In this document: positions 1-64,000 of the stretch, in pieces
How the letters are laid out: every line of letters starts with the position of its first letter
Position numbering within the stretch: the first letter of the stretch is position 1
DNA from: Octopus vulgaris
Lineage: Eukaryota
Direction: 5' to 3'
DNA: 64,000 bases
Assembly (NCBI GenBank): GCA_951406725.2
Contig: OX597827.1
Span: 56,916,001 to 56,980,000, forward strand
The notes under the pieces: generated by a model
Told to the model about the DNA's origin: nothing
The model's database searches: none
The model's input: only the letters and a program-made list of their open reading frames with translations
Translations under genes and position numbers: made by a program

Positions 1-319
1 AAACCTCTAAAAGTATTAAATGTAAATGGTAATCCTGTGCCTCTGTGGGACGAAATCTCCATTATAGGGAAAGAAAGAGGAATGGTAAGACAAATGAGAG
101 AACCAGCTCAAAGAGAATGCAAGCAGAAAATCCCATTGTGGATTGCAGTCTAACAGAGCTGGCCTCTGTAAAATAAGCTTAAATACTCTTAAAATTGTCA
201 TATTACTACCATCAGACAGGACCATTAGAACCTACTCGTTTGCAACAAGGCACTCTGCCTGCCCCTTCCTCTTCCTACGTTTCCAACCTTCATCAATCTG
301 TTAAATCCACACAGCTACC

Positions 320-377
320 TCTCTCTCTCTCTCTCTCTCTCTATACATCTAGCTCCCTATCTATTTTTTTGTGATTG

Positions 378-461
<84 letters not shown>

Positions 462-1003
462 CATTCCAGTCTACAAACGCACACACTCACATAACACATA
501 TGTACATATACATGAATATATGCATATACACACATACCCACATGCATGTATCCATACACATGCAAATACAAACACACAAAAACACACACACACATACACA
601 CATGCAGGTATGCATACATACACATATGTAGACACACACACACATACATACATACATACATACATACATACACATGACTGCCAACTAACTAACCTTCCTT
701 CCTTCCTTCTTTCTTTTCTTCCCTCTTTCCTTCCTCCCTCTCTCCCTTCCTTCCTTCCTTCTTGCCTTCCTTCTGTCCTTCTTGCCTTCCTTCCATCCTT
801 CCTTCTTTCCTTGTCCTTCCTTCCTTCCTTCCTTCCTTCCTTCCTTCCTTCCTTATTTCCTTCCTTCCTCCCTCCCTCTCTCCCTTCTTTCCTTCCTTCC
901 TTCCTTCCTTCCTTCCTTCTTTCCTTCCTTCCTTCCTTCCTTCCTTCCTTCCTTCCTTCCTTCCTTCCTTCCTCCCTTCCTTCCTTCCTTCCTTCCTTCC
1001 TTT
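320..1003. repeat. Compound microsatellite (CT)n/(GT)n/(CA,ACAT)n/(TTCC)n
   Basis: Direct reading. Confidence 0.95.
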
Positions 1004-1403
1004 CAAGCAGCATGATCATGACATTGCATAAACAATATACAACGACATCCACCAAAGAAAAAGCGACGGCTCTGGAGTAAATAGAAGAACACTTCTGTTG
1101 TTAAGAACATACGATTCAACAGAGGGAATATTGGTGGAACATTCCTATTAAAACTTCTACCAATTTCAAACAGGCTTGATATAGTTGTTTTGGGACAGAG
1201 AAGAAAAATTATACACAGTTAAAAGTCTCTGCCCTATAAATATACTCTTACTCTTTTTACTCTTTTACTTGTTTCAGTCATTTGACTGTGGCCATGCTGG
1301 AGCACCGCCTTTTAGTCGAGCAAATCGACCCCAGGACTTATTCTTTGTAAGAATTACTGGATACACCAGCTAGTATACATACATTCATACATATATATAT
1401 ATA

Positions 1404-1472
<69 letters not shown>

Positions 1473-1763
1473 CTTAATATATGGATTTAACTAATCCAAT
1501 GGTACTCACAAAAATACTCCTTTAGTGGACTAGGCTACAAAACCTATATATTATTTATTATACACTAAAATAAACTATTTTACTTTGATGTTGACTGTGA
1601 AACAATCTTAATCGTATGGATATCAACTGATGAGATAAATATGTTTATCTCTTACCTCCTGACTTTCTTTATATATTACACATGCACACACACACATGCA
1701 TATACACATATACACATACACAAACACACATTAAATTTAATCCACTTTCCTTTCGTCCTCTAG

Positions 1764-1944
1764 GGAAGTAAGGCAAAGACTTAAGCAAGTTCAAAATGGT
1801 TTGGATAAAATTCAAGAAACAAATGATTTGGTCGACAGAATGAAGAAAGAACTAGTGGCACTTGAACCAGAGTTAAAAGAGAAATCTGCAAACACTATAG
1901 CACTACTTGAAAACTTGGTCGTTGATCAAGATGCAGCAGATAAA
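1764..1944 (+). CDS. DNAH6: Axonemal dynein heavy chain (DNAH6-like), first exon in window; end of AAA4 / start of stalk coiled coil
   Basis: tag|G acceptor and AAA|gtaggt donor. Reads [60 protein letters not shown], matching the recalled dynein 'NGLxKLxETNxxVxxMKxxLxALEP' motif. Not in the ORF track. Confidence 0.88.
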
Positions 1945-3899
1945 GTAGGTATTCAGTGATTTTAGGAGTCGGAATTCTTTGTGATCAAATTGAGACTTTG
2001 AAGAAAGAACTGTTGATCTTTGCTGTTGAACAGTAAATAAGGAGCAGTTGTCATCAGAGCATGGGAAGGCAGTTTGTATTGACTTAGGGTTGTCTGGGAA
2101 TGGGGTTTACTTGTGACTTGTAGTGGTTGTTTAGTTTTTAGTCAATATTGACCAGACGTAGCTATGATTGAAAATGTTCCAGCCACGGCCATCCCGACTT
2201 TTTAGGAGTAGCTATGACTACAGTAACTGAATATGTCTTTCTATTTCATTTATTTATGACTAAAGTTGGTGGCGGTATAAATTTTCAAGCCTCCAGCCTT
2301 GGTGGGTAATAAGGAGACAGTTATCCTTGAACCAGACACATAGACCTAAATGCTTGTAGCAGATTATCTAAAAGTCGAGTGATTATTTTAAACTGGACTG
2401 TGGGTTAAGATTACCAGCCAAGAAAAGAAATGGTCCCTCCAGTCATCTTTTACACAATATTTGTCTACCAAATTTTATTCAAGAGACTTTGGTTGGCTCA
2501 AAGCTCTGATATACTTCATTCAGCCTCAGTACAGCATGGTGCAGGTAAACACAAGACCATGAAGATGCAAATGAACTTCTTAACCTCATATTTACATCTA
2601 AAGATTATAGGGTGTCATTTAAAGGATATTTGCATGCTATTTCTTGCTGATCACAGGATCTTTCAGAATTTCCCACATCTCATTGGGATTTACTTGTCCA
2701 GAATAGGTATAATGTTTATTTTAAACAGAATAGCAATAGGCCAATACAAACCCTGATATATATTTAATGTGGACTGTGAAGGCATGTGGCATAGTGGTTA
2801 GGGTATTCAGTTCACGATTGCAAGGTTGTGAGTTCGATTCCTAGTAGTGTGTTGTGTTCTTGAGCAAGACACTTTTTTTCATGTTGCTCCAGTCCATTCA
2901 GCTGGCAAAACTGAGTATCACCTGTAATTCAAAGTGCCAGCTTTGTCACATTCTGCATCACGTTGAATCTTCTTGAGAACTATGTTAAGAGTATAAGTGT
3001 CTGTGGAGTGCTCAGCCACTTGCACATTAATTTCACAAGCAGGCTGTTCTGCTGATTGGATCAACTAGAACCTTCATCATTGTAACGAATGGAGTGCCAT
3101 GTAAACATTCTGTTTCAAAAGAACTTCAGTGATGGCTAACAGAATATAGTTTTAGTGGTGGCGACCAGTGATGTTTATTGTTCTAGAAGTGTTGGATGGG
3201 TTGTATATTTAAATAAAATGTACATATTGGTTTAGTGAAGGTGCATGGCTCAGTGGTTAGAGCGTCGAGATTATGATTGTGAGGTTGTGAGTTCGAATCT
3301 CGGCCCGGGCTGTGTGTTGTGTTCTTGAGCAAGAAACTTTATTTCACGTTGCCCCAGTTCACTCAGCTGTAGAAATGAGTTGCGACATCAAGGGTGCCAA
3401 GCTGTATCGGCTGTTGTCTTTCCTTTGGATAACACTGGTAAGCATGGAGAGGGGAGGCCAGTATGCATGGGTGACTGCTGGTCTTCTATAAACAACTTTG
3501 CCTGGACTTGTGCCTGGGAGGGTAACTTTCTAGGTGAAATCCCACGGTCAGTAATGACTGAAGGGGGGTCTCAATATATTGGTTTCATGAAGAGCTCATT
3601 ACAAATCTGATATAAGTATGTCACAAGTGAGATTGAGAATTCAACAGAAACCCATCAGCATTCTTTAGAAATTTAGTACAAATTTAAATCACAGCACTTC
3701 AGGAAAGAAAGGCATTAAAGGAAGCAATTCCATGTTATGAAATTAGTTATTTTGAAGAATGTCCAAATAGTGTTTTGAGTTAACTGTAGGTTGCATTGTA
3801 GGAGGCTGAGTCTAAATGTAGTCAAACAACTAATTTCAGTGGCATAGGGGTTACAAGAAATTTAAACAGTTATCATTTTGTATGGTTTTGTTAAGAGCC

Positions 3900-4290
3900 A
3901 TAGCTTCACAAACTAATGGGGTAGCCTGTAAATGGACTGGACATATAGATGTCAGAAGGTACTGGGTTTGGGCTGTGTAATGGATAAGAGACCACTGACC
4001 TGTTCAGCAAATTTGGTGCCAAATTGGCCATTTTAGCTGATTTGTAGCCAAAGTTGCGTGTGGTCATGCATTGTCATGCTGAATATGTATTGTTTTCAGA
4101 TTCTTGTTTAGTCTCTTCTTCTTAATGCCTTTAAACTTCTTCATCAATCTATGTACATTGCTCTTGGCAATAACATCATCTCTGTAAACAACCTGCAATC
4201 GTCTGTGGATGTCAGACATCTTGTACCCTTCCCTTGTCAAGAACTCAGTTATGGCATCTTGCTTTTGCTTACAACTCATTATTTCTCTGC
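3900..4290 (-). mobile_element. Internally deleted mariner relic
   Basis: KQDAITEFLTREGYKMSDIHRRLQVVY..SNVHRLMKKFK joined directly to IQHDNA*PH..YPLHSPNPVPSDIY. Confidence 0.7.
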
Positions 4291-5289
4291 CGCAAAGAAG
4301 AACAAGAAGACTTACTCTACCAACATATGCAATTTGAATTTCCTGTTAATAAAAACATCATGCTTGCTTTTGTGTTATTTTCAGAATAGCACTTGAAATT
4401 CACTCCTGTTTAATATTATCAATGGATGCATGTACTTCTTGTATGCTATTAATTTTCTTTATTTCTATTTTGCATTATTAGACTATTTGTAGAATACATT
4501 ATCATTTTATATATGGCAGTTATTTCATGGAACTATGCTCATCTAAAATTGCCCAGCTAATTGTTTCATTGCCCAGAGTATGCTACTCAGTACCGTACTT
4601 GGTACTAAACCAAACAATACTGTACTTGATACTTCTTTTTTAGTCATACATTACCAAGTTAATGACTAGAATTTTATTTTAATCTGTTGAGGAAACAACT
4701 AGAATTTTCTTCTTTTTTTTTTTTGCATAGAATTTGAAATAGATTCAATTGGAAGTACAATTAATTTTAAAAGTTGACTTTATTCAGTGCAATTTAAATT
4801 TTAATTTACTTAAAACTTGATTTCTTTATTGTAAATTTTGTGAGAGAGATACTACAGGAAGGTTCTTTCTCTGTCTTGTTATCAAAGACACCAATTAGAT
4901 TTTAATTGTTTATAACAGGAAACCACTTTTAAGACAGCCATTAATTGAAAGAATTATTTCTATGGAAATTGTGTTTCAATTAAAATTATCTTCATTAAAC
5001 CAAAAGAAATGTTAGTTAATGACTTCTGTCAGATATTATGCTGGTGTTTTCCTAGAATAAGTATAAAATATGCCATTGCTTTGCAAATAAGCTTTTTATG
5101 CTACAGTGTCTTTAAAATTAATAATGAGGATGCAGTGATAATGATTGTCAACATTTAGTGTAATGTACTTAGACATGGCTTGGAGATGCATGTATGACCT
5201 TCTGTTTAAAGAAGGTTTCTTGATAATTTCATGATTTTGGGTTCAATTCCAACATGCCATTATCTTCTACCAGGGTCTTTGGTTGACCC

Positions 5290-5660
5290 AAATCTTGTGG
5301 TTGAAATTAGTCAAAAACTGTGTAGAAATTCATCAGATGGACTGTATTTGTTCTTTAGTTGTAGACTTTATCTGTAACCCCCAATCATATTATACCCTGC
5401 AGAAAAGTCATTGGCACTGCTCTTCTTCCTCTTGCTAGGCCCCTTAATAACTTAGAAAAGGATAAAGTGACCAAAACCTTATGGTTGAAATTAGTCAAAA
5501 ACTGTGTAGAAATTCATCAGAAGAACTGTATTGTTCTTTAGTTGTAGACTTTATCTGTAACTTCCAATCATATATGCCCTGCAGAAAAGTCATTGGCACT
5601 GCTCTTCTTCCTCTTGCTAGGCCCCTTAATAACTTAGAATAATGGCTCAAGGATAAAGTG
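5290..5660. repeat. ~184-bp tandem duplication
   Basis: ggttgaaattagtcaaaaactg at 5299 and 5483; homology continues through ataacttagaa. Confidence 0.85.
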
Positions 5661-6839
5661 AGATTTTGCTATGAGTTTTGGAAATATTTTCCATCTTCTT
5701 TATATTCATTCCGTTTTACACTTTCCTTTCAAACGTACAGATTTTGGAAACTTATAAAGTTGAAGGTTAGCAAATGTTGTGCTGGAAGTAAATTTTGTTG
5801 GATTATAAAAATAAAAGTAAAGTTCCTCCCCAAGTCATACAGAATCATAGGGGCCAGTTTTCCAGTTTCCATGGTGTATATATATTCCCCACCTAGACAG
5901 GATGCCAGCCTGTTGCAGGATTATTCATTTTTGCCAGCTGAGTGGTTGGAGCAACATGAAATGAAGTGTTTTGCTCAAGAACACAATGTGTTGTCCAGTC
6001 CAAGAATCAAAACCACAATGTTACAATCATGAGTCCAGCACCCTAGCCACTAAACCATGCAACCCCATGTTGTATTATTACTTCTTATAAATTAATATGA
6101 AGAAAGCACCCTTATGGGGGCAGTGGCAAGTGGTCAATACCAACGGCAATATACCATGCTCAAGAAGACCTCTCACACCAAGTGAGATCATAGCTGTGGC
6201 TAATGCTGATGTTTTGTAACAGGCACACTTGCCAGTGGCACATAAAAAGCTCCTGCTGCACTCTTAGCATGGTTGACATTAGAAAGGGCATCCAGTCATA
6301 GAAACCATGCCAAATCAGATTGGAACCTGGTGCAGCTCCCCAGCTTACTAATTTTCAATCAAGCCGTCCAACTCATGCCAGCATGGAAAACAGACATTAA
6401 ATGATGATGATGTGAATGTTATTAAGCATGATAAGCATGCTTTGAGAAAGAAAAGAGCATCAGGCCCTTTGATATTAGAAGGTCTTTTTTAAAATTCTGC
6501 TGGACTGGCCCCTGTGCAGGTGGCACATAAAAAACACCATTTGAGCATGTCCATTGCTAGTACACCCTGACTGGCCCTCGTGTCAGTGGCATGTAAATGC
6601 ATCCACTACACTCTCGGAGTGGTTGGCATTAGGAAGGGCATCCAGCTGTAGAAACTCTGCCAGATCAAGATTGGAGCCTTGTGCAGCCATCTGGTTCGCC
6701 AGTCCTCAGTCAAATCGTCCAACCCATGCTAGTATGGAAAGTGGATGTTAAATGATGATGATGATGATGATGTCTCAGATTGGTGTTTGTGATGTCTATT
6801 ATAATTGACTACCTGTTTTCTGAAATACTTTTTGTACAG

Positions 6840-6965
6840 GTAAAAAAAGATGTAATGGTGAATGAAGCGATTGCGAAACAGAAAGCTGATGAAACAGAAG
6901 CAGTTGCTATGGATGCCCAGCAAGATTTGGATGAAGCATTGCCAGCACTTGAAGGGGCCATACAA
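6840..6965 (+). CDS. DNAH6: DNAH6-like exon 2 (stalk CC1)
   Basis: cag|GTA..CAA|gttagt, 126 nt, phase 0/0. Reads VKKDVMVNEAIAKQKADETEAVAMDAQQDLDEALPALEGAIQ. Confidence 0.92.
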
Positions 6966-7604
6966 GTTAGTATTATCAAGTGTTTTGTTAAAAATTCAGA
7001 TTGTTTTTTTACTATTTTATTAAAGCTGAAAACATCCTCACAAACAGGTGTGACTGTGTAGTAAGAAGTCGACTTTGCCTTTCATCCTTTCGGGGTTGAT
7101 AAATTAAGTACCAGTTACGCACTGGGGTCATTGTAATCGACTTAATCCCTTTGTCTGTCCTTGTTTGTCCTCTCTATGTTTAACCCCTTGTGGGTAATAA
7201 AGAAATAAGAAGCTTGCTTCCCAACTACATGGTTCCTGGTCCAGTCCTACAGCATGGCACTTTGAACAAGTGTCTTCTACTATAGCCTCAGGCCGACCAA
7301 AATCTTGTGAGTGGATTTGGTAGATGAAAACTGAAAGAAACCTGTCGTATGTGTGTGTGTCTTATGTTTGGTTTTGTTCCTCTACCACTGCTTGACAACC
7401 GTTGTTGGTGTCTTTGTGAGCCTGTAACCTAGTGGTTCTGCAATAGAGACCAATAGAAGAAATCCCAGATTTAAAACATGAAAGTACTGGTAGTCGATTC
7501 ATTTGACCAAAATTTCCTCAAGCTGGTGCCCTGGCATGGCCACAGTCTAATGACTGTAACAAAAAATAAAAGACAGTTGTAATCATACTCTTGAGTATGA
7601 TCAC

Positions 7605-7646
7605 AACTGTCTGATGAATGGCAATTTGAAACTCTGATTAACAGTT
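7605..7646 (+). ncRNA. Decayed minimal hammerhead motif
   Basis: aactgt CTGATGA atg-gcaa-ttt GAAA ctc-t-gat TA acagtt. Stem I perfect; stems II and III eroded. Confidence 0.55.
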
Positions 7647-10581
7647 TGTGAAGATTTCTTTCAGCTTTAATAAAGAGTATATTATTCTACCTTTAGTATT
7701 CAAGTACCATTTTGTACCATCATGTTTTACATATATGTGCTTACTTGTGTGATTTCTCTTACTATGTTGTCAATTTTGATATGTAGCCCATTTTGGAATT
7801 TGGGTTTTGCCTAAGGAATTTTTACTGTGTACGATGTGACTAACACTTTTCACACCAGCCTATTTGAGATGCCCCCTGGTTCTATGATATACATTTTCCA
7901 TGATCTAAATTAAAACCTGTAAAAATATCATGTTAATTTATTATATTACAAACACAGCTTAATTGTGACAGAATTATTTTACTAAATTTTTCATTATTTT
8001 CAAAGTTAATTGAAGTCAAGGCGGTGCATTTCAGTAGAAATATGGTAATAAAAGGGGTTAAGTAATTTTGAACAGACAACATTATAAAATTAACCAGTTT
8101 GATGCCCAAGGTTCCACACAGTAGGACTGAACCTGAAGCCATGTGGTTGGAAGCAAGCTTCTTACCACACAGCCATACCTTAAGATATCTGTTTAGCCTA
8201 AGTTGCCCAGATAATTTCTTATCACTCTCACCACTGTAAATGCAGTGAGTCAATGACTACTTCAGCAGAAATTTTTAACTTGATCAATTTTTGATAAAAT
8301 GCAATATAAATTAAAATATAGCAAAATAAATGAATTGTTCATGATAAATCGATTCCTTAATTAAATAAGCATTATTCTGTCAAATGCAATGCTTATTTAT
8401 TAACATTGTTTTGAATTAACCGTGCATTGTCTTGCAGTTTCAATACTTTGATGACATGAATGTTTATTTTTAAAATGACATTATAGAATGGTCAGTTTGA
8501 GGATAAAAATAATTAGAATATTTGGCCTGGATGTGGCTGGTTTAAATGCTAAAGGGTTAATTACAGTAATTTCAGTACTCAACTGTTACTTTGTTGTTTT
8601 CAACTTTGAAAGTGGGGAAAATAAATAAATAAATAAATAAACTGATTGCAGCAAGAATTTGAACTCGGAACATAAAGGTTAGAAACCAAATGCTGCAAAG
8701 CAATTTTGTCTGACACTCAAATTCAATTCTTAAGTGAACGTGTCTCTCTGCACTTTTTCTCTGAGCATGAAGACCAGTCCTGTAGCCATATAAGTAATCA
8801 ATATAACAATTTCAAAGTTAATTTAAAAAATTAAATAAGTAACAAATTTTATTGTATAAATTTAGGAAACTGTTTAAATTTTTTTTTTAAACAATGTGTT
8901 TTACAGTAATTCTTCACAAATGAATCTCTTTGATACACCATTAGCTGAAGCAGCCAAAATAAAATTCAGCACTTGCAAGGGCTTCCTTCTAGATAACATT
9001 GATTTGTTGTTATTGTTTTTAAGTTACATTTCAAACTCATGCTATTTCTCAATTTAATAATCTAACACATCTGGTTTACATTATATATTGACAGAGTGGC
9101 TAACCGGCTTCCGTACCAGTGGCACATAAAAGGCACCATTCGAGTGTGATCATTGCCAGTGTCGCCTTACTGGCACTTGAGCCCTGTGCTAGTAGGGTGT
9201 TAAGAGCACCATCCGAGTGTGATCGTTGCCAGATTGGCTATCTGGCCTCCTTGCCGGTGGCATGTAAAAGACACCATTCAAGCGTGATTGTTACCAGCAT
9301 CACCTTACTGGCACCTATGCATGTGTAAAAAATTCGAGCGAGGTCATTGCCAGTACCGCCTAACTGGCCCTGTGCTGGTGGCACGTAAAAGCACCCACTA
9401 CACTCTCGGAGTGGTTGGCGTTAGGAAGAGCATCCAGCTGTAGAAACTCTGCCAGATCAAGATTGAAGCCTGGTGCAGCCATCTGGTTCGCCAGCCCTCA
9501 GTCAAATCATCCAACCCATGCTAGCATGGAAAGCAGACATTAAACAATCTATTTAGATCTGAGTTAATAATGGTTTCAGATTTTGGTATGAGGCAGGGCA
9601 GTTTCCGGAGTAGAGGCTTAATCAAGTATATGAACCTTACTGCTCAAGCGGTAATTTTATTGACACTTGGAAGGATGAAAGGCAAAGTGACTGCAGTGGA
9701 ATTTGAACTTAGGACACAAAGACCTGGAAGAAATGCATTCTGTTCAATGTACTAGTGATTCTGTCTGCTTGCCACTTTAATTTAAGCTAATAATTCTTTC
9801 TAGTTTTGACATAAGGCCAGCAATTTTGAGGAGGCAGGGGCAGATATTGATGATATCCACTTCAATGCTTAATCCTTAAGTATTCAGATTACTCTGTGAA
9901 ATGTAATGCTTGTTGATTCATGTTGTTTTGAATTAATCATGCATTATCTTGTAGCTTTGAGATTTCAATGATGCAATTCCATAGTTTTAGAATGACATTG
10001 TGTGGGGGATAAGTGTGATGGGCTGAATCTGGCCAGTTTGAACATGAAACAGGGAGACTATTTTGGCCTGATGTGGCCAGCTTAAATGCTAAAAGGTCAA
10101 CTGGTACTTATCTTATTGACCCTGAAAAATTGAAAAGCAAAGTCAACTTTGGTGGGATTTGAACTCAGAATGTAAAGAACTGGAAGAAATGCAGCCAAGC
10201 ATTTTGTCTGATTCTTTGAAAGATTCTGCCAGGTCATTAGCTTAATCAAAATTAAGAATAAAATGTACAAAGCAATAAAACGCAACTTCCTTAACTAGAT
10301 TTAAAGTGGATTGACAAAAAACAAAGTAACAAAATTTTCTTACATAAAGTTCAGTAGAACAAAATAAATTGGGTTTCGTGAGGCCAACAGTACTACTGCC
10401 ATTATGTTCTGAGTTCAAATTCCACCAAGGTCAATTTTGTCTTTTATCCTTTTGGGGTTGATAAATTAAGTACCAGTGAAACACTGGGGTTCATGTAACC
10501 AACTAGTCTCCTCACCCTAAATTTCAAGCCTTGTGCCTTTATTAGAAAGAATTATTATTATTATTATTAATATTATTATTA

Positions 10582-10631
<50 letters not shown>

Positions 10632-10874
10632 ATCATTATTATTATTGTTGTTGTTGTTGTTATTATCAAGGTGGCAAGTATTTCACCTGTTGCTACATTC
10701 TGAGTTCAAATTCAATTGAGGTCAATTTTGCCTTTCATCCTTTTGGGATTGTTAAATTAAGTACCAGTTGCGTACTGGTGTTGATCCAATCAACTGCACC
10801 CCTCCCCTCAAATTTCAGGCCTTGTGCCTATAGTAGAAAGGATTATTATTATTAACATTATTATTATTATTATA

Positions 10875-10909
<35 letters not shown>

Positions 10910-11433
10910 CATAACTTCGTTAAAACAAACCAGACGACCAGTTTTCTCAACAGCATTTATGTTTTCCATTGATATACATTACTGAAAAATGTACACATAT
11001 ATACTGGCATGAAATGTGCTGTTGCATACTTTTCTTCTTCCAAATTCCAACTGCAAGACATTAGTCAGTCTGAGGCTATGGTTGAGGACACTATGATGTG
11101 CAATTGAGGTTGGAATCACATGGACATGGCTGCAAAGTGGATTTCTTAACCAAATAGCAATGCCTCTATTAATACTAACTGTGCTCTAAATTCCTGAGCG
11201 AAACGTCTTTGTCAAGTGGTTTCAAGTGAGATTGTTCATTGGATTGGAAACTATCACCTCAGTATAGATTCATTGTAATCATTTATTAACATTTTGCAAT
11301 GACATTTTATTAAGAGCCAAAGTATTTCATAGTATAGCTATGCCCTAACCACTTATAAGCTGCTTCACTTCATACAACAAAGTCTGATGTTGTTGTTATT
11401 TGACCCCATATCAACCCTGATGAAATAAAAATA

Positions 11434-11875
11434 CAGGGTGTCCACAAAGTATTTAGACAATTTCAAAGAAGCATTATAAAAAATTTAGAAGAGGTGGCAA
11501 CTAAATTTTGCTGCATATTGATGTTATCATAAAAGTTTTTAACCCTTTTGATACCAACCCGGCCAAAACTGCCTCTGGCTCTGTAGTACAAATGTCTTGT
11601 TTTTATAAGTGTTGAATTAAAAATCTTCCACCAAACCTTAGTTACAATTTATGTTCCCAACACTAGCTTAATGATAACTAAGTTCTTTTACTAAATCCTT
11701 TGTTATATTTAAAATTAATTGAATGAAACACAGAGCATCTCAAAATAAATACAGTTATGAAAGGGTTAAATGATATTAATAGTTTTATGAATGCTATGTG
11801 TTTATGTTTCAGACTGCAGTTAATGTAATTTTAATAAATTTTTTCTATTTGTTTAATGATTTTGTGGACACCCTG
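11434..11875. mobile_element. Tc1/mariner-type MITE containing a nested piggyBac-type MITE (11543..11765)
   Basis: TA|cagggtgtccacaaa...tttgtggacaccctg|TA (15-bp perfect TIR). Inner TTAA|ccctt...aaggg|TTAA; a second copy of the inner element is at about 53129..53337. Confidence 0.8.
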
Positions 11876-12120
11876 TATGATGAAAGGATTTCCATCCCAT
11901 CATTTTCCCCTAATACAATGTATTTAGGACTATGTTGTGCAATGTGATTTACCTTTCTTTTCAATTTTAGATGGTGTAATTTTCAGGAGATTTTGTAGCT
12001 GTTTCTAGCAGGTCGAATGAGCACTAGTTGTTCCATCATTAGTATACATAGTTTTCTCTTTCCCTTTCATTTTCCTACTAAAAGGAAAAAGAATGTATCA
12101 TTTAATGTACATTGTATTTA

Positions 12121-12492
12121 AAACAAGGGCACTCAGAGAGTGAAAACCTCTGCCAAGGCAACACCAACGTCCTCTCAGCAATTACCTGGAGAGGATTTTT
12201 AAAATGAGAATATTTGAAATAAACTCAACTGCTCTCACAAAAGAGAATACTAAAAATTAACCTGACCGCTCTCAAAAATTAAGTAAAAAATCCGGAAAAA
12301 TAATCCAGAAACCTTGTTCAGTACCAGATCAATCCCCAAATCCACTTAGTTTGTGCCAGTCATGAGGCCAAATATCCCTGAAAGTTTCATCTGAATCTAT
12401 CTAGCAGTTCTTGAGATATCACAGGCAAACAAGCAAACAAAGAAACACAACTGAAAACAATACCTCTGCCTTTGCTAAGGCAGAGGTAATAA
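12121..12492 (+). mobile_element. Helentron-associated / pearl-like non-autonomous element
   Basis: Subterminal acctctgcc near the 5' end, (CAAA)-like core, terminal hairpin tacctctgcctt-tgct-aaggcagaggta (12461..12488). Confidence 0.55.
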
Positions 12493-12578
12493 GAGCTATT
12501 AATAGTTTCTTGCCATAGAGACTCTCAGATAAGTCAGGTTTATTGATCCTAGTTTAAGAGAACATTTAACTATATGTA

Positions 12579-12630
<52 letters not shown>

Positions 12631-12947
12631 TACAGAAGAGTATGCTTCTTTTTCAGATATATGTTGTGTTCATGTTGAAGGAGTAGATTATATATATATT
12701 GTGAAGGCATGTGGCCTGGTAGTTATGGTGCTGCACTAACAATTGCTAGCTTGTGGGTTCAGTTCCTGGACTGGGCGTGGGGTACATTGTGCTTTTGAGC
12801 AAAACACTTCATTACTAAGCACTTAGTAACTTCTATGCTGGAGTGAGACAGCATGTTCTTTGTCTATCTCCTTAACTTCTTGAAGATTTTAGGTATAATT
12901 ATACTAATGTGTCCATCTGTTCTAATTTAATTAAATCCTATGTCTTT

Positions 12948-13036
12948 GTGCAGCTGAAGATTGCTCTGCATTTTGAATTGATGTAATGATTGCATTGATC
13001 AATTAAATGGAGTTGCATAAAACGATCGTATTGCAT
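12948..13036 (+). ncRNA. Decayed hammerhead motif (GAAA->AAAA)
   Basis: gtgcag CTGAAGA ttgc...gcat AAAA c-gatc-g TA ttgcat. Homologous to 17540..17627. Confidence 0.55.
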
Positions 13037-13154
13037 CACCTCTGGATTTCCTTGTTGCTTATTTTGATTTTAATCACCTTACTTTGAAATTGTATGAATA
13101 ATACTGTATTAAATTCTTGTGCCTCAACCTAAGTACCATATTCATTCTGAATCG

Positions 13155-13209
<55 letters not shown>

Positions 13210-13408
13210 GATAGATAGACAGATAGATAGATATTTATTATATAGGTGTGTGTGTATATATGTGTACACACATAAATGTATATATGTACAGATGTATCAT
13301 ATAACATATATAATAAATATATATATATATATATATATCATTTTGGAGTCTGGGCAAACTGTCCAAACCATGTCAACATAGACAATGGACATTAAAATGA
13401 TGATGATG

Positions 13409-13439
<31 letters not shown>

Positions 13440-13538
13440 GTCTATATATAGTCTATGTGTGTGTGTGTAATATATGAAGCACTAGTTTTCTTTTCCAAAG
13501 TTTCTTTATTATCTGTGACTTAAATTCATTTCTAACAG

Positions 13539-13648
13539 GCTTTAGACGCTCTTGACAAAAGTGACATTGCTGAAATACGTGTCTTCTCTAATCCTCCTGA
13601 ACTTGTCAGAACAGTAATGGAAGCAGTATGCATACTTCTGCATCAAAA
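13539..13648 (+). CDS. DNAH6: DNAH6-like exon 3 (microtubule-binding domain start)
   Basis: cag|GCT..AA|gtaggt, 110 nt. Reads [37 protein letters not shown]. Confidence 0.92.
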
Positions 13649-14494
13649 GTAGGTTTGAATTATTTTTCTTTATTCGAAATTATCACAGACAAGGCCCACA
13701 GGCTCTCTCTCTCGACAGAGAGTTAAGCAAAGTGAGGAATGGTACTGATACCTGAAAACTATAAAAACATGTTTACATATGATGTAAAAACAGCTCTAGT
13801 ATAATAAATATTATTAAATACATGTACTTATGTATATGCTTTGTATATTTTCCAGTAGCTGCAGTGGCATAGTGGAGTATATAGCTCTCATGTTGCCAGT
13901 GTTAAAACACCTTAGTCATGGACAGGCAAGATAACTCACTCTTAATCCCATTTAGGAGTGATGGACAGCAATGTTTTGCAATTTTTGTGGCATGTCAGCA
14001 TCACACATCTGCATACATTAATATATGTACTTAAACGATAAACGTCGCCCTTTTCAAGCCTAGCCAGGCTCATGGGCCTGGTTTCCCACTTTCTGTGGGT
14101 ATGTGTTCCCCCCAGCTGGATGGGATGCCAGTCCATCGCAGTGTTACTCAAGAAACAGGAAGAGAGAATGAGAGAAAGTTGTGGCGAAAGAGTACAACAG
14201 GGGTCAACCCCCCCCTCCTGCCGGAGCCTCGTGGAGCTTTTAGGTGTTTTTGCTCAATAAACAGACACAACGCATGGTCTGGGAATCGAAACCGTGATCC
14301 TCCGACTGCGAGTCTGCTGCCCTAACCACTGGGCCATTGCGCCTCTACAGTATATGTACTTAATAATATTTATTACACTAGAGCTGCTTTTACTTCATAT
14401 ATAATTTTTCTCTTAGGTATGCAATTTCTGGCATACCAGCTCATGATTTTACAAGCCATAAGCATATAAGTCGTTGGACTGGTTAGATGACATG

Positions 14495-14580
14495 CCTTCA
14501 ACCCAGGTGAGTGCATGATGTTGATGAGTCACAAAAATGATGAAACATCGATGTCCATCACTCCCATATGGGGTTGAGGG
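14495..14580 (+). ncRNA. Canonical-architecture type I hammerhead (core C3->U), GUC after 14555
   Basis: Stem I tgatg/catca, extended by gag/ctc and ccttcaaccc/gggttgaggg. Core TTGATGA; stem II gtca-caaaaa-tgat; GAAA; stem III palindrome catcgatg; TC. Confidence 0.72.
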
Positions 14581-14594
14581 TGAGTTATCCCACC

Positions 14595-14679
14595 TGTCAA
14601 TGACTCTAAGGTGTCAATAACTCTAAGGTGTCAATGACTCTAAGGTGTCAATAACTCTAAGGTGTCAATAACTCTAAGG
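14595..14679. repeat. 17-bp minisatellite x5 (tgtcaatRactctaagg)
   Basis: Five contiguous units, G/A variants in the order G,A,G,A,A. Confidence 0.9.
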
Positions 14680-14895
14680 AGGGAATGCAAATCCTTAATT
14701 CATATGCTACAAATGATTATGATACATGGGACTATAAAAATCTGCAAGTTTTAAAGAATGATGGTTAAAACTTGATGCTTTTTTTCATAACCTTGCTAGC
14801 AAGTAGGTGGCTGGTCAAAATTTACTCAAAATTAAAGAGAGAAAGGGAACATACAAACATACATACATTCATATATACATTCATATGTGTATTTT

Positions 14896-14959
<64 letters not shown>

Positions 14960-16195
14960 TACTATTCTTTCTTGGTTTTGTTCCTTTGAGGAATTCATTT
15001 GAGAATTTAGGTTATGCTTACAGTATGGATATGGAATAATACATCCCCTCAGAAACTCTTGAGTTTCTTTTGATGATGGGACGCTAACATGCAAGTGTTT
15101 GCATGTTAAGTATTTGGGTCCATTAAATTTGTGGTTCATTAAATTTGGACATTTCTATAGTTTCAGATTTTATATGCATACATGTGTGTGTATGTGTGTG
15201 TGTTTGGGTGGTTTTGTGTCTGTCTATGTCATTAATGCTATTTAAAGCCATTTACATCATCATCATCATCGTTTAACGTCCGCTTTCCATGCTAGCATGG
15301 GTTGGACGGTTCAACTGGGGTCTGTGAAGCTGGAAGGCTTCATCAGGCCCAGTTGAACCGTCCAACCCATGCTAGCATGGAAAACGGACGCTAAATGATG
15401 ATGATGATGATGATGATTTACATCCTGTAAGTTAGCAGTTTGACTTACAAAGATTGAGAAAAATAAGTAACAGACTTTAAAATTAATACTGGAGTAGACA
15501 CAATCTTTGAGGTGGCACTTTAGCATGGCTATAGTTATACAAATATACATTCATACATATCTATCAACCTGTCTATTTGTTTACCTATATACCTATTCTC
15601 TTTCCTTTGTTCCTTCATCCCTTTCTTCCTTCAGTTCTTCCAAGCTGTATCAATTTTAAAGATTGATGCCCATATACCAGCCCCTTAACCACTGAGCAAA
15701 ATTAGGTTTTGACTCTTCAATTAACCATTTGTCTTTCTTGTATATCATGTGATACACAGGACATATTTCCCTGGTGTCATTGCATCATATATGATACATA
15801 TATTGATACACATTCCCAATGTTTTTCAATCACCAGAATAACTTGGAACTTAGAATGTATGAAATAGGAGTTAACTAAAAATCTGAAAACAAGCATGGAT
15901 ATTTTGGACAGACTTATGAAAATACTTTGGACAGGCAATGGGCTATCTAAAGAAACAGTGCAATGCCTGTTGTAAATTTTGAAATCAAAAAGTTTAAATC
16001 TTATTGCAACATGCTGACTCTCTCAAATACATATACCTCCAAGACTTTGTTTTAACATCGCAGAATGAAGTCTTAGCTACTGTAATGATTCAGAAATCAT
16101 TTATAAAATTACTATTTTTCTTTGGTAGGTTCAATTTTACCGTTTTGTTATTTTTTTGTCATTTTAAAGCATATTATTTCTATATTCTTCCTCAG

Positions 16196-16358
16196 GACTG
16201 ACTGGCAGTCTGCTAAAAGTGTGTTAGCTGACCAAAACTTTTTGAAAACCCTCCGTAGTTATGACAAGGATCATATACCCGATCCTTTATTGAGAAAACT
16301 CAAAGTCTATATTGATAACCCAAAATTCTTTCCTGAGATTGTTGAGAATGTCTCCAAG
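16196..16358 (+). CDS. DNAH6: DNAH6-like exon 4 (MTBD)
   Basis: cag|G..AAG|gtaaat, 163 nt. Reads TDWQSAKSVLADQNFLKTLRSYDKDHIPDPLLRKLKVYIDNPKFFPEIVENVSK. Confidence 0.92.
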
Positions 16359-17100
16359 GTAAATATTCATTTTTATATTTTGGGTTTGTTCAGTTTTTGA
16401 TAACTGTCATTTGTATTCTGTTTACATTACTCTTTTCACTGTTAGTTTGTGTTGGCTGGTGTTGGTTAGATGCATATCGTTATTTGACTCCATCAAATAT
16501 CATTTAATCTGTTTCTGCCAGCTCGCCCCCTCACAAACATATTCTAACTAACTTAAACTTTCAATTTCCACAGACCCTGCCAGCTCAGAATAAATATATA
16601 ATATCTAAGAGGACTACTACAATGACACCCTAAAAGCATTCTCTCCCACTTAGCCCATATAAGCATGAAATGGATGCAACATCAATAACCTTGCTGATTC
16701 CAAACCCCATACTGCAATGCACACCACAAACTATAAGTACAAATGAACAACCATTGTAGTCTTCTGACTAAGTCCACCTTAACACCTTTACTCTTGCTAT
16801 CAAAGAAATTGACTAGATTATAAAGAGTGCAATATGTCTGCAGCTGGCTGCTGGATTATACAGCATGACCTTCAGTTAGATCAGTGGTTCTCAACTGCGA
16901 TCTATATGTTCCTTGAGGGTCCATATGTCCTTTGGGAGTCCATATGTCCCTTGGGGGTCCATATGTCCCTTGGGGATCTGTTTAAAATTTCGATCTTAAA
17001 ATTTGTGTAATAAATTGCTTATACTTCTACAGTATTAAAATATTTTGATTTTCTAAAATAATTCCTAATAATATTTAATTATAAAAATACAGTAAGAATT

Positions 17101-17135
<35 letters not shown>

Positions 17136-17394
17136 AAGCACGTGGCTCAGTGGTTAGGGTGTCAGCATCATGATCGTAAGATTGTGGTTTCGATTCCAGG
17201 ACCGGGTGACGTGTTGTGTTCTTGAGCAAAACACTTCATTTCACGTCACTCCATTCCACTCAGCTGGCAAAAATGAGTAACGCTGCGATGGACTGGCGTC
17301 CTGTCCAGGTGGGGAGCACATACGCCATAGAAATCGGGAAACCGGGCCCATGAGCCTGGCTAGGTCTTTAAAAGGGGGCATTTATTTATTTATT

Positions 17395-17425
<31 letters not shown>

Positions 17426-17539
17426 AGTACAGCAAAATTTAGATTCAGATGAATATGGTACTTAAGTTAAAGGCACCAGAATTTTGTATGGTATTATCTA
17501 TATAAATCAAATGGGGTGATTTAATTGGAAAATTCTAAA

Positions 17540-17627
17540 AGTGGCTGAAGATTGCTCGTCATTTTAAAACTGATGTAATACTTACAGTGTTCAATAAAAT
17601 GAAGTAGCATGAAACAATTGTACTACT
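17540..17627 (+). ncRNA. Penelope-type minimal-stem-III hammerhead motif, GUA after 17622
   Basis: agtgg CTGAAGA ttgct...agcat GAAA c-aatt-g TA ctact. Confidence 0.62.
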
Positions 17628-17817
17628 CTACCTTGGATATACTTGTTGCTTATTTTGATTATGTATATATATATATATATATATATATAAATATATCACA
17701 ATCAAGGAACGGCCATAATAGGCCATTCACCCACTAGAAATAACAGCCAAAAGCTTTAACCGCAAAATAACATTAATTCCGTAAACCAGGAGAAAATTGA
17801 AAAACTTTTACCCTGTA

Positions 17818-17924
17818 ATTTCTTAGACGATGCACCGTTTCATCTACCGTTTAATGGTAAACTAACCTGATTAAATTAAATCAAGCCAATCCACCATAGG
17901 CCCTTAGACTCATCAGTAAGAAAT
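17818..17924 (-). ncRNA. Type I hammerhead ribozyme on the inverted arm, cleavage between 17826 and 17825
   Basis: Exact reverse complement of 18710..18816. Confidence 0.85.
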
Positions 17925-18709
17925 AGCCAAGTCGGAACAGATATTTTTCACGAGGCATTCCTCTTGCTACCTCGGCAATATCTGACCTAAAATTTTCAAA
18001 TCGTCGCACTCGCGCCAAATTTATCGGCAGCAAATAAATATAAGCCACCGATTCCATTACGGAACTAACCAGAAAATTCATAATTAATCAATATAGGGTG
18101 GCAAAAAAAATTTTGTAGAATTCTTTTGCCACCAGCGGCCTAGTAGGAAAAAATTAAATAGTCATAAACCATTTTTACGTTCAACATCACAATCAAGGAA
18201 CGGCCATAATAGGCCATTCACCCACTAGAAATAACAGCCAAAAGCTTTAACCGCAAAATAACATTAATTCTCGTAAACCAGGAGAAAATTGAAAAACTTT
18301 TACCCTGTAATTTCTTATAAGAAATTACAGGGTAAAAGTTTTTCAATTTTCTCCTGGTTTACGGTATTAATGTTATTTTGCGGTTAAAGCTTTTGGCTGT
18401 TATTTCTAGTGGGTGAATGGCCTATTATGGCCGTTCCTTGATTGTGATGTTGAACGTAAAAATGGTTTATGACTATTTAATTTTTTCCTACTAGGCCGCT
18501 GGTGGCAAAAGAATTCTACAAAATTTTTTTTGCCACCCTATATTGATTAATTATGAATTTTCTGGTTAGTTCCGTAATGGAATCGGTGGCTTATATTTAT
18601 TTGCTGCCGATAAATTTGGCGCGAGTGCGACGATTTGAAAATTTTAGGTCAGATATTGCCGAGGTAGCAAGAGGAATGCCTCGTGAAAAATATCTGTTCC
18701 GACTTGGCT

Positions 18710-18816
18710 ATTTCTTACTGATGAGTCTAAGGGCCTATGGTGGATTGGCTTGATTTAATTTAATCAGGTTAGTTTACCATTAAACGGTAGATGAAACGGT
18801 GCATCGTCTAAGAAAT
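18710..18816 (+). ncRNA. Type I hammerhead ribozyme, predicted cleavage GUC after 18808
   Basis: Stem I atttctta/taagaaat; core CTGATGA 18718-24; stem II gtcta/tagat; GAAA 18793-96; stem III cgg-tgca-tcg; then TC. Confidence 0.88.
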
Positions 18817-19200
18817 TACAGGGTAAAAGTTTTTCAATTTTCTCCTGGTTTACGGAATTAATGTTATTTTGCGGTTAAAGCTTTTGGCTGTTATTTCTAG
18901 TGGGTGAATGGCCTATTATGGCCGTTCCTTGATTGTGATGTTGAACGTAAAAATGGTTTATGACTATTTAATTTTTTCCTACTAGGCCGCTGGTGGCAAA
19001 AGAATTCTACAAAATTTTTTTTGCCACCCTATATTGATTAATTATGAATTTTCTGGTTAGTTCCGTAATGGAATCGGTGGCTTATATTTATTTGCTGCCG
19101 ATAAATTTGGCGCGAGTGCGACGATTTGAAAATTTTAGGTCAGATATTGCCGAGGTAGCAAGAGGAATGCCTTGTGAAAAATATCTGTTCCGACTTGGCT

Positions 19201-19307
19201 ATTTCTTACTGATGAGTCTAAGGGCCTATGGTGGATTGGCTTGATTTAATTTAATCAGGTTAGTTTACCATTAAACGGTAGATGAAACGGTGCATCGTCT
19301 AAGAAAT
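19201..19307 (+). ncRNA. Type I hammerhead ribozyme (copy 2), cleavage after 19299
   Basis: Identical to 18710..18816, offset +491. Confidence 0.88.
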
Positions 19308-19691
19308 TACAGGGTAAAAGTTTTTCAATTTTCTCCTGGTTTACGGAATTAATGTTATTTTGCGGTTAAAGCTTTTGGCTGTTATTTCTAGTGGGTGAAT
19401 GGCCTATTATGGCCGTTCCTTGATTGTGATGTTGAACGTAAAAATGGTTTATGACTATTTAATTTTTTCCTACTAGGCCGCTGGTGGCAAAAGAATTCTA
19501 CAAAATTTTTTTTGCCACCCTATATTGATTAATTATGAATTTTCTGGTTAGTTCCGTAATGGAATCGGTGGCTTATATTTATTTGCTGCCGATAAATTTG
19601 GCGCGAGTGCGACGATTTGAAAATTTTAGGTCAGATATTGCCGAGGTAGCAAGAGGAATGCCTTGTGAAAAATATCTGTTCCGACTTGGCT

Positions 19692-19798
19692 ATTTCTTAC
19701 TGATGAGTCTAAGGGCCTATGGTGGATTGGCTTGATTTAATTTAATCAGGTTAGTTTACCATTAAACGGTAGATGAAACGGTGCATCGTCTAAGAAAT
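19692..19798 (+). ncRNA. Type I hammerhead ribozyme (copy 3), cleavage after 19790
   Basis: Identical to 18710..18816, offset +982. Confidence 0.88.
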
Positions 19799-20020
19799 TA
19801 CAGGGTAAAAGTTTTTCAATTTTCTCCTGGTTTACGGAATTAATGTTATTTTGCGGTTAAAGCTTTTGGCTGTTATTTCTAGTGGGTGAATGGCCTATTA
19901 TGGCCGTTCCTTGATTGTGATGTTGAACGTAAAAATGGTTTATGACTATTTAATTTTTTCCTACTAGGCCGCTGGTGGCAAAAGAATTCTACAAAATTTT
20001 TTTTGCCACCCTATATTGAT

Positions 20021-20063
<43 letters not shown>

Positions 20064-20759
20064 AATGACTTTGGAGGTCCAGCAGAGTAAAATATGGATT
20101 AAAGGGGTCCATAAGCAAGAGTTAGATGAAGACATGGTATTAGTGGGAAGAAGGATGAATGGGTCACTTCTCATTGTTTAACTTGATCAGAGTTAACTCA
20201 AAACTTAGTAATAACAACAATGTCATCATCAATTCCAGCATTTTTCACTGAGCATATAACATCTATACACAGTAATACGCCCATATTAGTCTGACTACTG
20301 TTCTCGTATGTATTAATTAATATTGTTGATTGATTATTCAATGTATATATTACTAATTAACTACCTATGACTAAAATAAAATACTGCCAGAAGGGGAAAA
20401 TGCAGATATAAATTAATTAAAATTTTCTTTAAAATTTTGCTTTAAAAACCAGAAAAGCTGCCCAACCAAAGTGTTCTATAACAATCATTATGATTTTTTA
20501 GAGAATGCAATTCTCTTGGTCAACATTATGATGAATAGAAATAGAAAATGTTAATATTAACACAGTTAATTAATTTCTAGGCTATGGAGCTGTTTACAAA
20601 TAATAATCATTTGTTTTCTTTAAAGTGTAACTAAGAAGCATTGACTCTCATTCAAATGTAAAAGACTTCATTCAGTTTTCCCCAAGCTGCCTCTGCTATA
20701 CAATACAGAAAAATGAAATAGCCATTGGCAACGAATTGTTCCTTTATGCATTACACTGC

Positions 20760-20905
<146 letters not shown>

Positions 20906-22822
20906 TAGTAGTCTTGTATATAAGTTGCTTTTTTTCTTTTTTCTTTTTGTACATGTTCTTTCAAACAAAACCAATTATGAATTATATTTAACAGTTTTAA
21001 TACATAGTTTTGTTTTGTTCTAAATTTATTGCATTTTCTGAATCTATAGGATGTTGAAAGAAAATGAAAGGAGATAGTTTTGAAAAATTGGAAACATAGC
21101 TATTAAAGCAAATAAAAAAAGCAAAAAAACAAAACAAAAACAAATAAACAAAAATATTAATTTCCAAGTGTTTATGACAGCTTCTATCTGATTGAAATAA
21201 ACATTTGCATTTATTTTTAAGTTACTAGTACTTCCGATGGAAATATATGATACATAGCAAGGAAGAGGTTTTGTTTCATACACATGATCTATTTAATGTT
21301 TATGATTTATGCTTGGTTGGGGTAGGTGCACTTGCTTCGTGAAGTTTTGCAGAATACAATGCACACTGATTTTTTGCCCCATGTAGCTACTTACCTCTGT
21401 TTAAGTAGTAGCCTGATCTCCCTGAAATTGCATATACTCTTTTACTGGTTTCAGTTATTTGACTGTAGCCATGCTGGAGCACCACCTTTTAGTCAAGCAA
21501 ATCGACCCCAGGACTTATTCTTTCTAAGCCTAGTACTTATTCTATCAGTCTCTTTTGCTGAACCGCTAAGTTACGGGGATGTAAACACACCAGCATCGGT
21601 TGTCAAGCGATGTTGCGGGGACAAACACAGACACATAAACATACACACACATACATATACATATACATATATATATACATATACATATATACGACGGGCT
21701 TCTTTCAGTTTCCGTCTAGCAAATCCACTCACAAGGCTTTGGTCAGCCCGAGGCTATAGTAGAAGACACTTGCCCAAGGTGCCACGCAGTGGGACTGAAC
21801 CCAGAACCATGTGGTTTGTAAGCAAGTTACTTACCACACAGCCACTTATGCCTATTATTATTATTAAAATATTATTATTTTTAAAATGAAAAACACCTTG
21901 GATAATACAGTCTGAGATATACAACAAAGATGAGATGGTCATAGTGGAATGGCTTTGATCATAGGTGCAGGCATGGCTGTATCATTAAGAAGTCTGCTTT
22001 CTAACCACATGATTTTAGGTTTAGCCCCACTGCATGGCCCCTTTGTCATGTGTATATTTCTCTAGCCCTGGGCAGACCAAAACCTTGTGAGTGAATCTGG
22101 TAGATAGAAACTGAAGGATTATTTATATATATACACACTTGTACACTTGTGAAGGAACATGGCTCAGTGGTTAGTGTTGGGCTCACAATCATGAGGTTTG
22201 ATCCCCAGACTGGGCTGTGTGTTGTACCCTTGAGCAAGACACTTTATTTCACATTACTCCAGTTCACTCAGCTGTAGAAATGAGTTGTGATGCCACATGT
22301 GCTGAGCTGTATTCGCCTTTGCCTTTCCCTTGGATGACATCAGTGGTGTGGAGAAGAGGAGGCTGGTATGCATGGGCGACTGCTGGTCTTTCATATAAAA
22401 CCTTGCCCAGACTTGTTCCGCGGAGGGTAACATTCTAGGAGCTATCTCATGGTCATTCATGACTGAAGGGGGTCTTTATCCTTTACTCTTTTACACACTT
22501 GCACACATTTATATGTGTGTATGTGTGTGTATAAATGCATGTGTGCATGTGTGTGCCTGTTTGTTTTGACATTGTGCAATAATTGTAAACAAGCATCTCC
22601 ATACAAGTGATGTTGTTTGTTTCCAGCCCTCCATGGAAAACATATCTGGTCATGGAGGAAATGTCATCTTGCATATAAATAGATGAGAGTAGACTATTAG
22701 AAGGGTGTAGAAAATCTGCTTCATCAAATTCCATCTGATGCATAAGAGTATAGGAAAGGGGACATTAAAAACGATAGAAGTGTTAGATATAGAAATATAG
22801 TAGTAATAATATATATATATAT

Positions 22823-22901
<79 letters not shown>

Positions 22902-22903
22902 TG

Positions 22904-23242
22904 TGACATATTTTAACTTCTAATGGTAAATTCACTGCAATTACCATAGAGAAAAGATTCTCTCTTATGGTAAAAAGGTGTAAATACACCATACATCTCT
23001 AATGCTGCCCCCTGTCAAATTTCCAGACAGTCTTAAAGCTATGGCTTTAATTAAGTCTGTCCAGAGTTGCCTCTCTTTGGTATTTCCCATTGGTAATTGC
23101 TAAAGAGCTAGAAACACATATGGGAATCCAACGGGGAGCAGCACTGGACAGATGTGGTGTTTTTGCATCTTTTTATTGTAAGTGAGAAGTTTTTCTCCAT
23201 GGTAACTGCAGTGAATTTGCCTTTAGAAGCTGAAATATGTCA
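22904..23242. mobile_element. Old foldback/MITE with ~120-bp imperfect inverted arms
   Basis: tgacatattttaacttctaatggtaaattcactgcaattacc... versus ...ggtaactgcagtgaatttgcctttagaagctgaaatatgtca. Confidence 0.7.
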
Positions 23243-24864
23243 GAAGCATATTTTAACTAACCTAAAATTTGCTTATGCCTAAACATTGCTTGGTGTTGAA
23301 AAAGCATCCAGTGTTTGGAAGGGCATCCAACTGTAAAAAAGCATCCAGGTGTTTGGAAAGGGCATCCAACTGAAAAAAACCCATCCCAAAACTGATGTTG
23401 CCTGTGCTTGTGCCACATAAAAAGCAAACTGTACACTCTGCTGGGTGGTTGATGTTAGGAAGGGCAACCCTTTGTACTTTCTTTTATTGGCTGTGACAGT
23501 ATTCTATCACAGACATCAACTGTAACTGAGAAGGTCTCTGATAAAAGGCTTTCTAACCAAGAATACCACATTTATTATTCAGACATAGTGTATCTTAGAC
23601 TACATTATTCAATGTTTCCCCAACTCTTTTTAAGGTGGTAGAATGTGATTGGAGCAAAATTTTCCTGTTATCTTTCGTAGGTTGTTTATTCTATCTAAAA
23701 TTTATTTTATGTTGTTAAATTCAATGATGTCAGGATTTCTTCTGTAAGATTTCAGTAGATAAATGTAGAATGCTTCCAGATTTGAAATGAGTAAAGAATA
23801 TGTTGTGCATTTGGTATTAGTTATTGTTGATGTTGATCTTGGTATTGGTTTGAATAAAGAAGGCAGGTTGATGGAGATCATGGCCTTTAGGATTTCTTAT
23901 AGCTCTAAGCAAAAACTTCCACTATTTAGTATCAGTCGAGGAAATCTTTCCATATTATTCCAAAATATAATTTAGGAACAGTTGCATTGTCTTTTTGATT
24001 TTCGTTTATTTATTTGTATATTTCTTTTTTTTTTCTTAGAAAAATTAATTACTATTTTCCAGCAGCTTTCATTTAATTCTAGTTTGTGATTTTTGGCTGG
24101 AAGGTGTAATATAAACTTCTATTATAGAAACATGCCTTGTTTTCACTAAGAATATATTGAGATTAATTTTACATTTTCTTCAACATTGAGAAAATTCTTT
24201 AAATCATCAAATGAGATTTATTGAAATGTTATCTTTGATTTTATAACATTTTTTTAAATACTGTGTATATTTTGTTTAATGTATTTTGTTTAAAAAACGG
24301 AGATGAAATTATGTAAGCAGTGGCTTTTAAATTTTAAAAATTCCCATAACTCTTTAGCCTTTTCAGTGAAAATTAAAAATAAAAGTGCAAAAAGGATTTA
24401 ACAATTTGTTAATGGATAAAACAATGTGCAACTGTGATTTCTTGTTTTTCTCCTGGGCACAATTACGTGTGTGCACACAGGACCTGTTTTACCTAACTGA
24501 TTACATTTTAATATATGCAAATCATTAGCTTAAAAATTATTTAAAAACATTAATGATTTTTCTAGTTATATATTTATCACTCTTTTGTAATACAACAACA
24601 CATTATGAAAATTAAATGAATGCAATCTGTGATTTTAACATCTTTTCAGTTTTTTGCTTTTCTTGTTATAAAGCAGAAAGCAAATATCTCACTTTTGGCA
24701 GTTGTATAATTTACAATTTTGATAAATCATGTCTGACTTAAGTTGAGAAGATTCGTAACTGTCGAGTCTTTGAAATACTTAGTAATATTTGCATAATGTT
24801 AACATAATTAACTATGTGTGAGTGTTACTGTATTACTTGATAAAACGTCTGTTCCAATTTTCAG

Positions 24865-24947
24865 GCTTGTAAATCATTGTGTATGTGGGTGAGAGCTATT
24901 AACTTGTATGCATACGTTTTTCGAGCAGTCCAACCCAAACAGCAACG
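24865..24947 (+). CDS. DNAH6: DNAH6-like exon 5 (MTBD end / CC2 start)
   Basis: cag|GCT..CG|gtaaga, 83 nt. Reads [28 protein letters not shown]. Confidence 0.92.
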
Positions 24948-25205
24948 GTAAGAATGGATTTATTAATTTACTTCTGTCTTCTGTATTTTGCTGTCATTTA
25001 ATTCAGTTAAATATACCTACCTGTTAACCTGTTTTTAAGGTGGTAGAGTGTGATTTGAGGGAAGTTTACCTGTTATCTTTGGCAGGTTGTTTATTCTCTC
25101 TAAAAGTGAATTTATGTTAATAAATTCAAAGATGTTAAGATTTCTTCTGTAAGATTTCATGTTATAATTTGTTAATGGTGAGAGAGCAAAGCAGGACAAA
25201 TCTTA

Positions 25206-25248
<43 letters not shown>

Positions 25249-25806
25249 TATCATCATTCATCATCATCATCATCATTTAATGTCCATTTTCCATGCTGGC
25301 ATGGGTTAGATAGTTTGACTGGAAATGGTGAGCCAGAGAGTTGCACTAGGTCCCAATCTGATTTGGCTTGGTTTTTTACAGCTGGATGCCCTTCTTAATG
25401 CCAACCACTCCAAGAGTGTAATGGATGCATTTTTTATATGCCACTGGCATGGGCACCATATACATGACACTGGCAATGGCTACGACTACAATTTCACTGG
25501 TGCCACTTATAAGACAGTCATGACTACAATTTCACTTGGCCTGATGAGTCTTCTCAAGCACTGCAAATTGCCAAAGATCTCAGTCACTTGTCATCACTAC
25601 ATGAGGCCCAACATTTGAAGATCGTGCTTCACTACCTTTCTAAAGGGGCCCATCATTTGAAACAGGGAATGGCCATGACTACAATTTCACTTGGCTTGAC
25701 GAGTCCTCTCAATCATAGCATATCACCAAAGGTCTCCGTCACTTGTCATGTTATAAGTGAAAAACAGATCTATTTGAATTTTTAAGTATTATTTTGAAAG
25801 ATTTCA

Positions 25807-25972
25807 AGGTGCAGGAGTGGTTGTGTGGTAAGTAGCTTGCTTACCAACCACATGGTTCTGGGTTCAGTCCCACTGCGTGGCGCCTTGGGCAAGTGTCTTC
25901 TACTATAGCCTCGACCTGACCAAAGTCTTGTGAGTGGATTTGCTAGACGGAAACTGAAAGAAGCCCATCGTA

Positions 25973-26026
<54 letters not shown>

Positions 26027-26259
26027 CGTGTATGTTTGTGTCTGTGTTTGTCCCCCTAGCATTGCTTGACAACCGATGCTGGTGTGTTTATGTCCCCGTC
26101 ACTTAGCGGTTTGGCAAAAGAGACCGATAGAATAAGTACTGGGCTTACAAAGAATAAGTCCCGGGGTCGAGTTGCTCGACTAAAGGCAGTGCTCTAGCAT
26201 GGTCGCAGTCAAATGACTGAAACAAGTAAAAGAGTAAAAGAGTAAAGAGTAAAAGAGTA
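25807..26259 (+). mobile_element. tRNA-derived SINE with internal (TA)n(TG)n and (GAGTAAAA)n tail. Other copies at about 7045-7570, 21435-21851(-), 35710-36141, 40560-40950, 43397-43812(-), 45308-45600 and 61820-61950(-).
   Basis: A-box gtggttgtgtggtaag and B-box ggttcagtccc; many dispersed homologous copies. Resembles recalled octopus SINE families. Confidence 0.8.
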
Positions 26260-26372
26260 TGGAAAACAGAATAAAAATAGATTTCAGAATTAACCCTTTT
26301 GGTAACAACTCACCTGAGACACCCCTAGTTCTATAACAATTCTGAGACACCCCTAGTTCTATAACAATTCCT

Positions 26373-26660
26373 CTAATAGCCTCTGTCCTCCATTGCTGAT
26401 AGGCTGCTGTTGATCACTAGTCTGTCAACAGATGTTGTAGCCTGTTGACCTCTTCTCCTGTAGCTATGGATTGGTTCCCAGAATAATGCATCTCTGATGC
26501 TTTCATACCTGGCCTGGTAGCAGTGCCCAGCAAAACAGATTTTCCTGGCTCTGACTAGCTCTGATATTGGGAGAAGGTCGCTGTAGAGGTCTTTATAGGT
26601 CACCCTCTGTTGCCATTTGATATTCAGTGCATGCTAGAGTAAGCAGGTGTAGCAACTGTC
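26373..26660 (-). mobile_element. RTE-clade LINE 3' fragment
   Basis: NIKWQQRVTYKDLYSDLLPISELVRARKICFAGHCYQA..ALFWEP..RRRG. Confidence 0.7.
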
Positions 26661-27009
26661 TAGTTGTTCCTGCAACGTTTTTGTCAGGGCCCAAGTCTAT
26701 AATACAAACATTTTGGTGTATGCTAACAGAAATGTCAAGAAATGCAATGAAAGTTTGGGAAATAGTGCAGGAGAAATTGAGGGCAGGATGGAAGGATTGG
26801 ACAAAAGAGAGGAAGGAGTCTAGTTGTTTGCAGGAGAATGAGGTTGCACTGATACAGTCATCAGTATAATGACCTTATAATTCAGTAGTGAGACCAGTGA
26901 ATCGTGAGAATATTTGGGCCTCAATGTAGCAAACAAACAGGTTTGCATAGTTGGGGGCCCATTCTTGTTTCCAATATATATATTCTTTTTATTTTTATTC
27001 TTTTGATAG

Positions 27010-27247
27010 GCTTGCAAAAGCAAAAGAAGAGCTTGCTACTGTCATGAGTAACCTGAGAGTACACCAGGATGCTTTGGCTAAGGTTGTGGCACAAATTGCT
27101 GCTCTGCAGAAAACATATGATGAAAGTGTAGACGAGAAAGAAAGGCTTGAATGTAAGATCACCCAGACAGCTGTCAGATTGAAACGAGCAACCAAATTAA
27201 CCAAAGCTCTTGCAGATAAGCATGAAAAATGGAAAGAAACAGTCGTA
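27010..27247 (+). CDS. DNAH6: DNAH6-like exon 6 (stalk CC2)
   Basis: tag|G..GTA|gtaagg, 238 nt. Reads LAKAKEELATVMSNLRVHQDALAKV...RLKRATKLTKALADKHEKWKETVV. Confidence 0.9.
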
Positions 27248-27726
27248 GTAAGGAAAACATTGAAAATGATATCATTGTATTGCTATGTATAGATTTTTCA
27301 AGCTTGAGTGAAATTTATTTGCTAAGCTGAACTCAGGAAAGTTATGGATAAAGCATTTCTCATATTAATAAGAATATCTCTTATATAAAATCCATTCTGT
27401 CTGTCTGTGTGTATGGCTTCTAGGATCTCGGGTATCCTCCATCCGATTGCGCTCATCTAACCACATTGCGTCATAGTTAGGTTATTTGTTTTCATCCCAG
27501 ATCCCTTCCCAAAGGGAGGAATTTTTTACAACATTGATAGTCTGGCCTTTCATACTATGATACATAACTTCTGGGTTTGTTGCAAGCTTGTTATTGATGG
27601 CTTTCCATACTTGAAAGTTTTTTTTATATAATGGAATTGTTCACCTGCTGCTTGCAGTCTGTGTTTAAGAGCAACTAATTTTCCTATCAGTGTTTCCTGC
27701 ATGTTTGTATGTATGTACATATATAT

Positions 27727-28082
27727 GGCAACAGGTAGTGTCAGAGCTATGCCATTGGGAACTTCGGTTCCTGGTAGGGCAACCCAAGGTGGATTGGTCT
27801 GACACCGAGTGGTATTAGGGCCACAACCCGGCAGACGGGGTGAAAATCCTCGGAGTTTCTGTTTCGGCAACCGGTTGCTCCTCGGTCGTTCTGTCCCTGC
27901 ATCTGCGGCAAACAGGATGTCTCTACATGCGGGATTGTTGGGGACCGCTTGTGAAATCCACATATTCCCACAAAACTTCTTCCATGAAGTCTCAATGGCG
28001 AATGTTCGAGATGCCTTGAGGGTGGTAGAAGCCGACTCAACCCACCCAGGGTGAATGTCGCCACAAGTACAAGTAGTAACTA
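27727..28082 (-). mobile_element. GC/CpG-rich insert resembling the 5' UTR of an RTE-clade LINE
   Basis: Abrupt GC-rich block between microsatellites. The minus-strand motif gggttgccctaccaggaaccgaagttcccaatggcatagctct resembles recalled RTE/Rex3 5' UTR motifs. Confidence 0.45.
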
Positions 28083-28091
28083 CATGTACAC

Positions 28092-28153
<62 letters not shown>

Positions 28154-28155
28154 GC

Positions 28156-28186
<31 letters not shown>

Positions 28187-28325
28187 TGTATGTATGTATG
28201 AATGTATGTATGCATGCAGGTATGCATGTATATATTCTTTATTTGTTAGTCAATGAATCTCTGTAATTATGTATTCTTCTCCCCCTATGTATGTATGTGT
28301 GTGTGTTTAGTGCCCCACCACTCAG

Positions 28326-28423
<98 letters not shown>

Positions 28424-28749
28424 TAAAAACGAACGAGGAGGAAAGAGACGGAACAAAGTGAGAATTCGAAAAATCGAAAATTCAAACAAACCCGACGCGA
28501 AGCGCTGTCAGACAATAGTGTAATAAATAAAATATATGCATACATACAAACATATATGTATGTACCGACATCTACATGTATATATACATGCATATATAAA
28601 TATATATATATATGTACAGGACACCACTTGTGGTGTCCTGTACGTATATATATATTTATATATGCATGTATATATACATGTAGATGTTGGTACGTACATA
28701 TATGTTTGTATGTATGCATATATTTTATTTATTACACTATATATATATA

Positions 28750-28831
<82 letters not shown>

Positions 28832-29424
28832 CCAGTAAAAGTTACCATGTGACTTAAGGGCTGAGGGTTTTATGCATAGTTCTTATCAATCAGTTAATAG
28901 TAACAAAAAGATATCTACACTCATGCTCTGAGTTCTATTTATCCAATTTGTACTATCAAACCAATCCAAACTCACACACACACACACACACACACTCTCA
29001 TACATGTACGTAACATGGTATGCAAATTAGTAGCTGCTGAAATTGTTTATTAAGTAAACAGGTTGGCTGCTTGATTCTCTGGGATTGGTCAAATTGATGT
29101 AGACAGCTCTGATGAGAAGAAGTCAATGAAGTACACAAATCAGTTAAAACTCATCATCGTTTATCGTCCGCTTTCCATGCTGGCATGGGTTGGACGGTGC
29201 AACCGGGGTCTGGGAAGCCAGAAGGCTGCACCAGGCCCAATCTGATCTGGCAATGTTTCTACGGCTGGATGCCCTTCCTAACGCCAACCACTCCATGAGT
29301 GTAGTGGGTTCTTTTTACGTGCCACCGGCATAGGTGCCAGACGAGGCTGGCAAACGGTCAAGCATTTTTTTTTTCCTGCAGAGAAATAGATATATTTACC
29401 CTGTTTATTTATCTACTATATAGG

Positions 29425-29463
<39 letters not shown>

Positions 29464-29509
29464 CGGTTATGGCTACTTAAATTTGCATATTTGTATTCCC
29501 TGTTTTCAG

Positions 29510-29812
29510 GAATTTGATCAGCTGTTGGGCCACATTGCTGGTGATGTTTTGATTTCTGCTGGCAGTGTTGCTTATACTGGTGCTTTCACAAATGATTACC
29601 GCCACGAGCTCATTACAATCTGGATTGAGAAATGTTCTGAAGTTGAAATTCCTATTTCAACTGATTTTTCACTGGTTAATACACTCTCAAATTCTTACCA
29701 AATTCGTGAGTGGAACTCTGATGGGCTACCAAGAGATGAGGTCTCCATTGACAATGCAGTAATTGTTATCTACAGCCAGCGTTGGCCTTTAATGATTGAT
29801 CCACAAGAACAA
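29510..29812 (+). CDS. DNAH6: DNAH6-like exon 7 (AAA5 start)
   Basis: cag|GAA..CAA|gtaatt, 303 nt. Reads EFDQLLGHIAGDVLISAGSVAYTGAFTNDYR...IREWNSDGLPRDEVSIDNAVIVIYSQRWPLMIDPQEQ. Confidence 0.95.
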
Positions 29813-30207
29813 GTAATTATGAATATTTGAAATTTTGGACATTTATCTTAAAAATTGTATCAGTTTCATTGATTTTTCCTTCTATTGTTGTGATTTCATT
29901 TACTCTAACAATTTAAACTTAATCTTACTGTAACTATAATAAACTTACTATAATACCCCTATAAGTCACATATATATGTACACACACACACACACACAGA
30001 CATTATATATATATATTTGTGTGTATATATATATATATATACACACACACAAAAATTCTATATTTATAAGCATAATCATAATTAGGGTTCAGCAAAAATT
30101 GCTTCACCACATACCGAAATTTAGAAATAGCAGTTAAATACTATTCCACTACCATAACATCGGATATGTATATTAATTATCAGTGCTCTCAAATTCAAAA
30201 TTGAGAT

Positions 30208-30281
30208 ACTATACTGACAATGGGAATACGTGAGTAGAAATATGATTTTACATCTCTTTAACCCAGAAACGCGTATATAGT
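30208..30281 (+). ncRNA. Hammerhead motif with core G8->A (CTGACAA), GUA after 30275
   Basis: actata CTGACAA tggg...ccca GAAA cgcg TA tatagt. Stems I and II perfect. Confidence 0.65.
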
Positions 30282-30382
30282 TAATCAAAGCCAGGTGGAT
30301 TCATTATTTTTTTCTCTTTGCCTGCGTGAGTTGAGAGTATTGCTGTCTGGAAGATATCTTATGGTAGTGGAATAGTATTTAA

Positions 30383-30565
30383 ATGTGCAAACGTCTCTCT
30401 TGCACACCACAACTGATGCTTCTTAGGTCCAACTTTTCTCTCAAGGTACTTACACTCTGTCGAGTATGAACACTGACATTACACATCCATCGGAGCATAC
30501 TGGTTTCATTTCTTGCAAGCTTACACATATCCTCAGCAGTCACGGTCCATGTTTCACTGCCATGT
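30383..30565 (-). mobile_element. RTE-clade LINE fragment
   Basis: HGSETWTVTAEDMCKLARNETSMLRWMCNVSVHTRQSVSTLREKLDLRSI..VQERRL. Confidence 0.75.
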
Positions 30566-30686
30566 ATATTATTATAAATATATAGACACACGCATAGATA
30601 TATGTAAATACATATGCACATATATAGATCTTTATCATTACACCTCTTGTATCAAATTAATCCCCAAATGTATTTTGGATTTGTAG

Positions 30687-30872
30687 GCTAACATGTGGAT
30701 TAAGAAAAAAGAAGCTAAATATAACCTTAGTGTAATAAAACCTTCTGATACCAATCTTATGAGAACTCTTGAGAATTGCATACGGATCGGTAGGCCTGTT
30801 TTACTGGAAGATGTTGGCGAGGTTTTAGAACCGTCCCTGGAGCCTATCCTGTGTAAACAAACTTATTACAAG
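30687..30872 (+). CDS. DNAH6: DNAH6-like exon 8 (AAA5)
   Basis: tag|GCT..AAG|gtaatt, 186 nt. Reads [62 protein letters not shown]. Confidence 0.95.
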
Positions 30873-32029
30873 GTAATTTTAGTATACATGACTAATTTAA
30901 CTCTTTAACATTTGGATTATTCTACAAAATGTAATACTTATTTATTCACATAGTTTTGAATTAATCATTTGCTATCCTGTAGCATGGAGATTTCAAGGAC
31001 GTGACTGTTTGTTTATTTTTAGAATGGTATTGTAGGCCAAGTGTGAGAGGTTAGATCTGGCTAGTTTGAACATAAAACAAGTGGAATATTTATGCTGTAT
31101 ATATCTGTATCCGTGCTAGTGGAATGCTAAGAGCACCATCCGAGTGTGATCATTGCCAGAGCAGCCAACAGGTTTCTGTGTCGGTGGTATGTAAAAAGCA
31201 CCATTTGTGCATGACTGTTACCAGCGTAGTCTTACTGGCACTTGTGCCGGTGGCTTGTGAAAAAACATTCGAGCGAGGTCATTACCAGTACCGCTGGACT
31301 GGCTCCTGTGCAGGTGGCATGTGAAAAACACCATTTCAGCGTGGCTGTTGTCAGTACTGCTTGACTGGCCCTCATACCGGTGGCACATAAAAGCACCCAC
31401 TACAATCTCGGAGTGGTTGGCTTTAGGAAGGGCATCCAGCTGTAGAAACTCTGCCAGATCAGATTGGAGCCTGGTGCAGCCATCTGGCTCACCAGTCCTC
31501 AGTCAAACCATCCAACCCATGCTAGCATGGAAAGTGGACGTTAAACGATGATGGCCTGTTTAAATGCTAAATGGTTAAATGTTATATATTTTAGTATTTG
31601 TCTTACGTACAAAATGTCTATACTGATAGCTAAAAGTATTTTCTGTGTTTTAGTTGAGTAGTCAACTGTTAGCTCTGTTTAAGCAAACATGTGTCAGAGA
31701 AGTAACTAATGAGACATCTAACAATAATCCATTAAGCCCAGGCATGGCTGTGTGGTAAGTTTGCTTCCCAACCATGTAATTTTGGGTTCAGTCCTATGGC
31801 ATGACATCTTAGGCAACTATCTTCTACTATAGCCCTGGGATGACCAAAGCCTTATGAAATAAGTAAAAAATAAAGGACCAGGAACACTTAAGAATATTAT
31901 GGTTCAGTACTTTTGAATACTTTATGTAATTGTTGTTTAGTTACACAGCCATCATTGAACAGTTCTAGTATAAATTGACAAACATAACATTTGATGGAAT
32001 AATCTGATTACTAAAGATTAAGATTACTA

Positions 32030-34075
32030 ATCCTTTTTACTAGGGACACATGGCCTCAAATTTTGGCAGAGTGGGCTAGTTGATTACATCACTCCTTATA
32101 GTTAACTGGTGCTTATTTTATCTGCCCCCAAAGAATGAAAGGTGGAATTTGAACTCAGGCAAATGAAATACAACCAAGCATTTTGCCTGGTATGCTATCA
32201 ATTCTACCAGCTTACCATCTTAGAGGTTAAGATTAAGAATGGTTTCAAAAATTTTGGCACAAGGCCAGCATGTTCAAGGCAAGGGGATAATCAATTATAT
32301 CAACCCCCAGTGCTCAACTTGTACATATTTTATTGACCCTGAAAGAATGAAAGGCAAAGTTGACCCTGGTGGCATTTGAACTCAGAATGTAAAGACTGAC
32401 AAAATGCCACTAAGCATTTTACCTGGCACAGTAACAATTCTGCCAGCTCAATGCCTATAAATGAATACCAGCATAAGGCCAGCAGTTTTGGGGAAAGGGC
32501 TAAGTCAATTACAGTGACCCCCAGTGCTCAACTGGTCCTTATTTTATTGACTCTGAAAAAGGAAGGGCAAAGTCAACCTCTGTGGAATTTAAACTCAAAA
32601 CATAAAGACGGATGAACTGCTGCTAAGCAGTGTGCTAACAATTCTGCCAGCTCCCTGCCTTAAACAGAACTAGATCAACTAGGATCATTACAGGTTATCA
32701 AAAATACAGTGTAATTGTTGTGTCTGGGGAGAGTCATTTTCTATAATTTAACACATTCACCATTATGAAAATTTTAGGAAAATAAAAATAAGAAATAAGT
32801 GAAAATTTTACTGGTGAGTACGTTAAATTATAAGACACAAAAAGAAAATGACTCTCCCCAGACACAACAGAATATGCTTCAACACATGAACTCACATAAA
32901 GAATCTTGCAAACCAAATCCAAAAACTAAGTGTAATTGTTATTACCCTTTCATTTATTATTATCTTTTTCTTAGTTACATCTGTTACAATTTGAAGGTTT
33001 TGAAATGGACATATCCCTTTAATATTGATTTCAAATTTTGGCACAAGATCAGCAATTTAGCAGAATGGGGAAGGTTAATTACATCAACCCCCCACTGCTC
33101 AATGGATGCTTATTTTATCAACCTGGAAAGGATAAAAGGCAAAGTTGACCCTGTTAAAATTTGAACTCAGACAGATGAAATGTTGCTAAATATTCGCCCC
33201 AGAATGCTGAGGATTTTACCACCTTAGAGATTAAGATTAATAATCCTTCCTACTATAGGCACAAAGCCTAAAATTTTGGGGGAGGGGGAAAGTCGGTCAC
33301 ATCAGCCTCAGACTAGTCCTTAATTTATCAACCTCGAAAGGATGAAAGGTGAAGTCGACCTCAGCGGAATTTGAACTCAGAACATAAAGATGGATGAAAT
33401 ACTACTAAGCATTTTGGCCAGTATGCTAACTATTCTGCCAGCTTGCTGCCTGAGATTAAGATTGATAATACAAACAGAATTAGGTCAGCTATGATCACTA
33501 CTAAATGTTGATCAATAATATATTGGAATTGTTACACTCCATAACTTGGTTTTAATTCTTTTTCTTAGTTATTCTTGTTATAATTGGAGGATTTGAAAAT
33601 TATTATTTTTTTTATAGTGGTTCCACATTTTGGCACAAAACCAGTAATCTCAGGGGAGGGGATACATTGATTACATCGACCCTAGTGCTCAACTAGTATT
33701 TATTTTATTTATTAATAGAGCGGTGAGCTGGCAGAGTCACTAGCAAGCCGGGCGAAATGCTTAGCAGTATTTAGTCTGCTGCTATGTTCTGAGTTCAAAT
33801 TCCACTGAGGTCGACTTTGCCTTTCATCCTTTCAGGGTCGATTAAAAAAGTACCAGTTACGCACTGGGCTTGATATAATCGACTTAATCCCTTTATCTGT
33901 CCTTGTTTAGCCCCTTGTGGGTAGTAAAGAAATAGGTATATATTTTATTAACCACGAAAGGATGAAAGGCAAAGCCGACCTTGGAAAAATTTGAACTCAG
34001 AATGTAAAGATGGATGTAATGCCTTCAAGCATTTTGCTACGTCTGCTAACGATTCTACCAGCTCCCTGCCCTAAT
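32030..34075 (-). mobile_element. Cluster of roughly 8 copies of a third SINE family. Also at about 9570-10850, 41915-42545, 54300-54520 and 55400-56130.
   Basis: Repeated ttttggcacaaggccagcaa...gaaaggatgaaaggcaaagtcgacc...atttgaactcagaa...tctgccagc blocks. Confidence 0.75.
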
Positions 34076-34679
34076 TAATTTCTTTAATATTAGGAGCTCT
34101 AGATAAAGCTTTTCTTCAAATAAATGATATAAGATTCTGGCTTCTTTCTCTTTCTCTAACATTCCAATGAGATATTTAGAACAGCACAAAGCATTCTGCT
34201 GTACGTGTCATTTAGAGTTTTCTTCATGGGAGTTGAAAGTATGGAGCTATGTTAGCGAGCTATTAACTAAAACTGATTTGATTACATGGCAACACTTAAG
34301 ATGCCACTGAAAAGGATGAAAAAAAGTTCCAATTGGTATAAAAAGCTCCAATTACCATTCAGTCTGTGGAATAGAGGTCACAGTAAGAAAGTAGTTAAAC
34401 TGTATCTCATATGTTTAATATGTTTAAGTCACATGTATCGTTATCTTCAAGAGGATTGTCAAAGAGTTAAATGTTCATATTGGTGTCAGACTTTTGTAGT
34501 AATTAGAGGTAAAAAAAAAAAAGGAATGAAACCTAAAGTGTGTTTGATTAAGTGTTTGACTGAAGAAACCTGTTAGGATTTCCTTGATGGGGCAATTTTA
34601 GAAGTTTTATTTTAATTGTGATGATCTAAGTATAAAAGAATTCTCCACTGTACAGATTCTATCCAAATTCATAGCATCT

Positions 34680-35065
34680 TCATTGTTCGACCGTGGTCGA
34701 GACAATGGAATTTACTATGCTACGCCAGGCTTCATGGTCCATCATAGCATTACGGAGGTCCTGTTGCTGGATGCCTGTATCCCTGGAGATTACATCAGGG
34801 TAGGAGAGTGTGTGCCCTCTGGTATCGTGAGCAGATGATTTCCAGAGGAGAAGAGTAGAAATTACTTCTTTTTCAGCTCTACAACAATGTCCAGCAAACT
34901 GGACTCTTCTACCTTTCACAAGAGATGATACAGGTGGTAGTTTTCCATATATTTGTATTTTGGTTGGATGACGTTTCCATGAGATATTTTGAGCTCTCAT
35001 AAGGAGGCGAGTGTAAGTTTCATCCAACCGCCTCTCAAGCTTCTTTGATAACGTCCAAGTTCATA
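34680..35065 (-). mobile_element. RTE-clade LINE 3' fragment
   Basis: WTLSKKLERRLDETYTRLLMRAQNISWKRHPT...RRVQFAGHCCRA...LLLW. Confidence 0.75.
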
Positions 35066-35159
35066 AGATATGTATGTTTTATGTGTTTGTGTGTCTGTGT
35101 GTGTATGCATGTATATGATGGACTCTCTTGTCGATTTTGAAGTATGCGGATCTGACAAC

Positions 35160-35390
35160 CCACTCTTTCTTTGTCAGTCACAATGCTTATGTTGAATGTG
35201 ACATTTGAGTCCTGCCAATGATTTCCAAAGAAGCCCACAGATGTTGCAAGTATGAGAATTATGGCTCAGTGCAGGCAGTGTATTTGCAGCCACTTTTCTC
35301 CTTTGCCTTGCACACCTAAGCCTGTTAATGCTGGTTGCAACAAAGTTTCTAATGACAAATTCCATTTTGTCATTTTCTTCGCTCATACAC
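35160..35390 (-). mobile_element. RTE-like LINE 3' end with C2H2 finger
   Basis: RQRRK...HTCNICGLLWKSLAGLKCHIQHKH. Confidence 0.5.
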
Positions 35391-35504
35391 CCACACTTTA
35401 CTATATTCAAGTTAAGAGTATGTGTGTGTATATATATATATATTGATAAAACGTTTTTTTTTTTTTTTTTTTATTTAACGGTATTTTTTCATAACGTTTT
35501 CAAA

Positions 35505-35578
35505 TAGCCAGATAACCGAAGAGATGGTGTTGTGGATTTCCACTTCGGCATCTGAAACTCAGAGTTTTATCTTGACTA
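35505..35578 (+). ncRNA. Degenerate hammerhead motif between two (TA)n tracts
   Basis: agataa CCGAAGA gatg..gtgg-attt-ccac..catct GAAA ctc-a-gag TT ttatct. Confidence 0.5.
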
Positions 35579-35891
35579 CCGAGTAATGTAACATATTGTA
35601 GAGATATATATATATATATGTATGTATAGAGAGAGAGAGAGAGAGAGAGAGAGATAGGTATACACAACACACACATTATTATGTTTAAGTTCAGTAAATA
35701 TATATATACAGGCATAGGAGTGACTGTGTGATAAGTAGATTGCTTACAAACCACATGGTTCCGGGTTCAGTCCCACTGCGTGGCACCCTGGGCAAGTGTC
35801 TTCTACTATAGCCTCTGGCCGATAAAAGCCTTGTGAGTGTATTTGGTAGACAGAAACTGATAGAGGCCTGTTGTATATATGTGTATGTGTA

Positions 35892-35922
<31 letters not shown>

Positions 35923-36387
35923 GTGTGTGTGTATGTTTGTGGGTCTGTGTTTGTTCCCCCAACATTGCTTGACAACCAATGCTGGTGTGTTTACATCCCC
36001 CGTAACTAAGTGGTTCGGCAAAAGAGACTGATAGAATAAGTACTAGGCTTACAAAGAATAAGTCTTGGGGTCGATTTGCTCGACTAAAAAGCGGTGCTCC
36101 AGCATGGCCACAGTCAAATGACTGAAACAAGTAAAAGAGTATATATGTATTTATGCACACACATCATTATCATCATCATTTAACACCCTTTTTCCATGCT
36201 GACATGAGTTGGACGATGTGACAAAGAACAGATGAGCCAGAAGGCTCTGCCAGGCTCTGCATCTGCATTGGCATGGCTTCTACAGCTGGATGCGCTTCCT
36301 AGCACTGACTTTTTAACAGAATGTAGTGGCTACATTTTACATGACACCAGTGTACGCACACATACACAGAGAGTGAGAGGCGGAAAG

Positions 36388-36421
<34 letters not shown>

Positions 36422-36574
36422 TGTATGTTTAGGTGAAGGCATGTAAAAACTTTCTGATAATATTTATTGGGAAGAAAATTCGTTTATGTAAATTGTGAGA
36501 ACTAAATAAATAAATTTTCTACAATAAAAATGTTTTTGCCAAACTCTTCTTCATTGCTAAATAATTTTCTTCAG

Positions 36575-36747
36575 TCTGGTCGTCAGATGATACGTCTTGG
36601 AGACACTGAACTTGAATACAGTCAAGAATTTAAACTATTCATGACAACGAAACTACCCAATCCTCATTATCTTCCTGAAATTTGTATTAAAGTTACAATT
36701 GTTAACTTCACTGTCACACGGACAGGGCTTGGAGACCAAGTTCTTAG
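36575..36747 (+). CDS. DNAH6: DNAH6-like exon 9 (AAA5)
   Basis: cag|TCT..AG|gtaaga, 173 nt. Reads SGRQMIRLGDTELEYSQEFKLFMTTKLPNPHYLPEICIKVTIVNFTVTRTGLGDQVL. Confidence 0.95.
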
Positions 36748-37589
36748 GTAAGAATTCCTGCACCTTTTATATTTTCTGTTGTTGATCAGTTTTTTTTTTT
36801 TTTTCTGATGGCCAAATATAACCTCCTCCTTCTCTGTCATCATCGTTGTCATCATCATCATCATCATCATGTAAGTATTTCTACTTCTCAGTTATTTTTA
36901 TTCTCCTTCTCCTGCTCCTTCTTGCCACCACCACCTTACCTCACCACTGCCACCACTGCCGCTGCCGCCGTGCCACCACCACCACCACCACCACCACCAC
37001 CACCGCCACCACCACCACCACCACCACCATCAACACCATTTTTCATCTGCTTTTGTATGCTGGATTGGGTTGGGTATATTATTTTTTGATTCAGTCCTTA
37101 TTCAGAGTTACTGCCCTCTAAAAAGGGTTTGGGAGCTGTTACAGTCATGCCAAAAGTAGCATGAGTGCAATGGCTAGATGCTCTTACAACATTCTATTTA
37201 TTGTGGCACCAGCATCAGAGAGGTTGTCTTAACCTTGGTAAGACTAAAGACTCTTCTCTAGCCTACTTTGTCTCTGTTCATTTGTGAACCACTTCACAGA
37301 GTATATTAGGTGCAGTTTATTATGGCACCAGCGCTGGAGAGGTTACTTTGTCTTTGACAAGACTAAAGAGTCCATTCTATCCTACATTGTCTCTGTTTTT
37401 TGTTCATCAGTACTAGAAGCTTGTTTTGTCCCCAATTGCTGGAAGAGATAGCAATGAAATAAGACACATTGCTTTGTGGTACCTCAGTGAACTTAGGAGA
37501 CAGTTGCCTTAATGGTATGTGCATCAAGTATCTCATGGGGGCTCAGAACATCTCATTGAATGCGCACAAGACCAAACAGTGGATTTGAA

Positions 37590-38210
37590 TATTGAGTCAT
37601 CCCATAAATAATGTGTTTTTCAATTGCATGAACTAAAAGTCAAAGAGAGATGGGATTAACTACCTGCATCAACTTGCTATAAAAGCAAGTAGTAATTGTA
37701 CCTTGTACTTATTCTTAGTGCAAGTTTTGAAGAGTGCTGTTTGATTTTAACAGTTATTTTTTCAAAGCTATTATGGAAGTGACAAAGGAGCATATTTGGC
37801 TTATTTTGCTTTATGAGTTCAATAAAGGCAAAAATGCAACAGAAAGTGTAAGAAATATTAATGCAGTCTTTGGGGATTGGACAATAAACATAAGCCAGTA
37901 TCAACAGTGGTTCCAGATATTCCGAGCTGGAAACTACAGCCTAGAAGACAAGCTTTGTCCTGGAAGATCTGTAGAGCTCAACAAGGACATCCTGCAAACC
38001 CCTGTGGAACAAAATCTCATAATAACTGTTGAGGAATTTGCAAAGAAGCTTGGATTTGGTCATTCAACCATTCATCGACATCTGCGTGCCATTGGGAAAG
38101 TCAGTAGTTTGTGTCATTGAGTTCCTCACAAACTTTCTGAGTCTAATCACGCACAGAGAGCGATTGTGTGCTCTTCTTTGCTGTTATGTCTCACAAATGA
38201 ACCTTTTTTG
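37590..38210 (+). mobile_element. Mariner transposon 5' fragment (HTH region)
   Basis: MEVTKEHIWLILLYEFNKGKNATESVRNINAVFG...WFQIFRAGNYSLED...STIHRHLRAIGKV...*VPHKL. Confidence 0.85.
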
Positions 38211-39599
38211 TCCTACCATCTTGGAAAGTGGGATAGAATGAATAACGGAGACTGAAATAGATTGTCTAAGACTTGGATGATAATGGTTGGAAGTTCTTTG
38301 GTCTTAGGATTTAGTTCAGTGACAGTGAGGGACAGGAACATTATTTACTTCATTTCAGGTGGATTATTTTTTCATAACAGTACAAACAAATCAAACAAAT
38401 TATAACTTAAAAATTAATTGATTGTTTAATTCTTTAACAAACATCATCATCATCATCGTTTAACGTCCGTTCTCCATGCTAGCATGGGTTGGACGGTTCG
38501 ACCGGGGATCTGGGAAGCCAGAAGGCTGCACCAGGCTCCAGTCTTATCTGGCAATGTTTCTACAGCTGGATGCCCTTCCTAACGCCAACCACTCCGTGAG
38601 TGTAGTGGGTGCTTTTTACGTGCCACCTGCACAGGTGCCAGGCGAGGCTGGCAACGGCCACGGTCGGATTGGTGTATTTTATGTGCCACCGGCACGGAAG
38701 CCAGGCGAGGCGGTGCTGGCATCAGCCACGAGTCGGATAGTGCTTTTTACGTACCACCAGACCAGGGATCCTGGCTGGTTCAATTCGATTTCGATTTTGC
38801 TTGCCCCAACATGTCTTCGCAAGCAAAGGGGGTTGGCATGGGTGCCAGTTGTACGGTCGGATTGGTGTATTTTACGTGCCACCGGCACGGAAGCCAGTGG
38901 AGGCGGCACTGGCATCGGCCACGAGTCGGATAGTGCTTTTTACGTACCACCAGACCAGGGATCCTGGCTGGTTCAATTCGATTTCGATTTCGCTTTCGCT
39001 TGCCCCACTCAAATGGTTCCTGGTGACTGCTGGATTAAACTTCTTTTCTTTGAAGTTCATATATCTAAATGATTTGGTTATAAAGTCAATTAAAAAATAA
39101 GATTGTTTTGAATTTACATCATTTTGCTGTCTAGACTAAACATACCATTAATATTTTATTAACAATATATTCTGTTAATATATTATACTGTATTGCAATC
39201 TATATCTGTTGCTCTTTGATCTTTGATCTCTTCACACAGGTTACAACTATCTGTTGTTTCTCATTTAGATAGTAAATTATGAAGATAATGATAACAGACT
39301 TTTTTTTTTACAAATTCTGTCCTTCAAGTATTAATTAATTCCTTCACTTTTTTTGATATCCAAGAGCTTTTAACAAATGATATTATTATTTTTTCATATA
39401 TTTTTACATTATATTTTTTCATTCAGTTTTTTTTTGTTTCAGGCATGGTTGTGTAGTAAGAAGTTTACTTTACAACCACATAATTCTGGGATCAGTCCCA
39501 CAGCATAGCATCTTGGGCTAGTTAGTGCCTTCTATTATAGCTCTTTGGCTGACCCAAGACTTGTGAGTAGATTTAGAGACAAAACTGGAAGAAGCCTAT

Positions 39600-39631
<32 letters not shown>

Positions 39632-39796
39632 CACACACACACACACATACACACATACATACATACATACATACATACATACATACATACATACATACAT
39701 ACATACATAGGAGAGTTCACGAAAAAACAAAAGACGAAGACATTTCGTGTAGAAAACAAATAGATGTATTAGTATAACACTCAGGAATGGAAAAAG

Positions 39797-39834
39797 TCTT
39801 TTACGTTTCAAGCCTATGCTCTTCTACAGAAAGA
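39797..39834 (-). ncRNA. Minimal Penelope-like hammerhead motif in a ~190-bp insert (about 39709..39893) within (ACAT)n
   Basis: Minus strand reads tcttt CTGTAGA a gagc-atag-gctt GAAA cg TA aaaga; the A6 position is U. Confidence 0.5.
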
Positions 39835-39949
39835 GACACAGAAAAACAAAAAAAGGAGAGAAACTAGGAGAGAAAAAAAATGTATGTAGTGGCTACATAC
39901 ATACATATGTACATACATACATATGTACATACATACATACATACATACA

Positions 39950-39983
<34 letters not shown>

Positions 39984-40291
39984 CACACACACACACATAC
40001 ATACATACATACATGCATACATACATGCATACATATGATAGCTGTCAATTCAAGCAAAATTTTAGGTCCAATAAGGCTTGCAAAACACTTCATAGACCCT
40101 CTCTTTTCTGTTGAGACAATCTGAGGCACAAAGATAGTGTGTCAATAGCCAGCTGGAGGAGGTGTCCTCCTGGGGTTAGAAGCTACAGTAACATCCACCC
40201 TTAAGGGTTAGCACATTTAAGTGGCAAATATACTTCACGATATATATAAATATTTATTTATAAATTTATATTGAATCTTGAATTTTTCCAG

Positions 40292-40472
40292 CGAAGTAGT
40301 TCAATTGGAGAAACCACAACTTGAAGAACAGCGCAACCAATTAATCACCCATATAAACCGAGACAAAATTCAGCTGAAGTCCATTGAAGAACGAATCCTC
40401 CAATTGTTATTCCATTCAAAGGGTAACATTCTTGACAATGAGGACCTTATTAACACACTAAATGAATCCAAG
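40292..40472 (+). CDS. DNAH6: DNAH6-like exon 10 (buttress/strut)
   Basis: cag|C..AAG|gtaaat, 181 nt. Reads [60 protein letters not shown]. Confidence 0.94.
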
Positions 40473-40720
40473 GTAAATATAAAAGATTGGCTTCTAAATG
40501 TAATCTCTCATTGTCTTAAGATCACATTTGCAATGTATTATCTTCTTGTTATAAACTAAGTGGCATGGTTGTATGGTAAGAAGCTTGCTTTCCAACTACA
40601 AGTTTCTGGGTTCAGTCCTACTGTAGCACCTAAGGCAAGTGTCATCTGCTATAGCCTTGGACCAGCCAAAGCCTTGTGAGTGGATCTGGTAGATGTAAAC
40701 TGAAAGAAGCCTGTTGTAAA

Positions 40721-40753
<33 letters not shown>

Positions 40754-41229
40754 CCCCCACACACACATTTGACAACCGGTGTTGGTGTGTTTACATCCCC
40801 ATAACTTAGCAGTTTGGCAAAAGAGATAGATAGAAAAAGTACCAAGCCTAACAAAAAGAAAAATGTTTTTTGGTTGACTAAAAGTTCTTCAGAGTGGTGC
40901 CCCAGCATAGCCACAATCTCATGACTGAAACAAGCAAAAAATAAAAAGATAGACGATAAACTCTTTTTTTAAAAGTTATAATTTGATGTGCACTATTTCT
41001 GTTTAATGGTTAGTCCACATTACTCTATAAGGAACACAAGACTGATTCCCTGGTTTCTCTGGCATATGTATTCTTCCCTTGATGGGACACTGGACTGAAG
41101 CAGGATTACTCATTTTTACTAGTTGAGTGGCCTAGAGCTACATGTAGTGAAATATTTTGCTCAAGAATATAATGCATCGCCTGGTGCAGGAGTTGAAACC
41201 ACAATCTTACAATCTGGACTCTAAACTCT

Positions 41230-41755
41230 GCTTGTGAAGACCTGTTGAGGTAAGTGAAGTTGAAATCAAAATCAAACTTGATGACTGGCATCTGTGCTAG
41301 TGGAGCGCTAAGAGCACCATCTGAGTGTGATCATTGCCAGAACAGCTAACTGGCTTCCATGCCCGTGGCACGTAAAAAGCACCATTCAAGCATGATCGTT
41401 ACCAGCATTGCTTTAGTGGTACTTGTGCCAGTGGCATGTGAAAAAAATATTCGAGCGAGGTCGTTGCAAGTGCTGCTGGACTGGCTCCTGTGCAGGTGGC
41501 ACATAAAAGACACCATTTGAGTGTGGCTGTTGCCAGTACCACCTGATTGGCCCTTGTGCCGGTGGCACGTAAAAGCACCCACTACACTCTTGGAGTGGTT
41601 GGCGTTAGGAAGGGCATCCAGCTGTAGAAACTCTGCCAGATCAGACTCGAGCTTGGTGCAGCCATCTGGTTCGCCAGTCCTCAGTCAAATTGTCCAACAC
41701 ATGCTAGCATGGAAAGCGGATGTTAAACGATGATGATGATGATGATGATGATGAG
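41230..41755 (+). mobile_element. Repeat with internal ggtggcacgtaaaaagcacc subrepeats and RTE-like (GAT)n tail. Copies at about 6499-6772, 9090-9550, 31110-31552, 38443-39010(-), 53700-54010(-) and 59400-59740.
   Basis: Shared tail ggcgttaggaagggcatccagctgtagaaactctgcc...catgctagcatggaaagcggacgttaaacg(atg)n. Confidence 0.75.
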
Positions 41756-43345
41756 TCCAACACTCTACCCACTAATCCATGCACCTCTGTTTAATATGTT
41801 ATTGATATTCTCATTGGCTTAGAATAATGTAGCTTCTCTTGTCATCTCTTATGTTATGGCCTAAGCTCACTGGCCAGAACCAGTAAAAGAGTTAGAAAAA
41901 AAAGTAACTCTAATAATTGGTTCTCATTTTGGCACAAGACCAGTAATTTTAAGGAGAAGGGGCAAGTCAATTACATTGACCCCAATACTTGAATGGTATT
42001 TATTTTATTGACCCTGAAAAGACGGAAACCAAAGTCGACCTCAGCAGGGTTTGAACTTAGACTGTAAAAAGTTGGAAGAGCTGCCACTGAGCATTTTGTC
42101 TGACTTGCTGTTGATTCTGCTTGCCATAATTCCATTCCTATACACAAGCTCTGAAATTTAGGGAGACAAGTTAGTTGATTAAATCAACCCCAGATCCTGT
42201 ATTTATGAGCTCACGAAGGATGAAAGGCAAAGTTGACTACAGCCGTATTTGAACTTGGAACACAAAGATCCATAATTAGCATGAGATATTTTGTATGATG
42301 CTTTAACAACCCCGCCAACTCACCACATAACATATAGGTACAAGGTCTCAAATATTTCAAGGAGTGGTCAGTTGATCTTAGTGATCCTAGAAGTCATAAA
42401 CTGGTATACTTATTTTATTGGAATTGGATGGATAAAATGTGGTGTTAACTTCAGTGGGTTTTGAAACCAGAACACAAAGCTGTACAACTAGAGGCCACAC
42501 GTTATTTACTCTCATGCTCTACCAAATGTGTCAATCCATTGCCATGATTCTAATAATGATAGTTATAGCAATAAAAACGGTTTCTGTAAATATTGCTGGG
42601 GCCATTCTCACACAGCATTTGTGAAACTTAAGCATTTTTATGCATGCTTTCCAAAATGTGCCACATTCATTTTGCTACATGGAAAGAAAATCTCTTGACA
42701 TATTTCTCAAACCTTGTATAAGAAAGATAAAGATGATGATAAGAATGATAATAAGGATGATGATGACAATGACGATGACACTGCCAATGACTTGTAAGCT
42801 GGATACAGAGGTATAGAGGATATAAACAAGATCTTCGAATATTTAAAGGAGCCTCTTTTGACCAATCTTTACCATGCATCTATGCATGTATATGCAAGTT
42901 GTGGCAAGAATTTTGAAGATGACTAGCAGTTAACAATGCATGTAATTCTCTCCTCTCCACATGACCAATTTTTATCCAAGAGAAAAACCATTGATTTGGA
43001 TCAATAAAACTTGGTATCGATGTTGTCACAAGCATTGCTATCAGTATGCAAAGAACCCATAACAGACACTGCAAGGCATCTCATAACAACCCACTAAGAG
43101 TACTGTCTCCCCACCCCCAACTGGTATATTTATGATCATTAGTGATGTAAGTCAAAAAGATTTGAAGACTGTGCTTATTCCCATTCTTTGTGACAGCAAT
43201 TATATCTTACCATTCTTAATTTCCTGTTGCACTGTCATGAACCTACATCATATAGATAAATGTGAGCAGAGACTTAAAAACAATGTATACAATGGTCCTC
43301 TATAAAGAGTTTGTTTACTAATATCACTCACAAGGCATTAATCAT

Positions 43346-43391
<46 letters not shown>

Positions 43392-43600
43392 TCGTTTACT
43401 CTTTTAGTTGTTTCAGTCATTTGACTGTGGACATGCTGGAGCACCGCCTTTAGTCGAGCAAATCAACCCCAGGACTTATTCTTTGTAAGCCTAGTACTTA
43501 TTCTATCGGTCTCTTTTGCTGAACTGCTAAGTTATGGGGACATAAAAACACCAGCATCGGTTGTCAAGTGATGTTGGGGGGACAAACACAGACACACAAG

Positions 43601-43642
<42 letters not shown>

Positions 43643-43818
43643 CATATACATATATATGACAGGCTTCTTTCAGTTTCTGTCTACCAAATCCACTCACAAG
43701 GCTTTGGTCGGCCCGAGGCTATAGTAGAAGTCTCTTGCCCAAGGTGCCACACAGTGGGAATGAACCTGGAACCATGTGGTTGGTAAGCAAGCTACTTACC
43801 ACACAGCCACTCGTGATT

Positions 43819-43850
<32 letters not shown>

Positions 43851-44449
43851 TTAATGTCTGTTTTCCATGCTGGCATGAGTTGGATGGTTTGATCACAGCT
43901 GGCAAGTGAGAGAGCTGCACCAGGTTCCAGTCTGATTTGGCTTGGTTTCTACAGCTGGATGCCCTTCCTAATGCCAACCACTTTACAGAGTGTGCTGGGT
44001 GTTTTTAATGTGCCACTGGCACAAGCATTTTTACAATGTGTCAGCATGAGAGCTTTGTTATGTGGCCACAGAACAGAGCTCTTGCTGGCCAATCCCCTAT
44101 ATATGTATGTGTGTGTGATGGGCTTTTTTTCTACCTGTTTCCATCTACTGAAGCCTTGTGAGTGGATTTATCCATACTGGCATGGAAATATATATGCACA
44201 AATATCAACCCTGACTTCCTCTCTCTTTCTTTTTTCTCTCTCACACAACAATAAATAAATAAAAAAAAAACAAGAAAAAAATTGGTCAACAAGCAAAGTT
44301 TATAATTTCCTCTGATAGAAGGTTATATATTCTGCTTGATTTGGCAGTGAAGAATGTTACTTGTTTTACTAGAAGTTATTCACGATTAGTGTAACATCTT
44401 AATTTATAAGCTGACTTGAATGTAAAACATTTTTGTCAAATACACTGTG

Positions 44450-44519
<70 letters not shown>

Positions 44520-44812
44520 TATAGTTGTGATTTCTATTAGGCAGGGTTTAAAAATTGCTCATATGAATTAATGAAGCAAGATAACCATTTGTAGCACTGA
44601 GCGGTTAAATGAAATGTGTGTGCTTCAACCAGATGCTGTTGAAACATCCTGTTTCTATTCTGCAGCCAAATATTCTATCGTTGAACTACTCCAGTAGCTT
44701 TTGAGACTCTTCATTTCCATAGTGGTCTGTTCTTGACTGTGCATTGCATAATATTAAGTTTACTAGCTCCACAAATAAATAAATAAATAAATAAATAAAT
44801 AAATATATAATA

Positions 44813-44854
<42 letters not shown>

Positions 44855-45810
44855 CAACAACAATAACTATGTGTAATAATGAAACATCAAAAACAAAACA
44901 AAATGTTTTTCTCTCTAAATATATGCAAACAATTTACAAACAGGTAATACTGATTTAGCTAAGGACAAAACAAAAGGTTAAATAGAAAACAAAAGACAAA
45001 ATCTGAATATATTTCCAGAATATATTGAGGGTAAAAGAAAAAAACCCCAAAATTGGGGATAAAAGCCATTCTATGAGTTAATCCTGTAAGGCTTAACAGG
45101 GAACCAGATTGAAAGGTAAGAGTGACTTGAAAACTCTGAGCTAAAAGTATAAACAGAGTGTCTGATACTGGCTGTCCTAGGCCAATGCTGAGCCACAAAT
45201 GAGTACAAGAATAAAATGATAAAAGATATTATCAGCTAGAGCAGACTATGCAACCACTGTTATGAGATGGCCATCTGTTCCTTGCCAAGTCCAACTACAT
45301 ATATATATGCAGGAGTGGCTGTGTGGTAAGTAGCTTGCTTTCCAACCACATAGTTCTGGGTTCAGTCCCACTGCATGGCACCTTGGACAAGTGTCTTCTA
45401 CTATAGCCTTGGGCCGACCCAAGCCTTGTGAGTGGATTTGGTAGATGGAAACTGAAAGATGCTTGTTGTATATATATATATATATTTATATATATGTATG
45501 TATGTATGTATATGTTTGTGTGTCTGTGTTCGTCCCCCCTCCCAACATTGCTTGCCAACCGATGCTGGTGTGCTCACGTCCCCGTCACTTAGTGGTTTGG
45601 GCTATAGTAGAAGATCCAAGACCACATGGTTGGGAAGTAAGCTTCTAAGCCACAGAGTAATATTTTATATTTTTCAGATCAAGATTCTTTTCATTGTGTG
45701 TGTGTGTTTGTGTGTGCATGCGTGCATGCGTGTGTGTGTGTGTGTTTGGACATGTGAATACCAGTCTATTTTTTCTTGTGAAGTACAATGACGTTTCTTT
45801 ATATTCAAAG

Positions 45811-45990
45811 GTGACATCTGATGTAATCAACCAGCGTCTGATTGAGGCCGAACAAACTGAAACTAGCATTTCTACAGCTCGAGAGAAATACCGACCAGTT
45901 GCTGTTCAAGGTTCAATCATATATTTTGCGGTGGCAGATATGGCAATTCTTGATCCAATGTATCAATTCTCTTTGAAATATTTCAAACAG
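45811..45990 (+). CDS. DNAH6: DNAH6-like exon 11
   Basis: aag|GTG..CAG|gtattg, 180 nt. Reads VTSDVINQRLIEAEQTETSISTAREKYRPVAVQGSIIYFAVADMAILDPMYQFSLKYFKQ. Confidence 0.94.
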
Positions 45991-46002
45991 GTATTGTCTA
46001 AC

Positions 46003-46074
46003 TACTCTCTTTCTCTTTTACTCTCTCTCTCTCTCTTTCTCTTTTACTCTCTCTCTCTTCTACTCTCTCTCTCT

Positions 46075-46125
<51 letters not shown>

Positions 46126-46268
46126 ACTCTCTCTCTTCTACCCTCTCTCTTCTCTCTCCCTTCTACTCTCTCTTCTACTCTCTTCTACTCTCTCTTCTCT
46201 CTCTCTCTTCTACTCTCTCTCTCTTCTACTCTCTCTCTCTTCTACTCTCTCTCTCTTCTACTCTCTCT

Positions 46269-46306
<38 letters not shown>

Positions 46307-46445
46307 ACTCTTTCTCTCTCTCTTCTACTCTTTCTCTCTCTCTTCTACTCTTTCTCTCTCTCTTCTACTCTCTCTCTCTCTCTGCTACTCTCTCCTACTC
46401 TCCTTCTTTCTCTACCTCCTTCTCTCCATCCCAATCTCCCTCTCA
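46003..46445. repeat. (CT)n/(CTTCTA) polypyrimidine tract just downstream of exon 11
   Basis: Direct reading. Confidence 0.9.
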
Positions 46446-47601
46446 GGAACAACTTTACGTATTGGTGAACAGTCAATGGCACGGGAGAGCAAAAAGATTA
46501 AAGTTTTTGAAAAAAAAGTTAGCTGACAGGGAGGACTGGAAGTCATCTGAATATTGGGAAAAGGTTGCATGTATCATGATGATTCACGCTAGGTATCAAA
46601 ATGCTGACATCATGACTGCTGTTTAATGCTCTGTGAACACTGAAACGGCTGTAAGACATGACATGGACAGCTTCAATGGAGATAATGAAGTTGTGACCGG
46701 TAGGAAGGGACACAATAGGCATCAGAGTGCATCTGTATGTCGGAATTTATCTAACAACAGGCGAACAAGGCCTTAGGCTCAGTTCAGACAGCTATGTGAA
46801 GCTGCTACGGACTGTGATCAATCTCTGGCTGGAGAGGATTATTGTTGGAAGGCCATAAGTTTGCTCCTTCTTGAACCATGCCTGGCTCATAAGGGCCAGT
46901 TTCCTGGTTTCCTTGGCGTATAGGTTCCCCACCTGGATGGGACGCCGGTCTGTCGCAGGTGAGCTGCATGATGCAGGACGAAAGAGTGAGAGAAAGTTGT
47001 GGTGAAAGAGTCAGCAGAAGTTTGCCATTACCTTCTGCTGGAGCTGCATGGAGCTTAGATGTTTCACTCATAAACACACACATCGCCCGGTCTGAGATTT
47101 TTCTCACGATCCCTTGGCCGTGAGTCCACTGCTCTAACCACTAGGCCATGTGCCTCCACAGGCCATAAGTGTGGCAGCAGGATTCAGCTCCTTGCAATAT
47201 CTCTGGAAAGAATCAGACGTGGTTGTTTGAGAACTTCTGTGACATCATCAGCTCCAATTTCTGACTTCTTAATTCATCTGATCGTGACCCCATGGATTGG
47301 TATTTGTGGCATGCACTTGAGAAAGATACCAATTGCTCTTTCTGCAACACCAATGCTGAGCTAGTGGCCATGATCAAGGTGTTCAAAGATCTTCTCAGGG
47401 ACACTATGAGGAATGCATGTGTCAGGTTCCAGAGCTGTATTGAGGTGAAGATAGAAGCTGAAGGCAGCTTCTTTGAGTAAATTGTTATCTCCCAGCCATA
47501 ATTTAGTTGATATTTTTGGATTTTTAAAAATTATTTTATTTTTGAATGGAATATTGTGTTTTCTTTTACACAAATGTTAAATTTAACCCAAAGACCCTGT
47601 A
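46440..47601 (+). mobile_element. Decayed Tc1/mariner-superfamily element interrupted by a SINE (46861..47159, TSD aggccataagt)
   Basis: SDRDPMDWYLWHALEKDTN...MRNACVRFQSCIEVKIEAEGSFFE; terminal ..gaccctg-TA. 11-bp TSD at 46850-60 and 47160-70. Confidence 0.6.
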
Positions 47602-47609
47602 TACATATA

Positions 47610-48330
47610 ATGGGGAGTGCCTACCACCCTGGAAAGAACTCTGGAGGACTGACCTGGAAAAATTGACCTTCCTCTTGTGTGCAGCCACTAACCTTTTGCC
47701 ATTTGCAAATAACCTTAAAATGTGGGACAAACAAGAAGATCCATCCTGCAAGTAGTGTGGAGCATCTCTTTGCACCCTGAACCACAAATTGATTGGATGC
47801 CTTAGGACGCCATAAGAAGGTTGATATAAGTGGCTGTAGGACAAAGTCCTTACAGAAATTGCCTAATGGACAGATCTGCTGAAGGTTAAGATTAACAATC
47901 AGTAGCCATCACTGCCAAAGGGGATCAAATTCCTAAAGGAAGATGACAAGGCTCTTACAGCAAAAATAACAGAAAGGGACCTATTTTCTGTTTAACATCC
48001 AGCCTTAAACTAGGAGATGCTAGTGGACCTAAAGAGCAGATTTGTCTTTTCAGAGGATGTATCAGTAACATCTCTTTGACCAGACATGTTCATGCTCTCC
48101 AGGAGTGAAAAACCAATCAACATGGTTGAACTTTAAGTGCCTTAGGGTAACAGACTTGATATTTCCTAGCAGCTAAAGAAAACCAAATATCAGGACTTGG
48201 TCAACAATGTATGTGTGAAGGCATTGCACACAGCCACATTCCTTTGTGAAGTTGGCTGCAACAGCTTTCCAGTTAAATTAGCGCATTATATTCCTGCAGA
48301 AGAATGGTCTGGAACAAAAGCAAATGAAGG
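47610..48330 (+). mobile_element. Decayed R2-group (HERO-like) LINE C-terminus: zinc knuckle plus restriction-like endonuclease
   Basis: WKELWRTDLEKLTFLLCAATNLLPFANNLKMWDKQEDPSCK*CG...TLNH..GC, then TSL*PDMFM..MVEL*VP and CEVGC, with stops and frameshifts. Confidence 0.6.
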
Positions 48331-49030
48331 AAGTCATTCAAGAAATAGACGTGGCAGCTGAAACCAGCTGAAATTGGCTGTTGTTGATAAGAGGTCATCG
48401 GTGGAACACTTTTACTGGTGAAGGCTAATTCACTCTTCGCTGCACCTCTAAGGCAAAGTATACAGGTGAAAGGGTGCACCAAAAGAAGGTCATGGTGACT
48501 GTTGGTGGTCTGCAGCTGGTCTCATCCATCACAGTTTTTTGGATCCAGGTGAAACCATTATGGCAGAGAAGTACTGTCAGCAAATGGATGAAATGCATAA
48601 GAAATTCTGACAGCAACATGCAGCATTAGTCAATAGAAAAGGATCAATTCTTCTCTATGACAATGCTTGGCTGCACATCGCACAACTCACCCTGCACAAG
48701 TTGAACGAATTGGGCTACGAAACTGCCTCAACCGCCATGCTTACCAGATCTCTCGTCTACTGACTACCACCTTTTCAAGCATCTCGACAACTTTCTGTGT
48801 GAGAAATGCTTCAAAAACCAAGACGATGCCACACACACCTTCAATGACTTCATTGCTACCAGAACGCAGGATTTTTACACTACTTGCATAAATAAACTTG
48901 TTTCGTGTTAGCAAAAGTGTGTTGATTCTGAAAAGTGTTTATTTTGATTAATAAAGTTTTGTTTGAGCCGAGATATGTGCATCTGAATTTAAAGATTAAA
49001 AATCGCAAGAACTTTTTTGACAACTTAATA
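48330..49030 (+). mobile_element. Mariner (DD34D) 3' fragment with right TIR
   Basis: HQKKVMVTV..PGETIMAEKYCQQMDEMH..LVNRKGSILLYDNA..PDLSSTDYHLFKHLDNFL. Terminal aatcgcaagaacttttttgacaacttaa-TA. Confidence 0.85.
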
Positions 49031-49535
49031 TAATATAGGGTAACAGCCCTAAGCAGTGATGTGTATAAATACAAACGTGTTTCTAGTTCAGATATGCTTG
49101 TGGCATATTTGAACCTGTGAGACAGCAATTCACTGTATTTTGTGGTGGAGTTAATTTCTTGCTGTAGACAAAATGGTATAAATACACCAAATAACATGAC
49201 CAGTCATTCAACGATAATAGGAACAACACAAGAGGGGTCTGTCTCTAGTGTCAGTTTGTAGCATCTGCCTTTCTGGTGTCTGTTGCTGAAGAGGAGATAA
49301 TCACTCTGAAAAGCATGCATCCAACAGTCTGGTTAGGGGATGTTGTGGACTCACTCAGTGTATTTACACTTATTTGTCTAGAGCAAGAAATTTTCTCCAT
49401 GACAAAATACAGTGAATGGCTTTCTTATGGGTTTGAATATACCTGAAGCATATTTGAAATGGTATTAGGTTTGTGTGTGTGTGTGTGTGTGTGCGTATGT
49501 GTGTATACATACACATGTGTATATATTATAAATAC

Positions 49536-49575
<40 letters not shown>

Positions 49576-49993
49576 ATATATGTATAAATATATATATGTG
49601 TATATATATTATGCCTAAATATATATGAATAAGTGATGTGTGTATGTATATATATATATATATGGGTATGGATATTGATATATAATATATGATGTTACAT
49701 TCTGTGAAAAGTTATTTCTATAGAAATCAATGATTGAGAAATCTGTGCATCATTAGGAATTCCTTGAAGACGCATTAGACATAGTTTAAGGTTTTTGATT
49801 TCATCTGAAGCAAAACAAATCTTGTGTGAAAAACAAAACAAAGTAAAACAAAAAAAAAAACTGCCAAAATGACTGGTTTTTTATTATCATTATTGCAAAT
49901 TTGAATATCAAAAAAAAAAAAAGAAAAAGAAAAATTACAATGATTATTTCAATAGACAATATCCCTATTCAATTTCTGTTCTGTGTTTTACAG

Positions 49994-50100
49994 TTATTTA
50001 ATATGACTATTGAACAAAGTGAAAAATCTGAAAATCTTGAGACACGATTGATGATATTGTTACGTGAGATAACTGAATTTATATACAAAAATGTCTCCAG
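49994..50100 (+). CDS. DNAH6: DNAH6-like exon 12
   Basis: cag|TTA..AG|gtaagt, 107 nt. Reads LFNMTIEQSEKSENLETRLMILLREITEFIYKNVSR. Confidence 0.92.
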
Positions 50101-50670
50101 GTAAGTAATAAGTTTCCATGGAATACTTGAATAACCTATCTCCATTGCAGTTGTGTGCACATGCTTAATTTTAATTTAAATATTCCGACTTTGTTAATCA
50201 TAAAACATTCATTCAACAAAAGTAATCCTTTTAAAATTTTTGCAATACTTCATTTTAAATTAAAATTTCCCGATAACAAAGAATTCTGTATCTTCAAGCT
50301 GTGATCTAAATATATGTAGTTTTGATAATAAAATGATTGTAAAATTCCAATCATTTCCTCATCTAGAAATATATTTAGTTTCCATTGAATTAATTTACTT
50401 CTTTAACTGCTGTGATTGTTGTTCAGCCCTCAAGTCAGCCCTGATTGACAAATCTTATGTTTAAAAGCACTCCAACCATGACCATATAGTTAGAATAACA
50501 TTATTCATAGTTTTTGAATTTTTCAATAAGAACGGGCTGGGCAAAGTTCAGCGAGGTTCTACCTTTGTTTGTAAACAAAAATGGATGTTAAATAATAATA
50601 ATAATAATAATAATGACGATGATGATGATGATGATGGTGATGATGACGATGGCAACAAGGAGTCCCTACA

Positions 50671-51243
50671 AGGGACTCTTAAAGTCAAAACTACTAAAAT
50701 AAATAAACACATCCTAGCATGTGGCATTTATGTGTAATAATGCCCTCTATATAATATAAATATATATATTTAAGGAAAAAATTGATGGTTTTTTCTCTTA
50801 TGAGGTTTTTCACGCTAACTACTTGATAAATTGTTATGAAGATTTTATCCTATTTTTAAATTGTAAATTTAACCGGAGTATATTCAAAAATGAATTTTTA
50901 TTCCGAATAAGCACATTGTTACTACAATGCAATTTGAAAAAGCCCGCCATTTACATAGATGTATAAGGGGTAAGCATTTCTACATGCTGCGTTGGATACG
51001 ATAGTTGTTCGCCTAGTATGTTGTTTTTGTTCATTCATTATATATCTTGAATTATGCTTGCACTGAGGAGTGAAAGTGCATAAAACTGCACTGATTACGA
51101 AATCAGTGTGATATGCAGCTGAATTCTGTTTTTAAATGACTTGCTTCGAGAGTTGGTTTTGGTACAATGTGTTTATTTATTTTAGGAGTTTTGACTTTAA
51201 GAGTCCCTCCTAGTGTGTGGCATTTATGTGTAATAATGCCCTC

Positions 51244-51252
<9 letters not shown>
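50671..51252 (+). mobile_element. Second ~496-bp hammerhead-bearing element (about 1.1 units) with inverted 42-bp segment at its left end
   Basis: Direct repeat gtggcatttatgtgtaataatgccctctatataat at 50721 and 51217. 50671..50712 is the reverse complement of 51167..51208 (1 mismatch). Ends in (TA)n. Confidence 0.65.
51049..51126 (+). ncRNA. Type I hammerhead with intact core, AUA after 51113
   Basis: gaatt..gcttgca CTGAGGA gtga-a-agtgca-taaaac-tgcact-ga-ttac GAAA tca-gtg-tga TA tgcagc..aattc. Confidence 0.68.
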
Positions 51253-51275
<23 letters not shown>

Positions 51276-51570
51276 TAAATTTGTTTATGGTAATGTTTAG
51301 AATATGCAAATAAAGTTCCTATTCCATTATGCTGGCCACTGTCTAATGATGCTGACTAGTGAACCAGCTTTTTGGAGTTGCATCAAGTTGTATCGATGTA
51401 ATGTAGGATAAATATAATAATAATAACAATAATCATAGAATGCAATTTATAGGCATTTAAGGCATCTCTATGCGTGTTTCCATAAATCACATCACTTTTA
51501 AGTTCACAGTCTGTATTACTGGGCTGATTACAGTGTAATCTGTATTATCCATGGGCATCTGGTTGATCAC

Positions 51571-51606
<36 letters not shown>

Positions 51607-51643
51607 TCAGTCTCACTGCTTTGTACTTTGGGCAAGTATCTTC

Positions 51644-52062
51644 TATGAGAGCAGGCTGAAAAGTTTATAGGCTGATTATGAAGGAGTGGTGCTAGAGCTG
51701 TGAAAATCTTGCATGTGTTAATTTCAACACTTCTTATTAATAATTGAACTAACATCTAACTGTTCAAAGAAGACTTCAAAAGTAACCAGTAGCAATTTCT
51801 CTTAAAAATTGACAAAATTTGGCCTTCTGGTGTTATCAGGTACCAGCAGAAAAAGGGTTTAGACCCTAAGGACATTCATGCTGACATGGTTGCAACATTA
51901 GGGATGTCGTTCTGACTTTATCAACTGTGAAAAAGTGGGTAGTTTAATTTAGGAGGGGAAAGGAGAGTCTTGAAGATGACACAAGGTCAGGATGACCTGC
52001 AACAGCCATCATTGAGGAAACATTAATCATGTTCACCACATGGTGATGGATGCCAGATGATT
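51644..52062 (+). mobile_element. Mariner 5' fragment
   Basis: KKGLDPKDIHADMVATLG..STVKKWV..FRRGKESLEDDTRSG*PATA. TIR-like start tatgagagcaggctgaaaagtt. Confidence 0.7.
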
Positions 52063-52067
52063 AATCT

Positions 52068-52103
52068 CTAGTTTCAGGGTATTTGCCCCTTATCAGTGTG
52101 GAG
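52068..52103 (-). ncRNA. 3'-truncated hammerhead remnant
   Basis: Minus strand reads ctccaca CTGATAA gggg-caaata-ccct GAAA ctag, then breaks at the junction with a mariner fragment. Confidence 0.4.
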
Positions 52104-55100
52104 TAGCCGAATTCAGCAGGCTTCCAACAGCCGATGTAGATTAAGGCTATTCATAATTTTTTTTTGTTTGTTTGGTCTACTGAGAAATAGGGGAATTTGG
52201 TGTTTGTATGTCTACTACATAAATTTACGTACCATATTTTCTGGCATACTAGTTCACGTAAGTTTGTAGTATAAACATTCAAGCATCATTGTCTTTCCAA
52301 ATCTCACTGCATTTCACATGGAGATTTTGGTCTTCCCAAGTATTTTTAGTGTATAAGTTTAATATTTTTATTTTCTCGCTGTAAATTTTGAACTGTATAG
52401 ATACTATATGGAGTAAAGCCATAGTGATCATGGCTGGGTTGTCTATTAGTGATAGATGTAAAAAAACCCACAAAAATAAAAACCAGAAATGCATATTTTT
52501 ACAACATCAAAATCCTCTGTGATCTGAAGAATGCCAGTTATTTTTGGTTCTGTAATATCTATTGTAATTTTTTAAAAATCTTTCTATTATATCACAAATT
52601 ATCACTCAATCATTTTATTCAATTTTTCTTTAAATTAAAAAATATATATATATATCGTAATGATACTATAGCTTAAGATATATTTCCCGTAGGTCTTATT
52701 TGGTAAATTCCACTCAAAACATATTAAAGATATTGTATTATCTACACATTATGTGAGAATTTACCAGATAATTTCACTAAATCAATAAAAATTATATAAA
52801 GTTTTCTTATCTGGGCATTTCTGCTGAAGTTTTCTCTCTTGACATCAATCTCCAAACTTTATTTCCTTACCTTTAACTGGTTATACTGTACTCCATAAAC
52901 ATTATCAGCTGCTTCCTTGCAACATTTATTTGTTTTCTATCATTTGTTTTTTAACAATATAATTGCTAATTTTATATATGACAAAATGGATATCTGTCCA
53001 GTTTTGGCATTTAAATTCTTTTTGGTGTCCATTTGTTTGTCATTTGGCTGAGATTCTTGTGACCTCTTACTTACAATGCTTTCCTCATATTATGGCAAAA
53101 GTAGTCTACAAGGCTTAACTGAACTTCATTAACCCTTTCATTACTGTATTTATTTTGAGATGCTATGTGTTTCAATTATTTTAAATATAATATAGAATTT
53201 AGTAAAATAACTTAGTTATCATTCAGCTACTGTTAGGAACATAAATTATGACTAAGGTTTGGTGGAAGATTTTAATTCAAAACTTATGAAAACAAGACAT
53301 TTGTACTCAGAGCCAGGGCCAGTTTCAGCCGGGTTGGTCTCTTTCTCAGACATAAATTACAATAATCTCTAAGCAAATTAAAATAAGCCCAAAACATTTC
53401 TTTAAAAATCGAAGCAAATCAAAATTTTCCGAAATAAATTGAAACAATCTCAAAGCAAGTTAAAATAATACTGAAGCAATTTAAACACTAGTCATTCAGA
53501 TGAAACATAGCAGGTGTCTGTTTTGACTCATTTGAATTGATGTTGGTTCATTTCAAATCTAAGTTCGTTTCATCATTTAAATTTAGGCCTACAATAATGT
53601 ATCTGCTTGTTGATGACAAAAGTCAGTCTTAAGCTACATCATCATCATCACCACCACCACCACCAGCATCATTATCATCATCATCATCATCATCATCATC
53701 ATTGTTTAACGTTCGTTTTCCATGCTAGCATGGGTTGGATGACTTGACTGAGGACTGGCGAACCAGATGGCTGCACCAGGCTCCAATCTGATCTGGCAGA
53801 GTTTCTACAGCTGGATGCCCTTCCTAATGCCAACCACTCTGAGAGTGTAGTTGGTGCTTTTATGTGTCACCGGCACGAGGGCCAGTCTGGCAGTACTGGC
53901 AACAGCCACGCTCGAAATGGTTTTTTTTAAGTGCCACTTGCACAGAAGTCAGTCCAGCGGCACTGGCAATGACCTCACTTGAATGTTTTTTTCACCTGCC
54001 AGTAAGGCGACGCTACAGTTGCTGGTATTTCACAAAGTTAAACAAACAGGGTAAACTTGTTGGGGGAATCATTCAAGGAGTCTGTATTTGAAACTTGTAT
54101 ATGTGTACTGTCTGCTACTGAATGAGAAAATTGGGAATCCATTGCTACTGCACATGGTGTTACAAAGACAACAGCAAAGATTTGCATGAACAGAGATTGT
54201 GCATCACATTTGCATTGTGGAGGTATTGGGGACAAAATCAAGAACACAGAACATGACCACCTTGTGTCACTTGTTGAAAGGTTAAATGAATGCCTATGAT
54301 TAATATTGGTTTCAAATTTTGACATACGGCCAGCAATTTCAGGGAAATGAGTAAGTTGATTACATTAACTGTAGTGCTCAACTAGTACTTATTATATTGA
54401 TGCTGAAAGGATGACAGGCAAAGTCATTCTCAGTGAAACTTGAACTCAGAATGTAAAGATGGATGAAATGCCACTAAGCATTTTACCTTGCATTCTAACG
54501 ATTCTGCCAGATCACTACCATACCTGTGATTAATATTGAAGAATCTTTGCAAACATTTCCATTCAACATATAAATTGTGTCCCAACAAACTTGATAAAAG
54601 AATGATTTCATTGAAGCAAGTGTATTTACAACCAGAGTAACTGTCTTATATATTTCAAAAACATGATTCCCCAAAATGGAGGTGCAATGGGCCCAGTGGT
54701 TAGGGCAGTGGACTCGTGGTCGTAGGATCGCGGCTTTGGTTCCCAGACCGAGCGTTGTGAGTGTTTATTGAGCAAAAACACCTAAAGCTCCACGAGGCTC
54801 CAGCAGGGGGTGGTGGAAACCCCTGCTGTACTCTTTCTTTCAATTCCCCAAAACTCATAAAAGATGTTTTGATGCTTGGTTTGTTGCGAAATTAGGTATC
54901 AGAAACCTGGTTTGATGGTGTTATTTAATTAGAAAAAGATTTAATTTGTTTCAGGTTTATTTTGAATTACTTTTTGATTTATTACTTTTTACTTTTAGTT
55001 TTTAATTTAATGGTAATTACAATACTTTAATTTGTACTTATAAAGGTGTGAGAAGGTGTTTCTTGAACAATTGGAATAATGAGCCAAAGTGGATTATGAT

Positions 55101-56149
55101 TTTAAGATGGCAAACAAAAAACTGAAAATCATTTTAACAACCACTTTTCCATATTTGCATGGGTCAAATGGAATTTCTTGAAGCAGATTTTCTATGTTTG
55201 GATGCCTATCCTATTGCTAATTAATTTTACAGCTATGGTGATTTACAATTTATTTTATGAAAGAATAAGAGATATTGATAAACTTAACAAAAAGATTTAA
55301 GCCTGTTGCTTGTCATTTAATAATTTCACTTGTGGTAAAATTACATTTGCTATTGTAAAATCACACTTCAGAATTTTACAGCATATTCTATACTAAGGTT
55401 CAGTAATTCAAATTTTGGCTCAAGGTTAGCAATTTTAGAGAGGAGTAAGTTGATTATATTGACCCCAGTATTCAACTGGTACTTATTTTATTGACCCTGA
55501 AAGGATGAAATGCAAAGTCAACCTCAGAAGAATTTGAACTCAGAACATAAAGACAAAATGCTGCTAAGCATTTTTCTAGCATGCTAACGATTCTACCAGC
55601 TTGCCAAATTTTGGTACAAGGCTAGCAATTTCAGGGAGGAAGTAGGTTGATTGAATTGACCCCAATACTGAAGTGGTATTTATTTCATTGACCCCAAAAT
55701 AATGAAAGGTAAAGTTGACTTTGTGGAGGCGCAATGGCCTAGTGGTTAGGGCAGTGGACTCGCGGTCGTAGGATTGCGGTTTCGATTCCTAGACTGGGTG
55801 TTGTGTGTGTTTATTGAACGAAAACACCTAAAAGCTCAATGAGGCTCTGGCAGGGGGTGTTGGCGACCCCTGTTGTACTCTTTCACCCCAACTTTCCTTC
55901 ACCCTTTCTTCCTATTTCTTGAGTAATGCTGCAATGGACTGGCGTCCTGTCCAGCTGGAGGGAACACATACGCCATAGAAACCGGGAAACCAGGCCCATG
56001 AGCAAAGGGTGCATAAATAATAATAAAAAAAAAAATTACTTTGGTGGAATTGGAACTCAGAACATGAAGACAGACAAGATGCTGCTAAGCATTTCACCAG
56101 GCATACTAACGATTCTGCCAGTTCAGTAAACTTTGAAAAATAGCTGTGT

Positions 56150-57170
56150 TTATAACTTAGTAAGTCTTTGTCTCTCTGAAAATTCTGTACACACCTGATA
56201 TTCTTCTACTTTATGATAATGTTCTGAAATTCTTGAGATGCCTTACATACAATCATATTGGCATTTATGTAATTTAATGAGAATCTTGACTTTAGACAAG
56301 TTTTGAAAGTCTTTCCAATTTTGTTGCCATCTTTAATATGCTGTAGCTTTCGTCATCTTCCAACTGCAATCTGTTTCTTTGTTTGGTTTTAATATTTGTT
56401 AACATTGGAAACCCCAATTCACACCAATATATTGTGGTAAACAGGAGACACTCCCTAATTGCTTCATTGTCATCCATTCATTATTCTTTCCTTAACATTC
56501 AGCCAGGTTGATATATTCAACAGTTTTATTGAAATTACAACTGTCACATTGTTTGGAACTTTCTATAGACTATCCTTGAAATTTATTTGCATTGACAAAA
56601 TCCTCATGCAAATCATTAACGTCAGTTCTAAATGGCATTCTCACTCAATTGCATTTGTCAGATTCTTCTGTTGGAATGTAGTGACTGAGCTCTGTTATCA
56701 GTTTTGCAAGATGATTCAAGATAAATATTCCGTATATCATTAAATTTATTGCCACAATCTTCTTTCAGCAGAATAGATGCAGGAAGTGGTGTAGATTTTT
56801 CTTGATCTATTTTCCTATTTTTCACATTAAATACATTTATTTCTTCCTTAAAATCTATAATTATTTGATTATGGCTCTGTAGAGCATATTTAAGTAATTC
56901 AGTTCAGACAAAGATATCAGTGAGATAAGCAAAGAGAAGTATCCACTTGTAATCTGGAAATCTTGAAGTTTAAGGATGATATTTAAAAAAAAAAAAAAAA
57001 AAAAGATTCTACTTAACTTCTGGTAGAACTTTTTCATGATATAACCATCTGAATTCCTGAGTAATGGGATAAGTGTTCATGCTCAGATCTGACTGAACAA
57101 CAAAAATAATTGAAAAGTTTGTTACTTGGAGATTTTGATATTATAAAACTTACCATTTGAATGATGCTAT
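56150..57170 (-). mobile_element. Decayed hAT (Charlie/Buster-type) transposase fragment
   Basis: LLFTTIYWCELGFPMLTNIKTKQRNRLQLEDD resembles the hAT C-terminal dimerisation motif. Confidence 0.65.
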
Positions 57171-57810
57171 TCATTCATCATCATCCTCATCATCAGCATC
57201 ATCATCATTTAGCATCTGATTTCCATGTTTTCATGAGTTAGATGGTGTAACTGGAACTGGTAAGCCAGAGAGCTGTATCAGGCTCCAGTCTAGTTTGGCT
57301 TGGTTTCTATGGCTGGATGCCCTTCTTAATGCCAACCACTCCAAGAGTAGTTGGCTTCCCACAATAAAACAAGTGAAGTATTTATTACTTACTCTTTTAC
57401 TCGTTTCAGTCATTTGACTGTGGCCATGCTGGAGCATCGCCTTTAATCAAGCAAATCGACCCCAGGACTTGATAATAATAATATGATAATAATAAAAGGA
57501 AATCAGAATAGAATACTCAGTAGAACTGTTACAAGAGGTTTACCTCCTTGACATGACCAAAATAATCAGGAAAGTATTCAATAGTTGAAAAGAACAGATA
57601 GCATGGTACTGTAGGCTGCAGGTAGCAAGCCCACTATGTATGCAAGACTCCAGGAGTTACAACAAAACCTGAGATGAAAAGAATAAAAATATCATAACAA
57701 TATGTTTGAACATTGGAGAAATGAAATGAAGAAAACAAATGTCAGACAAAACTTTTTGTTGCTGTTCAAAGTTTGGTGAATATTTTCTGTAATTTCCTGT
57801 TCATTATTTT

Positions 57811-58148
57811 GTGAAGGTGCATGGCTCAGTGGTTAGAGCATCGAGCTTACGATCATGAAGTTGTGAGTTCGAATCCTGGACCGGGCTGTGTGTTGTGTTC
57901 TTGAGCAAGACACTTTATTTTACCTTGCTCCAGTTCACTCAGCTATAGAAATGAGTTGCGACGTCACAGGTGCCAAGCTGTATCAGCCCTTGCCTTTCCC
58001 TTGGATAACACTGGTGGCGTGGAGAGGGGAGGCCAGTATGCATGGGCAACTGCTGGTCTTCCATAAACAACCTTGCCTGGTCTTGTACCTGGGAGGGTAA
58101 CTTTCTAGGTGCAATCCCATGGTCAGTGTCATGACCGAAGGGGGTCTC
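57811..58148 (+). mobile_element. Second tRNA-derived SINE family. Copies at about 2776-3100, 3235-3572, 22148-22475 and 59953-60268; related head at 17137-17395, 14035-14350(-) and 55724-56030.
   Basis: tggctcagtggttagagc...gagttcgaatcc A/B boxes. The copy at 14035-14350 has a 13-bp TSD tatatgtacttaa. Confidence 0.8.
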
Positions 58149-58719
58149 AGATTTTGCCCTCAAATCCAACAGTATTTTAATTCATGTTTAGTGTTTAGCA
58201 AATATCTTCATAAGTCAGACTGAAATTAGTCATTCATATGTAGCAATATATAACATTACAGGAAAGAATTTTGCATTTAGAAAGTAAATTAAAGCTTTAA
58301 CGAATTACTTCATGACCCACTGATAAAAACTTGATGACCCAACTATGGGTCATGACCCTGAGTTTAAGAAACACTGCTCTGGAAGTTATTAATGCCATTG
58401 CCAGGAACGCAAATTCAAGTGTAAGGTCATGTGACTGTGATGATAATAATAATAATAGTAATAATAATAATCATGCTGCTGCTGCTGATGATGATGATGA
58501 TAATAATATCCATTAATATTTACTTAAAACAAATTTATATATTGTAAATAAAATCTGAGTTGTAAGAGTTGTTTTGCAATGCTTACAAAATCGATTTTGC
58601 ATTTTGAAAAATGTTTTCTATTTTTATTCCCTTTTTTTTTTTTATGATAAATGAATATGATTTCATAAAGTAAAGTAACATGTTTCTTCTTTTTTTTCTT
58701 TTATACTTCTGCATTTCAG

Positions 58720-58846
58720 AGCACTGTTTGAAGAACATAAATTGGTATTTTCATTTTTACTTTGTGCAATGATAATGAAAGAGAAAAACGATGTCTTGCC
58801 TGAAGAATGGAATTATTTTCTGCGTGGCGCTGGGGGATTAGATGAG
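58720..58846 (+). CDS. DNAH6: DNAH6-like exon 13 (last in window; gene continues)
   Basis: cag|A..GAG|gtaaaa, 127 nt. Reads ALFEEHKLVFSFLLCAMIMKEKNDVLPEEWNYFLRGAGGLDE. Not in the ORF track. Confidence 0.9.
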
Positions 58847-60797
58847 GTAAAATTCAAATACTGAAATAAATCTCAACCTATAGCTGAGAAGTAAACATCT
58901 GCTGTTTATAAAATTGTGTGTGTGTGTGTATTTTTTTTTTTTTTAGTATGTGTCCTGCTAGATTTAGATATTGGCTTTATGGCTTTGAGGTAAACATACG
59001 CCTAAAATTCTTAACATCATTAAATTAGAACTTGTCATTTGATAATGTATGGAACAGAATTGGCCAATTTATCAACTATTTTGAATACTGAGCTGTATTT
59101 AGTGAGATGCTTGTTTCAAATGTATTTATAGTCTTACTATTTCTAAACTAAAATAATAGATTTTTATTTTTATGAAAAAGTTCTTTTTGCTTTGAAGATT
59201 TGCAGAAGATGGAATAGTCAAGTAAGTCTGCTGTAGTTCATATGTTACCTGTTGCTTAACCCCAGATTGGTTCTGGTTGAGTAACCTTATGATCAAAAAT
59301 ATTTCACCTATGATCATCTGATGGTTTCTTTTTTATCAAATATAATATATCTAGTGCTGTATAATATAAAGTATTCTTCCTTTATTTAAAATGCTAATGT
59401 GCCCATGCTAGTAGGGTGCCAAGAGCACTATCTGAGCGTGATCGTTGCCGGAGGGCATGATTCATGTGTGATCGTTACCAGCGTCGCCTTACTGGCACCT
59501 GTGTAAAAAGATTCAAGCGAGGTCATTGCCAGTACCGCCTGACTGGCCCCGTGCAGGTGGCACATAAAAAGCACCCACTACACTCTCGGAGTGGTTGGCA
59601 TTAGGAAGGGCATCCAGCTGTAGAAACTCTGCCAGATCAGACTGGAGCCTGGTGCAGCCATCTGGTTCACCAGTCCTCAGTCAAATCGTCCAACCCATGC
59701 TAGCATGGAAAGCGGACGTTAAACGATGATGATGATGATGAATGAGTGAGATTTGGCTCCTGATGTATTATACTCTATATAGCTTGTTACTGAAGTGATT
59801 GAGTACAAATCTCTCAATGTTTGTGTTACCTATGAACCAGGTGAGAATTAATAAAATAAGAAGATGTGATTTAATCAAATCTACCCAAGCAAAAAATTAT
59901 AAGTATCCCTACTTTGAAGACAACAGTTTTAATTGCACATTTCTAAGTTAGTGGTGAAGCCACATGGCTCAGAGCATTGGGCTCATAACCATGAGGTAGT
60001 GAGTTCAATTACCAGCCTGTGCTGTGTTTTGTGTTATTGAGCAAGACACTTTATTTCATGTTGCTTCAGTTCACTCAGCTGTAGAAATGAATTGCAGCAT
60101 CACTGGTGCCAAGCTGTGTCAGCCTTTGTCTTTCCCTTGGATAACATCAGTGGCATGGAGAAGGGAGGCTGGTATGCATGGGTGACTGCTGGTCTTTCAT
60201 AAACAACTTTGCCCAGACTTATGTCTCGGTGGGGAATCTTCTAGGTGCAATCATATGGTCATTCATGATATATATATATACTTTATTTAAAGCAGAAGAA
60301 AATTCAACAAAACCTGTTACTCTGAGTTTCCCGTTGCTGTTCATTTTTAAACGATGAACGGCAACAGGAAACTCAGAGTAACAGGTTTTGTTGAATTTTC
60401 TGCTGCTTTAAATAAAGCATATTACTCTACCACTGGTATTTGAGTACTCTTTTTTTCCACCTTGTTTCACATTTATGTGTTTACTCCGGTATATATATAT
60501 ATATATGTTGAACTGTTCAATTGAATATGTGTGATCTAGGAAAAATTCTGTCCATATGTCATATATGTAATGAAAATTTGGGACTGTTAGTTACGGTTTT
60601 GGAATTTTTAATGGAATTATATTGAGGAAAATTAGAGAAGCAAAATTGTATGTATTGAATCATCAAAAGTGTAGTCTATGAAGGAGAGAAGGTGAAAAAG
60701 TTACTACTCAGTTCACATTATTCTAAACCCTTTAGTAGTTAATTACTATTTTTAAATATCACAACGAGAGATATTCAGCAACAGTACTTTGGAGTAA

Positions 60798-60939
60798 AGA
60801 TTTTTGCTAACATAACATGGCAGTCCTGGTTTAGGACGAATGTTGTTGTAATTTAGCCCCAGGAGACATATCTCCAGCTAGGTATACAACACAATCTGTG
60901 TCCTAAACCAGGACTGCCATGTTATGTTGGCAAAAATCT
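60798..60939. mobile_element. 142-bp MITE-like hairpin with 40-bp inverted arms
   Basis: 60798..60837 versus 60900..60939, one mismatch. Confidence 0.7.
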
Positions 60940-61544
60940 GCCCCTTTTTTCTTTCTTTCCCTTCATTCTCACCTTCCCTCCTCTTTTACCTCACTCTGTC
61001 CCTTTCGTTTTTCTTTCTTTCTCATCTCTCCCTAATTCTTCTATCTCTCTGCCTCTATCTCTCTCCCCTCCTTCCACATGGCTGGTGTTCCACTATGCCC
61101 GACCTTTCTTTTTTGGTTTGACTACCATCTGTGCAACATCTATATTCCTTCCCATGACTATCAACTCTTATGTCCCTGCCATAAGGCTTCACTCTCACAC
61201 ATGCCAGCTTAATTTAAATCGTCCTTAGCTGAAAGATACCTACAGTTTGCATTTGTATTTGTGTACCATTTCTCTGTATTTTTTGTCTTTGTTTTCATAT
61301 ACATTCGCTTGCTTTCTTCCAAGGAATTTAGTGCTGTTAGCTTAAAAATTTCTTGGGGCTGGCCAAATTGGAGCGGTCTCAAATATAACCAACTGAAACT
61401 GCTGAGAAGATCTGGAACTTGACTGAGGAGAGAAAACTCCGAATGACCCATCCTTGTTTCTTCCTGTCCCTTTTTCTATCGTCTACCTGTCTGAATGCTT
61501 TGTTGTTGCCTGTTGCATTCTTCCATTTTATGTATTCTTTATAG

Positions 61545-61820
<276 letters not shown>

Positions 61821-62698
61821 CGATAGGCTTCTTTCAGTTTCTGTCTACCAAATCCACTCACAAGGCTTGCTCAAGGTGCCATGCAGAGGGACTGAACCCA
61901 AAACCATGTGGTTGTAGATGAAGCTTTTTACCACACAGTTGTGCCTGTGCCTATGTTTAAGTACCAGGATTAAAAGAAAAATAAGTACTAGGGTTAATTT
62001 TTTTAACTAAACCCTTCATGGTGGTGCTCCAGCTTGGCTGCAATTCATATGTTATTACGTGGGTATTGGCATGGCTGGCTGTTTAAAAAAGTTCACTCTG
62101 CAATCATAAGTTGTCTTCGATTGTATCTTGAACAAGTGTGTTCTACAATAGCCACAGAACAATCTTAGCCTTGTAATTGAGATAGACCAGAGAGAAACTG
62201 TATAGAGACATGTCAAACAGACTGCAACTGTTATTCAAAGAGCCAATGTCATTACATTAATGGTATAAGTATCTGTGAAACACTCAATGATTTGCACTCT
62301 AATTCCCTGAGTTGATCATTTCATTGATTGAATGACTGAAATACTATCAAAACTGCTGTGCAATTTGTCTACTTTCCTTGTGTCTGTTTGGATTTTGCTG
62401 GATTTGTGTATTCATCATCATAATGATAGGATGTGAGCATACAGTGTTTGTTTGTCAAGGGAATTACTTATGTAGACAGTAATATAAGTAAATTAGAAAA
62501 TGGTATATATTGACATGAATTTTTATATCCAGGTCTGGCTGTGTGGTTAAGACTGTCACTTTGCAACCGTGTGGTTTTGAGTTCAGTCCCAGTACATGAT
62601 AGGTACTGTGGACAAGTAACTTTTTCTATAGCCTCAGGCCAACTAAAGCTTTGTAACTGGATTTGGTCGATGGAAACTGGAAGAAGCCCATTGTGTAT

Positions 62699-62740
<42 letters not shown>

Positions 62741-62965
62741 TCAAGATGCCACACAGTGGGACTGAATCCAGAAATTTGAACTCAGAATGTGATGATGGAT
62801 GAAATGCCACTAAGCATCTCACCCAGTGTGCTAACGATTCTGCCAGCTTGCTGCCTTAATAATTATAATAATAATAATGATAATAATAATAATAACAATA
62901 ACAATAATAATAATAATAATGATAATAATAATAATAATAACAATAACAATAATAATAATAATAAT

Positions 62966-64000
62966 AGCAACCCCCACACATGGATCCTCGAAACACTAGC
63001 CATTAACAAAGTAGCACCAACAATCATAAAATTCATAGAGCACTCTATGAATAAATGGCAAACAGTCCTACACCTCCAAACAAAAGAGGGACTCATGAAA
63101 ACCAAAGACATCCCCATTAGAAGAGGAATATTCCAGGGAGACACGCTCTCTCCACTCCTTTTCTGCTTGGCACTGTCACCTCTATCTGATATGCTAAATA
63201 GAACTGGATGCAGATATAAATGTTACGGCAAAACGATCAGCCACCTTTTATATATGGATGACCTAAAACTATACGCTGCAAATGACAAACAGCTGGAAAC
63301 ACTATTAAAGACAGTTCATGGATTTACCAAAGAAATAGATATGAAATTTGGATTAGAAAAATGCGCCAAAGTAACCATGAAAAGAGGAAAACTAGTTAAG
63401 AGTAACAACATCACACTAGATAAAACCAATGAAATAAAAGAATTAGACCAAAGCCAAACTTACAAATACTTAGGAATCCATGAACTAGATAAGACACAAC
63501 ACACACAAATGAAAGAGAAAATAAAAAAAGAATATTATAGACGAGTTAGATCAATACTAAACACAGAGCTCAATGCTAAAAACAAGATAATAGGTATCAA
63601 CACTTAAGCTGTCCCAGTTATAAGTTACAGCTACAATATCCTTAACTGGACACGAAATGAACTGACCAAAATAGATAGGAAAACAAGAAAAATAATGACA
63701 GGATCTAGGATGCATCACCCAAAATCTGACATAGAAAGACTATATATACAACGTATAGAAGGTGGTAGAGGCCTTATACAGCTGGAAAACTACTATAAAA
63801 TAACCACCATAGGACTGCAAAAATATCTACTTCAGAAGGAAGGAAAACTGATCCAGATAGCGGCAAAACACGAGCAAAACAAAAAACTGTTCTCAGTATT
63901 TAAGGAAGCTGACAAATACAAACAAGAAATCATACCACCTAATAAACATGAAGAAGAAGAAGAAGATGAAGAAACAACAAAAGCTATAAAACAAATGAAA
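62966..64000 (+). mobile_element. 5'-truncated R4/Dong-like non-LTR retrotransposon RT, inserted at (AAT)n, one in-frame stop
   Basis: RT motifs RRGIFQGDTLSPLLF, SHLLYMDDLKLYA and MKFGLEKCA. TAA at 63605-07; the same frame continues AVPVISYS...HHPKSDIERLYIQRIEGGRGL to the window end. Confidence 0.88.

Follow-up and report, generated by a model that had tools for sequence, protein, structure and literature searches.

A young hammerhead-bearing retrozyme family of Octopus vulgaris with two-armed insertions of the Penelope-like type

The window analysed here, a stretch of 64,000 nucleotides of the Octopus vulgaris genome (GCA_951406725.2, contig OX597827.1, positions 56,916,001 to 56,980,000), carries a dynein heavy-chain gene, and an insert built of 491-nt units lies within the intron of this gene at 16359-24864. 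The dynein setting had been proposed in a first-pass annotation of the same DNA and was borne out by a Pfam MT match in the upstream exon; judged from the best PDB match of the one exon searched, DNAH6, the host gene appears to be DNAH6-like. The features of the locus are listed below in window coordinates, with unit position 1 being the base that follows the predicted ribozyme cut site.

16196..16358, plus strand: upstream dynein exon (stalk), start approximate; Pfam MT 141-194, E 6.5e-07; donor site
17684..17694, plus strand: left copy of the target duplication, 11 nt, within an interrupted (TA)n tract; identical 11 nt at 20023-20033
17695..18317, minus strand: left arm, 1.27 units, made of a full unit (17826-18317) and positions 1-131 (17695-17825); running from the cut site (5' end) to the fixed site 131 (3' end)
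17818..17924, minus strand: type I hammerhead, minus copy; core 17916, predicted cut 17826|17825
18272..18363, no strand: perfect palindrome with 46-bp arms, centred on 18317|18318, the cut-site start of both arms
18318..20022, plus strand: right arm, 3.47 units, 3' end at the fixed site 232-237; units R1 18318-18808, R2 18809-19299, R3 19300-19790, and positions 1-232 at 19791-20022
18710..18816, plus strand: hammerhead 1, predicted cut after 18808
18940..19045, plus strand: 106-nt "tail" segment, unit positions 132-237 (R2 shown), between the two fixed priming sites, with a G/C-closed hairpin inside
19201..19307, plus strand: hammerhead 2, predicted cut after 19299
19228..19271, plus strand: 19-bp hairpin of the 58-nt loop II; every unit has it (R2 shown)
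19692..19798, plus strand: hammerhead 3, predicted cut after 19790
20023..20033, plus strand: right copy of the target duplication, 11 nt, followed by (TA)n
24865..24947, plus strand: downstream dynein exon, recognised by peptide motif and splice signals alone

The insert consists of two head-to-head arms that both begin at unit position 1 and are joined exactly at the predicted cut site, the left arm ending at position 131 and the right arm at position 232. The (TA)n tracts noticed earlier at both flanks carry the 11-nt interrupted TA word that is duplicated on either side of the insert as its target duplication. The earlier description of the locus as an array holds for the plus-strand tandem at 18318-20022 (TRF period 491, 3.5 copies, 99% matches) but fails as that of a plain array, since the inverted arm precedes it. 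As had been claimed, the units are near-identical: R3 equals R2, which served as reference, R1 differs from R2 by 2 substitutions, and the minus-strand unit differs from it by 1 insertion and 1 substitution. Because R2 and R3 have in common a private C-to-T change at a CpG, some of the tandem growth appears to be post-insertional, and a later duplication of a unit in the right arm is suggested. The unit has a GC content of 36.7%, and the earlier statement that the insert lacks a convincing protein frame was upheld, the longest Met-started frame being of 66 aa and a 68-aa frame having no Pfam match.

Elsewhere in the window, a lone hammerhead-like motif at 14509-14575 (plus strand) was matched by Rfam HH9 at 26.2 bits, below the cut-off; its core has U where C3 is expected, a 17-nt tandem repeat adjoins it at 14595-14679, and it bears no relation to the 491-nt unit. 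A fragment of a non-LTR retrotransposon reverse transcriptase (RT) lies at 62780-64000 (plus strand; Pfam RVT_1, E 1.2e-15) and a Mos1-type transposase fragment at 37731-38117. Short inverted repeats at 60286-60409 and 15279-15388 gave sub-threshold miRNA matches and are probably palindromes of other mobile elements. Rfam miRNA matches over the palindrome and over microsatellites were rejected, as they were below the cut-off and the hairpins explain them.

In agreement with the first-pass annotation, a complete type I hammerhead accompanies each unit, and the four intact copies have cut-site positions that agree with those proposed before. The CUGAUGA cores start at 18718, 19209 and 19700 on the plus strand and at 17916 on the minus strand, and stem I (8 bp), stem II (5 bp), GAAA, stem III (4 bp) and GUC are all present, the loop of stem III being the palindrome UGCA. 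The RF00163 (Rfam Hammerhead_1) search that had been recommended recovered the three plus-strand copies, but at 22 bits (E 0.089) against a gathering cut-off of 34, and the minus-strand copy was not listed; this sub-threshold score is probably due to the 58-nt loop II with its internal 19-bp hairpin.

The variation among genomic copies suggests that the hammerhead is under selection, with its core kept, its stems paired and compensatory changes among related rows. In 59 unique hammerheads of the 491-nt family (family A), N7 and the cut nucleotide (C or A) were the only core positions that changed frequently, and the paired cells amounted to 465/469 in stem I, 279/290 in stem II and 233/236 in stem III. 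The stem covariation anticipated earlier was observed at the stem II pair A412-U471, which is changed on both sides to G-C in 9 family-A rows, the relatedness of the rows limiting the statistics; loop III is replaced by another palindrome in 4 family-A rows, and the closing pair of stem II is G-U or A-U, with a mismatch in the sister family B. When families A and B were taken together, 95.5% of 494 cells were paired, against 29-44% with slid partners, and the hairpin of loop II was paired in 97.7% of cells. Changes on both sides were found in 6 of the 36 pairs, a count that among related rows is no higher than in shuffles (139/500).

Folding predictions for the ribozyme differ between one copy and two. 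A single copy is predicted to misfold, its core pairing with the cut-site strand (-34.2 versus -30.0 kcal/mol), and the unconstrained fold of the dimer is a double hammerhead (-77.9 versus -68.4 kcal/mol for two misfolded monomers). The modelling suggests cleavage as a dimer, an activity known for hammerheads with a palindromic loop III (PMC4209133; PMC7229834). Among nine predicted Xenopus retrozymes, eight are described as uncut in vitro (Li 2026, bioRxiv 10.64898/2026.07.22.740005).

The unit is dispersed through the genome in copies 98-100% identical to it. Searches with exact patterns, whose counts are lower bounds, placed end 237 directly against TA at 836 junctions and end 131 against TA at 433; the cut-site motif occurs 2,512 times, and the reversed-pattern controls gave 0. 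Two samples of loci were analysed. The first comprised 40 top-hit regions, selected for full units and length, of which 38 loci were counted after excluding a pair of regions that belong to a single array of about 20 units. The second comprised 79 chromosome-1 loci, namely 59 of the 62 listed end-237 places (the top-hit sample already contained the other 3) plus 20 loci located through end 131, with 1 listed end-131 place left out. The most informative feature of the family, absent from the first-pass annotation, is its two-armed layout with two fixed arm ends, at positions 131 and 237, which lie 106 nt apart. One arm per site was found in 58 of 59 head-to-head pairs on chromosome 1 and in 24 of 24 among the top hits (82/83 together), and the lone 237+237 row is apparently an internal fragment of locus L077. 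Locus L130, which pairs 131 with 131, was picked deliberately as an apparent exception and stands outside both samples. TA-like sequence adjoins 190 of the 199 resolved ends, and a target duplication of 10-11 nt is present at 8 of the 22 informative loci (shuffled mean 1.2, maximum 4) and absent from the other 14.

The inversion point varies across the whole unit, and many copies are single-armed and 5'-truncated. An exact cut-site palindrome centre occurs at 3 loci of the 2.8-Gb genome, the window's included; L232 and L233 consist solely of an arm 1-131 and an arm 1-232/237 joined at the cut site. L111 was rejected as a further case, its centre being the stem III palindrome. Arms longer than one unit made up 47 of 141. 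By far the longest arm, a single one with about 20 units, lies at L059-L060 (G000:C10, about 17.475-17.484 Mb) and is possibly a local expansion of satellite type. At L036 (3481-3488) the arm junction seems to pass over the ribozyme, connecting the two sides of stem I as though the RT had jumped across the base of the folded hairpin.

Sister family B, with a unit of about 475 nt and about 75% identity (L109 2340-2795; L201-L230), carries the same two fixed ends as family A. A block at window 19105-19135 (unit about 297-327) is conserved between the two families. Parts of it read like an E2F site and a CHR element, and a germ-line or cell-cycle promoter is possible on sequence grounds, as is chance. 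Contigs of four presumed RNA runs cover 19-30 of 30 bins, contigs being silent on ends, strand, circles and level.

The two arms of a locus resemble each other far more than they resemble arms elsewhere. Over 59 segregating sites, discordance was 0.6% within arms, 0.8% between the arms of one locus and 22.7% between loci, and at young loci it was 0.17% between the two arms versus 2.5% between loci. The 5' ends lie at most 15 nt apart in 14 of 52 simple chromosome-1 pairs, compared with 4.8 after shuffling (P 0.0004), and arm lengths differ by 106 +/- 20 nt in 15 of the same 52 pairs and in 0 of 20 top-hit pairs. From the shared haplotype and the nearness of the 5' ends, we infer that both arms were copied from one template.

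The 5' ends also bear a footprint of the cut site. At the first encounter, 24 of the 104 chromosome-1 arms that reach position 30 stop at positions 1-30, whereas the three 30-nt windows before give a background of 6-10% and the one after gives 7.5%; in one arm class alone 11 of 49 stop before the first cut site. At later encounters the stops fall to 5/55 (P 0.02), or 8/139 with the top hits added. The 24 early-stop arms come from 16 loci and hence are not all independent; only 1 of them stops exactly at position 1. The others are spread over 5-27, and some fall in a T-rich tract, where a clustering of arm ends could also result from microhomology joining. The excess was absent from the top-hit sample (4 observed versus 4.3 expected), and neither stops at the priming site of the other arm nor stops after a full turn were significantly enriched (16 bins). 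A structural stall would act at every pass, and therefore the 5'-end excess is best accounted for by templates of two kinds, cut linear RNA and circles free of a cut.

The insertions carry the signature of Penelope-like elements (PLEs), namely an inverted truncated arm, a one-end tail and a TA target, and the 491-nt element lacks the RT and GIY-YIG frame of an autonomous EN+ PLE. The genome does hold two young intact PLE families, whose frames, of 781 and 775 aa, encode both RT and GIY-YIG domains. A cysteine motif ahead of the nuclease, as described in PMC8557442, suggests that both belong to the Neptune clade; canonical PLEs are described there with a single frame. Both families adjoin (TA)n and have tails of about 30-40 nt. 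In the second, a short and a long end are paired head to head at 9/9 loci, and in the first at 4 loci among the matches listed. The first Neptune-like family (L181 429-5670; L184 768-4468) has an extra upstream frame of about 479 aa that gave no Pfam match above the cut-off. The second (L198, L234-L273), with a unit of about 4.27 kb inserted head to head in (TA)n, is extremely young, all 150 scored matches rounding to 100% identity.

The autonomous PLE with ends matching those of the unit, which the first-pass annotation had envisaged, was not encountered in the 50 PLE loci compared with the unit. A GIY-YIG scan of the genome gave 6,136 first-look candidates, and in the 50 PLE loci taken from them BLAST and a profile of the unit found 0 terminal repeats homologous to it. 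Neither intact Neptune-like family shares sequence with the 491-nt unit, and no canonical hammerhead was found in the two families (Rfam on 6 PLE loci, best 150 of 211 matches). A search with PLE proteins (tblastn) found no PLE frame fused to an arm in 153 retrozyme loci, and the young Neptune copies 1.2-1.8 kb from L047 and L066 were rejected as partners, being separate insertions with TA tracts of their own.

Taken together, we consider it probable that the insert is a non-LTR retrozyme whose head-to-head arms were inserted by a PLE RT-endonuclease copying one RNA from both ends of the break. In the proposed course, tandem copies would be transcribed and neighbouring hammerheads would pair through the palindromic stem III into a double hammerhead, predicted to release 491-nt monomers; a lone monomer is predicted to misfold, and hence a ligated circle would be stable. 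A PLE enzyme, probably as a dimer, would make a 10-11-nt staggered cut in (TA)n, and the DNA ends would prime at about 237 and about 131 of the same RNA, as the observed pattern of ends suggests. On a linear template that has been cut, both copies would extend as far as the cut site, its 5' end; on a circle they would roll past this site, leaving multi-unit arms with random stops. The two cDNA ends would then be joined, usually with some trimming, into the head-to-head insert. The copy in the window, whose right arm probably gained a unit after insertion, would stem from a linear template that had been cut at its 5' end but left uncut at one or more internal sites. In vitro, one PLE is described as starting RT at two sites and as cleaving and extending both strands, and a dimer is predicted for it (PMC11167929).

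A fuller reading is put forward tentatively, with slightly less than even weight. In it, a dimeric enzyme would start from either end of the 10-11-nt staggered break and prime the same small RNA at two sites separated by 106 nt; the hammerhead would cleave in the germ line, and the circle made by the ribozyme would be copied by rolling-circle RT, with a helper whose sequence has nothing in common with that of the retrozyme. What would tie cleavage and rolling together here is that arm ends are in excess at the first cut site and at no later one. At odds with a circle is the insert in the window itself, both arms of which cross a cut site and then end exactly at one. This same feature speaks for the best-surviving alternative, which we regard as unlikely, namely two-site PLE insertion without circles, from uncut multimers or by linear end-to-end jumps, with the ribozyme cutting occasionally. 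In its favour too are the predicted misfolding of the monomer, the homogeneity of source arrays, which keeps the haplotype test from separating circle from multimer, and the in vitro results with PAc, where the hammerhead was dispensable for insertion and uncut RNA was the dominant substrate (PMC11167929). Such a course should nevertheless raise stops at every cut site, and the later ones are at background; the dimer fold, moreover, favours cutting within multimers.

A considerably less probable origin is that the arms derive from two RNA molecules of one source locus, or that the first cDNA folded back to give the second arm. If a single locus dominated transcription in a cell, haplotypes would be shared as well, and fold-back is capable of making perfect palindromes, but two RNAs give no reason for one arm per site in 82 of 83 pairs, and fold-back leaves unaccounted both the fixed end of the second arm against TA and the 10-11-nt duplication. 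Very improbable is an element moved at the DNA level (a tandem-repeat MITE, a fold-back or a Helitron-type element) with the hammerhead as passenger: its inverted ends and TA targets would resemble those of microsatellite-targeting MITEs, yet the two ends of the insert differ in sequence, the inversion point is variable, and the many single-armed, 5'-truncated copies and the ribozyme-preserving variation also speak against it. An artefactual palindrome, made by long-read fold-back or in assembly, is hardly credible despite the perfect 46-bp inverted repeat at its centre, as the arms are unequal in length and end site, the flanks are unmirrored, a target duplication is present, and the same layout recurs at dozens of loci.

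Having set these alternatives aside to that extent, we return to the non-LTR retrozyme inserted by PLE-type machinery. At the level of sequence the element agrees with the definition of a non-LTR retrozyme. As in the metazoan non-LTR retrozymes described in PMC7229834 and Li 2026, its tandem units are non-coding with one type I hammerhead each, its GC content is below 50%, it lacks LTRs, its target duplication exceeds 4 bp, and PLEs coexist with it. Reported lengths are 170-400 nt (Cervera 2020, PMC7229834) and 51-972 bp (Li 2026, bioRxiv 10.64898/2026.07.22.740005), so that the "unusually long monomer" of the first-pass annotation lies inside the wider range and this part of its account is dropped. 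Its proposal that a non-LTR retrozyme was recently active with the help of a PLE agrees well with the data, given the near-identical copies, the PLE-type insertion marks and the preserved ribozyme. The octopus unit differs from those retrozymes in its 58-nt loop II with the 19-bp hairpin and in scoring below the Rfam cut-off, and from the descriptions in PMC7229834 and Li 2026, as far as their consulted parts extend, in its dispersed two-armed inserts with two fixed 3' ends. In Xenopus, 24 of 57 retrozyme families match a PLE terminal repeat (Li 2026), whereas none of the 50 octopus PLE loci offered such a match.

The octopus insertions are like those of the EN+ PLEs Neptune, Poseidon and Naiad (PMC8557442; PMC11167929) in their 5' truncation, partial tandems, inverted 5'-truncated copy, one-end tail, apparent priming from two internal sites and insertion into (TA)n or AT-rich DNA. 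In contrast to those PLEs, the octopus element has no RT or GIY-YIG frame, its 106-nt tail is three times the published 30-40 bp (PMC8557442), and its arms roll through several complete short units. Its hammerhead shares the palindromic loop III and a predicted double hammerhead with newt and axolotl satellite 2 and the minimal hammerheads of PLEs (PMC7229834; PMC4209133), but it has a full stem III, of 4 bp, where the PLE form is minimal; the monomer is predicted to be silenced by pairing of the core with the cut-site strand, and the satellite 2/PLE type by a stem III that is too short. In squid, 235 Rfam hammerheads are counted only, in the consulted part of the genome paper (PMC6962438).

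Neither the 491-nt family nor one-of-each end pairing in retrozymes was found in the literature searched, to which subscription journals, Repbase and Dfam did not belong, and the same search gave no report of the long loop II hairpin, the 106-nt tail or one-haplotype pairing. These last three and the quantified one-of-each pairing are what sets the octopus family apart, the length being unremarkable; the supplements of PMC7229834 and Li 2026 may list related families.

This family is real, young and ribozyme-bearing, and probably a parasite of PLE-type machinery; its cleavage and its circles are predictions. It displays a form of hammerhead that Rfam thresholds miss and that is present at about 2,500 genomic sites. 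In the window, the insert would place a 623-bp double-stranded region and up to three predicted sense-strand ribozymes in the dynein pre-mRNA. The formation of tandem and inverted PLE insertions is stated as open in PMC8557442, and both the helper of animal retrozymes and the copying of circles are only proposed in PMC7229834 and Li 2026 (bioRxiv 10.64898/2026.07.22.740005). With a 491-nt template, two mapped priming sites and a mapped stagger, the octopus family makes both points testable, and the intact young PLE enzymes of the same genome are helper candidates to try. If the fuller reading is true, the insertions of this family would be a genomic record of the PLE reaction.

Follow-up and report, generated by a model that had tools for sequence, protein, structure and literature searches.

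Inverted insertions of a hammerhead retrozyme in Octopus vulgaris point to priming at two fixed sites and to partial use of cleaved templates

Introduction

The element described here resembles several known systems. With animal non-LTR retrozymes (PMC7229834; bioRxiv 10.64898/2026.07.22.740005) it shares non-coding units in tandem, each with a single type I hammerhead, copies scattered through the genome, a long target duplication and the presence of Penelope-type endonuclease elements in the same genome; its unit is longer, at 491 nt, than the 170-450 nt of reported animal retrozymes (PMC7229834). With endonuclease-bearing (EN+) Penelope-like elements (PMC3846280, PMC8557442) it shares head-to-head inversion, palindromes at the join, a one-sided tail, microsatellite targets and target duplications of about 10 bp, but it has no ORF and its tail is 106 nt rather than 30-40. 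Inversion in Penelope elements has been explained by antisense self-priming (PMC3846280) or by endonuclease resolution, not by twin priming, and PMC8557442 calls the formation of their tandem and inverted ends undefined.

A biochemical reference is Poseidon, a Penelope-like element of the green anole: its purified protein, a predicted dimer, cleaves both target strands and extends each of them (PMC11167929). In vitro, reverse transcription begins at two internal sites, one at either boundary of the tail, and the target is AT-rich, as inferred for the octopus family. The accessible text reports no strand preference between these start sites (PMC11167929), whereas in octopus the two sites pair asymmetrically. 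The R2 element is alike in that a self-cleavage site, of an HDV-like ribozyme, marks the 5' junction of the insertion; ribozyme and clade are different, and the only 5' junction of R2 is made with host DNA rather than between cDNAs (PMC3774820). The element class and its Penelope link, inverted pLTRs, LINE-1 twin priming and the ribozyme-defined 5' junction of R2 are thus already known. A literature search, outside which most subscription papers lay, found neither a proposal of twin priming for Penelope inversions nor a hammerhead footprint in insertion junctions.

We analysed a 64,000-nt stretch of O. vulgaris contig OX597827.1 (assembly GCA_951406725.2, positions 56,916,001 to 56,980,000; "the window"). 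An initial annotation had noticed in it a palindrome centred on a hammerhead cleavage site, and had proposed that an RNA with a ribozyme-made 5' end was copied, and that synthesis folded back or switched template at that end.

Results

An inverted retrozyme in a dynein intron

The element (17695-20022, 2.3 kb) consists of 491-nt units of a type I hammerhead retrozyme, inserted head to head into a (TA)n tract, and is made up as follows.

17684..17694, no strand: target-site duplication, left copy, TATATAAATAT; at least 11 nt, borders ambiguous within the TA tract
17695..18317, minus strand: inverted arm; a full unit (17826-18317) plus unit positions 1-131 (17695-17825), ending at inferred RT start site A (131)
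18311..18324, no strand: head-to-head junction, axis 18317/18318; both arms from cleavage +1; same join at two further loci
18318..20022, plus strand: direct arm; three complete units of 491 nt, then unit positions 1-232, ending at inferred RT start site B (232(-237))
20023..20033, no strand: target-site duplication, right copy; 11-nt word matching the left copy

The direct arm thus holds 3.47 units, and the one A that interrupts the TA tract is found on both flanks at equal distance from the element. Four complete hammerheads in tandem non-coding units, dispersed copies (756 + 439 fixed ends, below) and a target duplication above 4 bp (11 nt, at the window locus only) place it among non-LTR retrozymes. 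Its GC content of 37% agrees with the value below 50% expected of them, and its 491-nt unit is slightly above their reported range of 150-450. No ORF of 100 aa or more was found in 17695-20022; there is no RT + GIY-YIG frame, so the element is not an autonomous EN+ Penelope-like element. It does carry the signature of Penelope mobilisation: an inverted 5' arm, a one-sided tail (106 nt in the family) and an AT-rich microsatellite target.

The insertion lies inside an intron of a dynein heavy chain gene on the plus strand, whose exons continue in order on either side:

16197-16358, plus strand: dynein heavy chain exon, Pfam MT
26951-27292, plus strand: dynein heavy chain exon, judged by eye
29390-29830, plus strand: dynein heavy chain exon, Pfam AAA_9 at 29390-29827
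45661-46000, plus strand: dynein heavy chain exon, judged by eye

Other repeats are present in the window. A second high-copy repeat (17436-17650) abuts the TA tract on the left, with very high contig depth in 4/4 runs; a short interspersed repeat beside (CAT)n, at 15257-15420, is itself found as a head-to-head inverted pair; fragments of non-LTR retrotransposon RT frames were seen by eye at 62780-63607 (plus) and 34680-35060 (minus); and a frame at 37731-38120 (plus) resembles the N-terminus of a mariner-type transposase.

The predicted hammerhead

The element holds four complete hammerhead motifs.

17818..17924, minus strand: type I hammerhead of the inverted arm, cut between 17826 and 17825
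18710..18816, plus strand: type I hammerhead 1, cut after 18808
19201..19307, plus strand: type I hammerhead 2, cut after 19299
19692..19798, plus strand: type I hammerhead 3, cut after 19790

Hammerhead 1 has an 8-bp stem I, CUGAUGA, a 5-bp stem II extended by a long hairpin, GAAA, and a 3-bp stem III closed by a palindromic loop. The Rfam model Hammerhead_1 (RF00163) aligns to 18712-18814, with the cut after 18808 and a long insertion in stem II, at E 0.0038 and 22 bits, below the gathering score of 34 bits; a scan of the whole window at gathering thresholds found nothing. Twenty copies from several subfamilies all have the core and three stems, open at stem I. Core changes in them are confined to N7 and H17 (C/A), 97% of the cells are paired, stems I and II show one compensatory change each, and stem III has three invariant pairs. 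Judged from this alignment, the hammerhead is under selection and is a predicted ribozyme. Cleavage by motifs with a short palindromic helix III is reportedly poor in the monomer and more efficient in the dimer (PMC4209133), and by comparison with these the palindromic stem III loop fits incomplete cleavage.

The central junction

The arms are joined without spacer at 18317/18318, each beginning at the first base past the hammerhead triplet: the left ends ...TTTCTTA at 18317 and the right opens TAAGAAA at 18318. The coincidence of palindrome axis and cleavage site first noticed is therefore real in the assembled sequence, and its arithmetic holds (18809-491=18318). Symmetry about the axis is perfect for 46 nt per arm, with about 99.6% identity beyond that across the full unit. 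The triplet C stands at 18808, 19299 and 19790 on the plus strand and at 17826 on the minus strand. Since the internal sites of the locus are GTC in 4/4, the join has not only no spacer but no microhomology.

The chance of about 1 in 491 originally attached to this coincidence does not use the appropriate null. The insertions number at least 756 and are mostly inverted; 20% of 5' ends fall in +1..+25; and symmetric joins are common, 14 of 124 sampled 131/237 pairs joining within 3 nt of symmetry (2.7 expected). A search of the genome (2.8 Gb, 227 contigs) returned just three blunt +1/+1 joins: the window locus and two others, C20 and C21. The marker in C20 is tied to GTC in 24/24 contexts. The C21 palindrome carries markers that usually accompany a GTA triplet (31 vs 7 contexts), and TATA straddling the cut at such a triplet could give the same join by microhomology; we therefore rejected C21 as independent proof. 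An exact +1/+1 join that is this rare, with one case explicable by microhomology, is a further reason to drop the 1 in 491. Among 25 near-symmetric joins around the cut site, the window join alone is blunt at +1; a blunt symmetric join at another locus (L227) lies at +19, away from it. The window locus is also atypical in that both its arms passed intact sites before stopping. The junction 28-mer had no match in metagenome contigs.

Could the palindrome have been created by fold-back during library preparation or assembly? Chimeric long reads are a known hazard at palindromes, and a one-base insertion 47 nt from the axis, present in 0/192 other units compared, may be a consensus error. Among the pieces listed from assembled contigs of four runs none crossed the axis, an outcome neutral on this point. 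On the other hand, unique flank resumes on both sides with a target duplication and the dynein exons in order, the outer end of the inverted arm falls on site 131 as in the family, and 124 loci have this architecture and two further loci this join, all of which make an artefact very improbable. The palindrome is best taken as the cleanest illustration of the process, not as proof of it; the family statistics are the stronger evidence.

Outer ends come in fixed pairs

Genome-wide, at least 756 insertions have a 3' end at unit position 237 and 439 have one at 131, 106 nt away (exact patterns). Our sample took the first 100 of the 756 237-ends. Of the 439 131-ends it took 81 from the 100 that were listed first, after the exclusion of 18 that lay inside loci already sampled and of one neighbour. 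Ten of the 81 loci were dropped (eight duplicates, two internal variants), leaving 171 distinct loci; the counts omit any 5' end that lies 25 nt or less from the 3' start. The arms are head-to-head at 140 loci and direct at 27, and four ran off the extracted DNA, so that 140/167 resolved loci (about 84%) are inverted. For comparison, the word "inverted" is absent from the main text of PMC7229834, and in the accessible part of bioRxiv 10.64898/2026.07.22.740005 it occurs in a reference title only.

Both outer ends were visible at 137 inverted loci, and 124 of these pair a 131 end with one at 225-245; one pairs 131 with 131, one 237 with 237, and 11 end elsewhere. In this census one end is fixed by the sampling and its partner is free. 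Head-to-head arms with a one-sided tail bear out the suggested link with the inverted pLTRs of Penelope-like elements.

The proposed cause of inversion fares differently. In a fold-back or self-priming event, a single cDNA or second strand would turn at the end of the RNA, and endonuclease resolution would later make the fixed outer ends. The short arm of the window element is indeed wholly contained in the long one, near-symmetric joins are in excess, and both outer ends follow a similar TTGATT..AT motif, which may be set beside the cutting of the anole enzyme at ATT (PMC11167929). But one arm must then copy the other, and at least 12 of the 124 pairs, assessed by eye, have no sequence in common (L103, L109, L132, L135, L144, L169, L197, L205, L209, L224, L228, L231). 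Several arms of these pairs are just 21-37 nt, and short non-overlapping arms may result from later deletion; in many further pairs neither arm is contained in the other. A zero-loop hairpin is moreover unable to prime, the first units of the window arms disagree at unit positions 47-49 (window 18271, 18365), and RT start sites in the anole lie at the ends of the tail (PMC11167929). Fixed outer ends (131, 232-237), their 124/137 pairing and the pairs without common sequence together indicate that the fold-back step is probably wrong, and we consider it quite unlikely as the source of these inversions; a template switch at the RNA end is likewise unsupported as their cause.

Some junctions hold extra DNA. 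About 140 nt of upstream flank is captured between the arms of one locus (L269, 1870-2010). At four others (L122, L128, L154, L223) the junctions near +10..+25 often have short templated repeats of neighbouring T/A-rich sequence, resembling those that repeated slippage or theta-type end-joining would leave.

Inner ends cluster past the cleavage site

The initial annotation called for breakpoints to be tabulated across copies, expecting enrichment at the first base past the triplet if templates were cut. They are not uniform: 59 of 290 5' ends (20%) fall in +1..+25 and 80% elsewhere in the unit. Per 1000 nt copied this is 7.7 ends, against 1.45 in -25..-1 and 1.9 elsewhere, a rate ratio of 4.1 to the rest and 5.3 to -25..-1; the best other 25-nt window reaches 3.0. 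Each arm type contributes to the peak (26 and 33 ends), as does each age class of subfamily (27 young, 32 old), and the peak persists when one arm per locus is counted (32/166, ratio 3.9, p 1.7e-9). Neither local microhomology potential nor AT content is maximal at +1..+25, and as sole causes of the peak both were rejected.

The expected concentration on +1 itself did not appear: 1 of the 290 sampled ends is exactly there, and most of the peak lies 5-24 nt downstream. Trimming must therefore be assumed, which counts against reading the peak as cleavage. In the young subfamily genome-wide, nine of 383 arms (at seven loci) stop at +1 and 371 read through, the 12 non-C matches of the search being these nine true arm ends and three GTA point variants. 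By hand calculation about 0.7 stops are expected at the background rate. Four of the nine exact arms join TA-rich sequence, where the leading TA gives microhomology. The notion of a template with a hammerhead-made 5' end thus finds its support at family level, in the 59 ends and in the nine stops against 371 read-throughs.

The peak might instead reflect stalling or slippage at the hammerhead fold or at the U/A tract at +16..+33, or a preference for AT-rich joins, exact +1 ends being merely its tail. Its position at +5..+24, the end of stem I at +8 and the frequency of T/A-rich templated inserts in it would suit this; the rate across the peak would by itself predict about 2.6 arms at +1 where nine (seven loci) were seen (p about 0.02, hand calculation). 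Yet stronger hairpins and longer U runs at 183-221 and 421-470 give just 1.0-2.7 ends per 1000 nt, and direct junctions with the target fall off at the site (15 in +1..+12 vs 2 in -1..-10, by eye, 100 of 113 rows). A stall driven by sequence should also strike at every pass. Stops occur at the first site met in 51 of 225 cases and at later passes, near background, in 8 of 115 (p 2e-4). We regard these alternatives as unlikely. This distribution suggests instead a minority of cut linear RNAs and a majority of circles or uncut multimers.

The arms of a pair behave alike. Of the pairs in which both arms get as far as the site, 22 have both stopping there, 58 have both crossing it and six have one of each (p 2e-14); of 39 near-symmetric pairs, 34 share the same unit frame. 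The coupling extends to other parts of the unit, where short natural palindromes are a frequent location: outside positions 1-40, 10 of 102 pairs come within 3 nt of symmetry, against 1.6 expected. The lengths of the two arms are also correlated (rho 0.56). Coupled stopping therefore points to shared template or timing, not to cleavage as such.

Near-background stops at later passes would be expected also on a circle, and mixed linear and circular monomers are described for animal retrozymes (PMC7229834). The window element could then have arisen by twin priming on a circular monomer, copied by rolling-circle reverse transcription and reopened by the hammerhead while being copied, or from a one-turn template with tandem expansion of the direct arm once inserted. 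Units 2 and 3 share a CpG C>T change (18682, 19173 and 19664 compared) found at one other genomic place only, which fits later duplication; a genome-wide search for their source array returned only that single unit, in a differently built insertion. However, the arms differ by 1083 nt, and two RTs on a 491-nt circle would presumably overtake each other; and unit 1 of the direct arm holds a family allele at position 48, missing in the other units, which also counts against them. We think these routes decidedly unlikely for the window locus.

A search for the partner enzyme

A GIY-YIG search of the genome gave 6136 candidates, of which 148 loci were scored. Among them is a young, high-copy RT + GIY-YIG family, which we take to be Neptune-like; its open frames are 781 aa long and include a Cys-rich linker. 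One locus (L253, 1-1794; G000:C16) has an RT + GIY-YIG frame followed by internal repeats and ends in a (TA)n tract; by eye, no sequence in common with the retrozyme was seen in it. The hammerhead model was run on 20 of the 148 scored loci, each with 1.5-kb flanks, and matched none of them. That no partner RT sharing sequence turned up in these 20 counts against the reading we prefer.

Discussion

The sequences themselves hold (TA)n targets, two fixed 3' ends, paired end types, coupled stops and an excess of stops past the cut. Our preferred reading, to which we give a probability of about 0.6, is that the retrozyme is moved in trans by a Penelope-type RT/GIY-YIG protein through priming at two sites, a hammerhead-cut template and end-joining. 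The geometry, the statistics and the biochemistry of a Penelope-like protein (PMC11167929) are what favour twin priming.

The enzyme and its dimeric state, the single RNA, the cleavage and the repair step are inferred. A Penelope-type RT/GIY-YIG protein, probably a dimer, would cut both target strands with a stagger. One cDNA would be primed on each target strand, at two internal sites of the RNA (131 and 237), most likely on a single molecule, and both would extend toward its 5' end. Were that end made by the hammerhead, both RTs would run off at +1. Usually 5-25 nt would be lost, by nibbling of the RNA or trimming of the cDNA, often with microhomology or small templated inserts, and the free 3' cDNA ends would be joined by end-joining repair, giving a head-to-head inversion with a one-sided tail. 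Blunt joining of run-off ends would be rare, and the window locus such a case; its simplest template would be a linear multimer cut at the first site only and primed in unit 2 (at 131) and unit 4 (at 232).

In LINE-1, twin priming is the less frequent outcome, its internal primer varies and its arms do not overlap; in the octopus retrozyme, by contrast, inversion is the majority outcome, from two fixed sites, and the arms often overlap. Common to both are two target-primed inverted cDNAs joined by repair (10.1101/2024.12.14.628481). The hammerhead of Poseidon was dispensable in vitro and zero RNA-seq reads ended at its site (PMC11167929), which counts against templates being cut, whereas in the octopus family, to judge from the insertions, cut RNA seems to be used in vivo.

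A broader proposal, which we put forward tentatively and at slightly less than even odds, is that Penelope-type integration normally proceeds by twin priming at two sites of one RNA molecule, with about one fifth of the templates in this family being hammerhead-cut linear RNAs and the rest circles or uncut multimers. If it is true, a single step would account for junction palindromes, one-sided tail and inverted pLTR alike, and a census of junctions would reveal in which state the germ-line RNA was copied. The geometry of the junctions suggests a route by which Penelope-type elements form their inverted ends, and the record left by this young family, of at least 756 insertions, bears both on that process and on the role of the hammerhead. 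From it follow sharp predictions: each of two defined start sites would serve a different target strand, and ribozyme mutants would lose the stops in +1..+25.
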